A stretch of 64,000 bases of DNA from an uncultured Solirubrobacterales bacterium (GTDB lineage: Bacteria > Actinomycetota > Thermoleophilia > Solirubrobacterales > 70-9), in assembly GCA_963795765.1 (NCBI GenBank), contig CAWCJW010000005.1:18984-82983 (forward strand), in the 5' to 3' direction. Shown piece by piece: positions 1 to 64,000 of the stretch. The stretch's first letter is position 1. Each line of letters starts with the position of its first letter. The position numbers and the translations under genes were made by a program. The notes beneath the pieces were generated by a model. It did not search any database, had not been told where the DNA came from, and worked only from the letters and a program-made list of their open reading frames with translations.

Positions 1-1218
1 ACGCAGGAGATCACCGCCGCCCGCTACTACCAGGGCGTCAACAACGCACTCAACGTCGACCGGATGCCGTTCACCGGCTTCGACACGACCTGGTCGGTGA
101 AGCCCGGCGCAGGTCCCAGCTACCTGCCTGACTACGACCCGGACTCCGCCTCGACCGGAACGATGTGGGCGACCGGCCAGAAGACGATCGACGAGCGCAT
201 CTCACAGGGGCCGAGCAGCGCGATCAACGTCCCCGGCCCGAACCTGAAGACGGTGCTGGAGCTGGCCCAGAAGAAGGGGATGAAGGTGGGCGACGTCTCG
301 ACCGCGGAGATCACCGACGCGACACCCGCCGTGCTCGCCTCCCATATATCCCTGCGCGGTTGCCAGGGCCCGGCCGATATGGCTGCCTGCCCGCTGGAGA
401 CCAAGGCCGCGGGCGGTCTCGGCTCGATCGCTGAGCAGGAGGTCGACCACAAGGTCGATGTTCTCCTCGGCGGCGGTCGCAACCGCTTCACCCCAGCGAT
501 CAGCGGCGGGCCCGACAACGGCAAGACGGTGATCGAATCGGCCCAAGCCAAGGGCTATCGCTACGTCACCGACGCCGCCGGCCTGAGCGCGGTCTCGAGC
601 AGCAGCAAACCGGTCCTCGGCCTCTTCAACCCGAGCAATATGTCGCTCGAGTGGAGCGGTCCCGCGGCCTCGCTGGGTAAGGGCAACGCACCGGCGCCCT
701 GCAACGAGAACCAGCGCCCGGCCAGCGAGCCGAGCCTGGCGGCGATGACCCAGAAGTCGATTGAACTGCTCGAGAACCGCAGGGGCTTCTTCCTGCAGGT
801 CGAGGGCGCCTCGATCGACAAGCAGGACCACGCGACCAACGCCTGTGGGCAGATCGGCGAGACCGTCGCCTTCGACAATGCGATCGGCGTCGCCCTCGAC
901 TACCAGCGCCGTCACCAGGACACGCTGATCGTGGTCACCGCCGATCACTCGCACACCAGTCAGATCGTCGGCGAGGACGCCAGCGGCTCGGGTTCGCCGA
1001 CCGGCTACTCGACCAACCTGACCACCAAGGACGGGCAGACGCTCAGCCTTACCTACGGGACGGCCGGTTACGGCGGCCCCGGTGTGGCCCCGGTGGCGGC
1101 GCCACCAAGCCAGCAGCACACGGGCGCGGCGGTGCCGGTTTGGGCCAGCGGGCCCGGTGGGCTCGACGTGCTCGGGACCAACGACCACACGGACCTGTTC
1201 GACGTGTTGGGCGGCTAG
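1..1218 (+). CDS. phoA: Alkaline phosphatase, PhoA family (N-terminus lies upstream of the window)
   Basis: Frame is open from nt 1 (TQEITAARYY...) into listed ORF 64..1218. PhoA motifs are present: PDSASTGT (Ser nucleophile), ASIDKQDH and VTADHSHT (metal ligands). Confidence 0.85.
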   Translation, partial: TQEITAARYYQGVNNALNVDRMPFTGFDTTWSVKPGAGPSYLPDYDPDSASTGTMWATGQKTIDERISQGPSSAINVPGPNLKTVLELAQKKGMKVGDVSTAEITDATPAVLASHISLRGCQGPADMAACPLETKAAGGLGSIAEQEVDHKVDVLLGGGRNRFTPAISGGPDNGKTVIESAQAKGYRYVTDAAGLSAVSSSSKPVLGLFNPSNMSLEWSGPAASLGKGNAPAPCNENQRPASEPSLAAMTQKSIELLENRRGFFLQVEGASIDKQDHATNACGQIGETVAFDNAIGVALDYQRRHQDTLIVVTADHSHTSQIVGEDASGSGSPTGYSTNLTTKDGQTLSLTYGTAGYGGPGVAPVAAPPSQQHTGAAVPVWASGPGGLDVLGTNDHTDLFDVLGG

Positions 1219-1232
1219 TCACGGCCGGTTGC

Positions 1233-1265
1233 GGAGGAGGGGGCGGGCCACTCGCCCCCTCCTCC
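1233..1265 (+). terminator. GC-rich hairpin after phoA (13-bp perfect stem, no U tail)
   Basis: ggaggagggggcg (1233-1245) pairs perfectly with cgccccctcctcc (1253-1265), with a 7-nt loop. It lies 15 nt after the phoA stop and there is no T-run. Confidence 0.4.
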
Positions 1266-1289
1266 TACGTCGGGACTAGGCTGCCCAGC

Positions 1290-2030
1290 ATGATCGTTGG
1301 CTTCTGCGGGTCAGGGAATATGGCGGCGGCGATGGCACGGGGACTGCGTGGCCAAGCCGACGAGATGCTCTTTACCGACAGCGGTTCTGGGCGTGCTGCC
1401 CAACTGGCAAGTGAGCTGGGTGGAGAGGCTGCTGCTTCCAACCGGGAGCTTGCCGAGCGGGCCGATGTCGTGGTGCTCGCGGTCAAGCCAGCGAAGCTGG
1501 CTGAGGCGGCTGCCGAGCTTAGTGCTGCCGAGACGGTGATCTCGCTGCTCGGCGCGACCTCGCTGGAGACGGTTCGCGAAGCATTCCCCGGCGCCGCGGC
1601 GGTGCGGGTGATGCCGAACGTGGGGGTCGAGATCCGCAAAGGCGTGCTCTGCGTGGCCGGGGAGCCCGACGCGAGCGTGCGCGGGCTGCTCGAGGGACTG
1701 GGGCGCGTCTTCGAGCTGCCCGACTCCCAGTTCGACGCGGCAACCGCGGTGATGGGGTGCTCACCGGCTTACGTCGCGCTCGCGGTTGAGGCGATTGCCG
1801 ACGCGGGGACCGCTGATGGCCTGGATGCGGAGCTTGCTCGAGAGTTGGTTGTAGAGACTGCCGCCGGCACTGCCGAGCTCTTGCGCACCCATCACCCGGC
1901 CGACCTGCGCAAGGCGGTTGCCTCGCCCGGTGGCAGCACCGAGGCGGGATTGGAGGCGCTGGATCGCGAAGGCGCCCGCGAGGCGTTCGAGGCTGCGGTG
2001 CGGGCCTCGCTGGAGAGGATGCGGGGATGA
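1290..2030 (+). CDS. proC: Pyrroline-5-carboxylate reductase
   Basis: Internal ATG at 1290 of ORF 1140..2030 gives MIVGFCGSGNMAAAMARGL (Rossmann N-terminus). The C-terminal ASPGGSTEAGL motif is typical of ProC. Confidence 0.85.
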   Translation: MIVGFCGSGNMAAAMARGLRGQADEMLFTDSGSGRAAQLASELGGEAAASNRELAERADVVVLAVKPAKLAEAAAELSAAETVISLLGATSLETVREAFPGAAAVRVMPNVGVEIRKGVLCVAGEPDASVRGLLEGLGRVFELPDSQFDAATAVMGCSPAYVALAVEAIADAGTADGLDAELARELVVETAAGTAELLRTHHPADLRKAVASPGGSTEAGLEALDREGAREAFEAAVRASLERMRG

Positions 2031-2332
2031 CGCTGCTGCTTGCGATCACCCGCTTTGACGTCGCCGATTACGTCAGCGCCCTCTTTCTCGTCTACATCAT
2101 CCTGATCTTCCTCAACGTGCTCAGTTCCTGGATCCCGCGCATGCCCTACAACCGGGCGCTGCGGGCGACGCTCGACTTCGTCAAAGAGACCACCGACCCC
2201 TACCTCAACTTCTTCCGGCGTTTCCTGCCACCGCTTGGCGGCGGCGGCTTCGCCCTCGACCTCAGCCCGATCCTCGGCGTGATCCTGCTCTTCATCATCC
2301 GCACCATCGTCGTCGGCCTGATCGAAGGGTGA
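2027..2332 (+). CDS. yggT: YggT family membrane protein
   Basis: 101 aa with two hydrophobic segments and YggT-like sequence (LFLVYIILIFLNVLSSWIP...). The start overlaps the proC stop. Confidence 0.75.
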   Translation: MTLLLAITRFDVADYVSALFLVYIILIFLNVLSSWIPRMPYNRALRATLDFVKETTDPYLNFFRRFLPPLGGGGFALDLSPILGVILLFIIRTIVVGLIEG

Positions 2333-2781
2333 GCAGCGCCCGCGCCTGGCGCCTCGCCGGAGCACTCTGCGGCGTCGTCGTCATCCTCGATCAGGCCGCC
2401 AAGGCGCTGATCGAGGCAAACCTCGTTCCAGGTCAGGACGTCGACGTGCTCGGCCCGATCGGCCTGACGCTCTCGCACAACAGCGGCGTCGCTTTCGGCC
2501 TCGCCAGCGGCGGCGGTACCCGACTGGTCCTGGTCACGACGGTGGCGCTGGGGGTCGTCGCCTACCTCTTCTCGCGCGAGCCGACCCGGCCCGGCATGTG
2601 GATCGCGGCGGGGCTCTTGGCCGGCGGTGCGATCGGCAACCTCGCCGACCGGATCCGCGCCGACGCGGTCACCGACTACATCGCGATCGGCAACTGGCCG
2701 GCCTTCAACCTGGCCGACGTCGCGGTGACGGCGGGCGTGCTCCTGCTCGCCTACGCCTACGTGCGGGAGCCTCCGGCTTGA
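2329..2781 (+). CDS. lspA: Lipoprotein signal peptidase (signal peptidase II)
   Basis: HNSGVAFGL and FNLADVAV motifs with four TM segments. The start overlaps the yggT stop. Confidence 0.85.
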   Translation: MSSARAWRLAGALCGVVVILDQAAKALIEANLVPGQDVDVLGPIGLTLSHNSGVAFGLASGGGTRLVLVTTVALGVVAYLFSREPTRPGMWIAAGLLAGGAIGNLADRIRADAVTDYIAIGNWPAFNLADVAVTAGVLLLAYAYVREPPA

Positions 2782-3455
2782 GCCCAGAGTTGCGCATCGT
2801 CCACCTCGACGACGACCTCGCCGTGGTCGACAAGCCGGCTGGCCTCGTTGTTCACCCGGCGCCCTCGCACAGCGGTCCGACCCTGGTCAGCGAGCTCGGC
2901 GATCTGCTCGGCGGTGGCGACGAGGCGGAGCGCCCCGGCATCGTCCACCGCCTCGACAAGGAGACCAGCGGCTTGCTTGTCGTCGCCCGCAACGACGAGA
3001 CCCACAGCGCCCTGCAGGCGCAGGTCCAGCGCCGCGAGGTCGAACGGATCTACCTCGCCCTGGCGGGCGGCCGCCTCAGCTCACGCACCGGCACGATCGA
3101 CGCCCCGATCGGCCGCGCCTCGCGCCAGCGCCACCGTATGGCGGTCTCCGGAGCCGCCTCGCGTGAGGCACGCACCCACTTCGAGGTGCTCGAGCTGCTC
3201 GCCGCGGAGACCTACCTCGAGGCGCGCCTGGAGACCGGCCGCACGCACCAGATCCGCGCCCACTTTGCCGCGATCGGCCACCCGCTCGTTGGTGACCCCA
3301 CCTATGGAGGCGAGGGCAAGTACGGCCTCGGGCGGCAGTTCCTCCATGCGCACAGGCTTGCCTTCGATCACCCGAGCAGCGGCGAGCGGATCAGCGTTCA
3401 GTCCGAGCTCCCCGCCGATCTGGCCGCGGCGCTCGAGGCCGCCCGCACCACTTAA
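2778..3455 (+). CDS. RluA-family 23S rRNA pseudouridine synthase (no S4 domain)
   Basis: [26 protein letters not shown] (catalytic Asp) and GRTHQIRAH motifs. TTG at 2778 overlaps the lspA stop; the upstream part of ORF 2598..3455 overlaps lspA and is not coding. Confidence 0.8.
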
Positions 3456-3591
3456 TCGCGGTCGGCCCCTCTACAATCCGTCGGCTCGGAAACCAACCCC
3501 CGCATGCACCGACCCGGATCCTGACCGGCATTGCGCCGGATCCCGGCAAGGGCGGCGGGGAACACAGTCCCAAAACAAGGAGCTTCACCTA

Positions 3592-4857
3592 ATGCCAGAG
3601 GCAGGCCTGAAAGAGCTGCTGGAGGCCGGAGTCCACTTCGGCCACCAGACCCGTCGCTGGAACCCGAACATGCGCCGCTACATCTTCGGCGAGCTGGACG
3701 GGATCCACATCATCGACCTGATCCAAACCGAGGCGCTGCTGGAGAACGCGCGCCGCTTTGCCGGCGAGCTCGCCAGCGGCGGCGGCACCGTGCTCTTCGT
3801 CGGCACCAAGAAGCAGGCGCGTGGCCCGGTCGAAGAATGGGCCGACCGCTGCAAGATGCCCTACGTCAACCAGCGCTGGCTCGGCGGCCTGCTGACCAAC
3901 TTCAACACGATGTCGGCGCGGATCGCGCGCCTGCACGAGCTGACCAACTGGCGCGACGAGGGCAAGCTGGAGCTGCTGCCGACCAAGGAGCGGATGGGCA
4001 TGCAGGCCGAACTCGCCAAGCTCGAGTTCAACCTCGGCGGCGTCCGCGACATGGACCGCCTGCCCGACGCCGTCTTCGTCACCGACCTCAAAACCGAGGA
4101 GATCGCCGTGCGCGAGGCCGCTCGCCTGCGCATCCCGATCATCGGCCTGGTCGACACCAACTGCGACCCGAAGCCGATCGACTACGTAATCCCCGGCAAC
4201 GACGACGCGATCCGTTCCTGCCAGCTGGTGATTGGCACGATCGGCGGCGCGGTCGAGGAGGGCGCTGGCGCCTGGCGGGTCCAGGAGGAGAAGCGCATCG
4301 CCGTTGAAATGGAACGGCGCAAGAAGGATGAAGAAGAGCGCAAGAAGCGCGAGGAAGAAGAGAAAGAGCGGGTTGCGGCTGAGGAGGCGGCGAAAAAGGC
4401 CGCGGCTGAAGCGGAGGCGGCCAAACAGGCTCAGGCGGCGCAGGCTCAGGCCAAGGCGCCCCAGGGGCAGGGTGCTCCGGCTCAGGGTCAGGCGCAGGGT
4501 TCTCCGGCACAGGGTTCAAACGCACCAGGCGCGGGTCCTGTCGCCGTAGGGAACCCACCACCCCCTGCGGTCGCTAAAGCGTCCTCGGGGGCGGTGCCCC
4601 CTACGGCGCCACCCGCGACCGAGGCGCCTAAAGCCCCGGCCCCGGCCAAAGCGGCTGAGCCCGAGGCGAAAGCGGCAGCTCCAGTCGCGGCTGAGAAGCC
4701 GGCTGAGCCCGCGGCGGCTGAGAAAGCACCGGCCGCGCCGGCGGAGGAGAAAGCTCCTGCCGAGCCCGTAGCCGCTGAGAAAGCCCCCGAGCCCGCGGCG
4801 GAGGAGAAAGCTCCGGCTGAGAAAGATGAGGCTGCGAAAGAGGGAGGGGAGTCGTGA
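3592..4857 (+). CDS. rpsB: 30S ribosomal protein S2 with a low-complexity C-terminal extension of about 195 aa
   Basis: ATG 3592 is preceded by AAGGAG (3578-3583). The product starts [25 protein letters not shown]. The S2 core ends near 4266, followed by a KE-rich, Q/A/G-rich and AEKAP-repeat tail. The 5' part of ORF 2848..4857 is not coding. Confidence 0.95.
4531..4613 (+). repeat. GC-rich hairpin-forming repeat element of about 82 bp, copy inside the rpsB coding tail
   Basis: Roughly 90% identical by hand alignment to the reverse complement of 61647..61727. It shares the terminal 14-mer gcgggtcctgtcgc with 61450. Internal inverted repeats are cgccgtaggg/ccctacggcg and caccaccccc/gggggcggtg. 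Confidence 0.65.
4621..4842 (+). repeat. Imperfect tandem coding repeats ([14 protein letters not shown] units) in the rpsB tail
   Basis: Repeated gctgagaa(a/g)gc(a/c/t)cc...gagccc units encode [48 protein letters not shown]. Confidence 0.6.
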
Positions 4858-5459
4858 GCGTTACGGCTGCTGATGTGAAGGCGCTGCGGGATCGGACCGG
4901 GGCGGCGATGATGGACTGCAAGGCCGCTCTTACCGAGTCCGAGGGCGATGTCGACCGGGCGATCGAGCTGCTGCGTGTCAAGGGTCAGGCCTCGGCCGCC
5001 AAGCGGGAAGGGCGCGGGACCAACGAGGGGGTCGTCTCCTCTTACATCCACGCCAACGACAAGGTCGGGGCGATGGTGGAGGTGCAGTGCGAGACCGACT
5101 TCGTTGCCCGCAACGAGGACTTCAAGGCGTTCGCCTACGAGGTGGCGCTGCACGTGGCTGCTACCTCGCCACAGTACGTCACCACTGAGGAAATCTCCGC
5201 CGAGGAGCGCGAGGCTGAAAAGCGGGTCTTCGAGGAGAAGGCGCGCGAAGAAGGCAAGCCCGACAACGTGGTCGAGAAGATCGTCGAGGGGCAGCTGGCC
5301 AAGTGGGGCAAGGAAGTCGCCCTGCTCGACCAGTCGCACGTCAACGCCGAGAAGCACGACTCGAAGTCGATCGAGGAGCTGCGACAGGAGCTCGCCGCCA
5401 AGACCGGCGAGAACATCCGCATCGCCCGCTTCGCCTACTTCCGCGTCGGCGACGAATAG
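4854..5459 (+). CDS. tsf: Elongation factor Ts (short, 201-aa form)
   Basis: [24 protein letters not shown]-type UBA N-terminus and the ETDFVARNE motif. The GTG start overlaps the rpsB stop (GTGA). Confidence 0.95.
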
Positions 5460-5472
5460 GCTCGCGGGCCTA

Positions 5473-6207
5473 GTGGCCAACGACCCCCAGTTCAAACGCA
5501 TCCTGCTGAAGCTCTCGGGCGAGGCGCTGATGGGCGACCTCTCCCACGGCACCGACGCGGGTGAGGTGGAGCGCATCGCTGGGCAGGTCTCGGCGATCCG
5601 CGCCCGCGGGGTCGAGGTCGCGATCGTCGTCGGCGCCGGCAACATCTACCGCGGGCTCTCCGCCGCGGCCGAGGGCATGGACCGGGCAACCGGCGACTAC
5701 ATGGGCATGCTGGCGACGGTGCTCAACGCCCTCACCCTGCAGGACGCGCTGGAGAAGGCCGGCGAGCACACGCGCGTGCTCTCGGCGATCGACGTCAAGG
5801 AGGTGGCCGAGCCCTACATCCGCCGCCGCGCCATGCGCCACCTCGAGAAGGGCCGGGTGGTGATTTTCGCCGCTGGCACCGGCAATCCGTTCTTCACCAC
5901 CGACACCGCGGCGGCCCTGCGCGCCCTGGAGATCCACGCCGAAGCGATCCTGATGGCCAAGAACGGGGTGGAGGGGGTCTACGACTCCGATCCCGCGACC
6001 AACCCAGACGCCAAATTCATCGCTGCGATTGGCCATCGTGAGGCGATCGAGCGCGGGCTCAAGGTGATGGACTCGACCGCGCTCTCGCTCTGTATGGACA
6101 ACGACCTTCCCATCTACGTCTTCAACATGGGGGACGCCAGCAACATAGATAGGATCGTCAGCGGCGAGAGGGTGGGAACGCTGGTCTCCAGCGCGCCCGC
6201 CGAGTGA
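5473..6207 (+). CDS. pyrH: UMP kinase
   Basis: [23 protein letters not shown] and [14 protein letters not shown] motifs. GTG 5473 is an internal start of ORF 4948..6207. Confidence 0.95.
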
Positions 6208-6223
6208 CGACAACGGGGGCCCA

Positions 6224-6787
6224 GTGGAGCTGATCGACGAACTGCTCAAGGACGCCGAAGGCCGCATGGCCAAGTCGGTCGAATCCAGCCGTGGTGAGCT
6301 GGCCACGGTGCGCACCGGGCGCGCCTCTCCGCATCTGCTCGACCGCATCATGGTCGACTACTATGGGGCGCAGACCCCGCTCAAGCAGCTCGCCAACGTC
6401 GCCACCTCCGACGCTCGCCTGCTCACCGTGACGCCCTTCGACAAGGGTTCAATTGGAGCGATCGAGAAATCGATCCAGGAGTCCGACATTGGCCTGACCC
6501 CGAGCAACGACGGCAACGTCGTGCGCCTGCAGATCCCCGAGCTGACCGAGGAGCGCCGTCGCGAGATGGTCAAGGTCGTCCACGGCGTCGCCGAGGAGGG
6601 CCGGATCGCGATCCGCAACATCCGCCGCGACGTTATGCACGACTTGCGCGAGCTGAAAAAAGAGGGCGAAGCGGGTGAGGACGACGAGCGCCGCGCCGAG
6701 AGTGCCCTGCAGAAACAGACCGACGACTCGATCGCCGAGATCGACTCTCTCCTTAAGGGGAAGGAAGAGGAGATCCTGGAGGTGTGA
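6224..6787 (+). CDS. frr: Ribosome recycling factor
   Basis: 187 aa with full-length Frr similarity (RTGRASPHLLDRIMVDYYG, IRNIRRD). Confidence 0.95.
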   Translation: MELIDELLKDAEGRMAKSVESSRGELATVRTGRASPHLLDRIMVDYYGAQTPLKQLANVATSDARLLTVTPFDKGSIGAIEKSIQESDIGLTPSNDGNVVRLQIPELTEERRREMVKVVHGVAEEGRIAIRNIRRDVMHDLRELKKEGEAGEDDERRAESALQKQTDDSIAEIDSLLKGKEEEILEV

Positions 6788-7455
6788 GTGCCTCCGCGCG
6801 CTACGTGGCGATCATCACCGACGGCAACGGGCGCTGGGCCCAGAACCAGGGCCTGCCGGTCGTAGAGGGGCACCGGGCGGGAGCCGACACGGTGAAGGCG
6901 CGGTTGCGCGATGCGGTTGAGCTGGGGATCGAGGAGCTGACCGTCTACTCGTTCTCGACCGAGAACTGGTCGCGGCCGGCGGCGGAGGTCGAGGGCTTGA
7001 TGGCGATGTTCGGCGAGCGGATCTCCTCCGAGACGCCTGAGCTCAACGAGGAGGGCGTGCGGATGCGCTTCATCGGTCGCCGCGACGGCGTCTCCGAGGG
7101 GCTTGCCCGTCGTATGGACTGGGCCGAAGAGATCACCGAGGACAACGAGCGGATCACCCTCTTTGTCGCCTTTAACTACGGCGGCCGGGCCGAGATCATC
7201 GACGCCGCACGGCACTTCGAGGGCGACTCCGAGGAGGAGTTCCAGCGCCTCCTCTACGCGCCCGAGATGCACGACCCCGACCTGCTGATCCGCACCAGCG
7301 GCGAGCAGCGAATCTCCAACTACCTACTCTGGCAGTGCGCTTACTCGGAGCTGGTCTTCCGCGACGAGCTCTGGCCCGACTTCGACCGCGCCGCGTTGGA
7401 GGCCTGCCTGCGCGAGTTCGAGGCGCGCCAGCGTCGCTTCGGGGCGAGGACCTGA
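6784..7455 (+). CDS. uppS: Undecaprenyl (isoprenyl) diphosphate synthase
   Basis: IITDGNGRWA, FSTENWSRP and RTSGEQRISNYLLWQ motifs. Confidence 0.9.
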   Translation: MSASARYVAIITDGNGRWAQNQGLPVVEGHRAGADTVKARLRDAVELGIEELTVYSFSTENWSRPAAEVEGLMAMFGERISSETPELNEEGVRMRFIGRRDGVSEGLARRMDWAEEITEDNERITLFVAFNYGGRAEIIDAARHFEGDSEEEFQRLLYAPEMHDPDLLIRTSGEQRISNYLLWQCAYSELVFRDELWPDFDRAALEACLREFEARQRRFGART

Positions 7456-8345
7456 TGCAGGATCTATTCGACGACGACCTGCTCGGCTCCGAGCCGGCGC
7501 CGAAACCGAAACCGCGGCCACCGCGCCGGCCACGGCGCAAACGCAGCGGCAGTGGGGAGACCGCCAAACGCATCCTCTTCGCGATCCCGGCGATCCTCTT
7601 CGCGATCGCGATCACGGTCGCCGGTGGGCTGGTCTTCACGATCGCGATGGTCGGCGTCGGCGTGCTCTGCCTGCGTGAGTACCTGGCGATGACGGCGTCG
7701 GCGCGGCCGATCCCGCGTGCCGCCTACGTCGCGGTTGCGGCGCTGGTCCTCGCCGCCCACTTCGGCACCGCTTTCAACGTGCTGCTGATCATCGCCGCCG
7801 CCTTCCCGGTGCTCTTCTTCTTCGGCGCCGACCGCCACCACCGCGACGGGATCACGGTCTCGATGGGGGTGACCCTGCTCGGCATCGTCTGGATCGGGAT
7901 CCCGCTGGTGCACGCGGTCCTGCTGCGCGATCTGCCCCACCACGGTGCGGCGCTGCTGATCGACGTCCTCGTCGGCACCTTCGCCGCCGATACCGGCGCC
8001 TACGCCACCGGCCGCATGTTCGGCTCGCACAAGATCGCCCCCAGCCTCTCGCCCAATAAGACCCTTGAGGGGCTGATCGGCGGCTTCCTGATCGGCACCA
8101 TGGCCTTCTGGTTCGCTGGGCTCTACCAGGACTGGCTCTCCGGCGCGGATGCCCTGATCATCGGTGCAGCGATCGCCTTGGTGGCGCCGATCGGCGACCT
8201 CTTCGAGTCGATGCTGAAGCGCGACCTCGGCACCAAGGACACGGGAACGCTCTTTGGCCCCCACGGCGGCATCCTCGACCGCCTCGACGCCGTCTTCTTC
8301 ACCGTCGTCGTCGGCTACTACCTCGCCGTCCAGCTGGTCTACTGA
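7455..8345 (+). CDS. cdsA: Phosphatidate cytidylyltransferase (CDP-diglyceride synthase)
   Basis: ATG 7455 shares one nt with the uppS stop. Polytopic membrane protein with the C-terminal signature SMLKRDLGTKDTGTLFGPHGGILDRLD. Confidence 0.85.
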   Translation: MQDLFDDDLLGSEPAPKPKPRPPRRPRRKRSGSGETAKRILFAIPAILFAIAITVAGGLVFTIAMVGVGVLCLREYLAMTASARPIPRAAYVAVAALVLAAHFGTAFNVLLIIAAAFPVLFFFGADRHHRDGITVSMGVTLLGIVWIGIPLVHAVLLRDLPHHGAALLIDVLVGTFAADTGAYATGRMFGSHKIAPSLSPNKTLEGLIGGFLIGTMAFWFAGLYQDWLSGADALIIGAAIALVAPIGDLFESMLKRDLGTKDTGTLFGPHGGILDRLDAVFFTVVVGYYLAVQLVY

Positions 8346-8421
8346 GGACGAGACCGCCTCCGACCGCGATATTGACAGTTCCATGCGGTCTCGGCAAACG
8401 CGCTCCGTATTCTTTGGTCGA

Positions 8422-9570
8422 ATGAAGAAGATCTTGATTCTGGGCTCGACCGGGTCCATCGGCGTGCAGGCGCTGGAAATAGTGGCCTCCTCGGAAGAGC
8501 TGGAAGTCGTGGGGCTCGCCGCGGGTACGAGCTGGGAGCGGACCCTGGCACAGGCGGGAGAGCACGGCGTGGGCGCCGTCGCTTTCGCCGATGAAGATGC
8601 CGCTCGAGCCGCTCGCGGAGCCTGGGACGGCCAGGTCCTCGCCGGTGAGGACGGCATCCGTGAGCTGATTCTCACCTCTGAAGCTGACCTGGTCCTCAAC
8701 GGCATCGTCGGTGCCGCCGGGCTGGGACCGACGATCGTCGCCCTCGGCGAGGGCATCGACGTCGCCCTCGCCAACAAGGAGAGCCTCGTCATCGGCGGCG
8801 AGCTGACCATGGCTCTGGCTGAAGCGACCGGTGCCCGCCTGCTGCCGGTCGACTCCGAGCACTCGGCCCTCTTCCAGCTGATCGGCGCCGAGCGCTCGCC
8901 GGGAACGATCGACCGCCTGGTCCTCACCGCTTCTGGCGGGCCCTTTCGGGGTCGTGCCGATCTTGACGGCGTCAGCATCGAGGAGGCGCTGGCGCACCCG
9001 ACCTGGAGCATGGGCGGTCGGATCACGATCGACTCGGCGACGCTGATGAACAAGGGCTTCGAGGCGATCGAGGCCCATCATCTCTTCGGTGTTCCCTTCG
9101 AGCGGATTGACGTCGTCGTCCACCCGCAGTCGATCGTCCACTCGCTGATCGACCTCAACGATGGCGCCACCATGGCCCACCTCGGTCACCCCGATATGCG
9201 GGTGCCGATCTCCTACGCGCTGCACTACCCCGAACGCGCCGATGTCGAGGTACCGCGGCTCGACCTGGCGACGGTCGGGCAGCTCAGCTTCGAGCCGCCC
9301 GATCTGGAGACCTTTGCCTGCCTGCGGCTTGCGCTCGATGCGGGCAGGGCGGGGGGGACCGCGCCCTGCGTGCTCAACGCCGCCGACGAGGTCGCGGTCG
9401 CCGCTTTCCTTGCCGGCAAGATCGGCTTCACCGCGATCCCGGCGCTGATCGAGCGCGTTCTCGCCGCGATGCCGGCGGTCCAGCCCACCCATTTCGAGGA
9501 CCTCTTCGCGGTCGACGCCGAGGCCCGGCGCCGCACCGATGAGGAGGTACGGGGGTTGGCACGGGTATGA
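8422..9570 (+). CDS. dxr: 1-deoxy-D-xylulose 5-phosphate reductoisomerase
   Basis: MKKILILGSTGSIG N-terminus, LANKESLV, DSEHSA and NKGFE motifs. ATG 8422 is internal to ORF 8254..9570. Confidence 0.95.
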   Translation: MKKILILGSTGSIGVQALEIVASSEELEVVGLAAGTSWERTLAQAGEHGVGAVAFADEDAARAARGAWDGQVLAGEDGIRELILTSEADLVLNGIVGAAGLGPTIVALGEGIDVALANKESLVIGGELTMALAEATGARLLPVDSEHSALFQLIGAERSPGTIDRLVLTASGGPFRGRADLDGVSIEEALAHPTWSMGGRITIDSATLMNKGFEAIEAHHLFGVPFERIDVVVHPQSIVHSLIDLNDGATMAHLGHPDMRVPISYALHYPERADVEVPRLDLATVGQLSFEPPDLETFACLRLALDAGRAGGTAPCVLNAADEVAVAAFLAGKIGFTAIPALIERVLAAMPAVQPTHFEDLFAVDAEARRRTDEEVRGLARV

Positions 9571-10658
9571 GTTGGTTGCTGGTCTTCGGCGGGCTCTGCC
9601 TGCTCATCGTCCTGCACGAGGCGGGCCACTTCGTCGCGGCCAAGGCGACCGGCATGCGGGTCGAGAAATTCTTCCTCTTCTTTGGTCCCAAACTGTTCTC
9701 GGTGAGACGCGGCGAGACCGAGTACGGCGTCGCCGCGATCCCGCTCGGGGGCTACGTGAAAATCACCGGCATGACCGCGGAGGAGGACGTCCCGCCTGAG
9801 GTCGTCGACCGCGCCTACTACCGCCAGCCCGTCTGGAAGCGAATCGTCGTGATCGGGGCCGGGCCGGCGGTCAACATCGTTCTCGGCTTCGCGATCCTCT
9901 TCGTCGTTGCCCTGACCAGCGCCTCGATGGCGACCCAGACCGTCCACGAAGTCGTGCCGAAGACGCCGGCCAACGGCGTCCTTCACCCCGGCGACACGAT
10001 CCTCGCGGTCGACGGGCACCGCTACCCAGGCCTGGACAGCGAAGCCCGGGTCACCCGTTTTCGCGAAGAGATTGCGACCCATCGCTGCGCCGGCAAGCAG
10101 AAGGAAGGCTGCGTGGCGACGACACCTGTGGTGCTGACAATCAAACGGGACGGCCAGGTTCAGCGGGTTGCGGTCAAACCCGAATACAGCGCTTCGGCGG
10201 GACAGGCCCTGGTCGGTTTCTCCTTCGGTAGTCGCCCAATTGCCATCGGCGTCGGGACCGCCGTCAGCCGCGCCGGCAACTTCGGCTGGCTGGTGGTCAA
10301 AGAAACGACAAAACGCTTCGCCAGGATCTTCGATTCCAAGGAACGCAAGGAAATCTCGGGCATCGTCGGTGTCAGCGATGTCGGCCACCAGACGGTCCAG
10401 CTCGGCGCGGCCGCGGCACTCACTTTCCTCGCCCTGATCAGCCTCTCGCTGGGCCTGATCAATCTCTTCCCGTTCCTTCCCCTCGACGGCGGCCACATCT
10501 TCTGGAGCCTGGTCGAGAAGGTCCGCGGCAGACCCGTCTCACTGCGGGTGATGGAGCGCGCCAGCGTCGTCGGCATCATCCTGGTGGCGATGCTGGTCGT
10601 GATCGGCCTGACCAACGACATCGGCCGCCTCACCGGTGAAGGCTTCCACGTCCGCTGA
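9567..10658 (+). CDS. rseP: Site-2 protease, M50 family zinc metalloprotease (RseP/Rip1-like) with PDZ region
   Basis: HEAGH zinc motif near the N-terminus and NLFPFLPLDGG near the C-terminus. ATGA overlap with the dxr stop. Confidence 0.85.
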   Translation: MSWLLVFGGLCLLIVLHEAGHFVAAKATGMRVEKFFLFFGPKLFSVRRGETEYGVAAIPLGGYVKITGMTAEEDVPPEVVDRAYYRQPVWKRIVVIGAGPAVNIVLGFAILFVVALTSASMATQTVHEVVPKTPANGVLHPGDTILAVDGHRYPGLDSEARVTRFREEIATHRCAGKQKEGCVATTPVVLTIKRDGQVQRVAVKPEYSASAGQALVGFSFGSRPIAIGVGTAVSRAGNFGWLVVKETTKRFARIFDSKERKEISGIVGVSDVGHQTVQLGAAAALTFLALISLSLGLINLFPFLPLDGGHIFWSLVEKVRGRPVSLRVMERASVVGIILVAMLVVIGLTNDIGRLTGEGFHVR

Positions 10659-10664
10659 GCGCGG

Positions 10665-11609
10665 CTACTTCTTCGCCAGGACCTTGAAGCCGTAAGAGGC
10701 TGGGCTCGGGTCGAGCTTGCCGGAGTCATCGCGAGCGCGGATCTTGAAGGTGTGATGGCCGAGCCCCAGGCGACCGGTCGTGAAGGGCGAGGTGCACGCC
10801 CTGTATCGGGCGCCGTCGAGCTTGCATTGGAAGCTGGAGCCGGGCTCGCTGGAGGCGAAGCGGAAAGTCGGTGTGCGGTCGCGGGTCTTTTTCGCGGGCT
10901 TGCGCTTAAGCGTTGTCTGCGGAGCACCGCGCTGGCTGGGCCCGCCGCCACCGCTTCCTTCGGTTGGCTGGCCACCGCCGGCACGGCCGCAAGGACGCTC
11001 GCTTGGAGCAGTCGAGTTGGGGCGGGGCAGGGGGAAGACCGCGGCGAAATCGGCGACGCTGTTGTCGTGGTCGTCGGTCGGCTCGAGCAGGCTGGCGCAG
11101 CCCGGAGCGATCGTTCGGCGCAGGGCCATGCCATCGGGGATCGCCGCCGCGGGGGTCCCGGTGGGGCTTGGCGTCGTGCCGGCGAAATTGCCCCAGGAGA
11201 CGCAGTCGAGGTTTTCCCAGCAGACCGCACCGCCGGCCGGGTCGAGCTGCCCGGAGGGGGAGAGCGGCCCGTCGGCTTTGAGCCCGAAGCGCGTTTCGGC
11301 CTGCGAGGTGGCCATCAGGATCGTGCTCTGGTTGGCATCAGCGGGTACGTTCGCGGGAAAGGTGTTGGTCCCCACCAGGCCACCCGCTGCGTTGTAGATG
11401 CGCAGAACGTGGCCGCCGACCAGGTTCTGACCCGGGGCCCACATCTGCAGCTCGACGTACTCGGCTTCGGCTTCGGTGCTCGAGCCCGGGTAGAGCTCCC
11501 GGATCGACATCTCGTGGAAGGTGGCGTGCGCCAGCGGCGCCGTGAGCAGGGAGATGGCCGCAGAGGCGAATAGGCCCGGTGCGAACCTGCGTAGTCCCGA
11601 CCTAGCCAT
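10665..11609 (-). CDS. Secreted lamin-tail-domain (LTD) protein with one two-Cys Ig-like module
   Basis: ATG 11609 gives the signal peptide MARSGLRRFAPGLFASAAISLLTAPLAHA. LTD-like segment (IRELYPG...EYVELQMW...LDCVSWGNF), Gly-rich linker, then KTRDRTPTFRF..FQCKLDG..C..GHHTFKIRARD. Paralog of the upstream gene. An ATG at 11651 is an alternative start. Confidence 0.6.
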   Translation of the reverse strand: MARSGLRRFAPGLFASAAISLLTAPLAHATFHEMSIRELYPGSSTEAEAEYVELQMWAPGQNLVGGHVLRIYNAAGGLVGTNTFPANVPADANQSTILMATSQAETRFGLKADGPLSPSGQLDPAGGAVCWENLDCVSWGNFAGTTPSPTGTPAAAIPDGMALRRTIAPGCASLLEPTDDHDNSVADFAAVFPLPRPNSTAPSERPCGRAGGGQPTEGSGGGGPSQRGAPQTTLKRKPAKKTRDRTPTFRFASSEPGSSFQCKLDGARYRACTSPFTTGRLGLGHHTFKIRARDDSGKLDPSPASYGFKVLAKK

Positions 11610-13407
11610 GCTCAATCCGGAAGCTGAAGCTGGTCGGCGTGGGGTCAGCAACGCCGTCGAGCACGGCGCGAACTTTGAGGGTGTGCCTTCCCGGCGCCAG
11701 TGACTTGGTCGTCAGCGGGGACTTGCACGGCTTGAAGGCCGAGTGATCGAGCTGGCACTGGAAGCTCGCCCCCCGGGCGGAGGAGTGGAAGCGGAATGTC
11801 GGGGTGCGATCGCGGGTCTTCGCGGACGGCTTGGCCACGAGCGCGGTCTCCGGGCGAACCGTCGCTACTTTGCCGTCAGCCCCTGGCGCCGCGGAGGGCT
11901 GCGCCGGCGCCGGTGTGATGGAAGCGAGAAGAACGACGTTGAAGCTGTGGCCAGCGGGGGTCTGGTCGGTGTTGTCGCTGGGGTCCGTCGCCCGCACCTG
12001 GAAGGCGTGGGGCCCGCTTGCGAGGCCGCTGTAGGAGATTCCCGTGGGGGCGCAGGAGGAGAAGGACGCGTTGTCCAGTGAGCACTCGAAGCTGGAGCCC
12101 GGCTCGTTCGAGGAGTAGGTGAAGCTGGCGCTAGCGCTTCCGCTTGGGTCCGGCGGGCCCGAGTCAATCGAGGTTTCCGGCGCGGTCGTATCGAGCAGTG
12201 AGTTGTCGACCGTCCAGCTGAATTCGGTCGCGGTCAGCTGCTGATTGCCGGCGCCATCGGTGGCTTCAACGGCAAAACTGTGCTCACCATCGGCGAGGCC
12301 GTGGTAGGTCATACCGCTGGTTGGGCAGGCGGACGGGAGGGCGCCGTCGAGCGAGCATTTGAAGCTCGATCCCGGCTCGTTTTGGGCGTGGTAGGTGAAC
12401 TGGGCCGTGGCGCCGGGGCTGGGGTCGGCCGGGTGGGTATCGATCGTCGCGACCGGGGGAGCGGTGTCGACCGTCCAGCTGTAGCTCGCCGGTGTCGGGT
12501 CCGGGCCGGATGCGTTGACTCCCCGCACCTGAAAGGTGTGGCTACCGTCGGCAAGGCCCGTGTATTCCTTCGGCCCGCCGTTCGGGCAAGCGCTGAAGAC
12601 GGCGACGTCCAATTTGCATTCGTAGCTGGTCGCGGTCGGTGCTTCGTAGGTGAATTCGGCGCTGCTGCTGTTTGAGCGCAGCGCCGGCTTGTCGTCAATC
12701 GCGGTGTTGGGGGCGCCGGCGCAGGTGTGTTCGCTGATCGGGCTGGAGTCGTTGCGCGGCGCCGGGGTGACTTCGGAGAAATCGGCGGCGCTGTTGTCGC
12801 TGTCGTCGCTTTCCTCGAGCAGGGTCGGGCAGCCCGGTTCGATCGTGCGGCGAATTGCGTTGCCGGCGACGATGCCGGTCGGCGAGACGGGTGTGCCGGC
12901 GCTGGTCCCGGTTGAGATCTGCAGCGCTCCACCGCCGCTGAAGTTGCCCCAGGCAACGCAATCGGCCGGAATTCCGCCGGCGTTCCAGCAGGCCGCACCG
13001 CCGGCGGCATTGATCGTCAGGCTGCTGTCGACCAGGTCGGGGGTGACGCCGAAGGCTTCCTGGACCCGCGTGTCGCCGATCAGCACGGTCTGCTGGTTAG
13101 CCGAGTTGGGGACCGAGGCGGAGAAGGTCGAGCTGTGCACCAGCGAGCCGCTGGCGTTGTAGACGGTCATCGAGTGGCCGCTGAGCAGGCTCTGGCCCGC
13201 TGCGAACATCTGCAGCTCGACGTAGCTGTCGTCGTTGGTGCCGGGATGAACTTCGCGCACCTTGATCAGGTGGAAGGTCGCCTGCGCGGGCGCGGCGGCG
13301 ATGAGGAGGAAGGCGACGACGAGCAAGGGCAGGCCGAGGCGGCCCCGCCTCCGGTCAACGGCCATTCCCCCTGAGCCACGGATCTGAACACCCATGCGTT
13401 TCTGCAT
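11602..13407 (-). CDS. Secreted LTD protein with four tandem two-Cys Ig-like modules
   Basis: Signal peptide (RRRGRLGLPLLVVAFLLIAAAPAQA) and an LTD (VREVHPG..SYVELQMF..ADCVAWGNF). Four repeats of about 85 aa follow the pattern F.C.LD....C......L..G.H.F.V.A.D..G..D.TPA...W.VD. The start is uncertain (ATG 13407, 13395 or 13365). Confidence 0.6.
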   Translation of the reverse strand: MQKRMGVQIRGSGGMAVDRRRGRLGLPLLVVAFLLIAAAPAQATFHLIKVREVHPGTNDDSYVELQMFAAGQSLLSGHSMTVYNASGSLVHSSTFSASVPNSANQQTVLIGDTRVQEAFGVTPDLVDSSLTINAAGGAACWNAGGIPADCVAWGNFSGGGALQISTGTSAGTPVSPTGIVAGNAIRRTIEPGCPTLLEESDDSDNSAADFSEVTPAPRNDSSPISEHTCAGAPNTAIDDKPALRSNSSSAEFTYEAPTATSYECKLDVAVFSACPNGGPKEYTGLADGSHTFQVRGVNASGPDPTPASYSWTVDTAPPVATIDTHPADPSPGATAQFTYHAQNEPGSSFKCSLDGALPSACPTSGMTYHGLADGEHSFAVEATDGAGNQQLTATEFSWTVDNSLLDTTAPETSIDSGPPDPSGSASASFTYSSNEPGSSFECSLDNASFSSCAPTGISYSGLASGPHAFQVRATDPSDNTDQTPAGHSFNVVLLASITPAPAQPSAAPGADGKVATVRPETALVAKPSAKTRDRTPTFRFHSSARGASFQCQLDHSAFKPCKSPLTTKSLAPGRHTLKVRAVLDGVADPTPTSFSFRIEHG

Positions 13408-13468
13408 ACGCGCCGTTCATGATCGAGGTTCAATCCGCTCAGCCAAGCGCCATCGCTAGGCTCTGCGC

Positions 13469-14722
13469 ATGGCTTCCAAGCGGCAGATATTCGTTGGCAA
13501 GGTGCCGATCGGCGGCGGCGCTCCGGTCGCCGTGCAGACGATGACCAAGACCGAGACCGCCAACCTGGCGGCGACGATGGAGCAGATCCACAAGGTCGCC
13601 GATGCCGGCGCCGACATCGTCCGCTGCGCCGTGCCGCGCGACGAGGACGTAGAGGCACTGAAGACGATCGTCAAGGAATCGCCGATCCCGGTGATCGCCG
13701 ACATCCACTTCAACCACACCCTGGCGCTGAAGGCAATCGACGCCGGTGCCCACTGCATCCGCCTCAACCCGGGCAACATCGGCGGTCGCGACAAGGTCGC
13801 CGAGGTCGCCGAGCGGGCGAACGCGGCCGGCGTGCCGATGCGGATCGGGGTCAACTCCGGCTCGCTGCCCAAGCACCTGCACGCGCTCGAGCGCGAGAGC
13901 CCGGTCGAGGCGCTGGTCGCCGCCGCGGTCGAGTTCGTCGAGCTCATGGAGTCGCTGGATTTCGAGAACTTCAAGGTCTCGATCAAGTCGACCAACGTGC
14001 CCAACACGATCGCCGCCAACCGGCTGCTCTCGGAGAAGATTCCCTACCCGCTGCACCTCGGCATCACCGAGGCCGGCACCAAGTGGTCAGGATCGCTCAA
14101 GTCGGCGGTCGGGCTGGGCACGCTGCTCGCCGATGGGATCGGCGACACGATCCGGATCAGCCTCTCGACCTTCCACGCCGAGGAGGAGGTCAAGGTCGCC
14201 TGGGAGATCCTCAAGGCGCTGCAGCTGCGCGAGCGCGGCCCGGTGCTGATCGCCTGCCCGACCTGCGGCCGCCTGCAGTTCGACATGGACTCGGTCGTGG
14301 CCGAAATCGAGCAGCGGCTGGAAAGCTACGCCGAGCCGATCGAGGTCGCCGTGCTCGGCTGCGCGGTCAACGGAATTGGCGAGGCCTCGCACGCGGACTT
14401 CGGCATCGCTGGGGCCAAGAACGAGGGCCTGATCTACGCTCACGGCAAGCCGCTGCGCAAGGTCCCGCAAGAGAAGCTCGTCGACACGCTCTTCGAAGAG
14501 ATCGACAAATCGCTCGACCGTGGCACGGTCGAGTTTGACGAGAACGAGTCGCGCGAGGGCGCCGCCTGGCTGGCCAAGATCGAGGCCGAGAACGCCGGCG
14601 ACCTGACGCCGGAGAAGATCGCGCGGATGGAGCACGAAGCGGCCGAAAAGGGCGAGTCGGACAAGGTCCTGCTCGACGAGGAGGCCTCGCCTACCGCCAG
14701 CCGCCGCTTCACCCGCGCCTGA
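13469..14722 (+). CDS. ispG: 4-hydroxy-3-methylbut-2-en-1-yl diphosphate synthase
   Basis: Full-length GcpE/IspG similarity (IADIHFNH, RINPGNIG, ACPTCGR, GCAVNG). Confidence 0.95.
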   Translation: MASKRQIFVGKVPIGGGAPVAVQTMTKTETANLAATMEQIHKVADAGADIVRCAVPRDEDVEALKTIVKESPIPVIADIHFNHTLALKAIDAGAHCIRLNPGNIGGRDKVAEVAERANAAGVPMRIGVNSGSLPKHLHALERESPVEALVAAAVEFVELMESLDFENFKVSIKSTNVPNTIAANRLLSEKIPYPLHLGITEAGTKWSGSLKSAVGLGTLLADGIGDTIRISLSTFHAEEEVKVAWEILKALQLRERGPVLIACPTCGRLQFDMDSVVAEIEQRLESYAEPIEVAVLGCAVNGIGEASHADFGIAGAKNEGLIYAHGKPLRKVPQEKLVDTLFEEIDKSLDRGTVEFDENESREGAAWLAKIEAENAGDLTPEKIARMEHEAAEKGESDKVLLDEEASPTASRRFTRA

Positions 14723-14836
14723 GGCGGGACGACCGGCGCCTGGCGGCGTCCTCAGTCGCTCACGTGCAGAGCACGCTTCGCTCCCTGCGTCCTGGCCAGG
14801 CTTGGCCCTCCCGCCTCAGGAAATAGACTCGCCGGA

Positions 14837-16348
14837 ATGGCCACCAAAGGGATCTCGCCCACTCGCGCGGAGGACTTTCCCGCCTGGTTTCAGAGCGTCG
14901 TCCGCGAGGCCGAGGTGGCCGAACTGGCCCACGTCCGCGGCTCAATGGTGATCAGGCCCTGGGGCTACGCAATCTGGGAGCTGATGCAGGCCGAGCTCGA
15001 CCGGGAAATCAAGGCGAGCGGCGCCCAGAACGCCTACTTCCCGCTCTTCATCCCCCTCAGCTACTTCGAGGCTGAGGCGAAACACGTCCAGGGCTTTGCC
15101 AAGGAGATGGCAGTGGTCACGCACCACAGGCTCGAAGAGGACCCCGCCAACCCCGAGAAGCTGCGGCCGGGAGGGGAGCTGGCGGAGCCGCTGATCGTGC
15201 GCCCGACTTCGGAGACGATCATCGGCAAGTCGTTTGCGAAATGGATCAACTCCTACCGCGACCTGCCGCTGATGGTCAACCAGTGGGCCAACGTGGTGCG
15301 TTGGGAGATGCGGCCGCGGGTCCTGCTGCGCACCACCGAGTTCCTCTGGCAGGAGGGGCACACGGCCCACGCCAGCGAGGAGGAGGCGCGGCGCGAGACC
15401 GAGGACATGCTCGAGGTCTACCGGCGCTTCGCCGAGTCGTTCCTGGCGATGCCCGTCGTGACCGGCGAGAAGCCCGAGGAAGAGCGCTTCCCGGGCGCCG
15501 TGATGAGCCTCTCGATCGAGGCGATGATGCAGGACGGCAAGGCCCTGCAGGCCGGCACCTCGCACTACCTGGGGCAGAGCTTCGCCGAGGCGGCCGAGAT
15601 CGATTTCCTCGACAAAGACGGCGAGCGCCAGCTCGTCCACACCTCTTCCTGGGGCGTCTCCACGCGTCTGCTCGGCGCCCTGATCATGTCCCACGGCGAC
15701 GACGTCGGCCTGCGCCTGCCGCCGACGGTGGCGCCGCAGCAGGTCGTCGTCATTCCGGTGCTGAGGGGCAAGGACGACGACGCCATCCGGGCCGAGGTGG
15801 AGTCCCTCGCCGCCGAGCTCCGTGAGGAGTCATTCCAGGGGAAGCCGCTGCGTGTGCTCGCCGACCTGCGCGATCGGGAAGGACAGGCAAAGCGCTGGGA
15901 GTGGACGAGGAAGGGTGTCCCCGTGATCATCGAAATAGGTCCCCGCGACCTCGACCAGGGTGTCGTCGCGGTGCGGCGGCGCGACGATGACGACCTCGGC
16001 ATGGAGACCTTGCCGCGAGGTGAGACCGGCGCCAGCGTGGGGGCGATCCTCGAGCAGATCCAGACCCGCTATTTCGAACTCGCCGCGGAGCGCTTGGCCT
16101 CGGGGACGGCCCGGGAGATCAAGGGCGTGGAGGAATTCAGGGAATGGTTCGCCGGTGAGGAGGACGCTGCGTCCAGTGGCTTCGTCAGGGCCCCCTGGAG
16201 CGAAGCTGCGGAGTCAGCCTCGATCCTCGAAGAGCTTAAGGTCTCGGTTCGGTGCATTCCCTTCGACCAGCAGCTCGCGCCCGGCAGTGCCTGCGTCCTC
16301 ACCGGCAAGCCGGCGGCGGTCGAAGCGGTGTTCGGCAAGGCCTACTAG
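14837..16348 (+). CDS. proS: Prolyl-tRNA synthetase, archaeal/eukaryote-like type (no INS editing domain)
   Basis: 503 aa. N-terminus FPAWFQSVVREAEVAE..VRGSMVIRPWGYAIWE, class II motifs, and a C-terminal domain ending ...VEAVFGKAY. The length and C-terminus match the type lacking the bacterial insertion domain. Confidence 0.9.
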   Translation: MATKGISPTRAEDFPAWFQSVVREAEVAELAHVRGSMVIRPWGYAIWELMQAELDREIKASGAQNAYFPLFIPLSYFEAEAKHVQGFAKEMAVVTHHRLEEDPANPEKLRPGGELAEPLIVRPTSETIIGKSFAKWINSYRDLPLMVNQWANVVRWEMRPRVLLRTTEFLWQEGHTAHASEEEARRETEDMLEVYRRFAESFLAMPVVTGEKPEEERFPGAVMSLSIEAMMQDGKALQAGTSHYLGQSFAEAAEIDFLDKDGERQLVHTSSWGVSTRLLGALIMSHGDDVGLRLPPTVAPQQVVVIPVLRGKDDDAIRAEVESLAAELREESFQGKPLRVLADLRDREGQAKRWEWTRKGVPVIIEIGPRDLDQGVVAVRRRDDDDLGMETLPRGETGASVGAILEQIQTRYFELAAERLASGTAREIKGVEEFREWFAGEEDAASSGFVRAPWSEAAESASILEELKVSVRCIPFDQQLAPGSACVLTGKPAAVEAVFGKAY

Positions 16349-16375
16349 CGGCGACGCGGGCGTCAAGGGCATTCG

Positions 16376-17038
16376 ATGAGTGACACGGCGCCCTTTGGTC
16401 GTGGCCGGGTCCGCCGACTCTTCGGGCTCGATCGCAGCGGCCCGCCGCCGCGGCAGGTGGAGAAGGGCGAACCGCTCAACCCCTGGACGATCCCCAACGC
16501 GGTTGGTTACGTGCGGCTCGCCGCCCTGCCGCTCTTCCTCTGGCTCGCCTTCGAATCGGGCGACGGCCGCAGCGCCCCGGCAGCGATCGTCTTCTGGCTG
16601 ATCGCCGCCGGTGACTACCTCGACGGCTTCCTCGCCCGGGTAACCGGCCAGTACAGCCGCCTCGGCTCGATCCTCGACCCACTCGTCGACCGCCTGACCA
16701 TCCTCTCCGGCGCCGTCGTCTGCTGGAACTTCGAGCTGCTGCCGCGCTGGGCCTTGGCCCTGCTCGCGATCCGCGAGCTGGCGATGCTCTTCCTCGCCCA
16801 GTACGGCCTGCGCCACGGGGTCGAGATCCGGGTCAACTGGCCGGGCCGGATCTCGGTCTTCCCGATCATGGGCGGCATCTTCTTCGCCATGGTCTTCGCC
16901 GGCTGGGTGCCATCGGCGCTGCTGATCGTCGGCCTCGGCTTCGCGATCGTCGCCACCGTGCTCTACGCCCAGACGGGAGTCCGCGAAGTGCGTCGCGCCA
17001 GGGAGCTGGCGTTGCAAGAGCACGGCCATTCTCAATAA
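16376..17038 (+). CDS. CDP-alcohol phosphatidyltransferase (PgsA-like)
   Basis: Complete motif DYLDGFLARVTGQYSRLGSILDPLVD, i.e. D(x)2DG(x)2AR(x)8G(x)3D(x)3D. Multi-TM protein. Confidence 0.85.
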   Translation: MSDTAPFGRGRVRRLFGLDRSGPPPRQVEKGEPLNPWTIPNAVGYVRLAALPLFLWLAFESGDGRSAPAAIVFWLIAAGDYLDGFLARVTGQYSRLGSILDPLVDRLTILSGAVVCWNFELLPRWALALLAIRELAMLFLAQYGLRHGVEIRVNWPGRISVFPIMGGIFFAMVFAGWVPSALLIVGLGFAIVATVLYAQTGVREVRRARELALQEHGHSQ

Positions 17039-17053
17039 ACCTTCAACCTTCAG

Positions 17054-17081
17054 TTGAACCTTCGGCCGACGGACCTATAAT
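17054..17081 (+). promoter_or_regulatory. Putative sigma-70-type promoter of the small-protein/FHA/MerR operon
   Basis: TTGAAC (17054-17059), 16-nt spacer, TATAAT (17076-17081). A strong SD GAAGGAG (17119-17125) precedes ATG 17130. Confidence 0.45.
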
Positions 17082-17129
17082 CGTCGGACCGGCCTCAGCA
17101 GGGGCCAAGACCCGCAATGAAGGAGCGAG

Positions 17130-17396
17130 ATGGAGGACACTTTTCCCGATCTTGGTTCACTCAGCGATGAGGAGCTGAAGAACCTGATCGACAAGCTCAC
17201 GGAGGAGGAGAATGAGATCTCCTACAAGCGCCGCGTCCTGCACGGCAAGATCGACATCCTCCGCGCGGAGCTGGTCAACCGGCTGCGGCAGAAGCGTGAG
17301 CAGGGCGAGTCGCTCTTCTCCGGTGATGACGTCGCCCAGCTGACCGAGATCCTGGCCGGCAAACAGCCCTCTTCAGAGGACGATTCCGCCGCCTGA
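17130..17396 (+). CDS. Small coiled-coil protein, RsiG-like (single c-di-GMP-type motif, Q replaced by H)
   Basis: 88 aa. LSDEELKNLIDKLTEEENEISYKRRVLHGKIDILRAEL contains E27-x3-S31-x2-R34-x3-H38-x3-D42 (nt 17208-17255). High GC3 and a good SD support coding. Confidence 0.5.
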   Translation: MEDTFPDLGSLSDEELKNLIDKLTEEENEISYKRRVLHGKIDILRAELVNRLRQKREQGESLFSGDDVAQLTEILAGKQPSSEDDSAA

Positions 17397-17412
17397 GCGC
17401 GGGGTAAGCACG

Positions 17413-17898
17413 ATGGCCGTCCACTGTCCCGAATGCGGGTTCGTCAACCCCGAGGGCGCCAACTATTGCCAGAAGTGCGGCGCCTTCGTCGGCGGTCCGG
17501 CCGAGGGCGATGGAGGGGGCGGCGACGAACCGACGACGATGACTTACACCGTCGATGACACCGGTGAGATGCAGCCGGTCGACATCGACGAGACGGTCGA
17601 GCGCAGCGGCGCCGCCCTGGTGATCCGCGCCGGCGGCGGTCGCGCCGGCGAGAGCTTTCCGCTCAGCGAGGACCGGGTCAGCATCGGGCGCAGCCCCGAC
17701 GCCGGCGTCTTCCTCGATGACGTGACCGTCTCCCGCAACCACGCGCTGCTGGTCCGCCGCCGCGACGGCCTCTACATCGATGACCTCGGCTCGCTCAACG
17801 GCACCTACGTCAACCGGCGCCGGATCGAGTCGCACCGCCTTGCCGACGGCGACGAGATCCAGGTCGGCAAGTACAAGCTGAGCTACCTGGAGAAGTAG
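17413..17898 (+). CDS. FHA-domain protein (GarA/OdhI-like) with N-terminal zinc ribbon
   Basis: CPECGFVNPEGANYCQKCG ribbon, Thr-rich segment EPTTMTYTV, and an FHA core (VSIGRSPDAGVFLDDVTVSRNHALL...GSLNGTYVN). Confidence 0.85.
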   Translation: MAVHCPECGFVNPEGANYCQKCGAFVGGPAEGDGGGGDEPTTMTYTVDDTGEMQPVDIDETVERSGAALVIRAGGGRAGESFPLSEDRVSIGRSPDAGVFLDDVTVSRNHALLVRRRDGLYIDDLGSLNGTYVNRRRIESHRLADGDEIQVGKYKLSYLEK

Positions 17899-17901
17899 GC
17901 G

Positions 17902-18651
17902 ATGGCCGTTTCCGAGCAACCCCAGCAGGCCCGCCAGCGCGACTCGCGCCCGCGCAAGGCGCTGACGATCGGCGCCGTCTGCAAGATCCTGCAGAGCGAG
18001 TTCGACGACGTCTCGATCTCGAAGATCCGCTACCTCGAGGACCAAAAGCTGCTGACGCCGCGGCGCACCGCCGGCGGCTACCGCCTCTACAGCCAGTCCG
18101 ACGTCGAAAGGCTGCGCACGATCCTGCGCCTGCAGCGCGACGAGTTCCTGCCGCTGCGGGTGATCCGCCAGGAGCTGGCGGCTGGCGGCGATTTCGTCCC
18201 GGCCGGTGGCAGCACCGACAAACGGCCCTCGAGCGGCGCTGTGCGGCGGGCGATCCTGGTCAACACCTCGCGCGCCTACCTGACGCGAGACGAGGTGATC
18301 GAGGAGACCGGAGCACGCGAGGAGCTGGTTTCCGAACTGGAGAACTTCGGCATCGTCCAGCCCGAGAAACGCGAGGGCAAGACCGTCTACGACGAGACCG
18401 ACCGCGAAGTCGTCCGCTCCGCCAACGAGCTCTCGCGGGTTGGCGTCGCCGCCCGCAACCTGCGCGTCTTCCGTTCCTCGGCCGACCGTGAGGCGAACCT
18501 GCTGGAAGCGCTGCTCGGCCCCTCGCTGCGCTCGCGCAATCCCGATCGCCGCAAAGAGGCATTGGAGAGCCTGGAGAGCCTGGCGGCGACGGTCAGCCAC
18601 CTCAAGCACCTGCTGCTGGTCCGGGACCTCCGCCGTCTCGCCGGCGACTGA
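17902..18651 (+). CDS. MerR-family transcriptional regulator (FtsR/Rv1828-like)
   Basis: LTIGAVCKILQSEF.DVSISKIRYLEDQKLLTPRRTAGGYRLYSQSDVERLRTILRLQRDEFLPLRVI is a MerR HTH. It lies directly downstream of the FHA gene, as in actinobacterial garA-merR loci. Confidence 0.85.
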   Translation: MAVSEQPQQARQRDSRPRKALTIGAVCKILQSEFDDVSISKIRYLEDQKLLTPRRTAGGYRLYSQSDVERLRTILRLQRDEFLPLRVIRQELAAGGDFVPAGGSTDKRPSSGAVRRAILVNTSRAYLTRDEVIEETGAREELVSELENFGIVQPEKREGKTVYDETDREVVRSANELSRVGVAARNLRVFRSSADREANLLEALLGPSLRSRNPDRRKEALESLESLAATVSHLKHLLLVRDLRRLAGD

Positions 18652-18663
18652 CAGCCCGCTCCG

Positions 18664-19119
18664 GTGCCCCGAGTCAGCCGCCGCCGCACGATCTCCGCGC
18701 CGCGTCCAGAGGTGTGGGCGCTGATCTCCGACCCCTACAGCCTGGCTCGCTGGTGGCCGCGGACGCTGCGGGTAGAGAGCGTCGAGGGTGAGGGGGAGAC
18801 CGCGCAGTGGACCAAGGTGCTGGGCACGGCCGAGGGACGCGGGGTGCGAGCCGACTTTCGCTGCCGCGACTACGCCGAGGGCGAGCGCTTCGGTTGGGAG
18901 CAGATGATCGAGGGCACGCCCTTCCAGCGACACCTGCGGCGTTACGAGATCGAGCTCAGCCTCGCTGATGCCGACGCGGGCACCGAGGTCACCGTCGCCG
19001 CTGCGCAGACGCTGCGCGGACTCTCGCGGCTGGGTTCGCCGATGATGCGGCGCGGCCAGGGGGCGCTGCTCGACGAAGCGCTGGACGGACTCGGTCGAGC
19101 TCTGGACGGATCCGGGTGA
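18664..19119 (+). CDS. SRPBCC (START/polyketide cyclase-like) family protein
   Basis: RTISAPRPEVWALISDPYSLARWWP N-terminus is typical of SRPBCC proteins. 151 aa with a GTG start. Confidence 0.7.
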   Translation: MPRVSRRRTISAPRPEVWALISDPYSLARWWPRTLRVESVEGEGETAQWTKVLGTAEGRGVRADFRCRDYAEGERFGWEQMIEGTPFQRHLRRYEIELSLADADAGTEVTVAAAQTLRGLSRLGSPMMRRGQGALLDEALDGLGRALDGSG

Positions 19120-20789
19120 GCTTGGCGAGTTACCCCCCCTATAGCGACGGAAAGTCGCCAAGCCCCCCGCGCCGCGACTCGAAGTGGTGGGGCTGGGGGG
19201 ACCCCGCGGTCTCGCCAGAGCTGGATGGGCCGGCGCTGGAGACCCTGCGGGAGCGGATCGGCGAGCTGCGGCCGGCATCGCCACTCCCGGAGCTCGATCG
19301 CTTCGACTTGCCGGCAGCCGAGGCACTGCCGCCCGCGCTGATCGAAGCTGTGGGAGAGGAGAACGTCTTTACGGGTGCCGAGGATCGCTTGCGCCACGCC
19401 ACCGGCTGCGGATACGTCGATCTCGCTCGGCTGCGCTCGGGGAAGCTCGACGCGGCGCCGGACGCAATCATGCTCCCGGCTGACGCGGCCGAGGTGAAAC
19501 GAGTTCTCGAGCTCTGCGCGGCAGAGGGCGTCGCAGTTGTTCCCTTCGGTGGCGGCACGAGCGTCGTCGGCGGTGTCGAGCCGCTGCGCGGATCACACGA
19601 GCGCTTGATCAGCCTTGACCTGACCCGCCTGCGCGCGGTCGAGGTCGACCGCCGCTCGCTCACCGCCCGCCTCGGCGCCGGCCTGCGCGGGCCCGAGGCC
19701 GAAGCCGAGCTGGCCAAGCACGGCCTCGTGCTCGGCCACTACCCGCAGTCGTTCGAGTACGCCACGGTCGGCGGCTTTGCGGCGACCCGCTCGGCCGGAC
19801 AGGCATCGAGCGGCTACGGGCGCTTTGACGCGCTGGTCAGCTCGGTGCGCCTGATCGCGCCCGCCGGCGACTTGGAGACGCTGGCGACCCCGCACACCGC
19901 CGCCGGCCCGGCCCTGCGTGAGCTCGTGATCGGCTCCGAGGGCGTCTTCGGGGTGATCCCAGACGTGACGGTGCGAGTGCGGCCGATGCCCAAGCAACGC
20001 CGCTACGAGGCCTGGATGGCGGAGAGCTTCGAGGCGGGGGCGGAGGTTGTTCGGGCACTGGCCCAGGGGCCCGGTCTGCCGGACGTGATCCGGGTTTCCG
20101 ACGAGGAGGAGACCGAGGTCTCACTGGCGCTCTCCGGGCCGCGCGGGTTCGCCGGCAGTCTCTTCGGCGGCTACCTCGGTCTGCGACGCCGCCGCGGCGG
20201 CGCCTTGGTCATCGTTGGCTTCGAGGGCGAGGAGGAGTCGGTGGCGCGGCGGCGGGCACTCAGCGTGCGTGCCCTGCATCGCGGCGGCACTGTCTACCTC
20301 GGCCAGTCGGCTGGTCGCTCCTGGGAGCACGGTCGCTATCAGGGCCCCTACCTACGCGACACGCTGATGGGCATGGGGGCGATGGTCGAGACACTGGAGA
20401 CTTCGCACACCTGGAGCGAGCTCGCCAGCCTGCACGCTGCCGTCGGCGGCGCGATCCGCGACTCGCTGGCCGGCCAGGGAACTCCGGGCTTGGTCTTCTG
20501 TCACCTCTCACACGCCTACGCCGACGGCGCCTCGCTCTACTTCACCTTCATCTCGCGGTCGCGCGAGGGGGCCGAGGTCGAGCAGTGGCGTCAGGTCAAG
20601 CAGGCGGCCTGCGAGGCGATCGTCGCCAGCGGCGGCACGATCACCCACCACCACGCCGTCGGCCGCGACCACGCCCCCTACATGGAAGCCGAGATCGGCC
20701 GCACCGGACTAGACGTACTGGGCGCGGTCAAGGATCAGTTGGACCCGGCCGGGATCATGAACCCCGGCAAGCTGCTCAACGTCGCCTAG
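19116..20789 (+). CDS. FAD-linked oxidase (alkyl-DHAP synthase-like flavoprotein)
   Basis: FAD_binding_4-type segment (VVPFGGGTSVVGG) and a C-terminal FAD-oxidase domain ending GTITHHHAVGRDH...DPAGIMNPGKL. Confidence 0.85.
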   Translation: MSLASYPPYSDGKSPSPPRRDSKWWGWGDPAVSPELDGPALETLRERIGELRPASPLPELDRFDLPAAEALPPALIEAVGEENVFTGAEDRLRHATGCGYVDLARLRSGKLDAAPDAIMLPADAAEVKRVLELCAAEGVAVVPFGGGTSVVGGVEPLRGSHERLISLDLTRLRAVEVDRRSLTARLGAGLRGPEAEAELAKHGLVLGHYPQSFEYATVGGFAATRSAGQASSGYGRFDALVSSVRLIAPAGDLETLATPHTAAGPALRELVIGSEGVFGVIPDVTVRVRPMPKQRRYEAWMAESFEAGAEVVRALAQGPGLPDVIRVSDEEETEVSLALSGPRGFAGSLFGGYLGLRRRRGGALVIVGFEGEEESVARRRALSVRALHRGGTVYLGQSAGRSWEHGRYQGPYLRDTLMGMGAMVETLETSHTWSELASLHAAVGGAIRDSLAGQGTPGLVFCHLSHAYADGASLYFTFISRSREGAEVEQWRQVKQAACEAIVASGGTITHHHAVGRDHAPYMEAEIGRTGLDVLGAVKDQLDPAGIMNPGKLLNVA

Positions 20790-21749
20790 CCGCCGCTTTT
20801 GTTGCCGGCGCCGACCAGAGGCCCGGTGATCTTGCCGCTCAGTATCGGGGTGCCGGTGTAGGCGGATTCTTTTTCGGTTTTGCGCGCCTTGGCGATCGCC
20901 GCGCTGAGCTGGCTGTCTGAGGTGCGGGTTACCTGGATCTCGTCGAAGGCGCCGCGGGCGACGAGCACCAGCACCGCGGCGGGCACTTCAAAGCGCGCAG
21001 CCAGTTTGCCGCCGTCTTTGACCTTGGCGGTGCCAACCGGCACCATCGCCTGGCCCGCGTGAGAGAGCCAGACGGCGTAGGACTCACCGCTGTTCGACGG
21101 TTCCAGCTCTTCGCCGGTCACCTGCAGCAGGACCTTCTTCTTGAAGCGGCCGAAGATCGCCTGGCCGCTGGCATCGCTGCCATCGTCAGCGCTCAGCACC
21201 GCCTGGGTCAGGTTCTTGTTTTCAGCCAGCGTGCTTGCGTTTTCGTTCGGACTTGATTCGCCGGAAGTCGCGCTCGAGCTCGAAGCCGCCGCTGCCTCCA
21301 TCGCCGCCGACGATCAACACGATCACCAGGGCCACGACCACGAGGACGCCGGCACCGAGGCCGATCAGGGCGCCGCGGTCTTTGGGGACTTTGATCCTGG
21401 GGACCTGGGCCGAGCGCTTCTTGCTGGCAGCCGGCGTGCTGATGGGAACCGCCGGCGCTGGCTTCTCAGCTATCGGAGGCTCGGGCGCCTTGGGCTCCTC
21501 GACAGGAACGGGGGGCGTCGTTGGCGGCTCCGCCACGGGCGGCTGCGGAGGATCCACTGGGGGAGGCGGCGGGGGCGGCTCAGGCTTCTCCTCTGGCGCC
21601 GGCGGCTCCTCGACCTCGGCGAGCGCCTCTTTGACCCGCTCGCGTACTTCCTCGACGCTGATACCCATCAGCGCGGCCATGTCGTCGTAGCCCTCCTCGC
21701 GCTGCGCAAGCAGGCGAAGCATTGCCTTCTGGTCGTCCGTCAACCCCAC
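20786..21749 (-). pseudogene. Membrane-anchored HTH protein with RskA-like extracytoplasmic domain, split over two frames (frameshift or sequence error)
   Basis: Frame A (to 21222) has sigma region-4-like HTH LRLLAQREEGYDDMAALMGISVEEVRERV, a Pro-rich linker and TM GALIGLGAGVLVVVALVIVLIVGG. Frame B (21301 to 20786) has a Ser-rich linker plus a domain containing YAVWLSHAGQAMVPVG. The frames overlap at 21222-21301. Start GTG 21749 is uncertain. Confidence 0.5.
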
Positions 21750-21811
21750 CGGCGGAAAGCCTACGTGAGCCGTCCCCCGGAGAGGCGTGGCTGAGGTTAA
21801 GCTGGGCCGCG

Positions 21812-22219
21812 ATGGCCGACGATCCGCGCGGGCTGCTCTCCCATTTCGACGCCCTACTGGGCACGGAGTGGCTCGACGACGACCCCGACCACGCCCGCGT
21901 GCGGGTGCCATTGCGGGACGAGTTGCGCCAGCCGGTCGGACTGCTGCACGGCGGCGTGATGTCGAGCCTGGTCGAGAGCATTTGTTCCCGCGCCACCGCC
22001 CTGGTGGTGATGGGCGACGGGATGATGGCGATGGGTCAATCGATCAGCGTCAACTTCATCCGCCCGGTCACCGAGGGCCACGCTGAAGTCGAAGCGATTG
22101 CGCGACACCGGGGTCGTACGACTTGGGTCTGGGACGCCGAGGTCAAAGATGCAAATGGCCGCCTCTGCGCCCTCGCCCAAATGACTATCGCGGTACGCCC
22201 GGTCCCGCAGCGCGACTAG
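21812..22219 (+). CDS. PaaI-family hotdog-fold thioesterase
   Basis: Typical PaaI thioesterase segment VGLLHGGVMSSLVESICSRA...GRTTWVWDAEV. ATG 21812 is internal to ORF 21722..22219. Confidence 0.8.
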   Translation: MADDPRGLLSHFDALLGTEWLDDDPDHARVRVPLRDELRQPVGLLHGGVMSSLVESICSRATALVVMGDGMMAMGQSISVNFIRPVTEGHAEVEAIARHRGRTTWVWDAEVKDANGRLCALAQMTIAVRPVPQRD

Positions 22220-23889
22220 CCGCCGAACCTATTTGTGATCGGCAGCCGGCGGTCACGGCCGAAGGCCTTGGGCGTGATTCGAATCCCGGGCGCGGCCTGG
22301 CGCCGCTTGTACTCGGAGCGATCGACCATGCGCACGACCTCGTCGACGACCTCGGCCGGCAGGCCGGCGGCGATCATCTCCTCGCGGCCCTGATCGCGCT
22401 CGACGTAGGACTCGAGGATCTGGTCGAGCAGCTCGTAGGGGGGGAGCGAGTCGCTGTCGAACTGGTCGGGGCGCAGCTCGGCCGAGGGCGCCCGCTCCAG
22501 TACCGAGGCCGGGATCAGCTCACGCCCGGCGCTCTCGTTGCGGTGGCGGACCAACTCGTAGACGAGCGTCTTCGGCACGTCCTTGATCGCCGCGAAGCCG
22601 CCCGCCATGTCGCCGTAGAGGGTGGCGTAGCCAACCGACATCTCGCTCTTGTTGCCGGTGGTGAGGACGAGCCAGCCGTGCTTGTTGGAGAGCGCCATCA
22701 TCATGTTGCCGCGGATTCGCGCCTGGATGTTCTCGGCGGCAAGATCGGGCTCGGAGGGCCGGGTCGGGTCGCGCGGCAGGGGCTCTTCGTCGTCACCACT
22801 CGCCCCGTTGGCGCCGCCGAAGGAGCCGGCAAGGGCGCGCTCGTACTCCGCCATCGCTGCCTCAATCGGGATCTCGAGCAGCTCGACGCCGAGGTTGGCG
22901 CCGATATTCCGCGCGTCCTGCTGTGTTTCATGGCTCGAATGCGGCGAGGGCATGACCACGCAACTGACGTTCTCGGGCCCGAGCGCATCGACGGCGAGCA
23001 GGGCGACGAGGGCGGAGTCGATCCCACCGGAGAGGGCGATCCCGACGTGGCGGAAGCCGTTCTTGCGAACGTAATCGCGCAGGCCGAGGGTGAGCGCGGC
23101 GTAGACCTCGGCGATGTCGGAGAGCGGCACGGCCAGTGGGCCGGGTGCGGGCGAGGGGACCTCGCAGACCAGCAGCTCCTCCTCGAACTGGGCGGCGCGG
23201 GCGAGCACGTTGCCCTCGGCGTCGACGATCAGGCTGTGGCCGTCGAAGACCAACTCGTCCTGGCCACCGACCAGGTTGCAAAAGGCGAAGGCGGCGCCGT
23301 AGGCGCGGGCGCGCTCGGCGAACATCGCCTCGCGCTCGCGGCCCTTGCCGCGGTGATACGGCGAGCCCGAGGGATTGGCGATCAGGCTGGCGCCCGCTTC
23401 CGCCTCGATCGAGGCAGGGGGGCCCGGCGCCCAGACGTCCTCGCAGACCGTCAAGCCGACCCGGGCGCCACCGAGCTCGATCGTCGTCGCTTCCTCGCCG
23501 GGGACGAAGTAGCGCTGCTCGTCGAAGACCGAGTAGTTGGGCAGCCGGTTCTTGCGGTAGATCGCTTGCACGGCACCGTCAGCGAGCACGGCCAGCGAGT
23601 TGTGGGCGTGGCGGAAGTCGCCGCCGCCGGCGACCGGCTCGGCGAAGCCGACCAGCGCCGTCGTCTTACTGACGCCGCGGGCAAGCTCCTCGATCGCCCG
23701 CTGGTTGGCGGCGACGAAGTGCCGCTTCAGGTAGAGGTCCTCGGCCGGGTAGCCGGGGACGCAGAGCTCGGGGAAGATCGTCAGCTCGGCGCCCTCGCGC
23801 TCGGCGCGGCTGATCCACTCGGCGATCTTCGCCGCGTTGCCGTCGATGTCGCCAACGGTCGGGTCGATCTGGGCCAGGGCTACACGCAC
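22216..23889 (-). CDS. nadE: Glutamine-dependent NAD+ synthetase
   Basis: GTG 23889 follows the GGTGAGGA SD. N-terminal CN-hydrolase domain (VRVALAQIDPTVGD, LTVCEDVW) and a C-terminal synthetase domain with ALSGGIDSALVA. The upstream part of ORF 22216..24321 is not coding. Confidence 0.9.
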   Translation of the reverse strand: MRVALAQIDPTVGDIDGNAAKIAEWISRAEREGAELTIFPELCVPGYPAEDLYLKRHFVAANQRAIEELARGVSKTTALVGFAEPVAGGGDFRHAHNSLAVLADGAVQAIYRKNRLPNYSVFDEQRYFVPGEEATTIELGGARVGLTVCEDVWAPGPPASIEAEAGASLIANPSGSPYHRGKGREREAMFAERARAYGAAFAFCNLVGGQDELVFDGHSLIVDAEGNVLARAAQFEEELLVCEVPSPAPGPLAVPLSDIAEVYAALTLGLRDYVRKNGFRHVGIALSGGIDSALVALLAVDALGPENVSCVVMPSPHSSHETQQDARNIGANLGVELLEIPIEAAMAEYERALAGSFGGANGASGDDEEPLPRDPTRPSEPDLAAENIQARIRGNMMMALSNKHGWLVLTTGNKSEMSVGYATLYGDMAGGFAAIKDVPKTLVYELVRHRNESAGRELIPASVLERAPSAELRPDQFDSDSLPPYELLDQILESYVERDQGREEMIAAGLPAEVVDEVVRMVDRSEYKRRQAAPGIRITPKAFGRDRRLPITNRFGG

Positions 23890-23958
23890 GTCGTTGTCCT
23901 CACCGGAGTCAGGGCTGAAGTATCGCCGCCGAACGCTGACTTCGCAGTTACTCCTGGT

Positions 23959-25383
23959 ATGCGGGACAAAACACGAACTCAGCGGGGGCAGTACGCCTGT
24001 AGATTGACGCGCGTGCGCTCCCGCTGGCGTCTGATCGGGGCATCGCTGGCGGCATTCGCCGTTCTTGCTGCGCTGCCCGCGGGCGCGAGCGCCGGCAGCC
24101 AGTGGTTCTTCCACGCGCCGGCAGCCCGGCCGACCGATCACCCCGATCCCAACCGCAACGCCTACGCCGTACCCGAGGCACCGCGATCGCCCGCCTGCAC
24201 GCGCCACTTCTGCGTCCACTGGGTCGCCGAGGGCCTCGACGCCCCCAGCCTCACCGACAGCGATGGCGACGGCGTGCCTGACTATGTCGAGCGGGTGCAG
24301 GCGGTCGCCGAACACGTTCACTTGATCGAGAACGACAAGCTTGGCTGGCGCGAGCCGAGGTCAGACGGTCGCAAAGGGGGCGGGCGCGGCAAGACCGACA
24401 TCTACCTCGACCAGATCGGCGGCGCCCTCTTCGGCTACGCCGCGCCCGACCGCGGCCAAAGCACGAAGGCGCACCGGCTGCCGCGCCACTTGCACGGCTA
24501 CTTGGTGCTGGACAACGACTACAGCCCCTTTGAGTTCCCCGGCACCACGCCCGAGCACGACCTCGAGGTGACGATCGCCCACGAGTACAACCACATCCTC
24601 CAGTTCGGCTACGACGCCTACCAGGACGCTTGGTTTGCCGAGTCGAGCGCGGTCTGGATGGAGGACGAGGTCTACAACGGGATCAACGACTACCTGCGCT
24701 ACGTGCGCCGCTGGGTCAAGCGCTACGACACGCCGTTGACCGCGAACTCGATCAAGGAGTACGGCTCGGCGGTCTGGAACAAGTGGCTGGCACACCGCTA
24801 CGGGCGGGGGGTCATCCGCAACGCCTGGGCGCGGGCGGTCCACACCAAGCCCGGCGGCTTCTCGGTCGCCGCCTACAACTCGGCGATCAAGGCAGCCGGC
24901 GGCTCCGACTTCAGTCGCGACTTCGCCCGCTTCGCCCGCGACCTGCCCGAGTGGCGCACCGACTCGGTCTTTCCCGAGGGTGACTCATACCCCGACGTCT
25001 CGCGCCAGGGCAGCCTGCCGCTCAGCGGCCGCGTGCTCGATCGATCGCTCAATCACACGACCCTTCAGCTGCTGCACGTGCATGCCAGCGGCGGCCGGGC
25101 GGTCGTGGTCAGCGCGATGGCGCCGCACGGGATCGCGGCCGGCCTGGCCTTGGTCGGCCGAACCGGCAGCGAGCGCCACGGTCACGTCGTCAGCAGGCTC
25201 GACTTCAAACAGAACGGTGGCCGGATGAGCGTGCGCCTCGCCGACCCCGGCCGCTTCAAGCGTCTGACGGCAGTGCTGGTCAATGCCGACACGAGCGCCT
25301 CGGGCTTCAGCGCCCGCCGGCTCGACTGGGCTTACTTGACCGACAGCGCGCCGTTCCGGGTCTCGGCCCGGCTGCTGCCCTGA
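23959..25383 (+). CDS. Secreted putative zinc metalloprotease (HExxH)
   Basis: Signal peptide (RWRLIGASLAAFAVLAALPAGASA), calcium-binding TSP3-like DSDGDGVPDYVE, and HEYNH with downstream ESSAVWMEDE. Start is ATG 23959 or GTG 24013. The 5' 1.8 kb of ORF 22123..25383 is the antisense shadow of nadE. Confidence 0.7.
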   Translation: MRDKTRTQRGQYACRLTRVRSRWRLIGASLAAFAVLAALPAGASAGSQWFFHAPAARPTDHPDPNRNAYAVPEAPRSPACTRHFCVHWVAEGLDAPSLTDSDGDGVPDYVERVQAVAEHVHLIENDKLGWREPRSDGRKGGGRGKTDIYLDQIGGALFGYAAPDRGQSTKAHRLPRHLHGYLVLDNDYSPFEFPGTTPEHDLEVTIAHEYNHILQFGYDAYQDAWFAESSAVWMEDEVYNGINDYLRYVRRWVKRYDTPLTANSIKEYGSAVWNKWLAHRYGRGVIRNAWARAVHTKPGGFSVAAYNSAIKAAGGSDFSRDFARFARDLPEWRTDSVFPEGDSYPDVSRQGSLPLSGRVLDRSLNHTTLQLLHVHASGGRAVVVSAMAPHGIAAGLALVGRTGSERHGHVVSRLDFKQNGGRMSVRLADPGRFKRLTAVLVNADTSASGFSARRLDWAYLTDSAPFRVSARLLP

Positions 25384-26759
25384 GAACCGGTGGCGGCGGC
25401 CCCAGCGATCTCGGCGATCGCGCCTTCGAGGTCGAGGCCGAAGCTGTCGAGGTCGGCCATCGCGTCGTAGTCGCCGATCAGGCCGAAGTCGACCTGTCCG
25501 TTGTAGGACATGATCCCGACGCAGAGCGCCTGGCGGCGGGCCAGCGGCACCATCGGGAAGATCGATTCCATTTCCCGGCCCAGCACGAAAAGCGGGAACT
25601 GGGGGCCGGGCACGTTGGTGACGACCAGGTTGAAGAAGCGCTGCGCCGGCTGCAGGCGGGCGGCCTGCGAGGCGATCGTGGTCGGGGCGAAGTCGACGAT
25701 GCGGGTGAGGATCTCGGCCCCGACAGCCTGGCCTGAGCCCTTGAGGTCGCCCATGATCTCGCTGACCAGGTGCAGCCGCCGCACCGGGTCCTCGCACCAG
25801 ATCGGCAGCGGCGCCATCATCGCCGAGATGCGGTTGCCGAGCGCGCCGCGCTCCTCCTCGGCACGGACGCTTACCGGCACCATCGCCCGCATCTCGAGGT
25901 CCTCGGTGTCGTGGCCGCGGGCGCGCAGGTAGTTGCCGATCGCGCCGGCGACGACGGAGAGGATCACGTCGTTAACTGTGCCGCCGTGCTGGTTCTTGAT
26001 CTGCTTCAGCGCGCCGAGGTCGCTGCGGACGAAGGCGACGCGGCGGTGCGGGCCGATCTCGACGTTGAAGGGGGTCGAGGGCGCCGCCATCCCGGCACTG
26101 ACCATCTTGCTCGTCGCGCCGACCCCGCGCATGACCTGACGCGGCCCGCGCAACGCCGCCCGCACGCCGCGGACGATCTCCTGCGGGCTGGTGGTGCGCT
26201 CGCGCAGGGCATCGCTGAGCAGCTTGAAATCGGTCGGCTCGGGCCGCGGCGCCCACTTCGGCGGCAGCGCCGGCGGGTTGTCCGGTTCCTTCTCGGTGTC
26301 GAAGAGGACGGTGGTGATGTCGACGCCGGAGATGCCGTCGACGAGCGCGTGGTGGCTCTTGCCGACGATCGCGAAGCGGTCGCCGTCGAGCCCCTCGACC
26401 AGCCACAGCTCCCAGAGCGGCTTGCTGCGGTCGAGCTGCTGGGAGAAAATCCGCGCGGCAAGGTTGCGCAACTGCTCCTCGGAGCCCGGCGCCGGCAGCG
26501 CGGTCTGGCGCACGTGGTACTCGAGGTTGAGGTGGGGGTCGTCGACCCAGACCGGCCGGCCCTGGCCGAAGGGGACGAAGCGCAGCTTCTGGCGGAAGCG
26601 CGGCACCAGGTGCAGGCGCGAGGCGATGTGGTCGCGGAACTCGCCGATGCTCGGCGCCGGCCCCTCGAAGATGCTGGTCGAGGCCACGTGCATGTGGGCG
26701 CCAGCGCGCTCCATATGCAGGAACGAAGAGTCGAGTCCGGTCAGGCGATCAGCACTCAC
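25332..26759 (-). CDS. Wax ester synthase / diacylglycerol acyltransferase (WS/DGAT)
   Basis: HHALVDGISG active-site motif and an N-terminus DRLTGLDSSFLHME typical of WS/DGAT. GTG 26759 is the favoured start, ATG 26795 is possible. The 3' end overlaps the convergent metalloprotease gene by 52 nt. Confidence 0.85.
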   Translation of the reverse strand: MSADRLTGLDSSFLHMERAGAHMHVASTSIFEGPAPSIGEFRDHIASRLHLVPRFRQKLRFVPFGQGRPVWVDDPHLNLEYHVRQTALPAPGSEEQLRNLAARIFSQQLDRSKPLWELWLVEGLDGDRFAIVGKSHHALVDGISGVDITTVLFDTEKEPDNPPALPPKWAPRPEPTDFKLLSDALRERTTSPQEIVRGVRAALRGPRQVMRGVGATSKMVSAGMAAPSTPFNVEIGPHRRVAFVRSDLGALKQIKNQHGGTVNDVILSVVAGAIGNYLRARGHDTEDLEMRAMVPVSVRAEEERGALGNRISAMMAPLPIWCEDPVRRLHLVSEIMGDLKGSGQAVGAEILTRIVDFAPTTIASQAARLQPAQRFFNLVVTNVPGPQFPLFVLGREMESIFPMVPLARRQALCVGIMSYNGQVDFGLIGDYDAMADLDSFGLDLEGAIAEIAGAAATGSQGSSRAETRNGALSVK

Positions 26760-26812
26760 CCGAGCAATCTTCGCACACGTTCCAAGGGCTGCCACGAGCC
26801 ACCGGCAAACGC

Positions 26813-27901
26813 TCAGGCCGTGAGGCCGAGCTGCAGCTGATCGCGCTCTTCCTCCGGCTCGGCCGACTCCTCCGCCTCGCTCTCGAAGGCGGCAACCCGC
26901 ACGCCGAGCAAGCGCACCGGCCGCGGCGGGTCGTAGGCGCGCAGGAGGTCGAGGGCGATCGGCCCGACGACGGCGAGGTCATCGGTCGGCTCGTCAACCG
27001 TCTGCGAGCGGGTGACGTTGGTCCAGTCGTCGAGCCGCACCTTGATCCCGATCGAGCGCCCGCGCAGCTCGCGCTTGCGCAGACGGCGGCAGAGCTCCTC
27101 GGAAAGCTGACCGAGATGGGCCTCGAGCTCGGCGCGATCGCCGACGTCGACGTCAAAGGTCGTCTCCGCCGACTGCGACTTGGTCTCGCGCACGACCGTT
27201 ACCGGCGTCTCGTCTTCGAGGTGGGCACGGCGGTGCAGCCAGCGCCCCTGACGTGGGCCGAAGGCCTGCTCCAACGTCTCCGGGTCCCGCATCCGCAGGT
27301 CGGTCAGGGTGCGGATACCCATGCCGCCTAGCTTGGTCACGGTCTTTGGGCCGATGCCCGGGATAAGGCCGGGAGATTCGGCCGCGAAGCGCTCCAGCGC
27401 TTCGGTGCGCGAGAGCACGACCAAGCCGGCCGGCTTGCCGAGCTCGCTGGTGATCTTGGCCAGCATGCGGCTCTCCGAGATGCCAACCGAGCAGGTCAAC
27501 CCGGTCTGCTCGCGGATCTCGCTGGCGATTCTTCGCATCGTGGTCTTCGGCGAGAAGAGCCCGGTGAGGTCGATGTAGGCCTCGTCGAGCCCGACCACCT
27601 CGACCGTCTCCGCGTTGCTTCGCAGCACCTCCATCACCTGCATCGAGGCCTCGCGATAGGCAGTGAAGTCCGGCGGTAGGTAAACCGCATCGGGCAATCG
27701 CCGCCGCGCCACGGCCGCTGGCATCGCCGAGTGGATCCCAGCCAGCTTGCGCGCCTCATAGCTAGCCGTCGTCACCACCGCCCGCGGGCCCGAGCCGCAG
27801 ACCACAACCGGCTTCCCTTTCAGCTCCGGCCGCCGCCGCAGCTCGACCGACGCGTAAAACGCGTCCATATCGAGATGCGCAACGGTCCGCTCAAAGGTCA
27901 C
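26813..27901 (-). CDS. dinB: DNA polymerase IV
   Basis: VAHLDMDAFYASVE, SVGISESRMLAKI and GIGPKT motifs. Confidence 0.9.
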   Translation of the reverse strand: MTFERTVAHLDMDAFYASVELRRRPELKGKPVVVCGSGPRAVVTTASYEARKLAGIHSAMPAAVARRRLPDAVYLPPDFTAYREASMQVMEVLRSNAETVEVVGLDEAYIDLTGLFSPKTTMRRIASEIREQTGLTCSVGISESRMLAKITSELGKPAGLVVLSRTEALERFAAESPGLIPGIGPKTVTKLGGMGIRTLTDLRMRDPETLEQAFGPRQGRWLHRRAHLEDETPVTVVRETKSQSAETTFDVDVGDRAELEAHLGQLSEELCRRLRKRELRGRSIGIKVRLDDWTNVTRSQTVDEPTDDLAVVGPIALDLLRAYDPPRPVRLLGVRVAAFESEAEESAEPEEERDQLQLGLTA

Positions 27902-27965
27902 GATCCGATGGTAGGAGGGAGGGAAGACGACGATTCAGACGCCCAGGGGCGGGTAGCGTGTCGGC

Positions 27966-28382
27966 ATGACCGACATAACTCACAGCAAGATCGACGACCT
28001 CAACGCGATCGACGGCTACTTCGAGAAGGTCTCGATGGTTCAGGTTGCCGCCGGCCTTGGCGTCAGCGCTTTCGGTATCTCGATCGTCGACCTCGACCCC
28101 GGTGCCGACGAATACCCGGAGCACGATCACTCCGAGGACGGTCTCGGCGGCGAGATGTTCGCCAAACGTCCCGAGCAGCTGGGTCAAGAGGAGGTCTACG
28201 TCGCCCTACGCGGCTCCGGCACGCTGGAAGCCGACGGCGAGGAGTATGAGCTCGGCCCCGACCAAATCGTTCGCGTCGGCCCTGCGGTGAAACGCAAGGT
28301 CAGGCCGGGTCCCGACGGGCTCCGCTTGCTCGCCCTCGGCGCGACGCCAGGCGAGGCGTACGACACCGGCGGCACCCTCTAG
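27966..28382 (+). CDS. Cupin domain protein
   Basis: 138 aa. YPEHDHSEDG...EVYVALRGSG pattern is consistent with a small cupin barrel. Confidence 0.65.
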   Translation: MTDITHSKIDDLNAIDGYFEKVSMVQVAAGLGVSAFGISIVDLDPGADEYPEHDHSEDGLGGEMFAKRPEQLGQEEVYVALRGSGTLEADGEEYELGPDQIVRVGPAVKRKVRPGPDGLRLLALGATPGEAYDTGGTL

Positions 28383-28409
28383 CCAGGTCTCCCTCTTAGA
28401 CTTCCGACG

Positions 28410-28691
28410 ATGGCTTCTCCTGAGGCGAAGAACCTCGAGGCGATCTCGAAGGCGATCGACCAGCACAACTCGAGCTGCCCCTTCCCGGCGGCTGAGGTGC
28501 GGATGAACCCGTTCGAGGTCGAACGGCTGGGTTGGGATCAGATCCGCGGGCTGCCGGTCGTGCCCGATGCGGAGATCGGTACCGGGCGCTTCCGCATCGT
28601 CTGCTCGCGCGACCTCGACGGCGAGGGACTCGAGGAGGTCGAGGCGGTCGGCCAGGAGATCGAGACCGTCGTGCCGGTCGTCAACAACTAG
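28410..28691 (+). CDS. Hypothetical 93-aa protein
   Basis: High third-position GC and placement 27 nt after the cupin gene support coding. I recognise no family. Confidence 0.45.
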   Translation: MASPEAKNLEAISKAIDQHNSSCPFPAAEVRMNPFEVERLGWDQIRGLPVVPDAEIGTGRFRIVCSRDLDGEGLEEVEAVGQEIETVVPVVNN

Positions 28692-29449
28692 ACGCTGTTC
28701 CAGAAGTCGAGGCCGAGGCCCGACAGCCAGCTCTGGGCTTCGGCATTGAGCTGAGTCAGCTCGTTGGTCCAGATCAGCACCCCCATCGCAATCAGGATCA
28801 CCCCGCCGGTGGCGACGATCGCCTGGTAATGACGCTTGACCACGGTGAAGGCCGTGGTCATCCGCGAGAAGGCAATCGCGGTCAGCAGGAAGGGGATCGC
28901 CAGGCCAGCCGAGTAGACAACGAGGAGCAGAGCGCCGTGGGCGGCCGAGCCCGAGAGCGAGGCGGCGGTGAGGATGGCGCCGAGAGTCGGACCGATGCAG
29001 GGCGTCCAGGCGATTGCGAAGGCGGCGCCGGCGACGATCGGCCCGCCCCTGCCGGCGCGCTCGAGCAGGGCGTCGACGTGCCACTCGCGGTTGAGGCGGG
29101 TGACGAAGAGTGAGGCGACGAAGAGCACACCCATGGCGATGATCAGCGCCGCGGCAATCTTGCTGAGCAGTTCTTCGTGGTCCTGGAAGGCGGAGCCCAA
29201 CGCGGTTGCGGTCAGGCCCTCGGCGACGAAGATCGCCGAGAAGCTGGCGACGAAAAGTAGGCTGGGGGCGAGGATGCGGCGCCAGCCTGCCGTCTCCAGC
29301 TCGGCCGCCGAGACGCCGCTGACCGCCGAGAGGTAGCCGGGGACCAGCGGCAGCACGCAGGGGGAGAGGAAGGAGACGACTCCCGCGGCAAGGGCGGCAA
29401 AGATGCCCACTCCGGCGGCCGGGTCGGTGCTCAGGGCGGCGAAAAGCAC
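28688..29449 (-). CDS. ccdA: Cytochrome c biogenesis / thiol-disulfide electron transfer protein CcdA (DsbD family)
   Basis: Six-TM protein with the two conserved Cys motifs SPCVLPLVPGY and TPCIGPTLG. Confidence 0.85.
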   Translation of the reverse strand: MLFAALSTDPAAGVGIFAALAAGVVSFLSPCVLPLVPGYLSAVSGVSAAELETAGWRRILAPSLLFVASFSAIFVAEGLTATALGSAFQDHEELLSKIAAALIIAMGVLFVASLFVTRLNREWHVDALLERAGRGGPIVAGAAFAIAWTPCIGPTLGAILTAASLSGSAAHGALLLVVYSAGLAIPFLLTAIAFSRMTTAFTVVKRHYQAIVATGGVILIAMGVLIWTNELTQLNAEAQSWLSGLGLDFWNSV

Positions 29450-29538
29450 GGCCCATCAGGGTACTTGGGCCGCCCTGTGGCGCGCTCCTACTCCTAAGAT
29501 CGTTGCCGTCTCTGTCCAGGAACGAAAGGAGTTCGATC

Positions 29539-29880
29539 GTGCACTTATCCCTGCGTAAGCCGCTTCTGGTCTGTTTCACCGCCCTAGCGGTTGCCTCGGT
29601 TTTGCTCTTGCCGGCGACGGCCTCGGCCGCCGACAAGGACTGCGCCAACTTCAGGAACCAGCGAGCGGCCCAGTTCTTCTTCCTCAAGCACGGTGGGCCA
29701 CAGGAAGATCCGGACCGCCTCGACGGCGACAACGACGGCGTTGCCTGCGAGGACAACCCGTGTCCCTGCTACCGCCGGAAGCACCTGCCGTACGCGTTGA
29801 CGTTCGCCCTCGCCGCCGCGAGCAACGGGAGACTTGCGGCGTGGAACTCTTCAACGCCGCGGGTACTGCCAGCCGCCTGA
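29539..29880 (+). CDS. Secreted Excalibur calcium-binding domain protein
   Basis: GTG 29539 follows AAAGGAG. Signal peptide, then DKDCANFRNQRAAQFFF...DPDRLDGDNDGVACE (Excalibur signature). Confidence 0.7.
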   Translation: MHLSLRKPLLVCFTALAVASVLLLPATASAADKDCANFRNQRAAQFFFLKHGGPQEDPDRLDGDNDGVACEDNPCPCYRRKHLPYALTFALAAASNGRLAAWNSSTPRVLPAA

Positions 29881-30914
29881 GAGCGTCGCCGCTGCTGGCG
29901 ATCGGTCCGAGCGAGCCCGGGCCGGCGCTGCGCCGCGGCGCCCTGGTCGCGATTCCGGTCGGGCTGGCGCTCCTGCTCGAGCTCGGGCTGAGCAGCGCCA
30001 GCAAGGGGGCGATCGGGACCGGCGCGCTGCTCGCCGGCTTCCCGGGGCTCGACGCGCCGGCGCGCACGCGGGCGGCCTGGCAGGCGGCGGTCGCGCCGCT
30101 GATCGGCCTTGCTGCGGCGCTCGGTGTGCTGAGCGGATCGAGCGCCCTGCCGGCGATCGCCGCGGTGGCGGTGGTCGGAGCCGCCGCCGGCTACTGCTTC
30201 TCCGTCTCGCTGCGCTTCTCGATCGCGGGGCTCTCGGTCGCGCTGGCGCTGGTCATTGCCCAGGACCTGCCGCTTGACCTCGGCGACATCGGCGCGGCCT
30301 TCCTGCTCGCGACCGCCGGCGGCTTGCTGCAGGCGGCCTTCTCCGCCTGCGTCTGGATTGCCGGCGACCGCAGCGAAGAGGGTGGGGCAGAGGGATGGAA
30401 CACCGGCGCCGTCTTGCACGCGCTGCGCGCGAACCTGAGCCTGGGCTCAACCAGCTTCCGCCACGGCCTGCGCTTCGGCGCCGCCCTCGCCGCCGGGGTC
30501 TCGATCTACTGGCTGATCGGGATGCACGAACACGGCTTCTGGATCCCGCTGACGATCCTCTTCGTCCTGCGCCCGGAGAAAGAAGAGACCTTCCGCCGCT
30601 TGATCCTGCGCGCGGTCGGCACGGCGGCGGGCCTGCTGTTCGCCACCGCGCTGGCCGAGTGGCTCGGCGGCAGCGGCGTGGCCGTGGCGGTCGCCCTGAC
30701 AATCGCCACCGCCTTCGCCTACGGCCTGCTGACGGTCCAGTACGCGCTCTTCACCGCCGCGATCACGACCTACGCGGTGCTGCTCGCCGACTCGATCGGG
30801 GAGCACGCCCTGCACGCGGCCGGGCAGCGCGCCATCGCCACCGCAATCGGCATCGTGATTGCCGGCGCCTCCTTCCTGCTCTGGCCAAACCGCGGCGAAG
30901 TGAGTACGGGCTAG
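29841..30914 (+). CDS. FUSC-like (aromatic acid exporter family) integral membrane protein
   Basis: Multi-TM protein with FRHGLRFGAALAAGV...WIPLTILFVLRPE, typical of FUSC/ArAE proteins. The start is uncertain (GTG 29841 chosen to limit overlap with the Excalibur gene). Confidence 0.55.
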   Translation: MELFNAAGTASRLRASPLLAIGPSEPGPALRRGALVAIPVGLALLLELGLSSASKGAIGTGALLAGFPGLDAPARTRAAWQAAVAPLIGLAAALGVLSGSSALPAIAAVAVVGAAAGYCFSVSLRFSIAGLSVALALVIAQDLPLDLGDIGAAFLLATAGGLLQAAFSACVWIAGDRSEEGGAEGWNTGAVLHALRANLSLGSTSFRHGLRFGAALAAGVSIYWLIGMHEHGFWIPLTILFVLRPEKEETFRRLILRAVGTAAGLLFATALAEWLGGSGVAVAVALTIATAFAYGLLTVQYALFTAAITTYAVLLADSIGEHALHAAGQRAIATAIGIVIAGASFLLWPNRGEVSTG

Positions 30915-31516
30915 CCGAGTTCCAGCAGCTGTTCTTTGTGGGGGCCGAGCGCTTCAGTCGTGAAGGTCGCGTTCCATTCAGTCAATCCTTCAATTGCCGT
31001 GCCCGTGGCCAAGAAGCTCGATTTGTCGAAAGTGAAGGTGCCGACAGTGTTGTCGTATTTGCCACCAGCGGTCCCGACAAATGTGACCAGCGTTTCCCCC
31101 AGGGCACATTCTTCGCCCGCGTAGAGGATGCTGAATTTGATTCCTTCGACGACGACGTAGTTCACCGAGGCAACCGTCGTCCCGTGCACACTCCAGGGAA
31201 GTTTCTGGGCAGCCGCGGATTTGACCGTGCAGGCTTTGCTGCTGGTGGAGCATTTGCTAAGCACGACTTCGCTCATTTTTCCGCTGGCCTTCAAATTGGA
31301 ATTCGAGATCGTCATGCCATAGGAGAAGTCGCAAACGGTTTTCAAACCGGGGGCTACCAGGCTGCTTTCGAGTGCCGTCCCGGCGATCGATTCCGAGCCG
31401 GCAAGAGCTTTGTGTTCGAATTTCCACACCACGGCGCCGGCACTGGCGGCTGCAACACCCGCTAGCAGCGCCATCAAGGCGCAGACAAGAAGTGCTTGAA
31501 GCGCTCTCCCTCTCAC
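30911..31516 (-). CDS. Secreted Cys-containing hypothetical protein in an AT-richer patch
   Basis: Signal peptide MRGRALQALLVCALMALLAGVAAASAGA, 201 aa, no family recognised. A 100-nt stretch counted by hand (31261-31360) is 51% GC, against a background of about 70%. Confidence 0.6.
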   Translation of the reverse strand: MRGRALQALLVCALMALLAGVAAASAGAVVWKFEHKALAGSESIAGTALESSLVAPGLKTVCDFSYGMTISNSNLKASGKMSEVVLSKCSTSSKACTVKSAAAQKLPWSVHGTTVASVNYVVVEGIKFSILYAGEECALGETLVTFVGTAGGKYDNTVGTFTFDKSSFLATGTAIEGLTEWNATFTTEALGPHKEQLLELG

Positions 31517-31564
31517 TGCTCAAGTTTTTCAGATTGCTGGCCTGAGCGGTTTGCGGGTGGATCG

Positions 31565-32533
31565 CTACAGCCAACCAACCCGCTTGAAACGCCGGTACAG
31601 CGCCAGGCAAACCAGGGCGATCAGGATCAGCACGGTGAAGTAGCCGTAGCGCCAGTGCAGCTCCGGCATGTGGTCGAAGTTCATCCCGTAGATGCCGGCG
31701 ACCATCGTCGGCACGGCGGCGATCGCGACCCAGGCCGAGATCTTGCGCATGTCCTCGTTCTGGCGCACCGAGACCTGGGTCAGGTTCGCTTGCAGGGCAC
31801 TGTCGAGCAGGGCGCGGAAGCCGGCGACGCGACCGGTCACCCGCTGCAGGTGGTCGTGGACGTCGCGGAAGTAATCGTCGAGCTCGCTCGGAATCGCTTC
31901 GAAGCGGCCTTCGCTGATCTCATCGACGGCTTCGAGCAGGGGGGAGACGACCCGGTAGAGGTCGAGGACCTCGCGCTCGAGTTTGTAGATCTGCTGGACC
32001 GGGTTGGCCCGCTCAGAGGAGAAGACCTCGCGCTCTACCGCCTGGATCTCGCCGTCGACCGCCTGGGCGACGTCGCCGTAGTCATCGACCACGTGGTCGA
32101 GGATCGCGTAAAGGACGACGCCAGTGCCGTGGGCGAGCAGGTCGGGGCGATGCTCGACCCGCTCCCTGACCGAGCTCAGCCCGCCCTCGCCGTGGCGGAC
32201 GGTGATGATGAAGTTGGAGTTGACGAAGAGCAGCAGCTCGCCGACTTCGACCGCGTGGCTGGGGTCGGGGCGGTTGACTGTCTTGACGACGACCAGCAGG
32301 GTGTCGCCGAAGAGCTCGACCTTGGGCCGCTGCTGGGCCTTGACCGCGTCCTCCACGGCGAGCTCGTGCAGCTTGAACTGCTGAGCGATCACTCCGAATT
32401 CCTCTGCTGACGGTTCGGCCACACCGAGCCAAACGAAGGCATCATCGGCGCGGGATGCCTCGTGCGCCTGCTCGAGGCTGAGCTTGCCCTCCCGCCGCCG
32501 GCCCTTCTCGTAGACGCCGCAATCAACGATCAC
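31565..32533 (-). CDS. corA: Magnesium/cobalt transporter CorA
   Basis: YGMNF (GMN) motif followed by two C-terminal TM helices. 322 aa. Confidence 0.9.
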   Translation of the reverse strand: MIVDCGVYEKGRRREGKLSLEQAHEASRADDAFVWLGVAEPSAEEFGVIAQQFKLHELAVEDAVKAQQRPKVELFGDTLLVVVKTVNRPDPSHAVEVGELLLFVNSNFIITVRHGEGGLSSVRERVEHRPDLLAHGTGVVLYAILDHVVDDYGDVAQAVDGEIQAVEREVFSSERANPVQQIYKLEREVLDLYRVVSPLLEAVDEISEGRFEAIPSELDDYFRDVHDHLQRVTGRVAGFRALLDSALQANLTQVSVRQNEDMRKISAWVAIAAVPTMVAGIYGMNFDHMPELHWRYGYFTVLILIALVCLALYRRFKRVGWL

Positions 32534-32629
32534 TCAGCCAAGTATCGCCACCGCACCGGTCCGACCGGTAGATTTCCTGGCTGACCAGCCAAACCGCGAC
32601 AGGCGCTCGCGGCGACACAGGAGCAGACT

Positions 32630-33823
32630 TTGAGCAACCGCACGTTCGTGATCGGGGTCGGGATGACCAAGTTCGAGAAGCCCGGCACCAAGGAGGGCGA
32701 CTACCCCGACTGGGCGAAGGAGGCGGGGGAGAAGGCGCTCGCCGACGCCGGCATTCCCTACGAGGACGTGCAGCAGGCCTTTGCCGGCTACTGCTACGGC
32801 GATTCCACCTACGGCCAGCGGGCGCTCTACCAGCTCGGCCTCACCGGGATCCCGGTCGTCAACGTCAACAACAACTGCTCGACCGGCTCCTCGGCGCTGT
32901 TCCTGGCCCGGCAGGCGGTCAAGGGCGGCCTGGTCGACTGCGCCCTGGCGCTCGGCTTCGAGAAGATGGAGCCCGGCAGCCTCGGCGTCAAGTACACCGA
33001 CCGCACCAACGCGCTCGACAAGCACGCGATGCGGATGTTCGAGATCCGCGATCCCGAGCAGTCACCGCCGGCGCCGCAGATGTTCGGCAACGCCGGCCGC
33101 GACCACATGCAGAAGTACGGCTCCAACCCCGACCACTACGCCTGGATCGGCTGGAAGAACCACAAGCACTCGGTCAACAACCCCTACGCCCAGTTCCAGG
33201 ACGAGTACAGCCTCGAGGACATCAAGGGCGCGCGGATGATCCACGACCCGCTGACCAAGCTGCAGTGCTCGCCGACCTCCGACGGCTCGGCCTGCGCGAT
33301 CGTCGCCTCCGAGCGCTACGTCGAAGAGCACGGCCTCGGCGACCGGGCGATCGAGATCGCCGGCCAGTCGATGGTCACCGACCTCAGCTCGACCTTCGCC
33401 GAGGACACCGACTGCATGAAGATCGTCGGCTCCGACATGTCGAAGCAGGCGGCCAACGAGGCCTACGCCGAGGCCGGTGTCGCCGCAGAGGAAGTCGACG
33501 TCTGCGAGCTGCACGACTGCTTCAGCGCCAACGAGCTGATCACTTATGAAGCGCTCGGGTTCGCCGCCGAGGGCGAGGCGCACAAGCTGGTCGAGGAAGA
33601 AGCGACCACCTACGGCGGCAAGGTCGTGGTCAATCCCTCCGGCGGGCTGATCTCCAAGGGCCACCCGCTGGGCGCGACCGGGCTGGCGCAGTGCTCGGAA
33701 CTGACCTGGCAGCTGCGCGGCGACGCCGACAAGCGGCAGGTCGAGGGCGCCAAGCTGGCGCTGCAGCACAACATCGGCCTCGGCGGCGCCGCCGTGGTCA
33801 CCGTCTACAAGCCGGCGGCCTAG
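32630..33823 (+). CDS. Thiolase-fold lipid-transfer protein (SCP-x type thiolase)
   Basis: TTG start 6 nt after [16 protein letters not shown] (active Cys), GHPLGATG and NIGLGGA motifs. Confidence 0.85.
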
Positions 33824-33846
33824 CGCTCGCCGAGGAGGAGGTCCCG

Positions 33847-34737
33847 ATGGCAAAGCAGCGGCAGTCCCTCAGTGGCAAGGTCGTGGCGATAACCGGCGGT
33901 GCGCGCGGGATCGGCAAGGCGACCGCGACGGCACTGGTGCGCAAGGGCTGCCGCGTGGCGATCGGCGACCTCGACCTCGAGCTGGCCGAGCGCACGGCGG
34001 GCGAGCTGGGTGGCGGCACCGTGGCGCTGCCACTCGACGTCACCGACCGCGGCTCCTTCTCGGGCTTCCTCGACGCCGCCGAGCGCGAGCTCGGCCCACT
34101 CGACGTGGTGATCAACAACGCCGGGATCATGCCGGTGACGCCCCTCGCCGAGGAGTCGGACGCCTCGCTCAAACGCCAGCTCGACATCAACATCTACGGC
34201 GTCATCGTCGGCATGCAGCTGGCGATCAAGCGCTTCCAGCCCCGTGGGCACGGCCACATCGTCAACCTCGCCTCGCAGGCCGGCAAGGGCGGCTTCCCCG
34301 GCATCGCCACCTACTCCGGCACCAAGCACGCCGTGGTCGGGATCAGCGAGGCGGCGCGGGCCGAGCTGCGCGGCAGCGGCATCGAGATCGCCTGCGTGAT
34401 GCCGACCGTGGTCAACACCGAGCTGACCGCCGGGGTGGGGCAGAGGCTGATCCGCCCGGTCGAGGCCGCCGACGTCGCCAGTGAGATCGTCGATGCGCTG
34501 GAAGTGCCGCGCTTCGACGTCTGGGTGCCGCGCGAGAACGGCGTTTTCTTCAAGCTCGTCGCCAACCTGCCGCGGAGCTGGCGCGAGGGCCTCGGCCGCC
34601 TGATGAAAGTCGACAAGCTGATGACCGAGGTAGACCACGGCGCCCGCCGCCACTACGAGGAGCGGGCGGCAGCAAGCGAGCCAGCGGCGAGCGACTCCGA
34701 GCCGGAGACTGCTCCGGCGCAGCGCGACGCCGCCTGA
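33847..34737 (+). CDS. Short-chain dehydrogenase/reductase (SDR)
   Basis: TGGARGIGKA, NNAGI and YSGTKHAV (YxxxK) motifs. ATG 33847 is internal to ORF 33691..34737. Confidence 0.85.
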   Translation: MAKQRQSLSGKVVAITGGARGIGKATATALVRKGCRVAIGDLDLELAERTAGELGGGTVALPLDVTDRGSFSGFLDAAERELGPLDVVINNAGIMPVTPLAEESDASLKRQLDINIYGVIVGMQLAIKRFQPRGHGHIVNLASQAGKGGFPGIATYSGTKHAVVGISEAARAELRGSGIEIACVMPTVVNTELTAGVGQRLIRPVEAADVASEIVDALEVPRFDVWVPRENGVFFKLVANLPRSWREGLGRLMKVDKLMTEVDHGARRHYEERAAASEPAASDSEPETAPAQRDAA

Positions 34738-34770
34738 ACTCAGGCCGCCGCTCCGCCGTACATACAGACC

Positions 34771-35407
34771 ATGGGAGCGCTCTACGACGCCACCTGGGGA
34801 AGGGCCTTCGCGGCCCTCTATGACCGCGGCCTGAAGGCGACCGAGGAGGGTGGGCTGCGGCAGATGCGGCGCGAGCTGCTGAGTCAGGCAAGCGGCAGGA
34901 CGATCGACCTGGGAGCCGGGACCGGCGTCAACCTCGACCTCTTTCCCGAGGCGGTCGGTGAGCTGGTCATGGCCGAGCCCGATCCGCACATGCTCAAACA
35001 ACTTCGAGCAAAAGCCGCTGGCAGGGGAGGGGTCGAGGTCGTCGGGGCCTCTGCGCAGGAGCTTCCCTTCGCCGATGACAGCTTCGACACCGCTGTCTTC
35101 ACCCTGGTCCTCTGCACGGTCCCCGATCCGGAGACGGCGCTGCGCGAGGCCGCCCGGGGTACTCAAGCCGGGTGGCAAACTGCTCTTCATCGAGCACGTG
35201 CGTGCCGGAGAGGCAGGCTTGGCCGGGTGGCAGGACCGCTTCGAGAAGCCCTGGCGGTTCCTCGCCGACGGCTGTTACTGCAACCGCGACACCGTGGCGA
35301 CAATCGAAGCCTCGCCGCTGGACCTCGTGCGGGTCGAGCAGGGACGGCTGCCAAAGGCGCCACCGATCGTGCGCCCGCTGGTTTTCGGCAGCGCAGTCGC
35401 CGCTTAG
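34771..35407 (+). pseudogene. Class I SAM-dependent methyltransferase, frame broken at a G-run (pseudogene or sequence error)
   Basis: Frame 1 encodes ...IDLGAGTGVNL...FADDSFDTAVFTLVLCTVPDPETALREAAR. Frame 2 continues VLKPGGKLLFIEHV... to 35407. The switch is at cccgggg (35153-35159), and removing one G restores REAARVLKPGGKL. Confidence 0.7.
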
Positions 35408-35868
35408 CGGGGCTCGGCGGGTGAAACCGGGTCTGCGCTGTGCTCGGGCTCGCTGAAACGCCGCGCCAACAGCGGCTGCGCAACCAGAGTGCCGGCAAGC
35501 ACGACGAGTGAGACGAGGACGAAGGCGAGGCCGAGGTCGTCGAGCGAGTTGGAGTGGCCGGCGAGGCGGTGCTGGACACCGAGCAGGGCGACGGCGATCG
35601 CCAGTAGGTCGGCGATCGCAGCGCCGACGATGAAGCCGAGCCATTCTTCAAGTTCTTCACCGCGGCCCATACGCGGGACGAGCCAGATCACCTCGACTAC
35701 ATAACCCGGCAGCAGGATCGCGCCGATCAGGGCCAGGCTCTGCAGCAGGTCCGGCGAGGCCGGCGGAACCGCGCCGAGGAAGAAGGCGGCGCCGATGCTG
35801 GCGACGACTACCGAGAAGAGCGCCAGCAGCACGCCCTTGGTGATCGGTTCGTAGACGGGGAGGCGCAT
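35404..35868 (-). CDS. Hypothetical integral membrane protein
   Basis: 154 aa with four hydrophobic segments. No family recognised. Confidence 0.5.
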   Translation of the reverse strand: MRLPVYEPITKGVLLALFSVVVASIGAAFFLGAVPPASPDLLQSLALIGAILLPGYVVEVIWLVPRMGRGEELEEWLGFIVGAAIADLLAIAVALLGVQHRLAGHSNSLDDLGLAFVLVSLVVLAGTLVAQPLLARRFSEPEHSADPVSPAEPR

Positions 35869-35937
35869 CGGGCCGGCAGTCTATGAGCAGGTCGACCCCC
35901 CGCCAAATCGAACTAACGCACGATAATGGTGGTTATG

Positions 35938-37047
35938 TCAACCTGAGCGTAGATTGGCCCGGCAATGCCTGGCCTGCCTGCTGCGATGCCTTGCCTCGTT
36001 CTTGAGCAACGAAGAGCGCACGAGGAGGCGGTTGCCCTGTAGGCGCTGTGACTTCGAGTGAGCCGTGTGTCGCAACAAGTGAAGGCCGCGCCGCTGAGCG
36101 CTGGCGGCGCGGTGTCGCAGCGAACGCGCGGCTTTTGAGTAGTGACTGCAGCGATTGCTCTTCTTCTTGATCGGGATTACCCCTTCGCCGGGGTTGCTCG
36201 CCGTCGTGAACGAGAAGCGCTGTTGAAAGAGCTGTGCGCCCTCCATTGACCAGGTGACGATGGCTTCGTAGTGGCCCAGCGGCTTCAACGGCTGCGCCGG
36301 GACCAGGAAGGCCGAGGGCTGCGGCATGTAGCCGCCGATTTCTTCGTCGGTCGAGTCAACCACGCGCAGATCGACGGCGGTGCCGTTGTTGGCGAGCGTC
36401 GCGGTCGCGGTGACGTCCGGCCCATCGCTGGGATCGACACCGGCGAGATAGGCCAGGAGATAGCGCCCGGTCGTCGTCCCCTCGGGCAGGCCGACACGGT
36501 CACCCGGCACCATCGGCGACTCCGCGGCCCGCTCGCTCGGCACCACTCCGCTGACCCCATTGCCCGGATAGCTGTAGCCGGTAAGGATGGCGGGTTCGGG
36601 CCGCTTGTAGCCGGGCCAGGTAGTGGCACAGTCGTGATTGTCGTTCTCCGCCGCGCCCATTTCACTCAGCTGCGGCGCCAGCATCTGAATCAGGTGAATC
36701 GGCGCCTGCTCCCAGGGGTTGCCCTGGCTCCAACTGGAACCGCTGGCCAAGACGCTGTTCTTAGCCGCCCAGTCACCTTCTTCGCTGTAGTAGGGACTGC
36801 TGGGATCCTCGAAGTGTTCGAGCTTGCCTGTTTGGGCGCCGTAGTAGTTGTGCTTGGCGCAAGCTGCTGACCACGCGGGGTTCTCGATCAGGCCACCGGG
36901 AATCCCGTTCGCTTCGCGCTGCTGGCTGACCCGCTGGACGATTTCGGCGCCGCTGATCGCCGCCGCGCCGGCCGGGACGAGCAAGGCGCAGGCGCACGCC
37001 AGGACTACCAGGCTCATAACGTCCGCCGGCCTTTTTCCCCGTCTCAT
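35938..37047 (-). CDS. Secreted CAP/SCP-like domain protein with a very basic C-terminal tail
   Basis: Signal peptide (LVVLACACALLVPAGAAA). The N-terminal segment resembles CAP/YkwD domains (QQREANGIP...AACAKHNYY...IHLIQMLAP). The last 80 aa or so are R/K/H-rich and encoded by AT-richer DNA. The ATG overlaps the DsbA stop (ATGA). Confidence 0.5.
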   Translation of the reverse strand: MRRGKRPADVMSLVVLACACALLVPAGAAAISGAEIVQRVSQQREANGIPGGLIENPAWSAACAKHNYYGAQTGKLEHFEDPSSPYYSEEGDWAAKNSVLASGSSWSQGNPWEQAPIHLIQMLAPQLSEMGAAENDNHDCATTWPGYKRPEPAILTGYSYPGNGVSGVVPSERAAESPMVPGDRVGLPEGTTTGRYLLAYLAGVDPSDGPDVTATATLANNGTAVDLRVVDSTDEEIGGYMPQPSAFLVPAQPLKPLGHYEAIVTWSMEGAQLFQQRFSFTTASNPGEGVIPIKKKSNRCSHYSKAARSLRHRAASAQRRGLHLLRHTAHSKSQRLQGNRLLVRSSLLKNEARHRSRQARHCRANLRSG

Positions 37048-37811
37048 CCCCCCGCGCTTTCGATCGCCGATTCGAGCGCATCCGCCGAGCCCGGGGTTTC
37101 GATCGTTTCGACCCCGGCGGTCGCCGGCCCCTTAAGCGCAAACGACGGCGTCCCGGTGAAACCAAGGCTCTGAGCTTCAGCGGTCGTTGCTTCGACCTCC
37201 GCAATCACGGGCTTGCTCTTGCGCGCCCGGTTCCACTTGGCGATGTCGGGCACGCCGGCCGCCTTGGCGATCGCGGTGAGGAACTCGTCGTTGACGTAGT
37301 CCGAGTGCTCGGCGCCCTGATTGCGGTAGAAGATCTCGATGTAGTTCCAACCACGGCCCTGCTTGCCAGCGGCGATCGCGGCGGCGCCGGCAGGCGTTGA
37401 TCGCGAGTCGATAATGGTGAAGTTGCGGAAATCGATCTTCGCCGCGCCGCTTTGCACCTGGCTTTCGATGACTTGCGGCAAGACCCCTTCCGCGTACCCC
37501 TTGCAGACCGAGCACTGCAGATCGCCGAACTCGAGCACCGTCACCTCGGCCTTGGGGTCACCCAGCACCATCTCCTTCTGGGGAATGCCGGCAAGTTCCC
37601 GGCTGACCTCCTTGGCGTCGACGATGTTGCTGGCGTCGCCACCGCTGTTGCTACTGCTGACGACGATCAGCACCGCGACCACCACCAGGGCGAGGAAGGT
37701 GGCGGCGCTGGCTAGCTTGATCAACTGCTGACGGCGCTCCTCGGCGTCGGCCTGCTGCTCTTCAGGCAGGCGCTCTTCCCGTCGCGCCTCGCGATCACGG
37801 CGGCCACTCAC
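37044..37811 (-). CDS. DsbA-like thiol:disulfide oxidoreductase (membrane-anchored thioredoxin fold)
   Basis: TM anchor then FGDLQCSVCKGY (CxxC). GTG 37811 overlaps the VKOR stop (GTGA). The upstream part of ORF 37044..37895 overlaps the VKOR gene. Confidence 0.8.
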   Translation of the reverse strand: MSGRRDREARREERLPEEQQADAEERRQQLIKLASAATFLALVVVAVLIVVSSSNSGGDASNIVDAKEVSRELAGIPQKEMVLGDPKAEVTVLEFGDLQCSVCKGYAEGVLPQVIESQVQSGAAKIDFRNFTIIDSRSTPAGAAAIAAGKQGRGWNYIEIFYRNQGAEHSDYVNDEFLTAIAKAAGVPDIAKWNRARKSKPVIAEVEATTAEAQSLGFTGTPSFALKGPATAGVETIETPGSADALESAIESAGG

Positions 37812-38248
37812 GGCTCGGTTCCAACGTAGGCCAGCATGCGCACTGCATTGGTAACAAACAGCAGCGTCATCAGTACCGCGCTGGCCACGCACCACTGGCA
37901 GACCGCGTTGATCGTGAACAGCTCCAGGTAGGTCAAGTAGAGGCTGTAACCAAAACCGATCAGGGCGACGAGGAAGCCGGTCATGCGGAAGGCGTCGCCG
38001 CGCAGCAGTGCAGAGACGAGCAGCACTAGATATCCGGCGATGCCGAAGATCGCGATGTTGACCCCGGCCAGGTGCGAGTAGGAGCTTTCGGCAACCGTCT
38101 GACAGCCGTGGCCGCCAGCGATGCAGACCGGCGAGCCGCCACCGGAGTCGGCGATCGCGATGTAGGTGGCGACGCCGACGCCAAAGGTGGCGAGGAAAGT
38201 GGCGATGCCCCGCAATGTCCCCTCGGCTGGTGCCTTCATGCCCGCCAC
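37808..38248 (-). CDS. Vitamin K epoxide reductase (VKOR) family protein
   Basis: Four TM segments, loop Cys pair (VCIAGGHGC) and CQWC active-site motif. Confidence 0.8.
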   Translation of the reverse strand: MAGMKAPAEGTLRGIATFLATFGVGVATYIAIADSGGGSPVCIAGGHGCQTVAESSYSHLAGVNIAIFGIAGYLVLLVSALLRGDAFRMTGFLVALIGFGYSLYLTYLELFTINAVCQWCVASAVLMTLLFVTNAVRMLAYVGTEP

Positions 38249-38274
38249 GCTATTGGACGCACCTTAGGAAAAAG

Positions 38275-39135
38275 CTAAGGACCAGCCCGCAGCCTCTCCC
38301 GCACTGCCGGCTCAGCGCAAAACGCCTCGATCTCGCGCGAGAGCCGCCCTCCCTGCCAGGCCAGGGGCGACTGCCCCTCGGCCTCGCTGATCAGTCGCGC
38401 GGCGGGAATTCGCTCGGCGTAAGTCTCCGCAACCGCGTAAGGATGGCCGGGATCGGCCTCGTCGCGGCTCGCCACGACCAAGGTTGGCACCGCAAGGGCC
38501 TCGAGCTCTGCCATCGCCTCGAACGGCCTAGATCGCGGCACCTGCCGCAGCGTCGCAACCACGGCGCCGAGGTGGCGGTGGCGTTCCATTCGTTCGCGGG
38601 TGAAGCGCAGCACCGCGTCGCGCCAGCGCGGATCGATCGCCTGGAAGCGGTCGATATAGCTGACGAAGCCATCGATGCCGTCCTGCTCGAGCGCGCTGGC
38701 AAGACCGTCCCAGTAGCGCAGCGAATCGGCCCCGATCGTGCCCTCGTAGGACGGCCCGATTACGACCAGTCCGGCCAAGCGGTCCGGATCGGCCAGGGCG
38801 AGAGCGACCGCGGTGTGGGCGCCCATCGAGTGGCCAGCAACGACGACGCGCCCCCCTCCCACCTCACCGACGATCACCGCGCCGAGGTCCCCCCTCAGCT
38901 GCGGGTATCCATAACCAGCGTCCGGCGGGGCGGGGTCGGACTCGCCGTGGCCGCGCGCGTCGTAGCTGACCACCCGGTGGCCCGCCCGCTCCAACCGCCG
39001 CGAGCCGTGGATCACCGACTGCCGCGTCGCGGTAATGCCGTGGCAGAGCACGATCGCCGCACCCTCCCCCACCACCTCGCCACGAATCGCCGGTTCACTG
39101 CCGACGCTGAACGCGGCCGCCTGCGGCGGCATCAA
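38275..39135 (-). CDS. Alpha/beta hydrolase
   Basis: GHSMGA nucleophile elbow (GxSxG) and HG oxyanion motif (VLCHGITA). Confidence 0.8.
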
Positions 39136-39584
39136 GCGACGGCGGCGACTGCCTGCTCGAGATCGTCGACCGACTCGAAGCTGAGGCCGACCAGCGTCAC
39201 CTTGCGGTGGCGGATGATGCCCTGCTCGTCGATGACGAAGATCGCCCGCCGCACCATCGGCCCGGCGAGCACGCCGTAGGCCTTGGCGACCGACTTGTCC
39301 TCGTCGGCGAGCAGCGGCACGTTGAGGCTCTTCTCCTGGGTGAAGCGCTCGTGTGACTCGACCGATTGGGGCGAGATCCCCAGCACATCGGCGCCGATCT
39401 GGTCGAGCTTCTCGCTCTGGTCGCGGTAGGAGCAGAACTGCTTGGTGCAGACGGCGGTGAAATCACCCGGATAGAAGGCAAGCACGAGCTTGCGCCCGCG
39501 GTAATCGCTGAGCTTGTACGTCTTGCCGCCGGTACCCGGCAGCTCGAAATCCGGTGCCGCATCTCCTACGTCGACCTTGGCCAC
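39132..39584 (-). CDS. bcp: Peroxiredoxin (Bcp / AhpC-TSA family)
   Basis: [17 protein letters not shown] peroxidatic Cys context. 150 aa. Confidence 0.9.
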
Positions 39585-39602
39585 GAGGTCAGACTAGTCC
39601 AG

Positions 39603-40286
39603 TCAGCCCTTTTCAATGGTGATCTTTTCGATCAGCACCGTCTGTTTTGGTTTTTCGGCCGCCGTGCCCAGCTTGCCGATGCGCTCGACTACGTCGATGC
39701 CCTTGTCGACCTTGCCGAGGAGGGCGTATTCGGGCGGCAGGCCGGCATCGGCGCCGGTGATGACGAAGAACTGGCTGCCGGAGCTGCCGGGTGGCTCGGC
39801 GGAGCTCTTCGCCATCGCTACGACGCCTTTGGTGTAGGCGAGGTTGGCGGGAGGCTTCTCAACCACCGTGTAGCCGGGGCCGCCACTGCCGTTGCCAAGC
39901 GGATCGCCGCCCTGGATCACGAAACCCGGAGCGATGCGGTGGAAGGTGAGGTCATCGTAGAAACCTTCTTCGCTGAGGAAGACGAAGGAGTTGACCGTCT
40001 TCGGCGCCTTGCTCGAGTCGAGCGCGATCTCGAATTCGCCGCAGCTCGTCTGCACCGCCGCGGTCAGCTTTTCGCCCTTCTTCACGGTCTGGGGCGGCGC
40101 TTTGAGGCTGACTTCCTTCGGCGCTGGCGCTTCTACTTCCTTACAGCCACCGGAGCTCGCTGTGGTCTTCGATGAGTCGTCGCTGCCGCCACTGCGACTG
40201 ATCAAGATCGCCCCGACAACGACGACCGCCACAACCGCGAAACCGGCAAGGATGAACAAGCGGCGGTCTGTCCCTTCCTCCTGCAT
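39603..40286 (-). CDS. Membrane-anchored cyclophilin-type peptidyl-prolyl isomerase
   Basis: N-terminal TM segment plus FHRIAPGFVIQGGDP and SQFFI motifs. Confidence 0.9.
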   Translation of the reverse strand: MQEEGTDRRLFILAGFAVVAVVVVGAILISRSGGSDDSSKTTASSGGCKEVEAPAPKEVSLKAPPQTVKKGEKLTAAVQTSCGEFEIALDSSKAPKTVNSFVFLSEEGFYDDLTFHRIAPGFVIQGGDPLGNGSGGPGYTVVEKPPANLAYTKGVVAMAKSSAEPPGSSGSQFFVITGADAGLPPEYALLGKVDKGIDVVERIGKLGTAAEKPKQTVLIEKITIEKG

Positions 40287-40342
40287 CGGTCGAGAAGCCT
40301 AGAGGATTCGCTGTCGACGGTGGCAGTTGCGATCATCGCGCC

Positions 40343-40765
40343 GTGCCCGATTCCGCCCTAACCCGGCTCGCCAGCGCTGTACTCGCGGTGCCGAAGCCCA
40401 AGCGGGCGCTCGTTTTTGGCTGCGGCGACGGCGAGCCGGTGTTGTTCCTCGCCCGCGAGTTCCCCTCGGCGCGGGTACGCGGCGTCGATCCGTCCGCCGA
40501 GCTGGTGCGGGCAGCGAGCGCCCGGGTCGGTCTCGACCCCGAGGGTCGGGTCGTGTTCAAGCAGGCGAAGCCCGGCAAGCTCCCCTTCCCCGATGACTTC
40601 TTCGACCTGGTCGTGATCTTCGAAGGCCACCCGGCGCCGAACGAGATCGGCCGCGTCATGCATTCCGAGGCACGCCTGATCCTCGCCTCTGCCCCGCCTG
40701 CAGGAAGACTTGCGGGTGCAAGGGATCGGCTCTGGCGCAGGCGCCTCCCCCAGCCCGGCATTTAG
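40343..40765 (+). CDS. Small class I SAM-dependent methyltransferase domain protein
   Basis: Motif I ALVFGCGDG, then VRGVDPS and FDLVV. Only 140 aa. Confidence 0.55.
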   Translation: MPDSALTRLASAVLAVPKPKRALVFGCGDGEPVLFLAREFPSARVRGVDPSAELVRAASARVGLDPEGRVVFKQAKPGKLPFPDDFFDLVVIFEGHPAPNEIGRVMHSEARLILASAPPAGRLAGARDRLWRRRLPQPGI

Positions 40766-40777
40766 GCTGCGACGCGG

Positions 40778-41677
40778 ATGGAGATCGAGGGCATGCCGCT
40801 GACTTTGTTGGTCAATCCCGCCTCGGCGCATGGGCGGACGCTGAAGCTGCTGCCGCTGGTCGAGCAGGAGCTCGACGAGCGCCGGATTCCGTTTCGGGTA
40901 GAGCGCACCCGCGGCCTCGAGGACGGCGTCGAGCGCGCTCTGCGCGCGGTCGAGGCCAACGAGGTTCCGGTTGTGATCAGCGGAGATGGCCTGGTGGGCG
41001 CCATTGGCGGCGCGATGGCGGGCTCAGAGACGCCACTGGGAATCATCCCCGGGGGCCGTGGCAACGACCTCGCCCGGGTGCTCGGCATTCCCGATGACCC
41101 AGTTGCTGCCGTGGCGGTGCTTGCCGCGGGTGAGAGTCGGCGGATCGATGTCGGCGAGGCCAACGGTCAGCGTTTCCTCGGCATCATCAGCGTTGGCTTC
41201 GACTCAGAATGCAACCGCTTGGCCAACGAAGTCAAGATCATCCGCAGCAACCTGGTCTACGTCTACTCGCTGTTTCGCACCCTGCTCACCTGGAAACCCG
41301 CGCGCTTCACGATCCGCAGTGAGAGCGAACGAGTTCGCACCAGCGGCTACTCGATCTCGGTCGCCAACAACAGCACTTTTGGCGGTGGCATGCGGATTGC
41401 GCCCGAGGCGGAGCTGGACGATGGACTGCTCGATGTGATCACAGTCGGCGAGGTCGGCAAGCTGCGCTTCGTGGCTAACCTGCGCAAGGTGTTCAACGGC
41501 ACTCATATCGACGACGAGCAGGTGAGCATGTTTCGCGCCGCTCGGGTGGAAATCTCCGCGAGCCGTCCCTTTCCCGTCTACGCCGACGGCGAGCACCTGA
41601 CCGAACTCCCGGTCTCGGTTCGCGTCTTGCCGCGCGCGCTCAGCGTGCTCGCACCTGCCACCGCCGCCGGGGCCTGA
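40778..41677 (+). CDS. Diacylglycerol/lipid kinase (DagK catalytic domain, YegS/BmrU family)
   Basis: LLVNPASAHG and ISGDGLVGAIGG motifs. 299 aa. Confidence 0.85.
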   Translation: MEIEGMPLTLLVNPASAHGRTLKLLPLVEQELDERRIPFRVERTRGLEDGVERALRAVEANEVPVVISGDGLVGAIGGAMAGSETPLGIIPGGRGNDLARVLGIPDDPVAAVAVLAAGESRRIDVGEANGQRFLGIISVGFDSECNRLANEVKIIRSNLVYVYSLFRTLLTWKPARFTIRSESERVRTSGYSISVANNSTFGGGMRIAPEAELDDGLLDVITVGEVGKLRFVANLRKVFNGTHIDDEQVSMFRAARVEISASRPFPVYADGEHLTELPVSVRVLPRALSVLAPATAAGA

Positions 41678-43045
41678 GTGCTGTTCGGCGCCAAGCTCAG
41701 CGCGGCGCGCGCGGTCGGCGCCGCCAGTCGCGCCAGCGGGCGCGGCGGCGGTACGACGCTGCCGGGCCGCCTGCTGCTGCGGCTCGCCCCCGATGCGCTC
41801 GCCCGCCTCGGTCAGCGCCTCGACCCCACGGCGATCGTCAGCGCGACCAACGGCAAGACGACGACCGCCGGCATGATCGCCGCGGCGCTCGCGGCCGATG
41901 GTCGCCATCCGGTTCACAACCGAGCCGGCTCGAACATGACCTGGGGCGTTGCCACGGCTTTGCTCGAGCAGGAAGGCAAGGAGGGACTCTTCGAGGTCGA
42001 TGAGGCCTGGCTGCCAAAGGTGGCGGCGCAGCTCGACCCCTCTTTGCTCGTACTCGGCAACCTCTTCCGCGATCAGCTCGACCGCTATGGCGAGATGGAG
42101 ACGCTGGCCGCCGGCTGGGGGGAGACCGTCGCCTCGCGCAGCGGCCGCACTCGCTTCGCCCTCAACGCCGACGACCCGACGATTGCCGACCTCGGGCGCG
42201 AGCAGAGCGGCGAGCCGCGCCAGGGCGTCGTCTACTTCGGCATCGAGGACGCCTCCCAGGCACTGCCCGAGCTCCAACACGCCTTCGACGCCAAGCACTG
42301 CCGCCGCTGTGGCCATCCCTACGCCTACGAGCGCGCCTTCGTCGGTCACCTCGGCCACTACTCCTGCCCCAACTGCGGCGCCACTCGGCCGCGCCCCGAC
42401 GTCGCCGCCACGGCGATCGAGCTGCACGGGATGGCGGGCTCCGAGGTGACCCTGCGCACGCCGCAGGGCGAGATGCGGCTGCAGCTGCCGCTGCCTGGCC
42501 TCTACAACGTCTACAACGCCCTCGCCGCGGTCACTGCTGCGCTCGAGCTGGGCGTGCCGCCGACGACGATCTCGAGCTCGCTGCGGACGATGCGAGCGGC
42601 CTTTGGCCGGGTCGAGACAATCGAGGTCGACGCCACGTCGCTCTCGATCCTGCTGATCAAGAACCCGGCCGGCGCCAACGAGGTCCTGCGCACCCTCCTG
42701 CTCGAGGCCGGCGAGGAGAAGCTCGACCTCTGGATTGGCCTCAACGACCGGATCGCCGACGGTCGCGACGTCTCCTGGGTCTGGGACGCGGACTTCGAGC
42801 TGCTCGCCGCGGGCATTCGGCGCGTCGTCTGCGCCGGCACGCGCGCCCCGGAGATGGCCCTGCGGCTGAAGTACGCCGGCTGGCCAGAGCAGGCGATCGA
42901 GGTCGAGGCGGGGATTGAGGGCTCGCTTGATCGAGCGCTCGCGGCCAGCCCCAGGCGCCTCTTCGCCCTGCCCACCTACACCGCGCTGCTGGAGCTGCGC
43001 AAGCTGCTCGCCGCGCGCGGGCTCGCCAAGGAGTTCTGGCGGTGA
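41678..43045 (+). CDS. murT: Lipid II isoglutaminyl synthase ligase subunit MurT
   Basis: Mur-ligase P-loop SATNGKTTT, Cys4 ribbon CRRCGHPY...YSCPNCG, and a C-terminal DUF1727-like region. The partner gatD lies downstream. Confidence 0.85.
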   Translation: MLFGAKLSAARAVGAASRASGRGGGTTLPGRLLLRLAPDALARLGQRLDPTAIVSATNGKTTTAGMIAAALAADGRHPVHNRAGSNMTWGVATALLEQEGKEGLFEVDEAWLPKVAAQLDPSLLVLGNLFRDQLDRYGEMETLAAGWGETVASRSGRTRFALNADDPTIADLGREQSGEPRQGVVYFGIEDASQALPELQHAFDAKHCRRCGHPYAYERAFVGHLGHYSCPNCGATRPRPDVAATAIELHGMAGSEVTLRTPQGEMRLQLPLPGLYNVYNALAAVTAALELGVPPTTISSSLRTMRAAFGRVETIEVDATSLSILLIKNPAGANEVLRTLLLEAGEEKLDLWIGLNDRIADGRDVSWVWDADFELLAAGIRRVVCAGTRAPEMALRLKYAGWPEQAIEVEAGIEGSLDRALAASPRRLFALPTYTALLELRKLLAARGLAKEFWR

Positions 43046-43767
43046 ACGACCTGATCTGGCATGAAGTCGAGTGCGGCAGCTACAGCGCCGACCTCGCCCT
43101 CTGGGAGGAGCTCGCCGACCAGACCGACAAGCCGATCATGGAGCTCGGCTGCGGCGCCGGGCGCGTCACCCTGCACCTGGCCCGCCGCGAAGCGACCTTG
43201 GTGATCGGCGTCGACTGGGACCCCGAGCTGGTGGCGGCGATCTGGGAACGCTCCGGCAAGCTCGCCGGCGACGCCGAGGTCGGCGACGTGCGCGACTTCG
43301 AGTTCGCGACCAAGTTCAGCCTCGTGATCGCGCCGATGCAACTGATCCAGCTGCTTGCCAGCAGCCAGGACCGCATCGCCTGCCTCTCCTCCGCAGTCGA
43401 AAACATGCTGCCGGGCGGGCGGGCGGCATTCGCGATCGTCGAGGAGATGCCGGCGATCGCGCCCGCGGGCAATAGCGCGCCGCCGCTACCCGACGTGCGC
43501 CAGATCGAAGGCTGGATCTACTCCAGCCTGCCCCTGGAGCCGGTCGCCCTGCCGGACGCGATTCTGCTCCGCCGCCTGCGCCAGACGGTCGACCCCGACG
43601 GCAACATGAGCGAGGAGCTGAACGAGATCGAGCTCTCGATGCTCTCGGCGGAGACGCTCGAAGAAGAGGGTCGTGTCGTCGGCCTGCGGCCGGCCGGCCG
43701 GCGCGAGATACCGTCGACCGAAGCCCACGTCGGCTCCACCGTCGTCCTCTTCGAGAAGGAGTCCTGA
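43042..43767 (+). CDS. Class I SAM-dependent methyltransferase inserted between murT and gatD
   Basis: Motif I MELGCGAGR, then LVIGVDWD. GTG 43042 overlaps the murT stop (GTGA), and its stop shares one nt with the gatD ATG (TGATG). Confidence 0.75.
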   Translation: MNDLIWHEVECGSYSADLALWEELADQTDKPIMELGCGAGRVTLHLARREATLVIGVDWDPELVAAIWERSGKLAGDAEVGDVRDFEFATKFSLVIAPMQLIQLLASSQDRIACLSSAVENMLPGGRAAFAIVEEMPAIAPAGNSAPPLPDVRQIEGWIYSSLPLEPVALPDAILLRRLRQTVDPDGNMSEELNEIELSMLSAETLEEEGRVVGLRPAGRREIPSTEAHVGSTVVLFEKES

Positions 43768-44501
43768 TGGAGCTCCGCTTCCTCGCGCTCTACCCGGAGC
43801 AAATGAACATCTACGCCGACCGCGGCAACGTCCTCTTCCTGCAGCGGCGCTGCGAGTGGCGCGGGATTGGCTTTGCCTACACCAGCGCCGGCCCGGGCGA
43901 GGAGTTCGATCCGTCCGCGCACGACTTCATCTACCTCGGCGGCGGCCAGGATCGCGACCAGCGCGCCGTCGCCGCCGACATGGTTGAGAGCAAGCGCGCC
44001 GCGATGGCCACGGCAACCGAGGACGGTGCCGTCGTGCTCGCTGTCTGCGGCGGTTACCAGCTACTCGGCAGCAGCTACCAGCTCGATCAGGAGAGCTTGC
44101 CGGGACTCGACCTGGTCGAACTCGAGACCGTGCGCAGCGAGGGCCCACGGCTGATCGGCAACGTCGCGATCGAGGTCGATCTCGGTGGCGAGCCGCAGGT
44201 CCTCGCCGGCTTCGAGAACCACGGCGGGCGGACCCATCTAGGGGGCAACGCGACGCCCCTGGGCAAGGTGCTGAAGGGGTTTGGCAACAACGGTGAGGAT
44301 GGTTTTGAGGGAGTGCGCCACCGCAACCTGATCGGCACCTACCTGCACGGCCCGCTGCTGCCCAAGAACGCTTGGTTAGCCGACTACCTGATCGCCCTCG
44401 CCTTGGAGCGCCGCTATGGCGAGCGCCCTGAGTTGGAGCCACTCGATGACACGCTCGAGCGCGCCGCCCACGAGGCGGCGCGACGGGCAGCGCTGGCTTA
44501 G
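43767..44501 (+). CDS. gatD: Lipid II isoglutaminyl synthase glutaminase subunit GatD (CobQ-type GATase)
   Basis: YADRGNV, catalytic Cys in LAVCGGYQLLG, and GTYLHGP motifs. Confidence 0.85.
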   Translation: MELRFLALYPEQMNIYADRGNVLFLQRRCEWRGIGFAYTSAGPGEEFDPSAHDFIYLGGGQDRDQRAVAADMVESKRAAMATATEDGAVVLAVCGGYQLLGSSYQLDQESLPGLDLVELETVRSEGPRLIGNVAIEVDLGGEPQVLAGFENHGGRTHLGGNATPLGKVLKGFGNNGEDGFEGVRHRNLIGTYLHGPLLPKNAWLADYLIALALERRYGERPELEPLDDTLERAAHEAARRAALA

Positions 44502-44938
44502 CGGCCGCTGGAGCCGAAGCCGCCGTCGCCGCGAGCGGACTCGGCCAGGGCCTCCGCCTCGACCACCTCGGCCAGGGCGATCGGGGTGATCACCAGCTGG
44601 GCGATGCGATCGCCGGGCGCGACCCGGAAGACCTCGGCCGGGTCGGTGTTGAGCAGGAGCACCCGGATCTCGCCGCGATAGCCGGCGTCGATCAGGCCGG
44701 GGCTGTTGACCAAAGTGATGCCGTGGCGCTTGGCCAGGCCGGAGCGGGGCAAAACGAGCCCGGCGTGCCCGTCGGGGATCTCGACCGCGACCCCGGTGCC
44801 GATGCTCCAGCGCTCCCCCGGCCCGATGTGGGCGGCCTCGCAGGCGTAGAGGTCCAGCCCGGCGTCGCCCTCGTGGGCGCGGCTTGGCAGCACGGCGTCG
44901 TCGTTGAGTCTCGCGATCGGCAGCTTCACGGGGCGCAA
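44498..44938 (-). CDS. dut: dUTP diphosphatase
   Basis: AGLDL, PGLIDAGYRGEI and RGDGGFGSSG motifs. Confidence 0.9.
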   Translation of the reverse strand: MRPVKLPIARLNDDAVLPSRAHEGDAGLDLYACEAAHIGPGERWSIGTGVAVEIPDGHAGLVLPRSGLAKRHGITLVNSPGLIDAGYRGEIRVLLLNTDPAEVFRVAPGDRIAQLVITPIALAEVVEAEALAESARGDGGFGSSGR

Positions 44939-44940
44939 CC

Positions 44941-46206
44941 CTAGACGACGGCGAGATCGTCGAAGCGGTGCAGCTCGGCGACCGGGACCTTGGCGCGAAC
45001 CAGAACCCCGTCCTCGCGCTCGGTCCGCTCGAGGTCGCCGGCGATCTCGTGCAGCTCGTGCAGGCGGCCGCCCTCGGCGTAGGGAATCAGCAGCTCGACC
45101 TCGGCCAGGGTGTCCTCGAAGGCCGACTCGATGCTCTCGCGCAGCGGATCGAGTCCAATGTCGGCCAGGGCCGAGACCAGGATCGCGCCCGGATGGCGCA
45201 GCAGCACCTCGGCCCGCTCGTCGTCGTCCAGCAGGTCCGCCTTGTTGAGCACGAGCAGGCGTGGCTTGGCGCCGGCGCCGATCTCCTCCAAGACCTCGTC
45301 GACGGCCTGCATGTCGACCACCCGGCGCTCCTCCGACGCCGCTGCGTCGACGACGTGGAGGATCAGGTCGGCCAACACGGTCTCCTCGAGCGTCGCCTTG
45401 AACGCCTCGACCAGTTGGTGGGGCAGCTTCTCGATGAAGCCGACGGTGTCGGTCAGCAGGTAATCGCGGCCGGAGAGCTCGAGGCTGCGCGTGGTCGGGT
45501 CGAGCGTGTGGAAGAGACGATCGCCAACCCCCACCTCGGCCCCGGTCAGGGCGTTGAGCAGGGTCGACTTGCCGGCGTTGGTGTAGCCGGCGAGGGCGAC
45601 CCGCGGCAAGGAGGAGCGCTCGCGTTGGGCGCGCATCACGCCGCGGTTGCCTTCGAGCCGGCCGAGTCGGCGACGCAGCGCGGCAATCCGGTCGCGGGCG
45701 AGGCGCCGGTCGGTCTCGATCTGGCTCTCGCCCGGCCCCCTGGTGCCGATGCCCCCGCCGAGCCGCTCGAGGTGGGTCCAGAGCCCGCGCATGCGGGCGA
45801 GGTTGTACTCCAGCTGGGCCAGCTCGACCTGCAGCTTGCCCTCGGCCGAGTGGGCGTGGTCGGCGAAGATGTCGAGGATGACCGCGGTGCGGTCAATCAC
45901 CGGCACGCCCAGGGCGGCCTCGAGATTGCGCTCCTGACGCGGCGCCAGCTCGTCGTCGCAGGCGACCACGTTAGCGTCGCAGGCCTCGATCTCGGCCTTC
46001 AGCTCGGTCAGCTTGCCGCGACCGACGTAGCGGTCGGGATCGGGCTTTTCGCGCTGTTGCACCGCCTCGCCGGCGGTGGCGACGCCCGCGGTGCGCAGCA
46101 GCTCCTTCAGCTCGGTCAGCGGATCGCCCTCCTCGCGCCCGCTGGTAATGCCAATCGCCAGTGCTCGCTGACGGGCACGCGGGTTCGAGACGCCAGCGCC
46201 ACCCAT
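44941..46206 (-). CDS. hflX: GTPase HflX
   Basis: ATG 46206 is internal to ORF 44941..46644. HflX N-domain (YVGRGKLTELK) and G-domain AGYTNAGKSTLLNALTG, DTVGF, NKAD. Confidence 0.9.
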   Translation of the reverse strand: MGGAGVSNPRARQRALAIGITSGREEGDPLTELKELLRTAGVATAGEAVQQREKPDPDRYVGRGKLTELKAEIEACDANVVACDDELAPRQERNLEAALGVPVIDRTAVILDIFADHAHSAEGKLQVELAQLEYNLARMRGLWTHLERLGGGIGTRGPGESQIETDRRLARDRIAALRRRLGRLEGNRGVMRAQRERSSLPRVALAGYTNAGKSTLLNALTGAEVGVGDRLFHTLDPTTRSLELSGRDYLLTDTVGFIEKLPHQLVEAFKATLEETVLADLILHVVDAAASEERRVVDMQAVDEVLEEIGAGAKPRLLVLNKADLLDDDERAEVLLRHPGAILVSALADIGLDPLRESIESAFEDTLAEVELLIPYAEGGRLHELHEIAGDLERTEREDGVLVRAKVPVAELHRFDDLAVV

Positions 46207-46318
46207 GCCGTTGCGCGTTTCCACCTGCCGCCCATTTCTCGACCGTTGCACCTTTCTTGATTGTAGGCGCCGGCCCCTCCCCCGCCCCTTGGCCCCGGTG
46301 CGACTAGGCTTAACCGCC

Positions 46319-47314
46319 GTGAAGGTCTTCGTAACGGGAGGAACGGGCTTCATCGGCGGCGAGGTCGTGCGCCAGTTGCGTGCCCGCGGCGACGAGGTGG
46401 TTTGCCTCGTTCGCACCCCCGGCAAAGCGAGCAAGCTGACCGAGCTCGGCTGTGAGCTCATCAGCGGCGATCTCGGCGATGCCGAGGCGCTGCGTGCCGG
46501 TATGGAGGGCTGCGACGGCCTGATCCACGCCGCCGCCATGTACGAGGTCGGGATCCCGACCAAGCAGCACCCGGCGATGTTCGAGGCCAACGTGCGCGGC
46601 AGCGAACGGGTGCTGGAGGCCGCATTGGCAGCCAAAGTCGGCAAGGTCGTCTACGTCTCCACCGTCGGCATCTTCGGCAACACCCACGGCAAAATCGTCG
46701 ACGAGAGCTACGAGCACCCGGGCAAGGAATTCACCTCCTACTACGAGGAGACCAAGCTCGAGGGCCACCGGATCGCCAAGCGGATGATGGCCGAGGACGG
46801 CCTCCCTGGAGTAATCGTCCAGCCCGGCGGTGTCTACGGACCGGGTGACGAATCGCAGGTTGCGGACCTGCTGAAGGAATTTTTCGCCGGCAGGCTCTTC
46901 TTGCTGCCTTTCCCGGAGCTCGGCATCTGCCTCTCGCACGTGGACGACATCGCCGCTGGCATCCTGCTCGGCCTCGACAAGGGCAAGGTCGGCGAGACCT
47001 ATGTGATCAGCGGGCCGGCAACGACTATGCGCGAGGCGATCGACACGATCGCGGCCGTCAGCGGCCGCAAGGCCCCGAAGCGGAATCTGCCAACGTCGCT
47101 GATGAAGGCACTGACCCCGATCGGCCCCCTGGTCGGCAAGATGATGGGCCAGCCGCCGAACCTGCGCGAGCTGATCTCCACCGCCGACGGCGTCACCTTC
47201 TGGGCCAGTTATGAGAAGGCCGGGCGCGAGCTGGGCTATGCGCCGCGCGGCATGGAGGAAGGCATGCGGCAGACGCTTGCAGGGGACGACCGATTTCCCG
47301 ATCCAGTTGCGTGA
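46319..47314 (+). CDS. NAD-dependent epimerase/dehydratase (extended SDR)
   Basis: GTG 46319 gives VKVFVTGGTGFIGGEVV. YYEETK (YxxxK) is present. Confidence 0.85.
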   Translation: MKVFVTGGTGFIGGEVVRQLRARGDEVVCLVRTPGKASKLTELGCELISGDLGDAEALRAGMEGCDGLIHAAAMYEVGIPTKQHPAMFEANVRGSERVLEAALAAKVGKVVYVSTVGIFGNTHGKIVDESYEHPGKEFTSYYEETKLEGHRIAKRMMAEDGLPGVIVQPGGVYGPGDESQVADLLKEFFAGRLFLLPFPELGICLSHVDDIAAGILLGLDKGKVGETYVISGPATTMREAIDTIAAVSGRKAPKRNLPTSLMKALTPIGPLVGKMMGQPPNLRELISTADGVTFWASYEKAGRELGYAPRGMEEGMRQTLAGDDRFPDPVA

Positions 47315-47380
47315 GGGTGTCGGGGGAGGGTCTCGCGGAGCAACAGCGGGGAGACTCCGCGAGACCCTCCCCCGACACCC
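47315..47380 (+). terminator. 26-bp perfect inverted repeat (hairpin) immediately after the epimerase stop
   Basis: gggtgtcgggggagggtctcgcggag (47315-47340) is the exact reverse complement of 47355-47380, with a 14-nt loop. There is no U tail. Confidence 0.55.
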
Positions 47381-47393
47381 ATAGGCGAACTCG

Positions 47394-48238
47394 ATGCGTG
47401 TAATCGATGTGATGCACTTGGGGCGGCCGCACGTGATCGGTTGCTGGGAGGTGGACGGAGCTCTTTTGACCCAGGTCCTCAGTCCTCGATGGAGACGTTG
47501 ATTGAGGCGATTGGCGATGAGCAGCCGCGAGCGCTGCTGCTGACACATATCCACCTCGATCACGCCGCGGCGACCGGTGCCCTGGTGCGCCGCTGGCCCG
47601 ACCTGGAGGTCTACGTTCACGAGCGTGGTGCCAGGCACCTGATCGACCCCTCGAAGCTGCTGGCCAGCGCCGAGCGCCTCTACGGCGACCAGATGGAATA
47701 CCTCTGGGGCGAGATCGTGCCGGTCCCCGAGGCCAACGTGAAGCCGCTCGCCGGTGGCGAGGACGTGCTGGGGATGCGCGTCGCCTACACGCCCGGTCAT
47801 GCCTCCCACCACGTTTGTTACTTCCACGAGGAGAGCGGCACCGCCTTCGTCGGCGACGTCGCCGCGGTCCGCATCCCGCCCTCGAACCTCGTTGTCCCTC
47901 CTACTCCGCCGCCCGACATCGACATCGAGTCCTGGCTCGAGTCGATCGCCCTGGTCGAGTCCTGGCGCCCCGAGCGGCTCGCCCTCACCCATTTCGGCCA
48001 GGTTGATGAGCCGATCGAGCACCTGGAGATCGTCCGCCGCCGTTTGCGCGAAGAGGCCGACCTCGCCCGCGAATTTTCCGAGGAGGATTACGAGCGCCAC
48101 CACCGCGCCCTGGTCGCCGAGAGCGTCGGCCCCGAGACCGCCGAGGAGCTGATCCAGGGCGTTCCACCCCAGTACCAGTGGCGCGGTCTCAATCGCTACT
48201 GGGAAAAGCGCGGCGAGCGCGAAGCGTCCCCTAGCTGA
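47394..48238 (+). pseudogene. MBL-fold metallo-hydrolase, N-terminus in a different frame (frameshift or sequence error)
   Basis: ATG 47394 encodes MRVIDVMHLGRPHVIGCWEVDGAL and then stops at 47499-47501. The listed ORF frame continues FDPGPQSSMETL...LLLTHIHLDHAAA (HxHxDH). The switch is at ctctttt (47461-47467). Confidence 0.7.
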
Positions 48239-49400
48239 GGTATTTGCGCATCCGCTCGACCGCCTCGGAGATGCGGTCGTCGGGCGTGGTCAGCGAGATG
48301 CGGAAGAAGCCCTCGCCGCTGGGCCCGTACATCGAGCCCGGTGAGACGACCACGGCGGCCTCTTCGAGCACGAGCTCGGCGAAGGAGGTCGAGGTGTGGC
48401 CCTCGGGCACGGGGGCCCAGACGTAGATCGTCCCCTTTGGCGCGTTGACCTCGACGCCGATCTCGCGCAGGGCGCTGACAACGAGATCGCGGCGACGAAG
48501 GTAGGTCTCGTTCATCCGTTGCAGCGGGCCGCTCGGGCCCTGCAGGGCGGCTACGCCGGCCATCTGCACCGCCTCGAACAGGCCCGAGTCGACGTTGGTC
48601 TTCAGTCGCCAGTAGGTCTGCACGGCCTCGGCGTTGCCGAGGATCGCGGCGCAGCGCCAGCCGGTCATGTTGAAGCCCTTGGAGAGCGAGAAGACCTCAA
48701 CCCCGACCTCCTTGGCGCCGGGCGTGGCAAGGAAGCTCGGGGCGACATAGCCGTCGTAGGTGGTCTCCGAGTAGGCGTTGTCATGGACGACGAGGATCTC
48801 GTGCTCGCGGGCGAAGGAGACGACCATCTCGAAGAAGCCCTCGGGGACGACGGCACCGGTCGGGTTATTGGGGAAGTTGATGAACATCAGCCGCGCCTTC
48901 GCCGCGACCTCGGCCGGGATCGCACTGAGGTCGGGGGCGAAGCCCAGCTCGGGCACCAGCGGCAGCAGCTCGGCGTTCGCTCCGGCGAGGATCGGGCCAC
49001 CGGTGTAGACCGGGTAGCCGGGATCGGAGGCAAGCGCCACGTCGCCCGGATCGAGGAAGGCGAAGCAGAGGTTGTAGATGCACTCCTTGGCGCCGATCGC
49101 CGGGATCACCTCGCTTTCGGGATCGATCTCGACCCCGAAGCGCCGGTCGTAGAACTCGGCGAAGGCCTCGCGAAACTCGCCGCGGCCGCGGTTGCTCGGG
49201 TACTGCTGGTTGCCGGGCTCGGCCACCGCCGCCTGCATCGCCGAGACGATGTGGGGGTAGGTCGGTTCGTCGGGATCGCCGATGCCAAGGCTGATCACGT
49301 CGATGCCGGCAGCGCGCTTGTCGGCGATCGTCCGCTCCAGCTCCTGGAACTTGTAGGGAGGCATCGCCTCCAGCCGCTTGGACGGGTCCGAGATCGCCAT
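48231..49400 (-). CDS. Class I PLP aminotransferase, LL-diaminopimelate aminotransferase-like
   Basis: ISLGIGDPDEP, NPTGAV and the PLP-Lys context FSLSKGFNMTGWR. It is adjacent to the dapF homologue. Confidence 0.75.
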   Translation of the reverse strand: MAISDPSKRLEAMPPYKFQELERTIADKRAAGIDVISLGIGDPDEPTYPHIVSAMQAAVAEPGNQQYPSNRGRGEFREAFAEFYDRRFGVEIDPESEVIPAIGAKECIYNLCFAFLDPGDVALASDPGYPVYTGGPILAGANAELLPLVPELGFAPDLSAIPAEVAAKARLMFINFPNNPTGAVVPEGFFEMVVSFAREHEILVVHDNAYSETTYDGYVAPSFLATPGAKEVGVEVFSLSKGFNMTGWRCAAILGNAEAVQTYWRLKTNVDSGLFEAVQMAGVAALQGPSGPLQRMNETYLRRRDLVVSALREIGVEVNAPKGTIYVWAPVPEGHTSTSFAELVLEEAAVVVSPGSMYGPSGEGFFRISLTTPDDRISEAVERMRKYLS

Positions 49401-49412
49401 GGGCGCGGAAAT

Positions 49413-50258
49413 CTAGCCGTCCAGCTCGGCGAGTGCCGCCAGCAGGTCGGTCGAGAGCTCGCCGGCGCAGATCGGCTCGGCCCAGCCGCTGAGGGTGACG
49501 TCGAGCTGGTCGGAGATCTCGACCTCGAGCTCGCCCCCGTCGAGCTCGACCGTGATCGGACTGGGAACGCCGCGCAGGAAAGCGGTCACCGCCGCGCCAC
49601 TGGCGCCAGTGCCCGAGGAGAGCGTCTCCCCTACCCCACGCTCGAAGATCCGCGCCCGCACCCGCTCGCCGTCGATGCGCAGGAAGGAGACATTGGTGCG
49701 ATTGGGGAAGAACGGGTGCGCTTCGATCCCGGGGCCGATCGCCCCCAGGTCGAGCTCGTCCAACAGCTCGCCGACCTCGATCGCGCACTGGGGATTGCCG
49801 ATCGAGACGTGCTGGAACTCCCAGCTCCGCCCGTCCACGCTCAGTGTGCCGGCGCCATCGGGCTGGCCGTCGGGGAAGTCCTTGGAGGCAGTGCTTGCCT
49901 TTCCCATCGCCACCGAGCAGCTGCGTTCCGAGGCGATCGTCGGCGTCACCGGCCCCGCCGCGGTGAGGATCGAGAAAGTGTCCTCCCCCGTCCAGCCGTG
50001 CCTCCGCAGGTAAAGAATCGCCTCGCGTGCACCGTTGCCGGAGAGCTCGGCCTCCGAGCCGTCGGGGTTGAAGATCCGCAGCTTGGCGACGTAGGCGGGA
50101 TCGTCGCTGCGCGCGAGTAGCAAGACTCCGTCCGAGCCAACGCCGAAATGCGGATCGCAGATCCGCTGCACCCGGCCCGGTGTCAGCTCCCAGGGAAGCT
50201 CGTCGACCTCGACGATCAGGTAGTCGTTGCCCAGCGCCTGCCACTTCTCGAATTTCAC
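49413..50258 (-). CDS. dapF: Diaminopimelate epimerase homologue lacking both catalytic cysteines (Ser73/Ser215)
   Basis: Full-length DapF-like protein (WQALGNDYLIV, FNPDGSEAELSGNGAR, SIGNPQCAIEV, ERGVGETLSSGTGAS). The two positions that are Cys in canonical DapF are Ser here. Confidence 0.8.
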   Translation of the reverse strand: MKFEKWQALGNDYLIVEVDELPWELTPGRVQRICDPHFGVGSDGVLLLARSDDPAYVAKLRIFNPDGSEAELSGNGAREAILYLRRHGWTGEDTFSILTAAGPVTPTIASERSCSVAMGKASTASKDFPDGQPDGAGTLSVDGRSWEFQHVSIGNPQCAIEVGELLDELDLGAIGPGIEAHPFFPNRTNVSFLRIDGERVRARIFERGVGETLSSGTGASGAAVTAFLRGVPSPITVELDGGELEVEISDQLDVTLSGWAEPICAGELSTDLLAALAELDG

Positions 50259-50267
50259 AGTGGCAGC

Positions 50268-51000
50268 CTATTTGTCTAACGCGTCGGCGATCTGGGCCGC
50301 CACGACGTCGTCAGGGCGATCTTCGCGCTCGATCCAGCGCAGGTTGGGCACCTTGCGCATCCAGGTCAGCTGGCGGCGAGCGTAGTTGCGCGAGCGCTGC
50401 TGCATCCTCTCCAGGTCGCCGCTCAGCACCTCGTCGAAGCCGAGCGCCTTGCGCGCGGTTCGCGACGGCCCCGCCTCCTCCGCCCGCTCGACCTCGGCAC
50501 GCGCGCCGGCGGCGACGATCGCCTCCGTCCGCGCGTCGATCCGCTCGTACAGCGTCTGCCGCTCCATGCTCGAGCCCGAAGATCGCGGTCGGATGCCGCG
50601 TCTCCGGCGACCACAGCTCCGAGTCCTCCGATTCCGGTGTCGCCTTGACCAGTGAGAGCTCGCCCAGTGCCGCTCGCAGGTAGAGCCCGGTCCCCCCGAC
50701 CACGATCGGCCGCCGCCCCGCCTCCAGCGCCGCATCGATCTCGGCGTGGGCGAGCGGCATGTAGTCGCCGACCGAGAACGGCCGCGTGACCGGAACGAAG
50801 CCGACCAACCGGTGCTCCAGGCGAGCCTGCTCCTCGGCCGAGGCGACGCCGGTGAGCACCGAGAGTCCTGCGTAGACCTGGAGCGCGTCGCAGGAGATCG
50901 CGACGGGGTCCTCCCCCCGCTCCCGCAGCAGCTCGGCAAGCTCGATCGCCACCCCGGTCTTACCAACCCCGGTTGGCCCGAAGATCGCGATGACGTGCAC
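50268..51000 (-). pseudogene. miaA: tRNA dimethylallyltransferase, frame broken (pseudogene or sequence error)
   Basis: GTG 51000 gives VHVIAIFGPTGVGKT...RHPTAIFGLE in one frame. The remainder, MERQTLYERIDARTEAIVAAGA...RQLTWMRK, is in another frame. The switch is near 50566-50572 (ctcgagCatggag on the coding strand). Confidence 0.8.
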
Positions 51001-51001
51001 G

Positions 51002-52331
51002 TCAGAGCGCGCGGCTGAGCAATCTCTCGGTCCCGGTAAGGGTCTGAGAGGTTGCGGCGGTGATCTCGACCTCGACCAGCTCGCCCGGCGTGGCGGTGCC
51101 CTCGAAGTTGACCGCCTTGTTGTGCCTGCTGCGGCCCCGCAGCCGCGTCTCGTCGGTGCGGCTGGTCCCTTCGACCATCACCTCGATGTCCCGCCCAACG
51201 AATCGCTCGAGCTCGCTCGCTCGCTCGCCGCTGGACCAGCTCGACCAGCCGCTCCATCCGCTCGACCTTGACCGGGTGCGGGATCTGGTCGCCGAACTCT
51301 GCCGCCTCGGTTTCGCGCCGCGGCGAGAAGACGAAGGTGAAGGCGCTGTCGTAGCCGACCTCGTCGACCACTTCCAGCGTCTGCTCGAAATCGGCCTCGG
51401 TCTCCCCCGGGAAGCCGACGATGATGTCGGTGGTGATCGCGCAGTCGGGCACGTGCTCGCGGATCAGCGAGACGCGATCCATGTAGCGCTGGCGGTCGTA
51501 GGTGCGGCGCATGCGCTTGAGAATTGCGCTGGAGCCCGATTGCAGCGGCAGGTGGATGTGCTCGCAGACCGCGGCAAGGTCGGCGTGGGCGCGGATCACG
51601 TCCTCCTTCATGTCCTTCGGGTGCGGGCTGGTGTAGCGGATGCGCTCGATGCCGTCGATGCCGTCGACCAACCCGAGCAGCTCGGCGAATCCGATGCGGC
51701 TCTGCTTCGGCAGGTCGCGCCCGTAGCTGTTGACGTTCTGCCCGAGCAGGGTCACCTCGCGCACACCGTCAGCCGCCAGCGCCTGCGCCTCGGCTAGGAG
51801 CTCAGCTGGGTCGCGGCTCACCTCGCGCCCCCTGGTCGAAGGCACGATGCAGTAGGCGCATTTGCAATTGCACCCCTGGGAGACCTGCAGCCAGCCCTGG
51901 AACTCGCGCACGCGGCGGGTCGGCAGGTGGCCGGAGAAGTCCTCGAACTCGAAGTAACCCTGGGCGCTGAGCGAGTCGGAGTTGAGGAACTCGGCCAGCT
52001 TGTGGATCTGGCCGGGGCCGAAGGCGACGTCGACGAAGGGAAAACGCTGGAAGACCTCGTCCTTGACCGACTGCGCCCAACAACCGCCCACCCCCACAAC
52101 CCGATCGGGGTGCTCCTTCTTCAGTCGCTTCGCCTCGCCGAGGCGGGCGATGAAGCGGTTGTCCGCCGACTCGCGAATCGAGCAGGTGTTGAAGAGGATC
52201 AAATCGGCGCCGTCGGGGGTCTCCGCCTCCTCATAGCCGAGCGACTCGAGCATGCCCTGCATGCGCTCGGAGTCGTGCACATTCATCTGACAGCCGAACG
52301 TGGTGACGTGGTACCGCTTACCGCTCCTCAT
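51002..52331 (-). pseudogene. miaB: tRNA-2-methylthio-N6-dimethylallyladenosine synthase, frame broken at a (GAGC)4 repeat
   Basis: The N-terminal 370 aa or so are intact (TFGCQMN, NTCSIRE, radical-SAM CNCKCAYC). After ...VELVQRRASE the frame shifts. The C-terminus ELERFVGRDIEVMVEG...TAATSQTLTGTERLLSRAL stops at 51004-51002 in another frame. (gctc)4 lies at 51211-51226, and three units would restore the frame. Confidence 0.8.
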
Positions 52332-52365
52332 GCGCCCGAGGTTAGCGCCCGCACGGTCCAGCTCG

Positions 52366-52956
52366 CTACTTGACTACGAGCGTTCCTTCCATGCCCGCTT
52401 CGGCGTGACCCGGGATGGTGCAGAGAAACGTGTAGGTGCCGGGCGCGAGATCGGCGCTGACCGAGGTTTTGCCTTCGGCGAGCGTTTCCGAGACGGCGAT
52501 TTCTTTGCCGTTCTGATCGATCGCCACGTTGTGTTCCAGCGCCGCCGGGTTGTCGAAGTCGATCGTCACTTTGCCCGGCTTGCTGGTCAGGCTGGTCTTG
52601 TCGAAGGCGAGGTCGGTCGGCGAGGCGGCCAGTTGCAGGGTGCCTCCCGGTCCTTTGGCTGCGGCTTCAGGCTTTGGCGCCGCTTCTTTCTTGCCTTCGT
52701 CTTCGACCGGCGAGGCCTCCTCTTTTTCGGCCTCTTGATCCGCCTTGGAGAGCTCCGAGGCTTTGGCCGCGTCCTCGTCCTGGGCGTGAAGCACCGCAAA
52801 GGTGGTCGTGGCACCGATCAAGGCGACGAAGGCGAGCACGACGAACGGCCCGGCTTTGCCGGGGAAGCTCTTGACCCGTAGGCCAATCATGCTGACCACC
52901 ACCGCGGAGACCGCGAGGGCGATCCCGCAGACGAAAAACAGAGTTTCGTTACTCAT
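52366..52956 (-). CDS. Membrane-anchored type-1 copper (cupredoxin, plastocyanin/amicyanin-like) protein
   Basis: Two N-terminal TM helices and an acidic/Pro linker. Cupredoxin ligand pattern H (LEHNV), C-x2-PGH (FLCTIPGH) and M (AGMEG). Confidence 0.75.
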   Translation of the reverse strand: MSNETLFFVCGIALAVSAVVVSMIGLRVKSFPGKAGPFVVLAFVALIGATTTFAVLHAQDEDAAKASELSKADQEAEKEEASPVEDEGKKEAAPKPEAAAKGPGGTLQLAASPTDLAFDKTSLTSKPGKVTIDFDNPAALEHNVAIDQNGKEIAVSETLAEGKTSVSADLAPGTYTFLCTIPGHAEAGMEGTLVVK

Positions 52957-52991
52957 GCGGCGAGAATCCTATCCACGCAGCGCAGGCGCCG

Positions 52992-54089
52992 TCAGGCAGC
53001 CTGCGCCTCTGTGATCGGCGGCGCTTCTGCCTCGGCTTCAGCCGCCGGAGCAACCTCGTCTCCAATCCCGAGCGCCGTGCGGATCTTGGCCTCGATCTCG
53101 CTGGCGACCTCGGGGTTCTCGGCGAGGTACTGCTTGGCGTTGTTGCGACCCTGGCCCAGGCGCGTCTCGCCGTAGGAGAAGAAGGCCCCCGACTTGCGAA
53201 CGATGTCGTGCTCGATGCCGAAGTCCAGCAACTCGCCTTCGCGCGAGATCCCCTGGCCGTACTCGATCTCGAACTCGGCCTGGCGGAAGGGAGCGGCGCA
53301 CTTGTTCTTGACGACTTTGACCCGGACCCGGTTGCCAACGGCCTCAGTGCCGTCCTTGAGGGTCTCGATGCGGCGGATGTCGAGCCGCTGCGAGGCGTAG
53401 AACTTCAGCGCCCGGCCGCCCGGCTGGGTCTCCGGCGAGCCGAACTGAACCCCGACCTTTTCGCGGATCTGGTTGGTGAAGACGCAGACCGTGTTGGTTC
53501 GGTTGAGGTTGCCGGCCAGCTTGCGCATCGCCTGCGACATCAGCCGCGCCTGCAGGCCGACGGTCGTGTCGCCGATCTGGCCGTCCAGCTCGGCCTTTGG
53601 CGTCAGCGCCGCGACCGAGTCGATCGCGACGACGTCGACGGCGGCGGAGGCAATCAGGCGGTCGGCTATCTGCAGCGCCTGCTCGCCGTAGTCGGGCTGG
53701 GAGACCAGCAGCTCGTCGGTGTCGACGCCAATTGCCCGCGCGTAGATCGGATCCATCGCGTGCTCGGTGTCGATGAAGACGCAGACCCCACCCTTGGCTT
53801 GAGCCTCGGCGATGATGTGGTAGATCAGCGTCGTCTTACCGGAGGACTCCGGGCCAAAGATCTCAACGATCCTGCCCCGGGGCACGCCGCCAATCCCAAG
53901 CGCCAGGTCAAGCGCAACGGCGCCGGTCGGAATCGCTTCGACGGGGAGCTTGCTGTCGGCGCCGAGCCTCATCAGGGAGCCCGCCCCGAAATCACGCTCG
54001 ATCTGGGTCACCGCCGCCTCGAGGGCAGCGTCCTTTGCCTTGGCTTCCTTCGCCGAGACATCGTTCAAAGGCGTCTTCTTATCTGCCAT
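52992..54089 (-). CDS. recA: Recombinase A
   Basis: ATG 54089 is internal to ORF 52992..54131. [13 protein letters not shown] Walker A, FIDTEHA and NQIREKVG motifs. Confidence 0.95.
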
Positions 54090-54102
54090 CTCTTCTTTCA
54101 CC

Positions 54103-54741
54103 TCACTGCCGCCCGTCTCGGGACAGCTCAACTTGCGCCAGCGGGGTGTATCGCGAACCCTGCGGCTGGAGTACAGAACGGTAGAGCGTCACCCGGACGC
54201 AAAGAGCGGGCTCTAAGAGCGTTTTCGGCAGTGCTCCGGGGGATCCCTCCATCCTCTGCGGACGCCTCGATCCCCGCCCTGCAGACTTGACCCTGGCGAC
54301 CGTTACGTGCGGCCAAAACGGCCGGTTCTCCGGCTTGTAAAGCTGCTCGCCGACGAGCTTCCGCTCGAGTTCCCGCTGCAGCGGCAGCGCATCAGGAGCT
54401 AGGGCCGGCAGGGCGAAGAGGCGGGCTCGCTTCAGCGAGGGCTTGGCGATCGGATCTTCGAGGGCGACGCTCGGCGCCGCCGCGCCAAGGCCACCGACGA
54501 TCTCGCCCAGCGCCGCGATCTCCCGCTCCGGCAGGTAGCCGAGGAAGGCGAGTGTGATGTGCAGCGACTCGGGCGCCACCAGGCGCAGCGCCGGGTCGGC
54601 CAGCTCGCTGTGGCCCCAGTCAACGATCTCATCGCGCAGGCCATCCGGTAGATCCAAGGCGACGAACAGGCGTGCCCGCGGGCTCTTCAGTCTTTCCCTG
54701 CTCACCCGGTTCAAGCTACGGGCCGCGGGCGCGCGAGACAA
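54103..54741 (-). CDS. thpR: RNA 2',3'-cyclic phosphodiesterase (2'-5' RNA ligase family, ThpR/LigT)
   Basis: Two H-x-T/S-x motifs are present: LHITLAFLG and PHVTVARV. Confidence 0.8.
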
Positions 54742-54774
54742 CGCCCGCCTGCGCCGAAACCGTGCCGACTTGCC

Positions 54775-56064
54775 CTAGAGCGGCGCCTCTTCGCCCCTGA
54801 GCAGGAGGCGAAGCAGGTGCATTCCGACCAGTGCCGAGCGTTCGCGGATGTCGGCGCGACCGCCGGGAATCACCGGATCACGAGCGAGGAAGGTGCCGTC
54901 GGCGAGGCGGGCGTGAAAGCAGACATAGCCGACCGGCTTCTCCTCCGTGCCTCCGTCTGGACCGGCGATCCCGGTGATCGAGACGGCGACGTCGGCCTCG
55001 AAACGTTCGATCGCGCCGAGCGCCATCTGCTCGGCCACCTCGAGCGAGACGGCACCCTTCTCTTCGATCAACCCGGGATCGACCCCGAGCAGGTCTGCCT
55101 TGGCCTGATTCGAGTAGGAGACGACGCTGCCCGCCATGTAGGACGAGGCGCCGGGCAGGTCGGTGATCCGCGCCGCCAGCAGGCCGCCGCTGCAGGACTC
55201 GGCCAGGCCAAGCCGGTGGCCCTGCAGGAGCGCCGCCACCTGGGCGTCAATCGTCTCGCCGTCGAGGCTGAAGAGATGGCGGGGATGCCGAGCCCGCAGG
55301 CCAGAGCGGACCGCCTCGGCGATATCCGCCGCTTTGTCGCGATAGCGCACGTCGATCTCGATCTCACCGCGGCGCAGACAGGTCGTGATCTCGACCTCGG
55401 GTAGATCCACGCCGTCGTCCTCGATCTCGCGCAGGCTCTTGGCGATCTCGGACTCGGGCACGCCGAACATGCGCAGGGTGTAACCGTGCAGCGGCGTGGC
55501 GTGGTCGAGCAGCGCCTTGACCGGCTCGGCTGCCAGCGCCACCGGCCACATCGGTTGCAGCTCCCGCGGCGGCCCAGGGAGCACGACCACGACCCGATCG
55601 CCAGCTGGCACGATCAGGCCCGGCGCGGTACCGATCGGATCAAGCGGAAGCGAGCCCTCGGGGATGATCGCCTGCTTGCGGTTGGCCTCGCGCAATGCCT
55701 CTGGGTCGAATTTGAGAATGCCGGCCCGGCGAGCGAACCCGCGCAGGACCTCAGCGATCTTCTCCTCCACCGCCTCGTCGAGGACCATCGCGCGGCCGGC
55801 GAAGCGACCGACCACCTCGGCGGTGAGATCGTCAGCGGTCGGGCCGAGTCCACCGGAAGTAACGATCAGATCCATGTCCTCGCCGGCCATGAAGCGCAAC
55901 GCCGCCTCGAGATCGTCGGGTCGATCGCCGACGACGAGGATGTGGGCAACCTCTACCCCGCGCTCGGCAAGCTGTTCGGAAAGCCAGGGACCGTTGCGAT
56001 CAACGATCCGCCCGGTCAGCACCTCGGTGCCGGTGACGACTATGCCCGCCCGCACCTCGCTCAT
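54775..56064 (-). CDS. cinA: CinA family protein (MoCF-binding domain plus nicotinamide-nucleotide amidase PncC domain)
   Basis: IVVTGTEVLTGRIVDRNG N-terminus, TSGGLGPTADD, and a C-terminal ESCSGGLLAARITD. Confidence 0.9.
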   Translation of the reverse strand: MSEVRAGIVVTGTEVLTGRIVDRNGPWLSEQLAERGVEVAHILVVGDRPDDLEAALRFMAGEDMDLIVTSGGLGPTADDLTAEVVGRFAGRAMVLDEAVEEKIAEVLRGFARRAGILKFDPEALREANRKQAIIPEGSLPLDPIGTAPGLIVPAGDRVVVVLPGPPRELQPMWPVALAAEPVKALLDHATPLHGYTLRMFGVPESEIAKSLREIEDDGVDLPEVEITTCLRRGEIEIDVRYRDKAADIAEAVRSGLRARHPRHLFSLDGETIDAQVAALLQGHRLGLAESCSGGLLAARITDLPGASSYMAGSVVSYSNQAKADLLGVDPGLIEEKGAVSLEVAEQMALGAIERFEADVAVSITGIAGPDGGTEEKPVGYVCFHARLADGTFLARDPVIPGGRADIRERSALVGMHLLRLLLRGEEAPL

Positions 56065-56819
56065 GCGCAGGTAGGCCGTTCCGTTTCGCCGAGCTTGGTC
56101 AGCTTGCCGGCAGAGTTGATCGCGTAGCCGACCGGGCTGGACGTCGCCGGTATTTCCGCTTCCCTGCCGTCGATGAGCATCTTGACCTCGCCGTTGCCGA
56201 AGGAAACCGTGAAGCTACCGGAGTGGAAGGGCCCTTCTTCGGCACCCGCTTCCAGGATCAGGCCGTCGACCAGAGCTTTGCCCTTGGCATTGACCAGACA
56301 GGCCCAGACTTCGGCGCTGGCCGCCAGCCGCACCGTGACGCCCCCCTTGGAGTGCGCCGCTGGCACTTTCGCCGGCGCCGGCGCCTGATGACCCCGCGGA
56401 ACCTCCGTGTCTCGCTGAGTCGGAGAAGAGCCCCCTCCCCCGCCCGTCGGGAAGGCGACGATCGCGACGACGGCCACGGCAATTACCGCCAGTACGGCGA
56501 GGCCGGCGAGCAGAACACCGCGAGGCGTGGCCGGCGCTCCCTGTGGCTCTGTCTGCGACTGCGCCGCGCCGGCGCGATGCCAGGGTTCAACGCTCTGGCG
56601 GTAGTCCTCGACCAGGCGCTCGCCGTCAAGGCCGAGAAACGAGGCGTAAGTGCGAATGAATCCGCGTCGGTAAACGCCGCCCGGCAGCACGTCCCATTCT
56701 TCGTCCTCGATCGCGCGCAGGTAGCGCAGGCGGATCCTCGTCGCCGCCTCGACCTCGGAGAGCTCGAGCTCGCGACGAGTCCGCGCTCTGCGCAGGATCG
56801 TGCCGACACCGCTGTCCAT
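56061..56819 (-). CDS. RodZ-like HTH membrane protein
   Basis: XRE-type HTH with the RodZ-typical RIRLRYLRAIEDEEWDVLPGGVYRRGFIRTYASFLGLD, a central TM segment and a DUF4115-like C-terminus. Confidence 0.7.
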   Translation of the reverse strand: MDSGVGTILRRARTRRELELSEVEAATRIRLRYLRAIEDEEWDVLPGGVYRRGFIRTYASFLGLDGERLVEDYRQSVEPWHRAGAAQSQTEPQGAPATPRGVLLAGLAVLAVIAVAVVAIVAFPTGGGGGSSPTQRDTEVPRGHQAPAPAKVPAAHSKGGVTVRLAASAEVWACLVNAKGKALVDGLILEAGAEEGPFHSGSFTVSFGNGEVKMLIDGREAEIPATSSPVGYAINSAGKLTKLGETERPTCA

Positions 56820-56850
56820 TGGGGCATTGTCCTACCCCTGGCGCTGAGGT

Positions 56851-59004
56851 CTACTCGGGCGCGACGGGTGAAGGCACGGGCTCAGCGGATTGAGCCTCGC
56901 CGCCGCCGATTAGGCGGCTCAGGTCGGCCTGGGTGACCAAGACCTGGCGCGGTTTTGAGCCTTCGTAGCCGGAGATCACGCCACGGCGCTCGAGCATGTC
57001 GATCAGCCGCCCGGCACGGGTGTAGCCGACGCGCAGGCGCCGCTGGATCATCGAGACGGAGGCGGTTTCGGTTTCGACCACGACCCGGATCGCGTCATCG
57101 AGCAGATCATCGCTGTCGGGATCGAAGTCGCCCTCGGTTTCGACGCCTTTCTCCTCGTGCAGCTCGAGCAACTCGGCCTCGAATTCGGGTTCGCCCTGCT
57201 TGGCCCAGTGGCTGGTGATGCGGGCGGTCTCCTCCTCGGTGACGAAGGCACCCTGGATCCGCTGCAGCTTCGAGGTGCCGGCGCCGCGGAAGAGCATGTC
57301 ACCCTGGCCGAGCAGCGCCTCGGCGCCGCCCTGATCGAGGATCACCCGGGAGTCGGTCTGCGAGGAGACCGCGAAGGCGATGCGGGCCGGGATGTTGACC
57401 TTGATCGTGCCGGTAATGATGTCGGTCGAGGGTCGCTGGGTCGCCAGCACCAGGTGGATCCCAGTGGCGCGGGACTTCTGGGCGAGGCGGATGATCGAGT
57501 CCTCGACCTCGGCCGGGGAGACCATCATCAGGTCCGCGAGCTCGTCGATCACGCAGAGGATGTGCGGCAAAGGCGGTTCGCCGGCCTTGGCGCGGGCGCG
57601 GTTGAGCTCGGCAAGGTTGCGGCAGCGAGCCTGGCCCATGATCCCGTAGCGGCTCTCCATCTCGCCGATCAGGTTGGCCAGCACGTTCGCGGCGAGGCGC
57701 GGCGAGGTGACCACCGGCGTCAAGAGGTGGGGCACGTTCTCGTAGTGGTTGAGCTCGACCTGCTTGGGGTCGACGAGGACGAGGCGGACGTCGTTGGGCG
57801 AGGCCTGCATCAGGATCGAGGAGAGGATCGCGTTGACGCAGCCGGACTTGCCCGAGCCGGTGGTGCCGGCAACGAGCACGTGCGGCATCTTCGCCAAGTC
57901 GGTCCAAACCGGGTTGCCGTCGATCCCCTTGCCGAGCCAGGCGACCAGCGGCGAGGTCTTCTCGGGCCGGGCGGAGTAGATGTCGCCGAGGCGGACGATG
58001 CGGCGGCGTGCGTTGGGGACCTCGACGCCAACCGCCTGCTTGCCGGGGATCGGAGCGAGGATGCGAATGTCGGTCGAGGCCAGCGCGTAGGCGAGGTCGT
58101 TGGAGAGCTCGGTCACCTTCTTGACCTTGGTGCCCGGGGCGAGGCGCAGTTCGTAGCGCGAGACGTGCGGCCCGCTGACGATGCCGACGATCTTCGCCTC
58201 GACCTTGAAGTGCGCGAGCGTCTCGACCAGCTTGCGACCGACGATCTCGTGATCGCGCGGGTCGACACCCTTGTCGCCTTTGCCGCGTTCAAGAGATTTG
58301 GCCGGCGGCGGCTTGTAGTCGATGCCCTCGGAGATCGTCACGCCCCGCTTGTTGCCCTGCGGCGTTAGGGAAACTTGCTCCGGCTCGGGAATTGGATCGA
58401 CGGCCACGGCATCTTCCTCGGCCTCGATCGCGGCCAGCTCGGCGTCAAAGCTCTCGGTGACGGCCTCTGCGACCTCCTCGACGTCCGGCTCGGGCTCTTC
58501 GACCAGGGCGACGGTCGGCTCGACGTCGTCCTCCTCGGGATAGGCGCTCATCACGTCGGTCGGGCCGGCCTGGGTCTCGAAGGCGAAGGTCTTTTCCTCC
58601 TGGCGGTCGCGCCGGGTCTGGATCGCGGTCTGGGTTGCGGCGCGGCTGCCGAGGAAGACGCGGCGAGTGCCACGGCCGATGCCGCGGAAGAGAGTCGAGA
58701 TCGAGGTACCGGTGACCAGCAGCCCGCCGATCACCAGCATCAAGACGGTGAAGATCCGCGCGCCGACCGTGCCGAAGAGGTAAACGAGAGCGGTTTCCAG
58801 CCCGTAGCCGACCTTGCCGCCATCCCAGCCGAAGAAGAGCACGAAGCTGAGGTAGACGCCCGCGGCGATCAGGAACAGCCCGATCAAGTCGAGGTGGCGC
58901 TGCTCCAGCGCCTGCGGCAGGTGCAGCCTCCCCTTCGCTGCTTTGGCTTTTGCTTTCGGCTTACGGCGCGCGGCTTTACCGCGCTTCTTGTTACGCACGA
59001 ACAT
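56851..59004 (-). CDS. ftsK: DNA translocase FtsK/SpoIIIE
   Basis: ATG 59004 (MFVRNKKRGK). N-terminal TM helices, motor domain with VAGTTGSGKSGCVNA, and a C-terminal gamma winged helix (ASVSMIQRRLRVGYTRAGRLIDMLE). Confidence 0.9.
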   Translation of the reverse strand: MFVRNKKRGKAARRKPKAKAKAAKGRLHLPQALEQRHLDLIGLFLIAAGVYLSFVLFFGWDGGKVGYGLETALVYLFGTVGARIFTVLMLVIGGLLVTGTSISTLFRGIGRGTRRVFLGSRAATQTAIQTRRDRQEEKTFAFETQAGPTDVMSAYPEEDDVEPTVALVEEPEPDVEEVAEAVTESFDAELAAIEAEEDAVAVDPIPEPEQVSLTPQGNKRGVTISEGIDYKPPPAKSLERGKGDKGVDPRDHEIVGRKLVETLAHFKVEAKIVGIVSGPHVSRYELRLAPGTKVKKVTELSNDLAYALASTDIRILAPIPGKQAVGVEVPNARRRIVRLGDIYSARPEKTSPLVAWLGKGIDGNPVWTDLAKMPHVLVAGTTGSGKSGCVNAILSSILMQASPNDVRLVLVDPKQVELNHYENVPHLLTPVVTSPRLAANVLANLIGEMESRYGIMGQARCRNLAELNRARAKAGEPPLPHILCVIDELADLMMVSPAEVEDSIIRLAQKSRATGIHLVLATQRPSTDIITGTIKVNIPARIAFAVSSQTDSRVILDQGGAEALLGQGDMLFRGAGTSKLQRIQGAFVTEEETARITSHWAKQGEPEFEAELLELHEEKGVETEGDFDPDSDDLLDDAIRVVVETETASVSMIQRRLRVGYTRAGRLIDMLERRGVISGYEGSKPRQVLVTQADLSRLIGGGEAQSAEPVPSPVAPE

Positions 59005-59124
59005 AGGCAGCCCCTTCGACGCTAGCCGGTCTACCCCTGCGCGCACGGACGAATCCGCGCCGCGCCCTAAAACACAGCTAAATCTCGGCTGCTTCCGGGC
59101 ATTTCGCCTTTAACATCGACGCAG

Positions 59125-59820
59125 ATGCTGACCAGCGATCCCGAAACCGCGACCGGCCGCGTCCTCGTCGTCGAGGACGACGCCGAGATTGCCGACGTCC
59201 TGCGCCGCTCGCTGCGCCAGGAGGGCTACGAGGTGAAGACCAGTGCCGACGGGGTCGAGGCACTCGACGTCGCCAGCGGCTTCGTCCCCGATCTCGTCGT
59301 GCTCGACCTCGGCCTGCCCCGTCTTGACGGCGTCGAGGTCTGCCGGCGCTTGCGCGCCGATGGCGACGTGCCGATCCTGATGCTTACCGCCCGGGCCGAG
59401 ACCGAGGACCGGGTCAGCGGCCTCGACAGCGGCGCCGACGATTACCTGGTCAAGCCCTTCGAGCGCCAGGAGCTGCTGGCGCGGATCCGGGCCCTGCTGC
59501 GCCGCCGGCCGCCGCGTGGCGCCGCCTCGCTCGAGGTCGCCGACCTCGCCCTCAACCCGGACACGCGCGAGGTCAAACGCGGCAAGCGGGAGCTGGAGCT
59601 GACCAACCGCGAGTTCGAGCTGCTCGAGTACCTGATGCGCAACGAGCGCCTCGTCGTCTCCCGCGAGCGCCTGCTCGACGACGTCTGGGGCTATGACCCA
59701 ACCGCGGCGACGAACACGATCGACGTCTTCATCTCCAACCTGCGGCGCAAGCTCGAGGCCGGCGGAGAGCCCCGCCTCCTGCACACCAAACGCGGCGCCG
59801 GCTACGTCCTCAAGCAATAA
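59125..59820 (+). CDS. OmpR-family response regulator
   Basis: Receiver domain (VLVVEDD, DLVVLDLGLPRLDG, KPF) plus a winged-helix output domain (LTNREFELLEYLM, RGAGYVL). Confidence 0.9.
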   Translation: MLTSDPETATGRVLVVEDDAEIADVLRRSLRQEGYEVKTSADGVEALDVASGFVPDLVVLDLGLPRLDGVEVCRRLRADGDVPILMLTARAETEDRVSGLDSGADDYLVKPFERQELLARIRALLRRRPPRGAASLEVADLALNPDTREVKRGKRELELTNREFELLEYLMRNERLVVSRERLLDDVWGYDPTAATNTIDVFISNLRRKLEAGGEPRLLHTKRGAGYVLKQ

Positions 59821-59822
59821 CC

Positions 59823-61322
59823 GTGACGAGGCTCAGGCGTCGCCAGACAAGGACGCAGGGAGCCCGAATAGCAGCGCTATTTGGGCGATCGAGGACGCCG
59901 TATGGCGGTCGCCTGAGACCGTCATCGTGGCCGGTGCGCTGGCGCTTGGCGGCGGTTTCAGCCGGCCTCACCCTGGCCATCCTGCTCGTCTTCGGCGCCG
60001 TGATCGGCCAGGTCGCCACCAGCCGCGTCCGCGACGATTTTAACCGCCAGGTCAGCGGGGCCGCGCAGACGCTGGCGGCGGAAAGCCGGATCTTCAGCAC
60101 GTCGCTCGGCACCTACTTTCGCGGCCCCAAGCTCGACGACTTCGTCCGACCCGACGGCGCCTCGGCCCGCGTGTTCGATGCCGAAGGCAACCTGATCAAG
60201 GAAAGCCTCGGCGCCGAGCAGATGGGATCGTCCTCCTCGCTCGGCCTCTCCAACTTCGGTCAGATGCGGGTCGCAACCACCCGGATCAGCGGCGAATCCG
60301 GCGCCACCACGGGCTTCATTCAGTACGGCCGCAACATCGCCCACCTCGACTCGACCGTCGACCGGCTCTGGCTCTTCATCGCTGCCGGCGTCCTCGGCGG
60401 CACCCTGCTCGCGATCCTCGCCGGGGTCGCGATCGCCGCCCGGGCGATGCGCCCGATCTCGGCTCTGACCGCAACCGCGCGCCAGATCGCCGATACCGGC
60501 GATCCCTCCAGCCATATGCCGGACCCCAAGGTCAGCGACGAGGTCGGCGAGCTCGCCCGCACTCTGGAGCAGATGCTGCGCTCACTCGACTCCGCCCGCG
60601 CCGAGCGCGAGGCGGCGATGAAGAAACAGCGCGAGTTCGTCGCCGACGCCTCGCACGAGCTGCGCACGCCACTGACCAGCGTGCTGGCCAACCTCGAGCT
60701 GTTGCAGGCCTCGCTGCAGGCGCCGAGCCAGGACGACGACCGGGCGATGGTCGACTCGGCCCTGCGCTCCTCGAAACGGATGAGCCGCCTGGTCGCTGAC
60801 CTGCTGCTGCTCGCCCGCGCCGACGCCGGGCGGGCGGGAAAGCACGGGCCGTGCGACCTCGCCGAGATCGCCGGCAACGCCGCCGCCGAGATGGCGCCGG
60901 TCCTCGGCGACCGCGAGCTGGACATCGATAACCAGCAGGCGCTGCCGGTAATCGGCAACGCCGACGAGCTGCACCGGATGGTCCTCAACCTGCTCGACAA
61001 CGCCTCCCGCCACACACCCCCGGGGGCCCGCATCGAACTGCACCTGCGCCGCCTCGGCGAGGAAGCGGTGCTCGAGGTTGCCGACGACGGCCCCGGCATC
61101 CCACCCCGCCTGCGCGAGCAGATCTTCGACCGCTTCGTCCGCGGCGAGGGACCGGCCGACACTGCAGTTGGCCCCGGCAGCGGCCTCGGCCTCGCCATCG
61201 TCCGCTCCGTCGCGGTCTCCCACGCCGGCACAGTTGAAGTCGGCGAATCGGCCTCGGGCGGCGCCCAGTTCCGAGTCAGGCTCCCCCTGCAACCCGCCCA
61301 GCAGCCTGCCTCAACCTTTTAG
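59823..61322 (+). CDS. Sensor histidine kinase (TM-HAMP-HisKA-HATPase)
   Basis: H-box ASHELRTPLT, N-box LLDNASRHT and G-boxes DDGPGIP, GSGLGLAI. The start is uncertain (GTG 59823 or GTG 59934). Confidence 0.85.
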   Translation: MTRLRRRQTRTQGARIAALFGRSRTPYGGRLRPSSWPVRWRLAAVSAGLTLAILLVFGAVIGQVATSRVRDDFNRQVSGAAQTLAAESRIFSTSLGTYFRGPKLDDFVRPDGASARVFDAEGNLIKESLGAEQMGSSSSLGLSNFGQMRVATTRISGESGATTGFIQYGRNIAHLDSTVDRLWLFIAAGVLGGTLLAILAGVAIAARAMRPISALTATARQIADTGDPSSHMPDPKVSDEVGELARTLEQMLRSLDSARAEREAAMKKQREFVADASHELRTPLTSVLANLELLQASLQAPSQDDDRAMVDSALRSSKRMSRLVADLLLLARADAGRAGKHGPCDLAEIAGNAAAEMAPVLGDRELDIDNQQALPVIGNADELHRMVLNLLDNASRHTPPGARIELHLRRLGEEAVLEVADDGPGIPPRLREQIFDRFVRGEGPADTAVGPGSGLGLAIVRSVAVSHAGTVEVGESASGGAQFRVRLPLQPAQQPASTF

Positions 61323-61367
61323 TTTCGCTTTAGCGGCGCGACCTAGATTTATCCGCGGACGAGACAC

Positions 61368-61416
61368 AAGGACCTGCCGGACTCTCCCCAACATCTCCGG
61401 CAGGTCCTTTTTTTGT
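61368..61416 (+). terminator. Canonical rho-independent terminator downstream of the histidine kinase gene
   Basis: 14-bp perfect stem aaggacctgccgga (61368-61381) / tccggcaggtcctt (61396-61409), 14-nt loop, followed by a run of seven T. Confidence 0.75.
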
Positions 61417-61449
61417 GCTCGGGTGAGCGAAGGTCAAGCGGTTAGGCGG

Positions 61450-61527
61450 GCGGGTCCTGTCGCGGCGGCCCTCCCCCATGTGCTCGGACGCCTGCGGCGC
61501 CCTGCGCTATGGGGGACCCCCGCCACC
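61450..61527 (+). repeat. Diverged copy of the GC-rich repeat element (forward orientation)
   Basis: Starts with the same 14-mer gcgggtcctgtcgc as 4531 and ends ...gggggacccccgccacc, like the rpsB copy end. The middle is diverged. Confidence 0.45.
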
Positions 61528-61646
61528 ACGCCACCCGCCCGACGAGCGGCTCGATCCCCGCTCATCCGTGCCAGGGCAAAGAGCTTCTTTCAGACGGAGG
61601 TGTCGTCCCTCGCGCGGAGCTCTGCCGAAAAGCGCCCCTCCCCGGG

Positions 61647-61727
61647 GGTGGCGCCGTAGGGGGACCCGCCCCTGAGGACGCTTTAGCGACCGGAAGGGGT
61701 GGGGGTTCCTGCGGCGACAGGACCCGC
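61647..61727 (-). repeat. Copy of the GC-rich hairpin-forming repeat element (inverted relative to 4531..4613)
   Basis: Its reverse complement, gcgggtcctgtcgccgcaggaaccccc...ggtcgctaaagcgtcctcaggggcgggtccccctacggcgccacc, aligns with 4531-4613 with few mismatches. Confidence 0.65.
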
Positions 61728-61746
61728 GGGGCCGGGGACGCCCTCG

Positions 61747-63411
61747 TCAGACCTCTACAACAACCGGAACGATCATCGGCCGCCGCCGCAGCTTTTCGTA
61801 GACCAGACCGGCGACGGCGTCGTGAACGTCTTCCTGGACCAGGTGCAGCTCGCGCGTGCCCGCTTTGGCCGCGTCCTCGAGCGAGTCCTCGACCAGGTCG
61901 CGCAGGTCCTCGACCAGGGCGTCGGCCTCCTCGAGGAAGGCGACACCGCGGAAGAGCACCTCGGGGTCGGCAACGACGTGGCCGTCCTCGGAGGAAATCG
62001 TGGCGACGACGATGAAGAGGCCGTCGGCGGAGATCTCACGGCGGTCGCGCAGGGCGACGTCGTCGGGCTCGCCGACGTTGACGCCGTCGACGTAGATCAC
62101 GCCGGCGTGGATCTCCTCACCGAAGCCGGCACCGTTCTGGTCGATCTTCGAGGGGCAGGCCATTGCGCCCCTGGAAGATGTTCTCGGGGGCGACGCCGAC
62201 CGATTCGGCCAGCTCGGCGTGCAGGCGCAGGCGCTGGTGGTCGCCGTGGACGGGCAATACATAGCGCGGTTTGGTCAGGTTGAGCATCAGTTTCAGCTCC
62301 TCCTGCCAGCCATGCCCGGAGGCGTGGATCGGCGCGTCTTTTGCGGTCACGACTTTGGCGCCGATCTCGAAGATGCGGTCGATCGTCTCGTTGACGGCGC
62401 GCTCGTTGCCGGGAACCGGCGTAGCCGAGAAGACCACGGTGTCGCCGGAGTGCAGCTCGACGTCGCGGTGGTCGTTGTTGGCCATCCGCCGCAGCGCCGA
62501 GAGCGGCTCGCCCTGGCTGCCGGTCGAGATCACGATCACCTTCTCGTCGGGGAAGTTCTCGATCTCGCGCGGCTGGATGAAAAGGCCGGACGGCGCTTTG
62601 GCGATGCCGAGATTGGAGGCGATGTTGAAGTTTTTGCGCATCGAGCGACCGACCAGAGCGACGCGGCGGTCGAGCTGCACGGCGGCGTCGATCACCTGCT
62701 GGACGCGGTGGATGTTGGAGGCGAAGGAGGTGACGATGATGCGGCCCTCACAGGAGGCGAAGGTCTCCAGCAGCGCCGGCCCGACGCTCGACTCCGAGGG
62801 AGCCACGCCGGGCCGGTCGGCGTTGGTCGAGTCACCACAGAGCAGCGTCAGGCCGTCGCGACCCAGTTCCGCCAGTCGCGAGATGTCGGCGGGACGGCCG
62901 TCGACCGGGGTCTGGTCGAACTTGTAGTCGCCGGTCATCAGCACGTTGCCTGCCTTGGTGGTGAGCAGGACCCCGCGGGCGTCGGGGATCGAGTGCGAGA
63001 GGTGGATCAGCTCCAGCTCGAAGGGCCCGGCCTGAACCTTCTCCCCCGCCGGCAGCTCCTGCAGCGGCGCGTCTTCGAGCTTGTGCTCGTCGAGCTTGGC
63101 GCGGACCATGCCGACGGTGAGCAGGCCGCTGTAGATGACCGGCGGCATGCCGAGCTCACGCAGCACGTAGGGCAGGGCGCCGACGTGGTCCTCGTGACCG
63201 TGGGTGAGCACGATCGCCTCGATGTCGTCGACCCGATCGCGCAGGTAGGAGAAGTCCGGCAGGACGAGGTCGATGCCGAGCATCTCCGCGGTCGGGAACA
63301 TCAGGCCCGTGTCGACGACGACGATACGGCCGTCGTACTCGATCACGGTCATGTTCTTGCCGATCTCGCCCAGTCCCCCGAGCGGCAGCACGCGCAGCTT
63401 GCCGGCGGGCA

Positions 63412-63412
<1 letters not shown>
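61747..63412 (-). pseudogene. rnj: Ribonuclease J, frame broken near the C-terminal domain (pseudogene or sequence error)
   Basis: GTG 63412 gives VPAGKLRVLPLGGLGEIGKNMT with THGHEDHVGA (HxHxDH). The frame is good to ...APENIFQGRNG, then the remainder (IDQNGAGFGEEIHAGVIYVDG...PMIVPVVVEV) is in another frame. The switch lies near 62140-62175. Confidence 0.8.

Positions 63413-64000
<588 letters not shown>

Follow-up and report, generated by a model that had tools for sequence, protein, structure and literature searches.

Diaminopimelate epimerase (DapF) is the textbook PLP-independent two-cysteine racemase, and a target for antibiotics such as aziDAP and related compounds, which inhibit it by alkylating the thiols; to our knowledge every enzyme of the DapF type that has been studied possesses two catalytic cysteines. 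Either the DapL or the succinylase route leads to LL-DAP, and therefore neither the wall nor lysine can be made without an epimerase or a bypass by Ddh. In the DapF of Anabaena, Cys75 and Cys224 were recognized as the catalytic residues by alkylation with aziDAP (PMC12039745). In the proline racemase superfamily, a natural Ser/Cys pair catalyzes the 2-epimerization of 4-hydroxyproline and the Ser/Thr dehydratase uses a Ser as its catalytic base; no Ser/Ser epimerase is described among these enzymes (PMC4113996).

The window analyzed in this work, a stretch of 64,000 nucleotides from an uncultured Solirubrobacterales bacterium (68% G+C, no Ns), carries on its minus strand (positions 49413 to 50258) a gene with a GTG start whose 281-residue product is an orthologue of DapF with serines in place of both catalytic cysteines, as indicated by the ORF, Pfam, TIGR00652, alignments with PDB entries, a structural model and Foldseek. 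The Pfam domain DAP_epimerase (PF01678) was found in two stretches of the product (E=4.5e-39), the DapF equivalog TIGR00652 gave 191.3 bits (cutoff 114.65), and every chain matched in a phmmer search of the whole PDB was either a diaminopimelate epimerase or the related O-ureidoserine racemase. The initial annotation had described a product that aligns with DapF without gaps across both active-site loops, which was borne out by four solved DapFs (9mro from Anabaena, 5ha4, 3ejx and 8qzy; E 1e-45 to 1e-37). In the alignment with 9mro, the window protein reads FNPDGSEAELSGNGARE over FNSDGSEPEMCGNGIRC of Anabaena in the first loop, which places Ser73 on the Cys of EMCGNG, and ERGVGETLSSGTGAS over ERGAGITLACGTGAC in the second, which places Ser215 on the Cys of LACGTGAC. 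Both codons are as first annotated: Ser73 is encoded by TCC (50040 to 50042, minus strand) at the first catalytic position (H. influenzae Cys73, Anabaena Cys75) and Ser215 by TCG (49614 to 49616, minus strand) at the second (H. influenzae Cys217, Anabaena Cys224). With reference to the PROSITE signature of DapF, N-x-D-G-S-x(4)-C-G-N-[GA]-x-R, and to H. influenzae numbering, the Cys73/Cys217 thiol pair is thus absent from the window protein, and Ser73 and Ser215 are found instead.

Apart from the dyad, the active site is that of a DapF. An AlphaFold2 model built with 47 sequences (mean pLDDT 92.4) has helices that start at residues 74 and 216, so that Ser73 and Ser215 are placed at helix N-termini like the catalytic cysteines, and Pfam, the model and Foldseek agree on two tandem DAP_epimerase domains in a pseudo-symmetric alpha/beta fold. 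The top Foldseek matches in the PDB were all DapF (TM 0.83-0.88), engineered C73S and C217S mutants among them. What we take to be the DAP ligands of the H. influenzae enzyme in the complexes 2GKE and 2GKJ (Asn11, Asn64, Gly74, Asn75, Asn157, Asn190, Glu208, Arg209, Gly218 and Ser/Thr219) are all kept in the window protein, where they correspond to N11, N64, G74, N75, N155, N189, E206, R207, G216 and T217 and are invariant in its group. The possibility that another cysteine had moved into the active site was rejected, since in a profile and structural comparison of the kind that the initial annotation had called for, none of the remaining cysteines could be aligned with the catalytic positions; canonical DapFs of plants and cyanobacteria likewise have C34 and C158, and C264 aligns with Tyr268 of E. 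coli, at the dimer interface. The protein matches PF01678 only, and not the proline racemase family PF05544, whose structures superpose on the model with a TM of about 0.7 and 16-20% identity (Foldseek), nor PhzF/YddE (PF02567; catalytic Glu45 in PhzF), for which no Pfam match was obtained and structures were distant (16-18% identity). Judged by sequence, the window protein is a DapF by descent and in every feature considered except the catalytic dyad, including its association with DAP/lysine genes, as a DapL-type aminotransferase gene adjoins it and orthologues occur in dapD-dapE-dapF-aminotransferase operons. As it lacks the thiol pair by which the enzyme is defined, we prefer to file it as a Ser/Ser variant of the DapF lineage, and not as a proven diaminopimelate epimerase.

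The adjoining gene, 12 nt downstream of dapF (48231 to 49400, minus strand), is predicted to encode a DapL-type LL-diaminopimelate aminotransferase (537 bits with NF006756, cutoff 507; 514 bits with TIGR03540, under its cutoff of 593) and is probably co-transcribed with dapF. The same gene lies 3' of dapF in two relatives of the window, one 93% (L001) and one 83% (L003) identical, and in the loci L084 to L088. Directly upstream, miaA (50268 to 51000, minus strand) ends 9 nt before the start of dapF and is itself preceded by miaB (51002 to 52331, minus strand). The initial annotation had set the gene in a miaB-miaA-dapF string next to a DapL-like aminotransferase; the order holds, but miaA and miaB are not intact in the window, where one extra nucleotide breaks each frame (near 50569 and 51208, respectively). 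The order ftsK, HTH, cinA, ligT, recA, cupredoxin, miaB, miaA, dapF and aminotransferase is common to the window and the two relatives; beyond the aminotransferase there are a metallo-beta-lactamase-fold gene and an epimerase on the other strand, and then hflX (44941 to 46644, minus strand; the ORF is over-extended at its 5' end, with Pfam domains from residue 176), dut and gatD-MT-murT. This order matches that of M. tuberculosis Rv2748c-Rv2725c, the deeply conserved actinobacterial ftsK...recA...miaB...miaA-dapF-hflX region, with Rv2727c-Rv2725c representing the classical actinobacterial miaA-dapF-hflX arrangement, and therefore the Ser/Ser gene is at the ancestral dapF position. At the end of the window, the 3' part of dapA (63411 to 64000, minus strand), encoding 4-hydroxy-tetrahydrodipicolinate synthase, the first committed step of the DAP pathway, runs off the sequence and contains four 1-nt insertions; in relatives of the window organism dapA is intact, beside RNase J.

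Related Thermoleophilia-like contigs that share the flanking genes (miaB-miaA ... hflX-dut-NUDIX ... gatD-murT) revealed a series of states at this locus. A Cys/Cys DapF is found inside dapD-dapE-dapF-aminotransferase in L086 and L088, a Ser/Cys DapF inside dapD-dapE-dapF-aminotransferase or dapE-dapF-aminotransferase in two Gaiellales loci (L085 and L087), and a Ser/Ser DapF inside dapF-aminotransferase in a third Gaiellales locus (L084) and in the window. The assignment of dapD and dapE was above the NCBIfam cutoffs in L085, L086 and L087, with the dapD of L088 falling under its cutoff (419 bits, cutoff 441.5), and a local tblastn search with Cys/Cys DapF, DapD and DapE against the window and 85 loci found DapD/DapE matches only in L085. 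Identity between the Ser/Ser DapFs and the others is 39-47%, a divergence similar to that of the neighboring MiaA (42-49%). The Ser/Cys state is common and marks a large clade of Gaiellales, being present in 103 of the 120 best matches to the Gaiellales protein P0459, down to 60% identity; as it also occurs in a full succinylase-branch DAP operon, a Ser at the first site is stably compatible with the DAP role, and DapFs of this kind have long worked in such operons. The compared sequences indicate that the Ser/Ser state is the next step after Ser/Cys along the same lineage, and its appearance coincides with the disappearance of dapD and dapE from this region, a sign that the pathway has been rewired. 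The initial annotation had regarded the gene as the only candidate in the window for the conversion of LL-DAP to meso-DAP; by local tblastn, only one DapF gene per locus was detected, and no second DapF-like gene was found in the window together with about 1.7 Mb of flanking sequence from 85 loci, a sample that covers each genome only to a small extent.

Numerous and diverse Ser/Ser homologues were recovered when 1.84 billion cluster representatives were searched exhaustively with HMMER. What had been presented as a peculiarity of one gene is instead a property of clades, namely Solirubrobacterales, part of Gaiellales and a large Methylomirabilota/Nitrospirota clade. Group A, of the Solirubrobacterales type, displays the motifs ELSGNGARE, GNPQC and ERGVGETLSSGTGA; the Gaiellales group (P0142/P0273) displays EFSGNGTRI and ERGAGETLSSGSG; and the very diverse group B (Methylomirabilota/Rokubacteria and Nitrospirota) displays EKSGNGLRI and ERGAGYTLASGSSSC. 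All Ser/Ser and Ser/Cys groups exceed the TIGR00652 cutoff, and proteins of the three Ser/Ser groups are annotated as 'diaminopimelate epimerase' by their sources. In the second shell, group A has His157Gln, Glu191Ser and Trp205Phe, with Leu replacing the Met that precedes Cys73, and group B has Lys72, Tyr211 and Ser218; comparison of these residues between groups revealed no compensating substitution common to all of them. The first site is encoded by both AGC and TCC in group B, whose loci (L002, L089 and L090) have neighbors that are housekeeping genes or unrelated to DAP. A rough neighbor-joining tree did not unite the Ser/Ser groups, but was too star-like to distinguish one origin from several. 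More than one origin of the Ser/Ser state is likely, though not proven by these sequences, and apparent multiple origins fit a viable functional solution better than decay. The literature searched contained no natural Ser/Ser or Ser/Cys DapF and no data on C73S or C217S beyond the mutant papers cited here.

These bacteria are expected to need the product of the reaction, as the genome report of Conexibacter woesei gives meso-DAP as the diagnostic amino acid of position 3 in all members of Solirubrobacterales (PMC3035278), and it was again found in a recent study of Solirubrobacter (PMC10722151). We lean towards the view that the window gene is the vertically inherited housekeeping dapF, still acting in the synthesis of DAP, lysine and peptidoglycan, and that it encodes a working, thiol-free LL/meso-DAP epimerase with two serines in the classical two-base geometry. 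This view is supported by the position of the gene, the orthologue series, the retained DAP ligands, the purifying selection described below, the adjoining DapL-type gene and the intact dapA of relatives, the natural Ser/Cys precedent among proline racemases and the apparently repeated origin of Ser/Ser. In such an enzyme, LL-DAP made by the adjoining DapL-type aminotransferase would be bound in the unchanged DapF pocket, and the two serines at the N-termini of the active-site helices would replace the thiolate/thiol pair; both the persistence of catalysis and the role of the serines in carrying the protons are inferred. Koo, Blanchard and Vederas reportedly observed that the C73S and C217S mutants of the H. 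influenzae enzyme keep some epimerase activity and that the Ala mutants keep none. Turnover would probably be far below that of Cys/Cys enzymes, which could be tolerable for slow-growing soil oligotrophs: by a rough estimate, a kcat lower than that of E. coli DapF by two to three orders of magnitude could suffice for the DAP and lysine needs of an organism whose doubling takes days. It is also worth mentioning that the cysteine of the N-terminal domain was the first to be replaced both in the proline racemase superfamily and in the DapFs of Gaiellales.

The main rival explanation, less probable in our judgment, is that the protein binds DAP or a close analogue without epimerizing it, as a pseudoenzyme or neofunctionalized enzyme that acts as a ligand sensor, as a partner of the aminotransferase, as a moonlighting protein partner or in a different chemistry, and that meso-DAP is made by an enzyme encoded elsewhere in the genome, such as a Cys/Cys paralogue, a PLP-dependent DapF2, Ddh or a promiscuous racemase. 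Previous studies of cysteine-to-serine mutants, which were nearly inactive, count against a serine-based epimerase and in favor of this explanation: single mutants of PddB and of M. tuberculosis DapF were left with <0.1% of activity (PMC8225329), and the activity of HisR mutants was 'greatly reduced' (PMC11602996). Likewise, basic residues are missing from the 4 Å around the catalytic sulfurs of canonical DapF (PMC12039745), so that there is nothing obvious, such as a general base near the catalytic positions, to activate a serine. Growth of E. coli continues after loss of dapF, and DapF2 is a DAP epimerase that depends on PLP and is not homologous to DapF (bioRxiv 10.1101/2024.10.14.618325); therefore, other bacteria can do without this step or replace it, and it can be supplied otherwise. 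A role apart from catalysis has a parallel in E. coli DapF, which has the catalysis-independent partner RppH (the complexes 6d13 and 6vck were among the structure matches), and would also suit the absence from Ser/Ser loci of dapD and dapE, which these lineages have lost there, the location of group B genes in contexts unrelated to DAP, and the replacement of His157 by Gln and of Glu191 by Ser near the site in group A. On the other hand, the DAP-binding residues are all preserved in a pocket identical to that of DapF, and the gene remains in a tight operon with that of the aminotransferase that forms LL-DAP in genomes of only 2.4-2.9 Mb; moreover, the Ser/Cys intermediate sits inside a full dapD-dapE-dapF-aminotransferase operon, and the small part of each genome that was covered by the window and the flanks contained no other DapF-like gene. 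Between a Cys-independent epimerase and a neofunctionalized protein, both of them options in the initial annotation, the context favors the Cys-independent epimerase.

That the gene is an inactive relic heading for loss, a further option in the initial annotation, is very improbable. Both catalytic residues are gone, and the window has frame-breaking insertions in miaA, miaB and dapA, but these three genes are intact in relatives, and dapF itself has an unbroken ORF, as it does throughout the 82 loci and 120 proteins described next. Serines occupy both sites in all 120 of the closest proteins in a collection of 5.8 billion (81-93% identity), the named ones being from Solirubrobacterales or Thermoleophilia MAGs, and also in 82 of the 82 Thermoleophilia Ser/Ser loci examined (81 from Solirubrobacterales plus the Gaiellales locus L084; L001 and L003 included, L002 left out). 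When each GTDB species was scanned through one genome, the best 80 loci all came from uncultured MAGs of the Solirubrobacterales type, many of them on closed chromosomes of 2.4-2.9 Mb, and no cultured strain with known wall chemistry was found among them to carry the Ser/Ser form. Across the 82 loci, the codons TCC, TCG and TCA are used 43, 37 and 2 times at the first site, and TCC, TCG and TCT 46, 34 and 2 times at the second; therefore, the serines have persisted while their codons changed repeatedly. The comparison of the window gene with 37 orthologues of equal length gave dN/dS values well below 1 (0.08-0.30, median 0.25; Nei-Gojobori), which demonstrate purifying selection on the Ser/Ser dapF at the level of coding sequence, and the Ser/Ser state has been kept over order-level divergence, as forms from Solirubrobacterales and Gaiellales are 47% identical. 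The conservation of both serines, the dN/dS values and the invariant DAP ligands therefore virtually exclude a relic and a sequencing artefact alike.

An artefact of sequencing or assembly in this window has a negligible probability, since the at least seven 1-nt insertions that it contains and no relative shares are indels and not substitutions, and both Ser codons are common to all independent assemblies examined; the initial opinion that a base-call error was unlikely is thus upheld by the 120 proteins and 82 independent loci, which also make moot the objection that resequencing might show TGC at both codons. Relative to every close relative, the insertions are those in miaA and miaB already described, one at 62146 in the C-terminus of RNase J, and those in dapA at 63479, 63613, 63710 and about 63915. 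All seven are +1 and none extends a homopolymer; dapF and the aminotransferase gene are free of them. They are most likely assembly errors in the source; if they were real, this one organism would have only pseudogenes of miaA, miaB and dapA. An artefact specific to CTCGAG behind the miaA and miaB insertions was considered but not supported, because CTCGAG is common (74 sites) and the insertions in dapA and rnj are in other contexts.

Either the two-thiol mechanism is not obligatory, or bacteria with Ser/Ser DapFs make meso-DAP in another way. The wider proposition, to which we give even chances, is that natural thiol-free, cofactor-independent amino-acid epimerases exist, with Ser/Ser DapFs being the sole DAP epimerases of Solirubrobacterales, of part of Gaiellales and of a large Methylomirabilota/Nitrospirota clade, and having arisen from Cys/Cys via Ser/Cys forms more than once. 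If true, the 'obligatory' thiol/thiolate pair would be replaceable by a pair of hydroxyls. Such a replacement may be adaptive in soils that are oxidative or desiccating, where thiols in an active site are a liability. Active Ser/Ser enzymes would require a revision of the mechanistic rule for this enzyme class, would offer an oxidation-insensitive epimerase scaffold for biocatalysis, and would be spared, together with their organisms, by thiol-directed inhibitors. Should the Ser/Ser proteins be inactive, abundant soil lineages would have thousands of genomes misannotated with a 'diaminopimelate epimerase', as all variants pass TIGR00652, and the missing meso-DAP/lysine step would still have to be found. 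In either case, the Cys/Cys, Ser/Cys and Ser/Ser series at one conserved locus constitutes a natural experiment with many sequences per state.

Among known systems, the Alr2-type DapF2 of staphylococci likewise performs the LL- to meso-DAP step without a two-thiol DapF, but it is PLP-dependent and non-homologous to DapF, and none was seen in the window (bioRxiv 10.1101/2024.10.14.618325). The proline racemase superfamily shares a DapF-like pseudo-symmetric fold, and in it the cysteine of the N-terminal domain has naturally become a catalytic serine with 1,1-proton transfer retained, so that its Ser/Cys epimerase parallels the Ser/Cys DapFs of Gaiellales, as a mechanistic analogy only; it is, however, a superfamily other than that of DapF, with another substrate, whose epimerase keeps one cysteine and whose Ser/Thr form is a dehydratase. 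Compared with the canonical DapFs of E. coli (4ijz), A. thaliana (3ejx), H. influenzae (1bwz/2gke) and Anabaena (9mro), the window protein has the same fold, length and DAP ligands, the same catalytic positions at helix N-termini and the same context of DAP genes, and differs in having Ser/Ser instead of Cys/Cys and, with the rest of the Solirubrobacterales group, in the Met to Leu, His157Gln, Glu191Ser and Trp205Phe changes, its activity being predicted only. The engineered C73S and C217S forms of DapF (PDB 2q9h and 2q9j), which were among the top structure matches, carry the same change at the same positions; they are single substitutions made in the laboratory, whereas in the window protein both sites are Ser, naturally so, and under long-term selection.

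The DapL-model score of the aminotransferase encoded beside dapF differs with the residues at the two catalytic positions of DapF (73 and 215 in the window protein). Among the five positional orthologous loci L084-L088 and the window, this neighbor scored 397-440 bits against the NCBIfam model of LL-diaminopimelate aminotransferase (DapL; NF006756, cutoff 507 bits) at the Cys/Cys loci and 452-456 bits at the Ser/Cys loci, and it reached 534-547 bits, above the cutoff, at the Ser/Ser loci, which include the window gene at 48231-49400. The dapE gene is present at all Cys/Cys and Ser/Cys loci (L085-L088), as is dapD except at the Ser/Cys locus L087, and the Ser/Ser loci (L084 and the window) carry neither. 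The rise in score where dapD and dapE are missing suggests that the direct DapL route replaced the succinylase branch, coinciding with the Cys-to-Ser change in DapF.

Comparison with close relatives revealed seven single-nucleotide insertions specific to the window and found in none of these relatives. One breaks the reading frame of miaA (50569), one that of miaB (51208), one disrupts the final ~10 codons of the RNase J gene (62146), and four within 600 nt (63479, 63613, 63710 and ~63915) break dapA. If real, they would make miaA, miaB and dapA recent pseudogenes in this organism. All seven are +1 and none extends a homopolymer; they are probably assembly errors, with a profile of the long-read type. 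In miaA (50566-50571) as well as in miaB (51206-51211), the inserted base gives rise to the hexamer CTCGAG. Since this hexamer occurs at 74 sites in the window and the dapA and rnj insertions lie in other sequence contexts, its presence at both may be a coincidence. Between miaB and recA lies a gene for a plastocyanin/rusticyanin-like cupredoxin (52366-52956, minus strand), kept in the 93%- and 83%-identical relatives and unusual in an otherwise classical actinobacterial housekeeping region. Elsewhere in the window (41678-44501, plus strand), a methyltransferase gene splits the subunit pair murT (lipid II isoglutaminyl synthase ligase subunit) and gatD, an arrangement also kept in the 83%-identical relative.

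A second, large and diverse clade of Ser/Ser DapF homologues (representatives P0199/P0288) was found in Methylomirabilota/Rokubacteria and Nitrospirota, marked by a Lys preceding Ser73, a Tyr replacing Glu211 and GSS replacing GTG. The genes flanking its members at L002 (10001-10879), L089 (6001-6849) and L090 (6001-6840) are housekeeping or unrelated. Among several HMMER representatives, the DapF-like domain is embedded in far longer proteins, which could be fusions or mis-called genes: P0195 (764 aa), P0197 (757 aa), P0220 (808 aa), P0224 (534 aa), P0225 (589 aa) and P0230 (453 aa). All of those with readable motifs, that is, all except P0195, are Ser/Ser.

Two cysteines of the window DapF, Cys34 and Cys158 (in GNPQC), are invariant in the 47 Ser/Ser sequences of the Solirubrobacterales-type group and the Methylomirabilota/Rokubacteria and Nitrospirota group. 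By homology, both lie outside the catalytic positions, and canonical plant and cyanobacterial DapFs also carry them.
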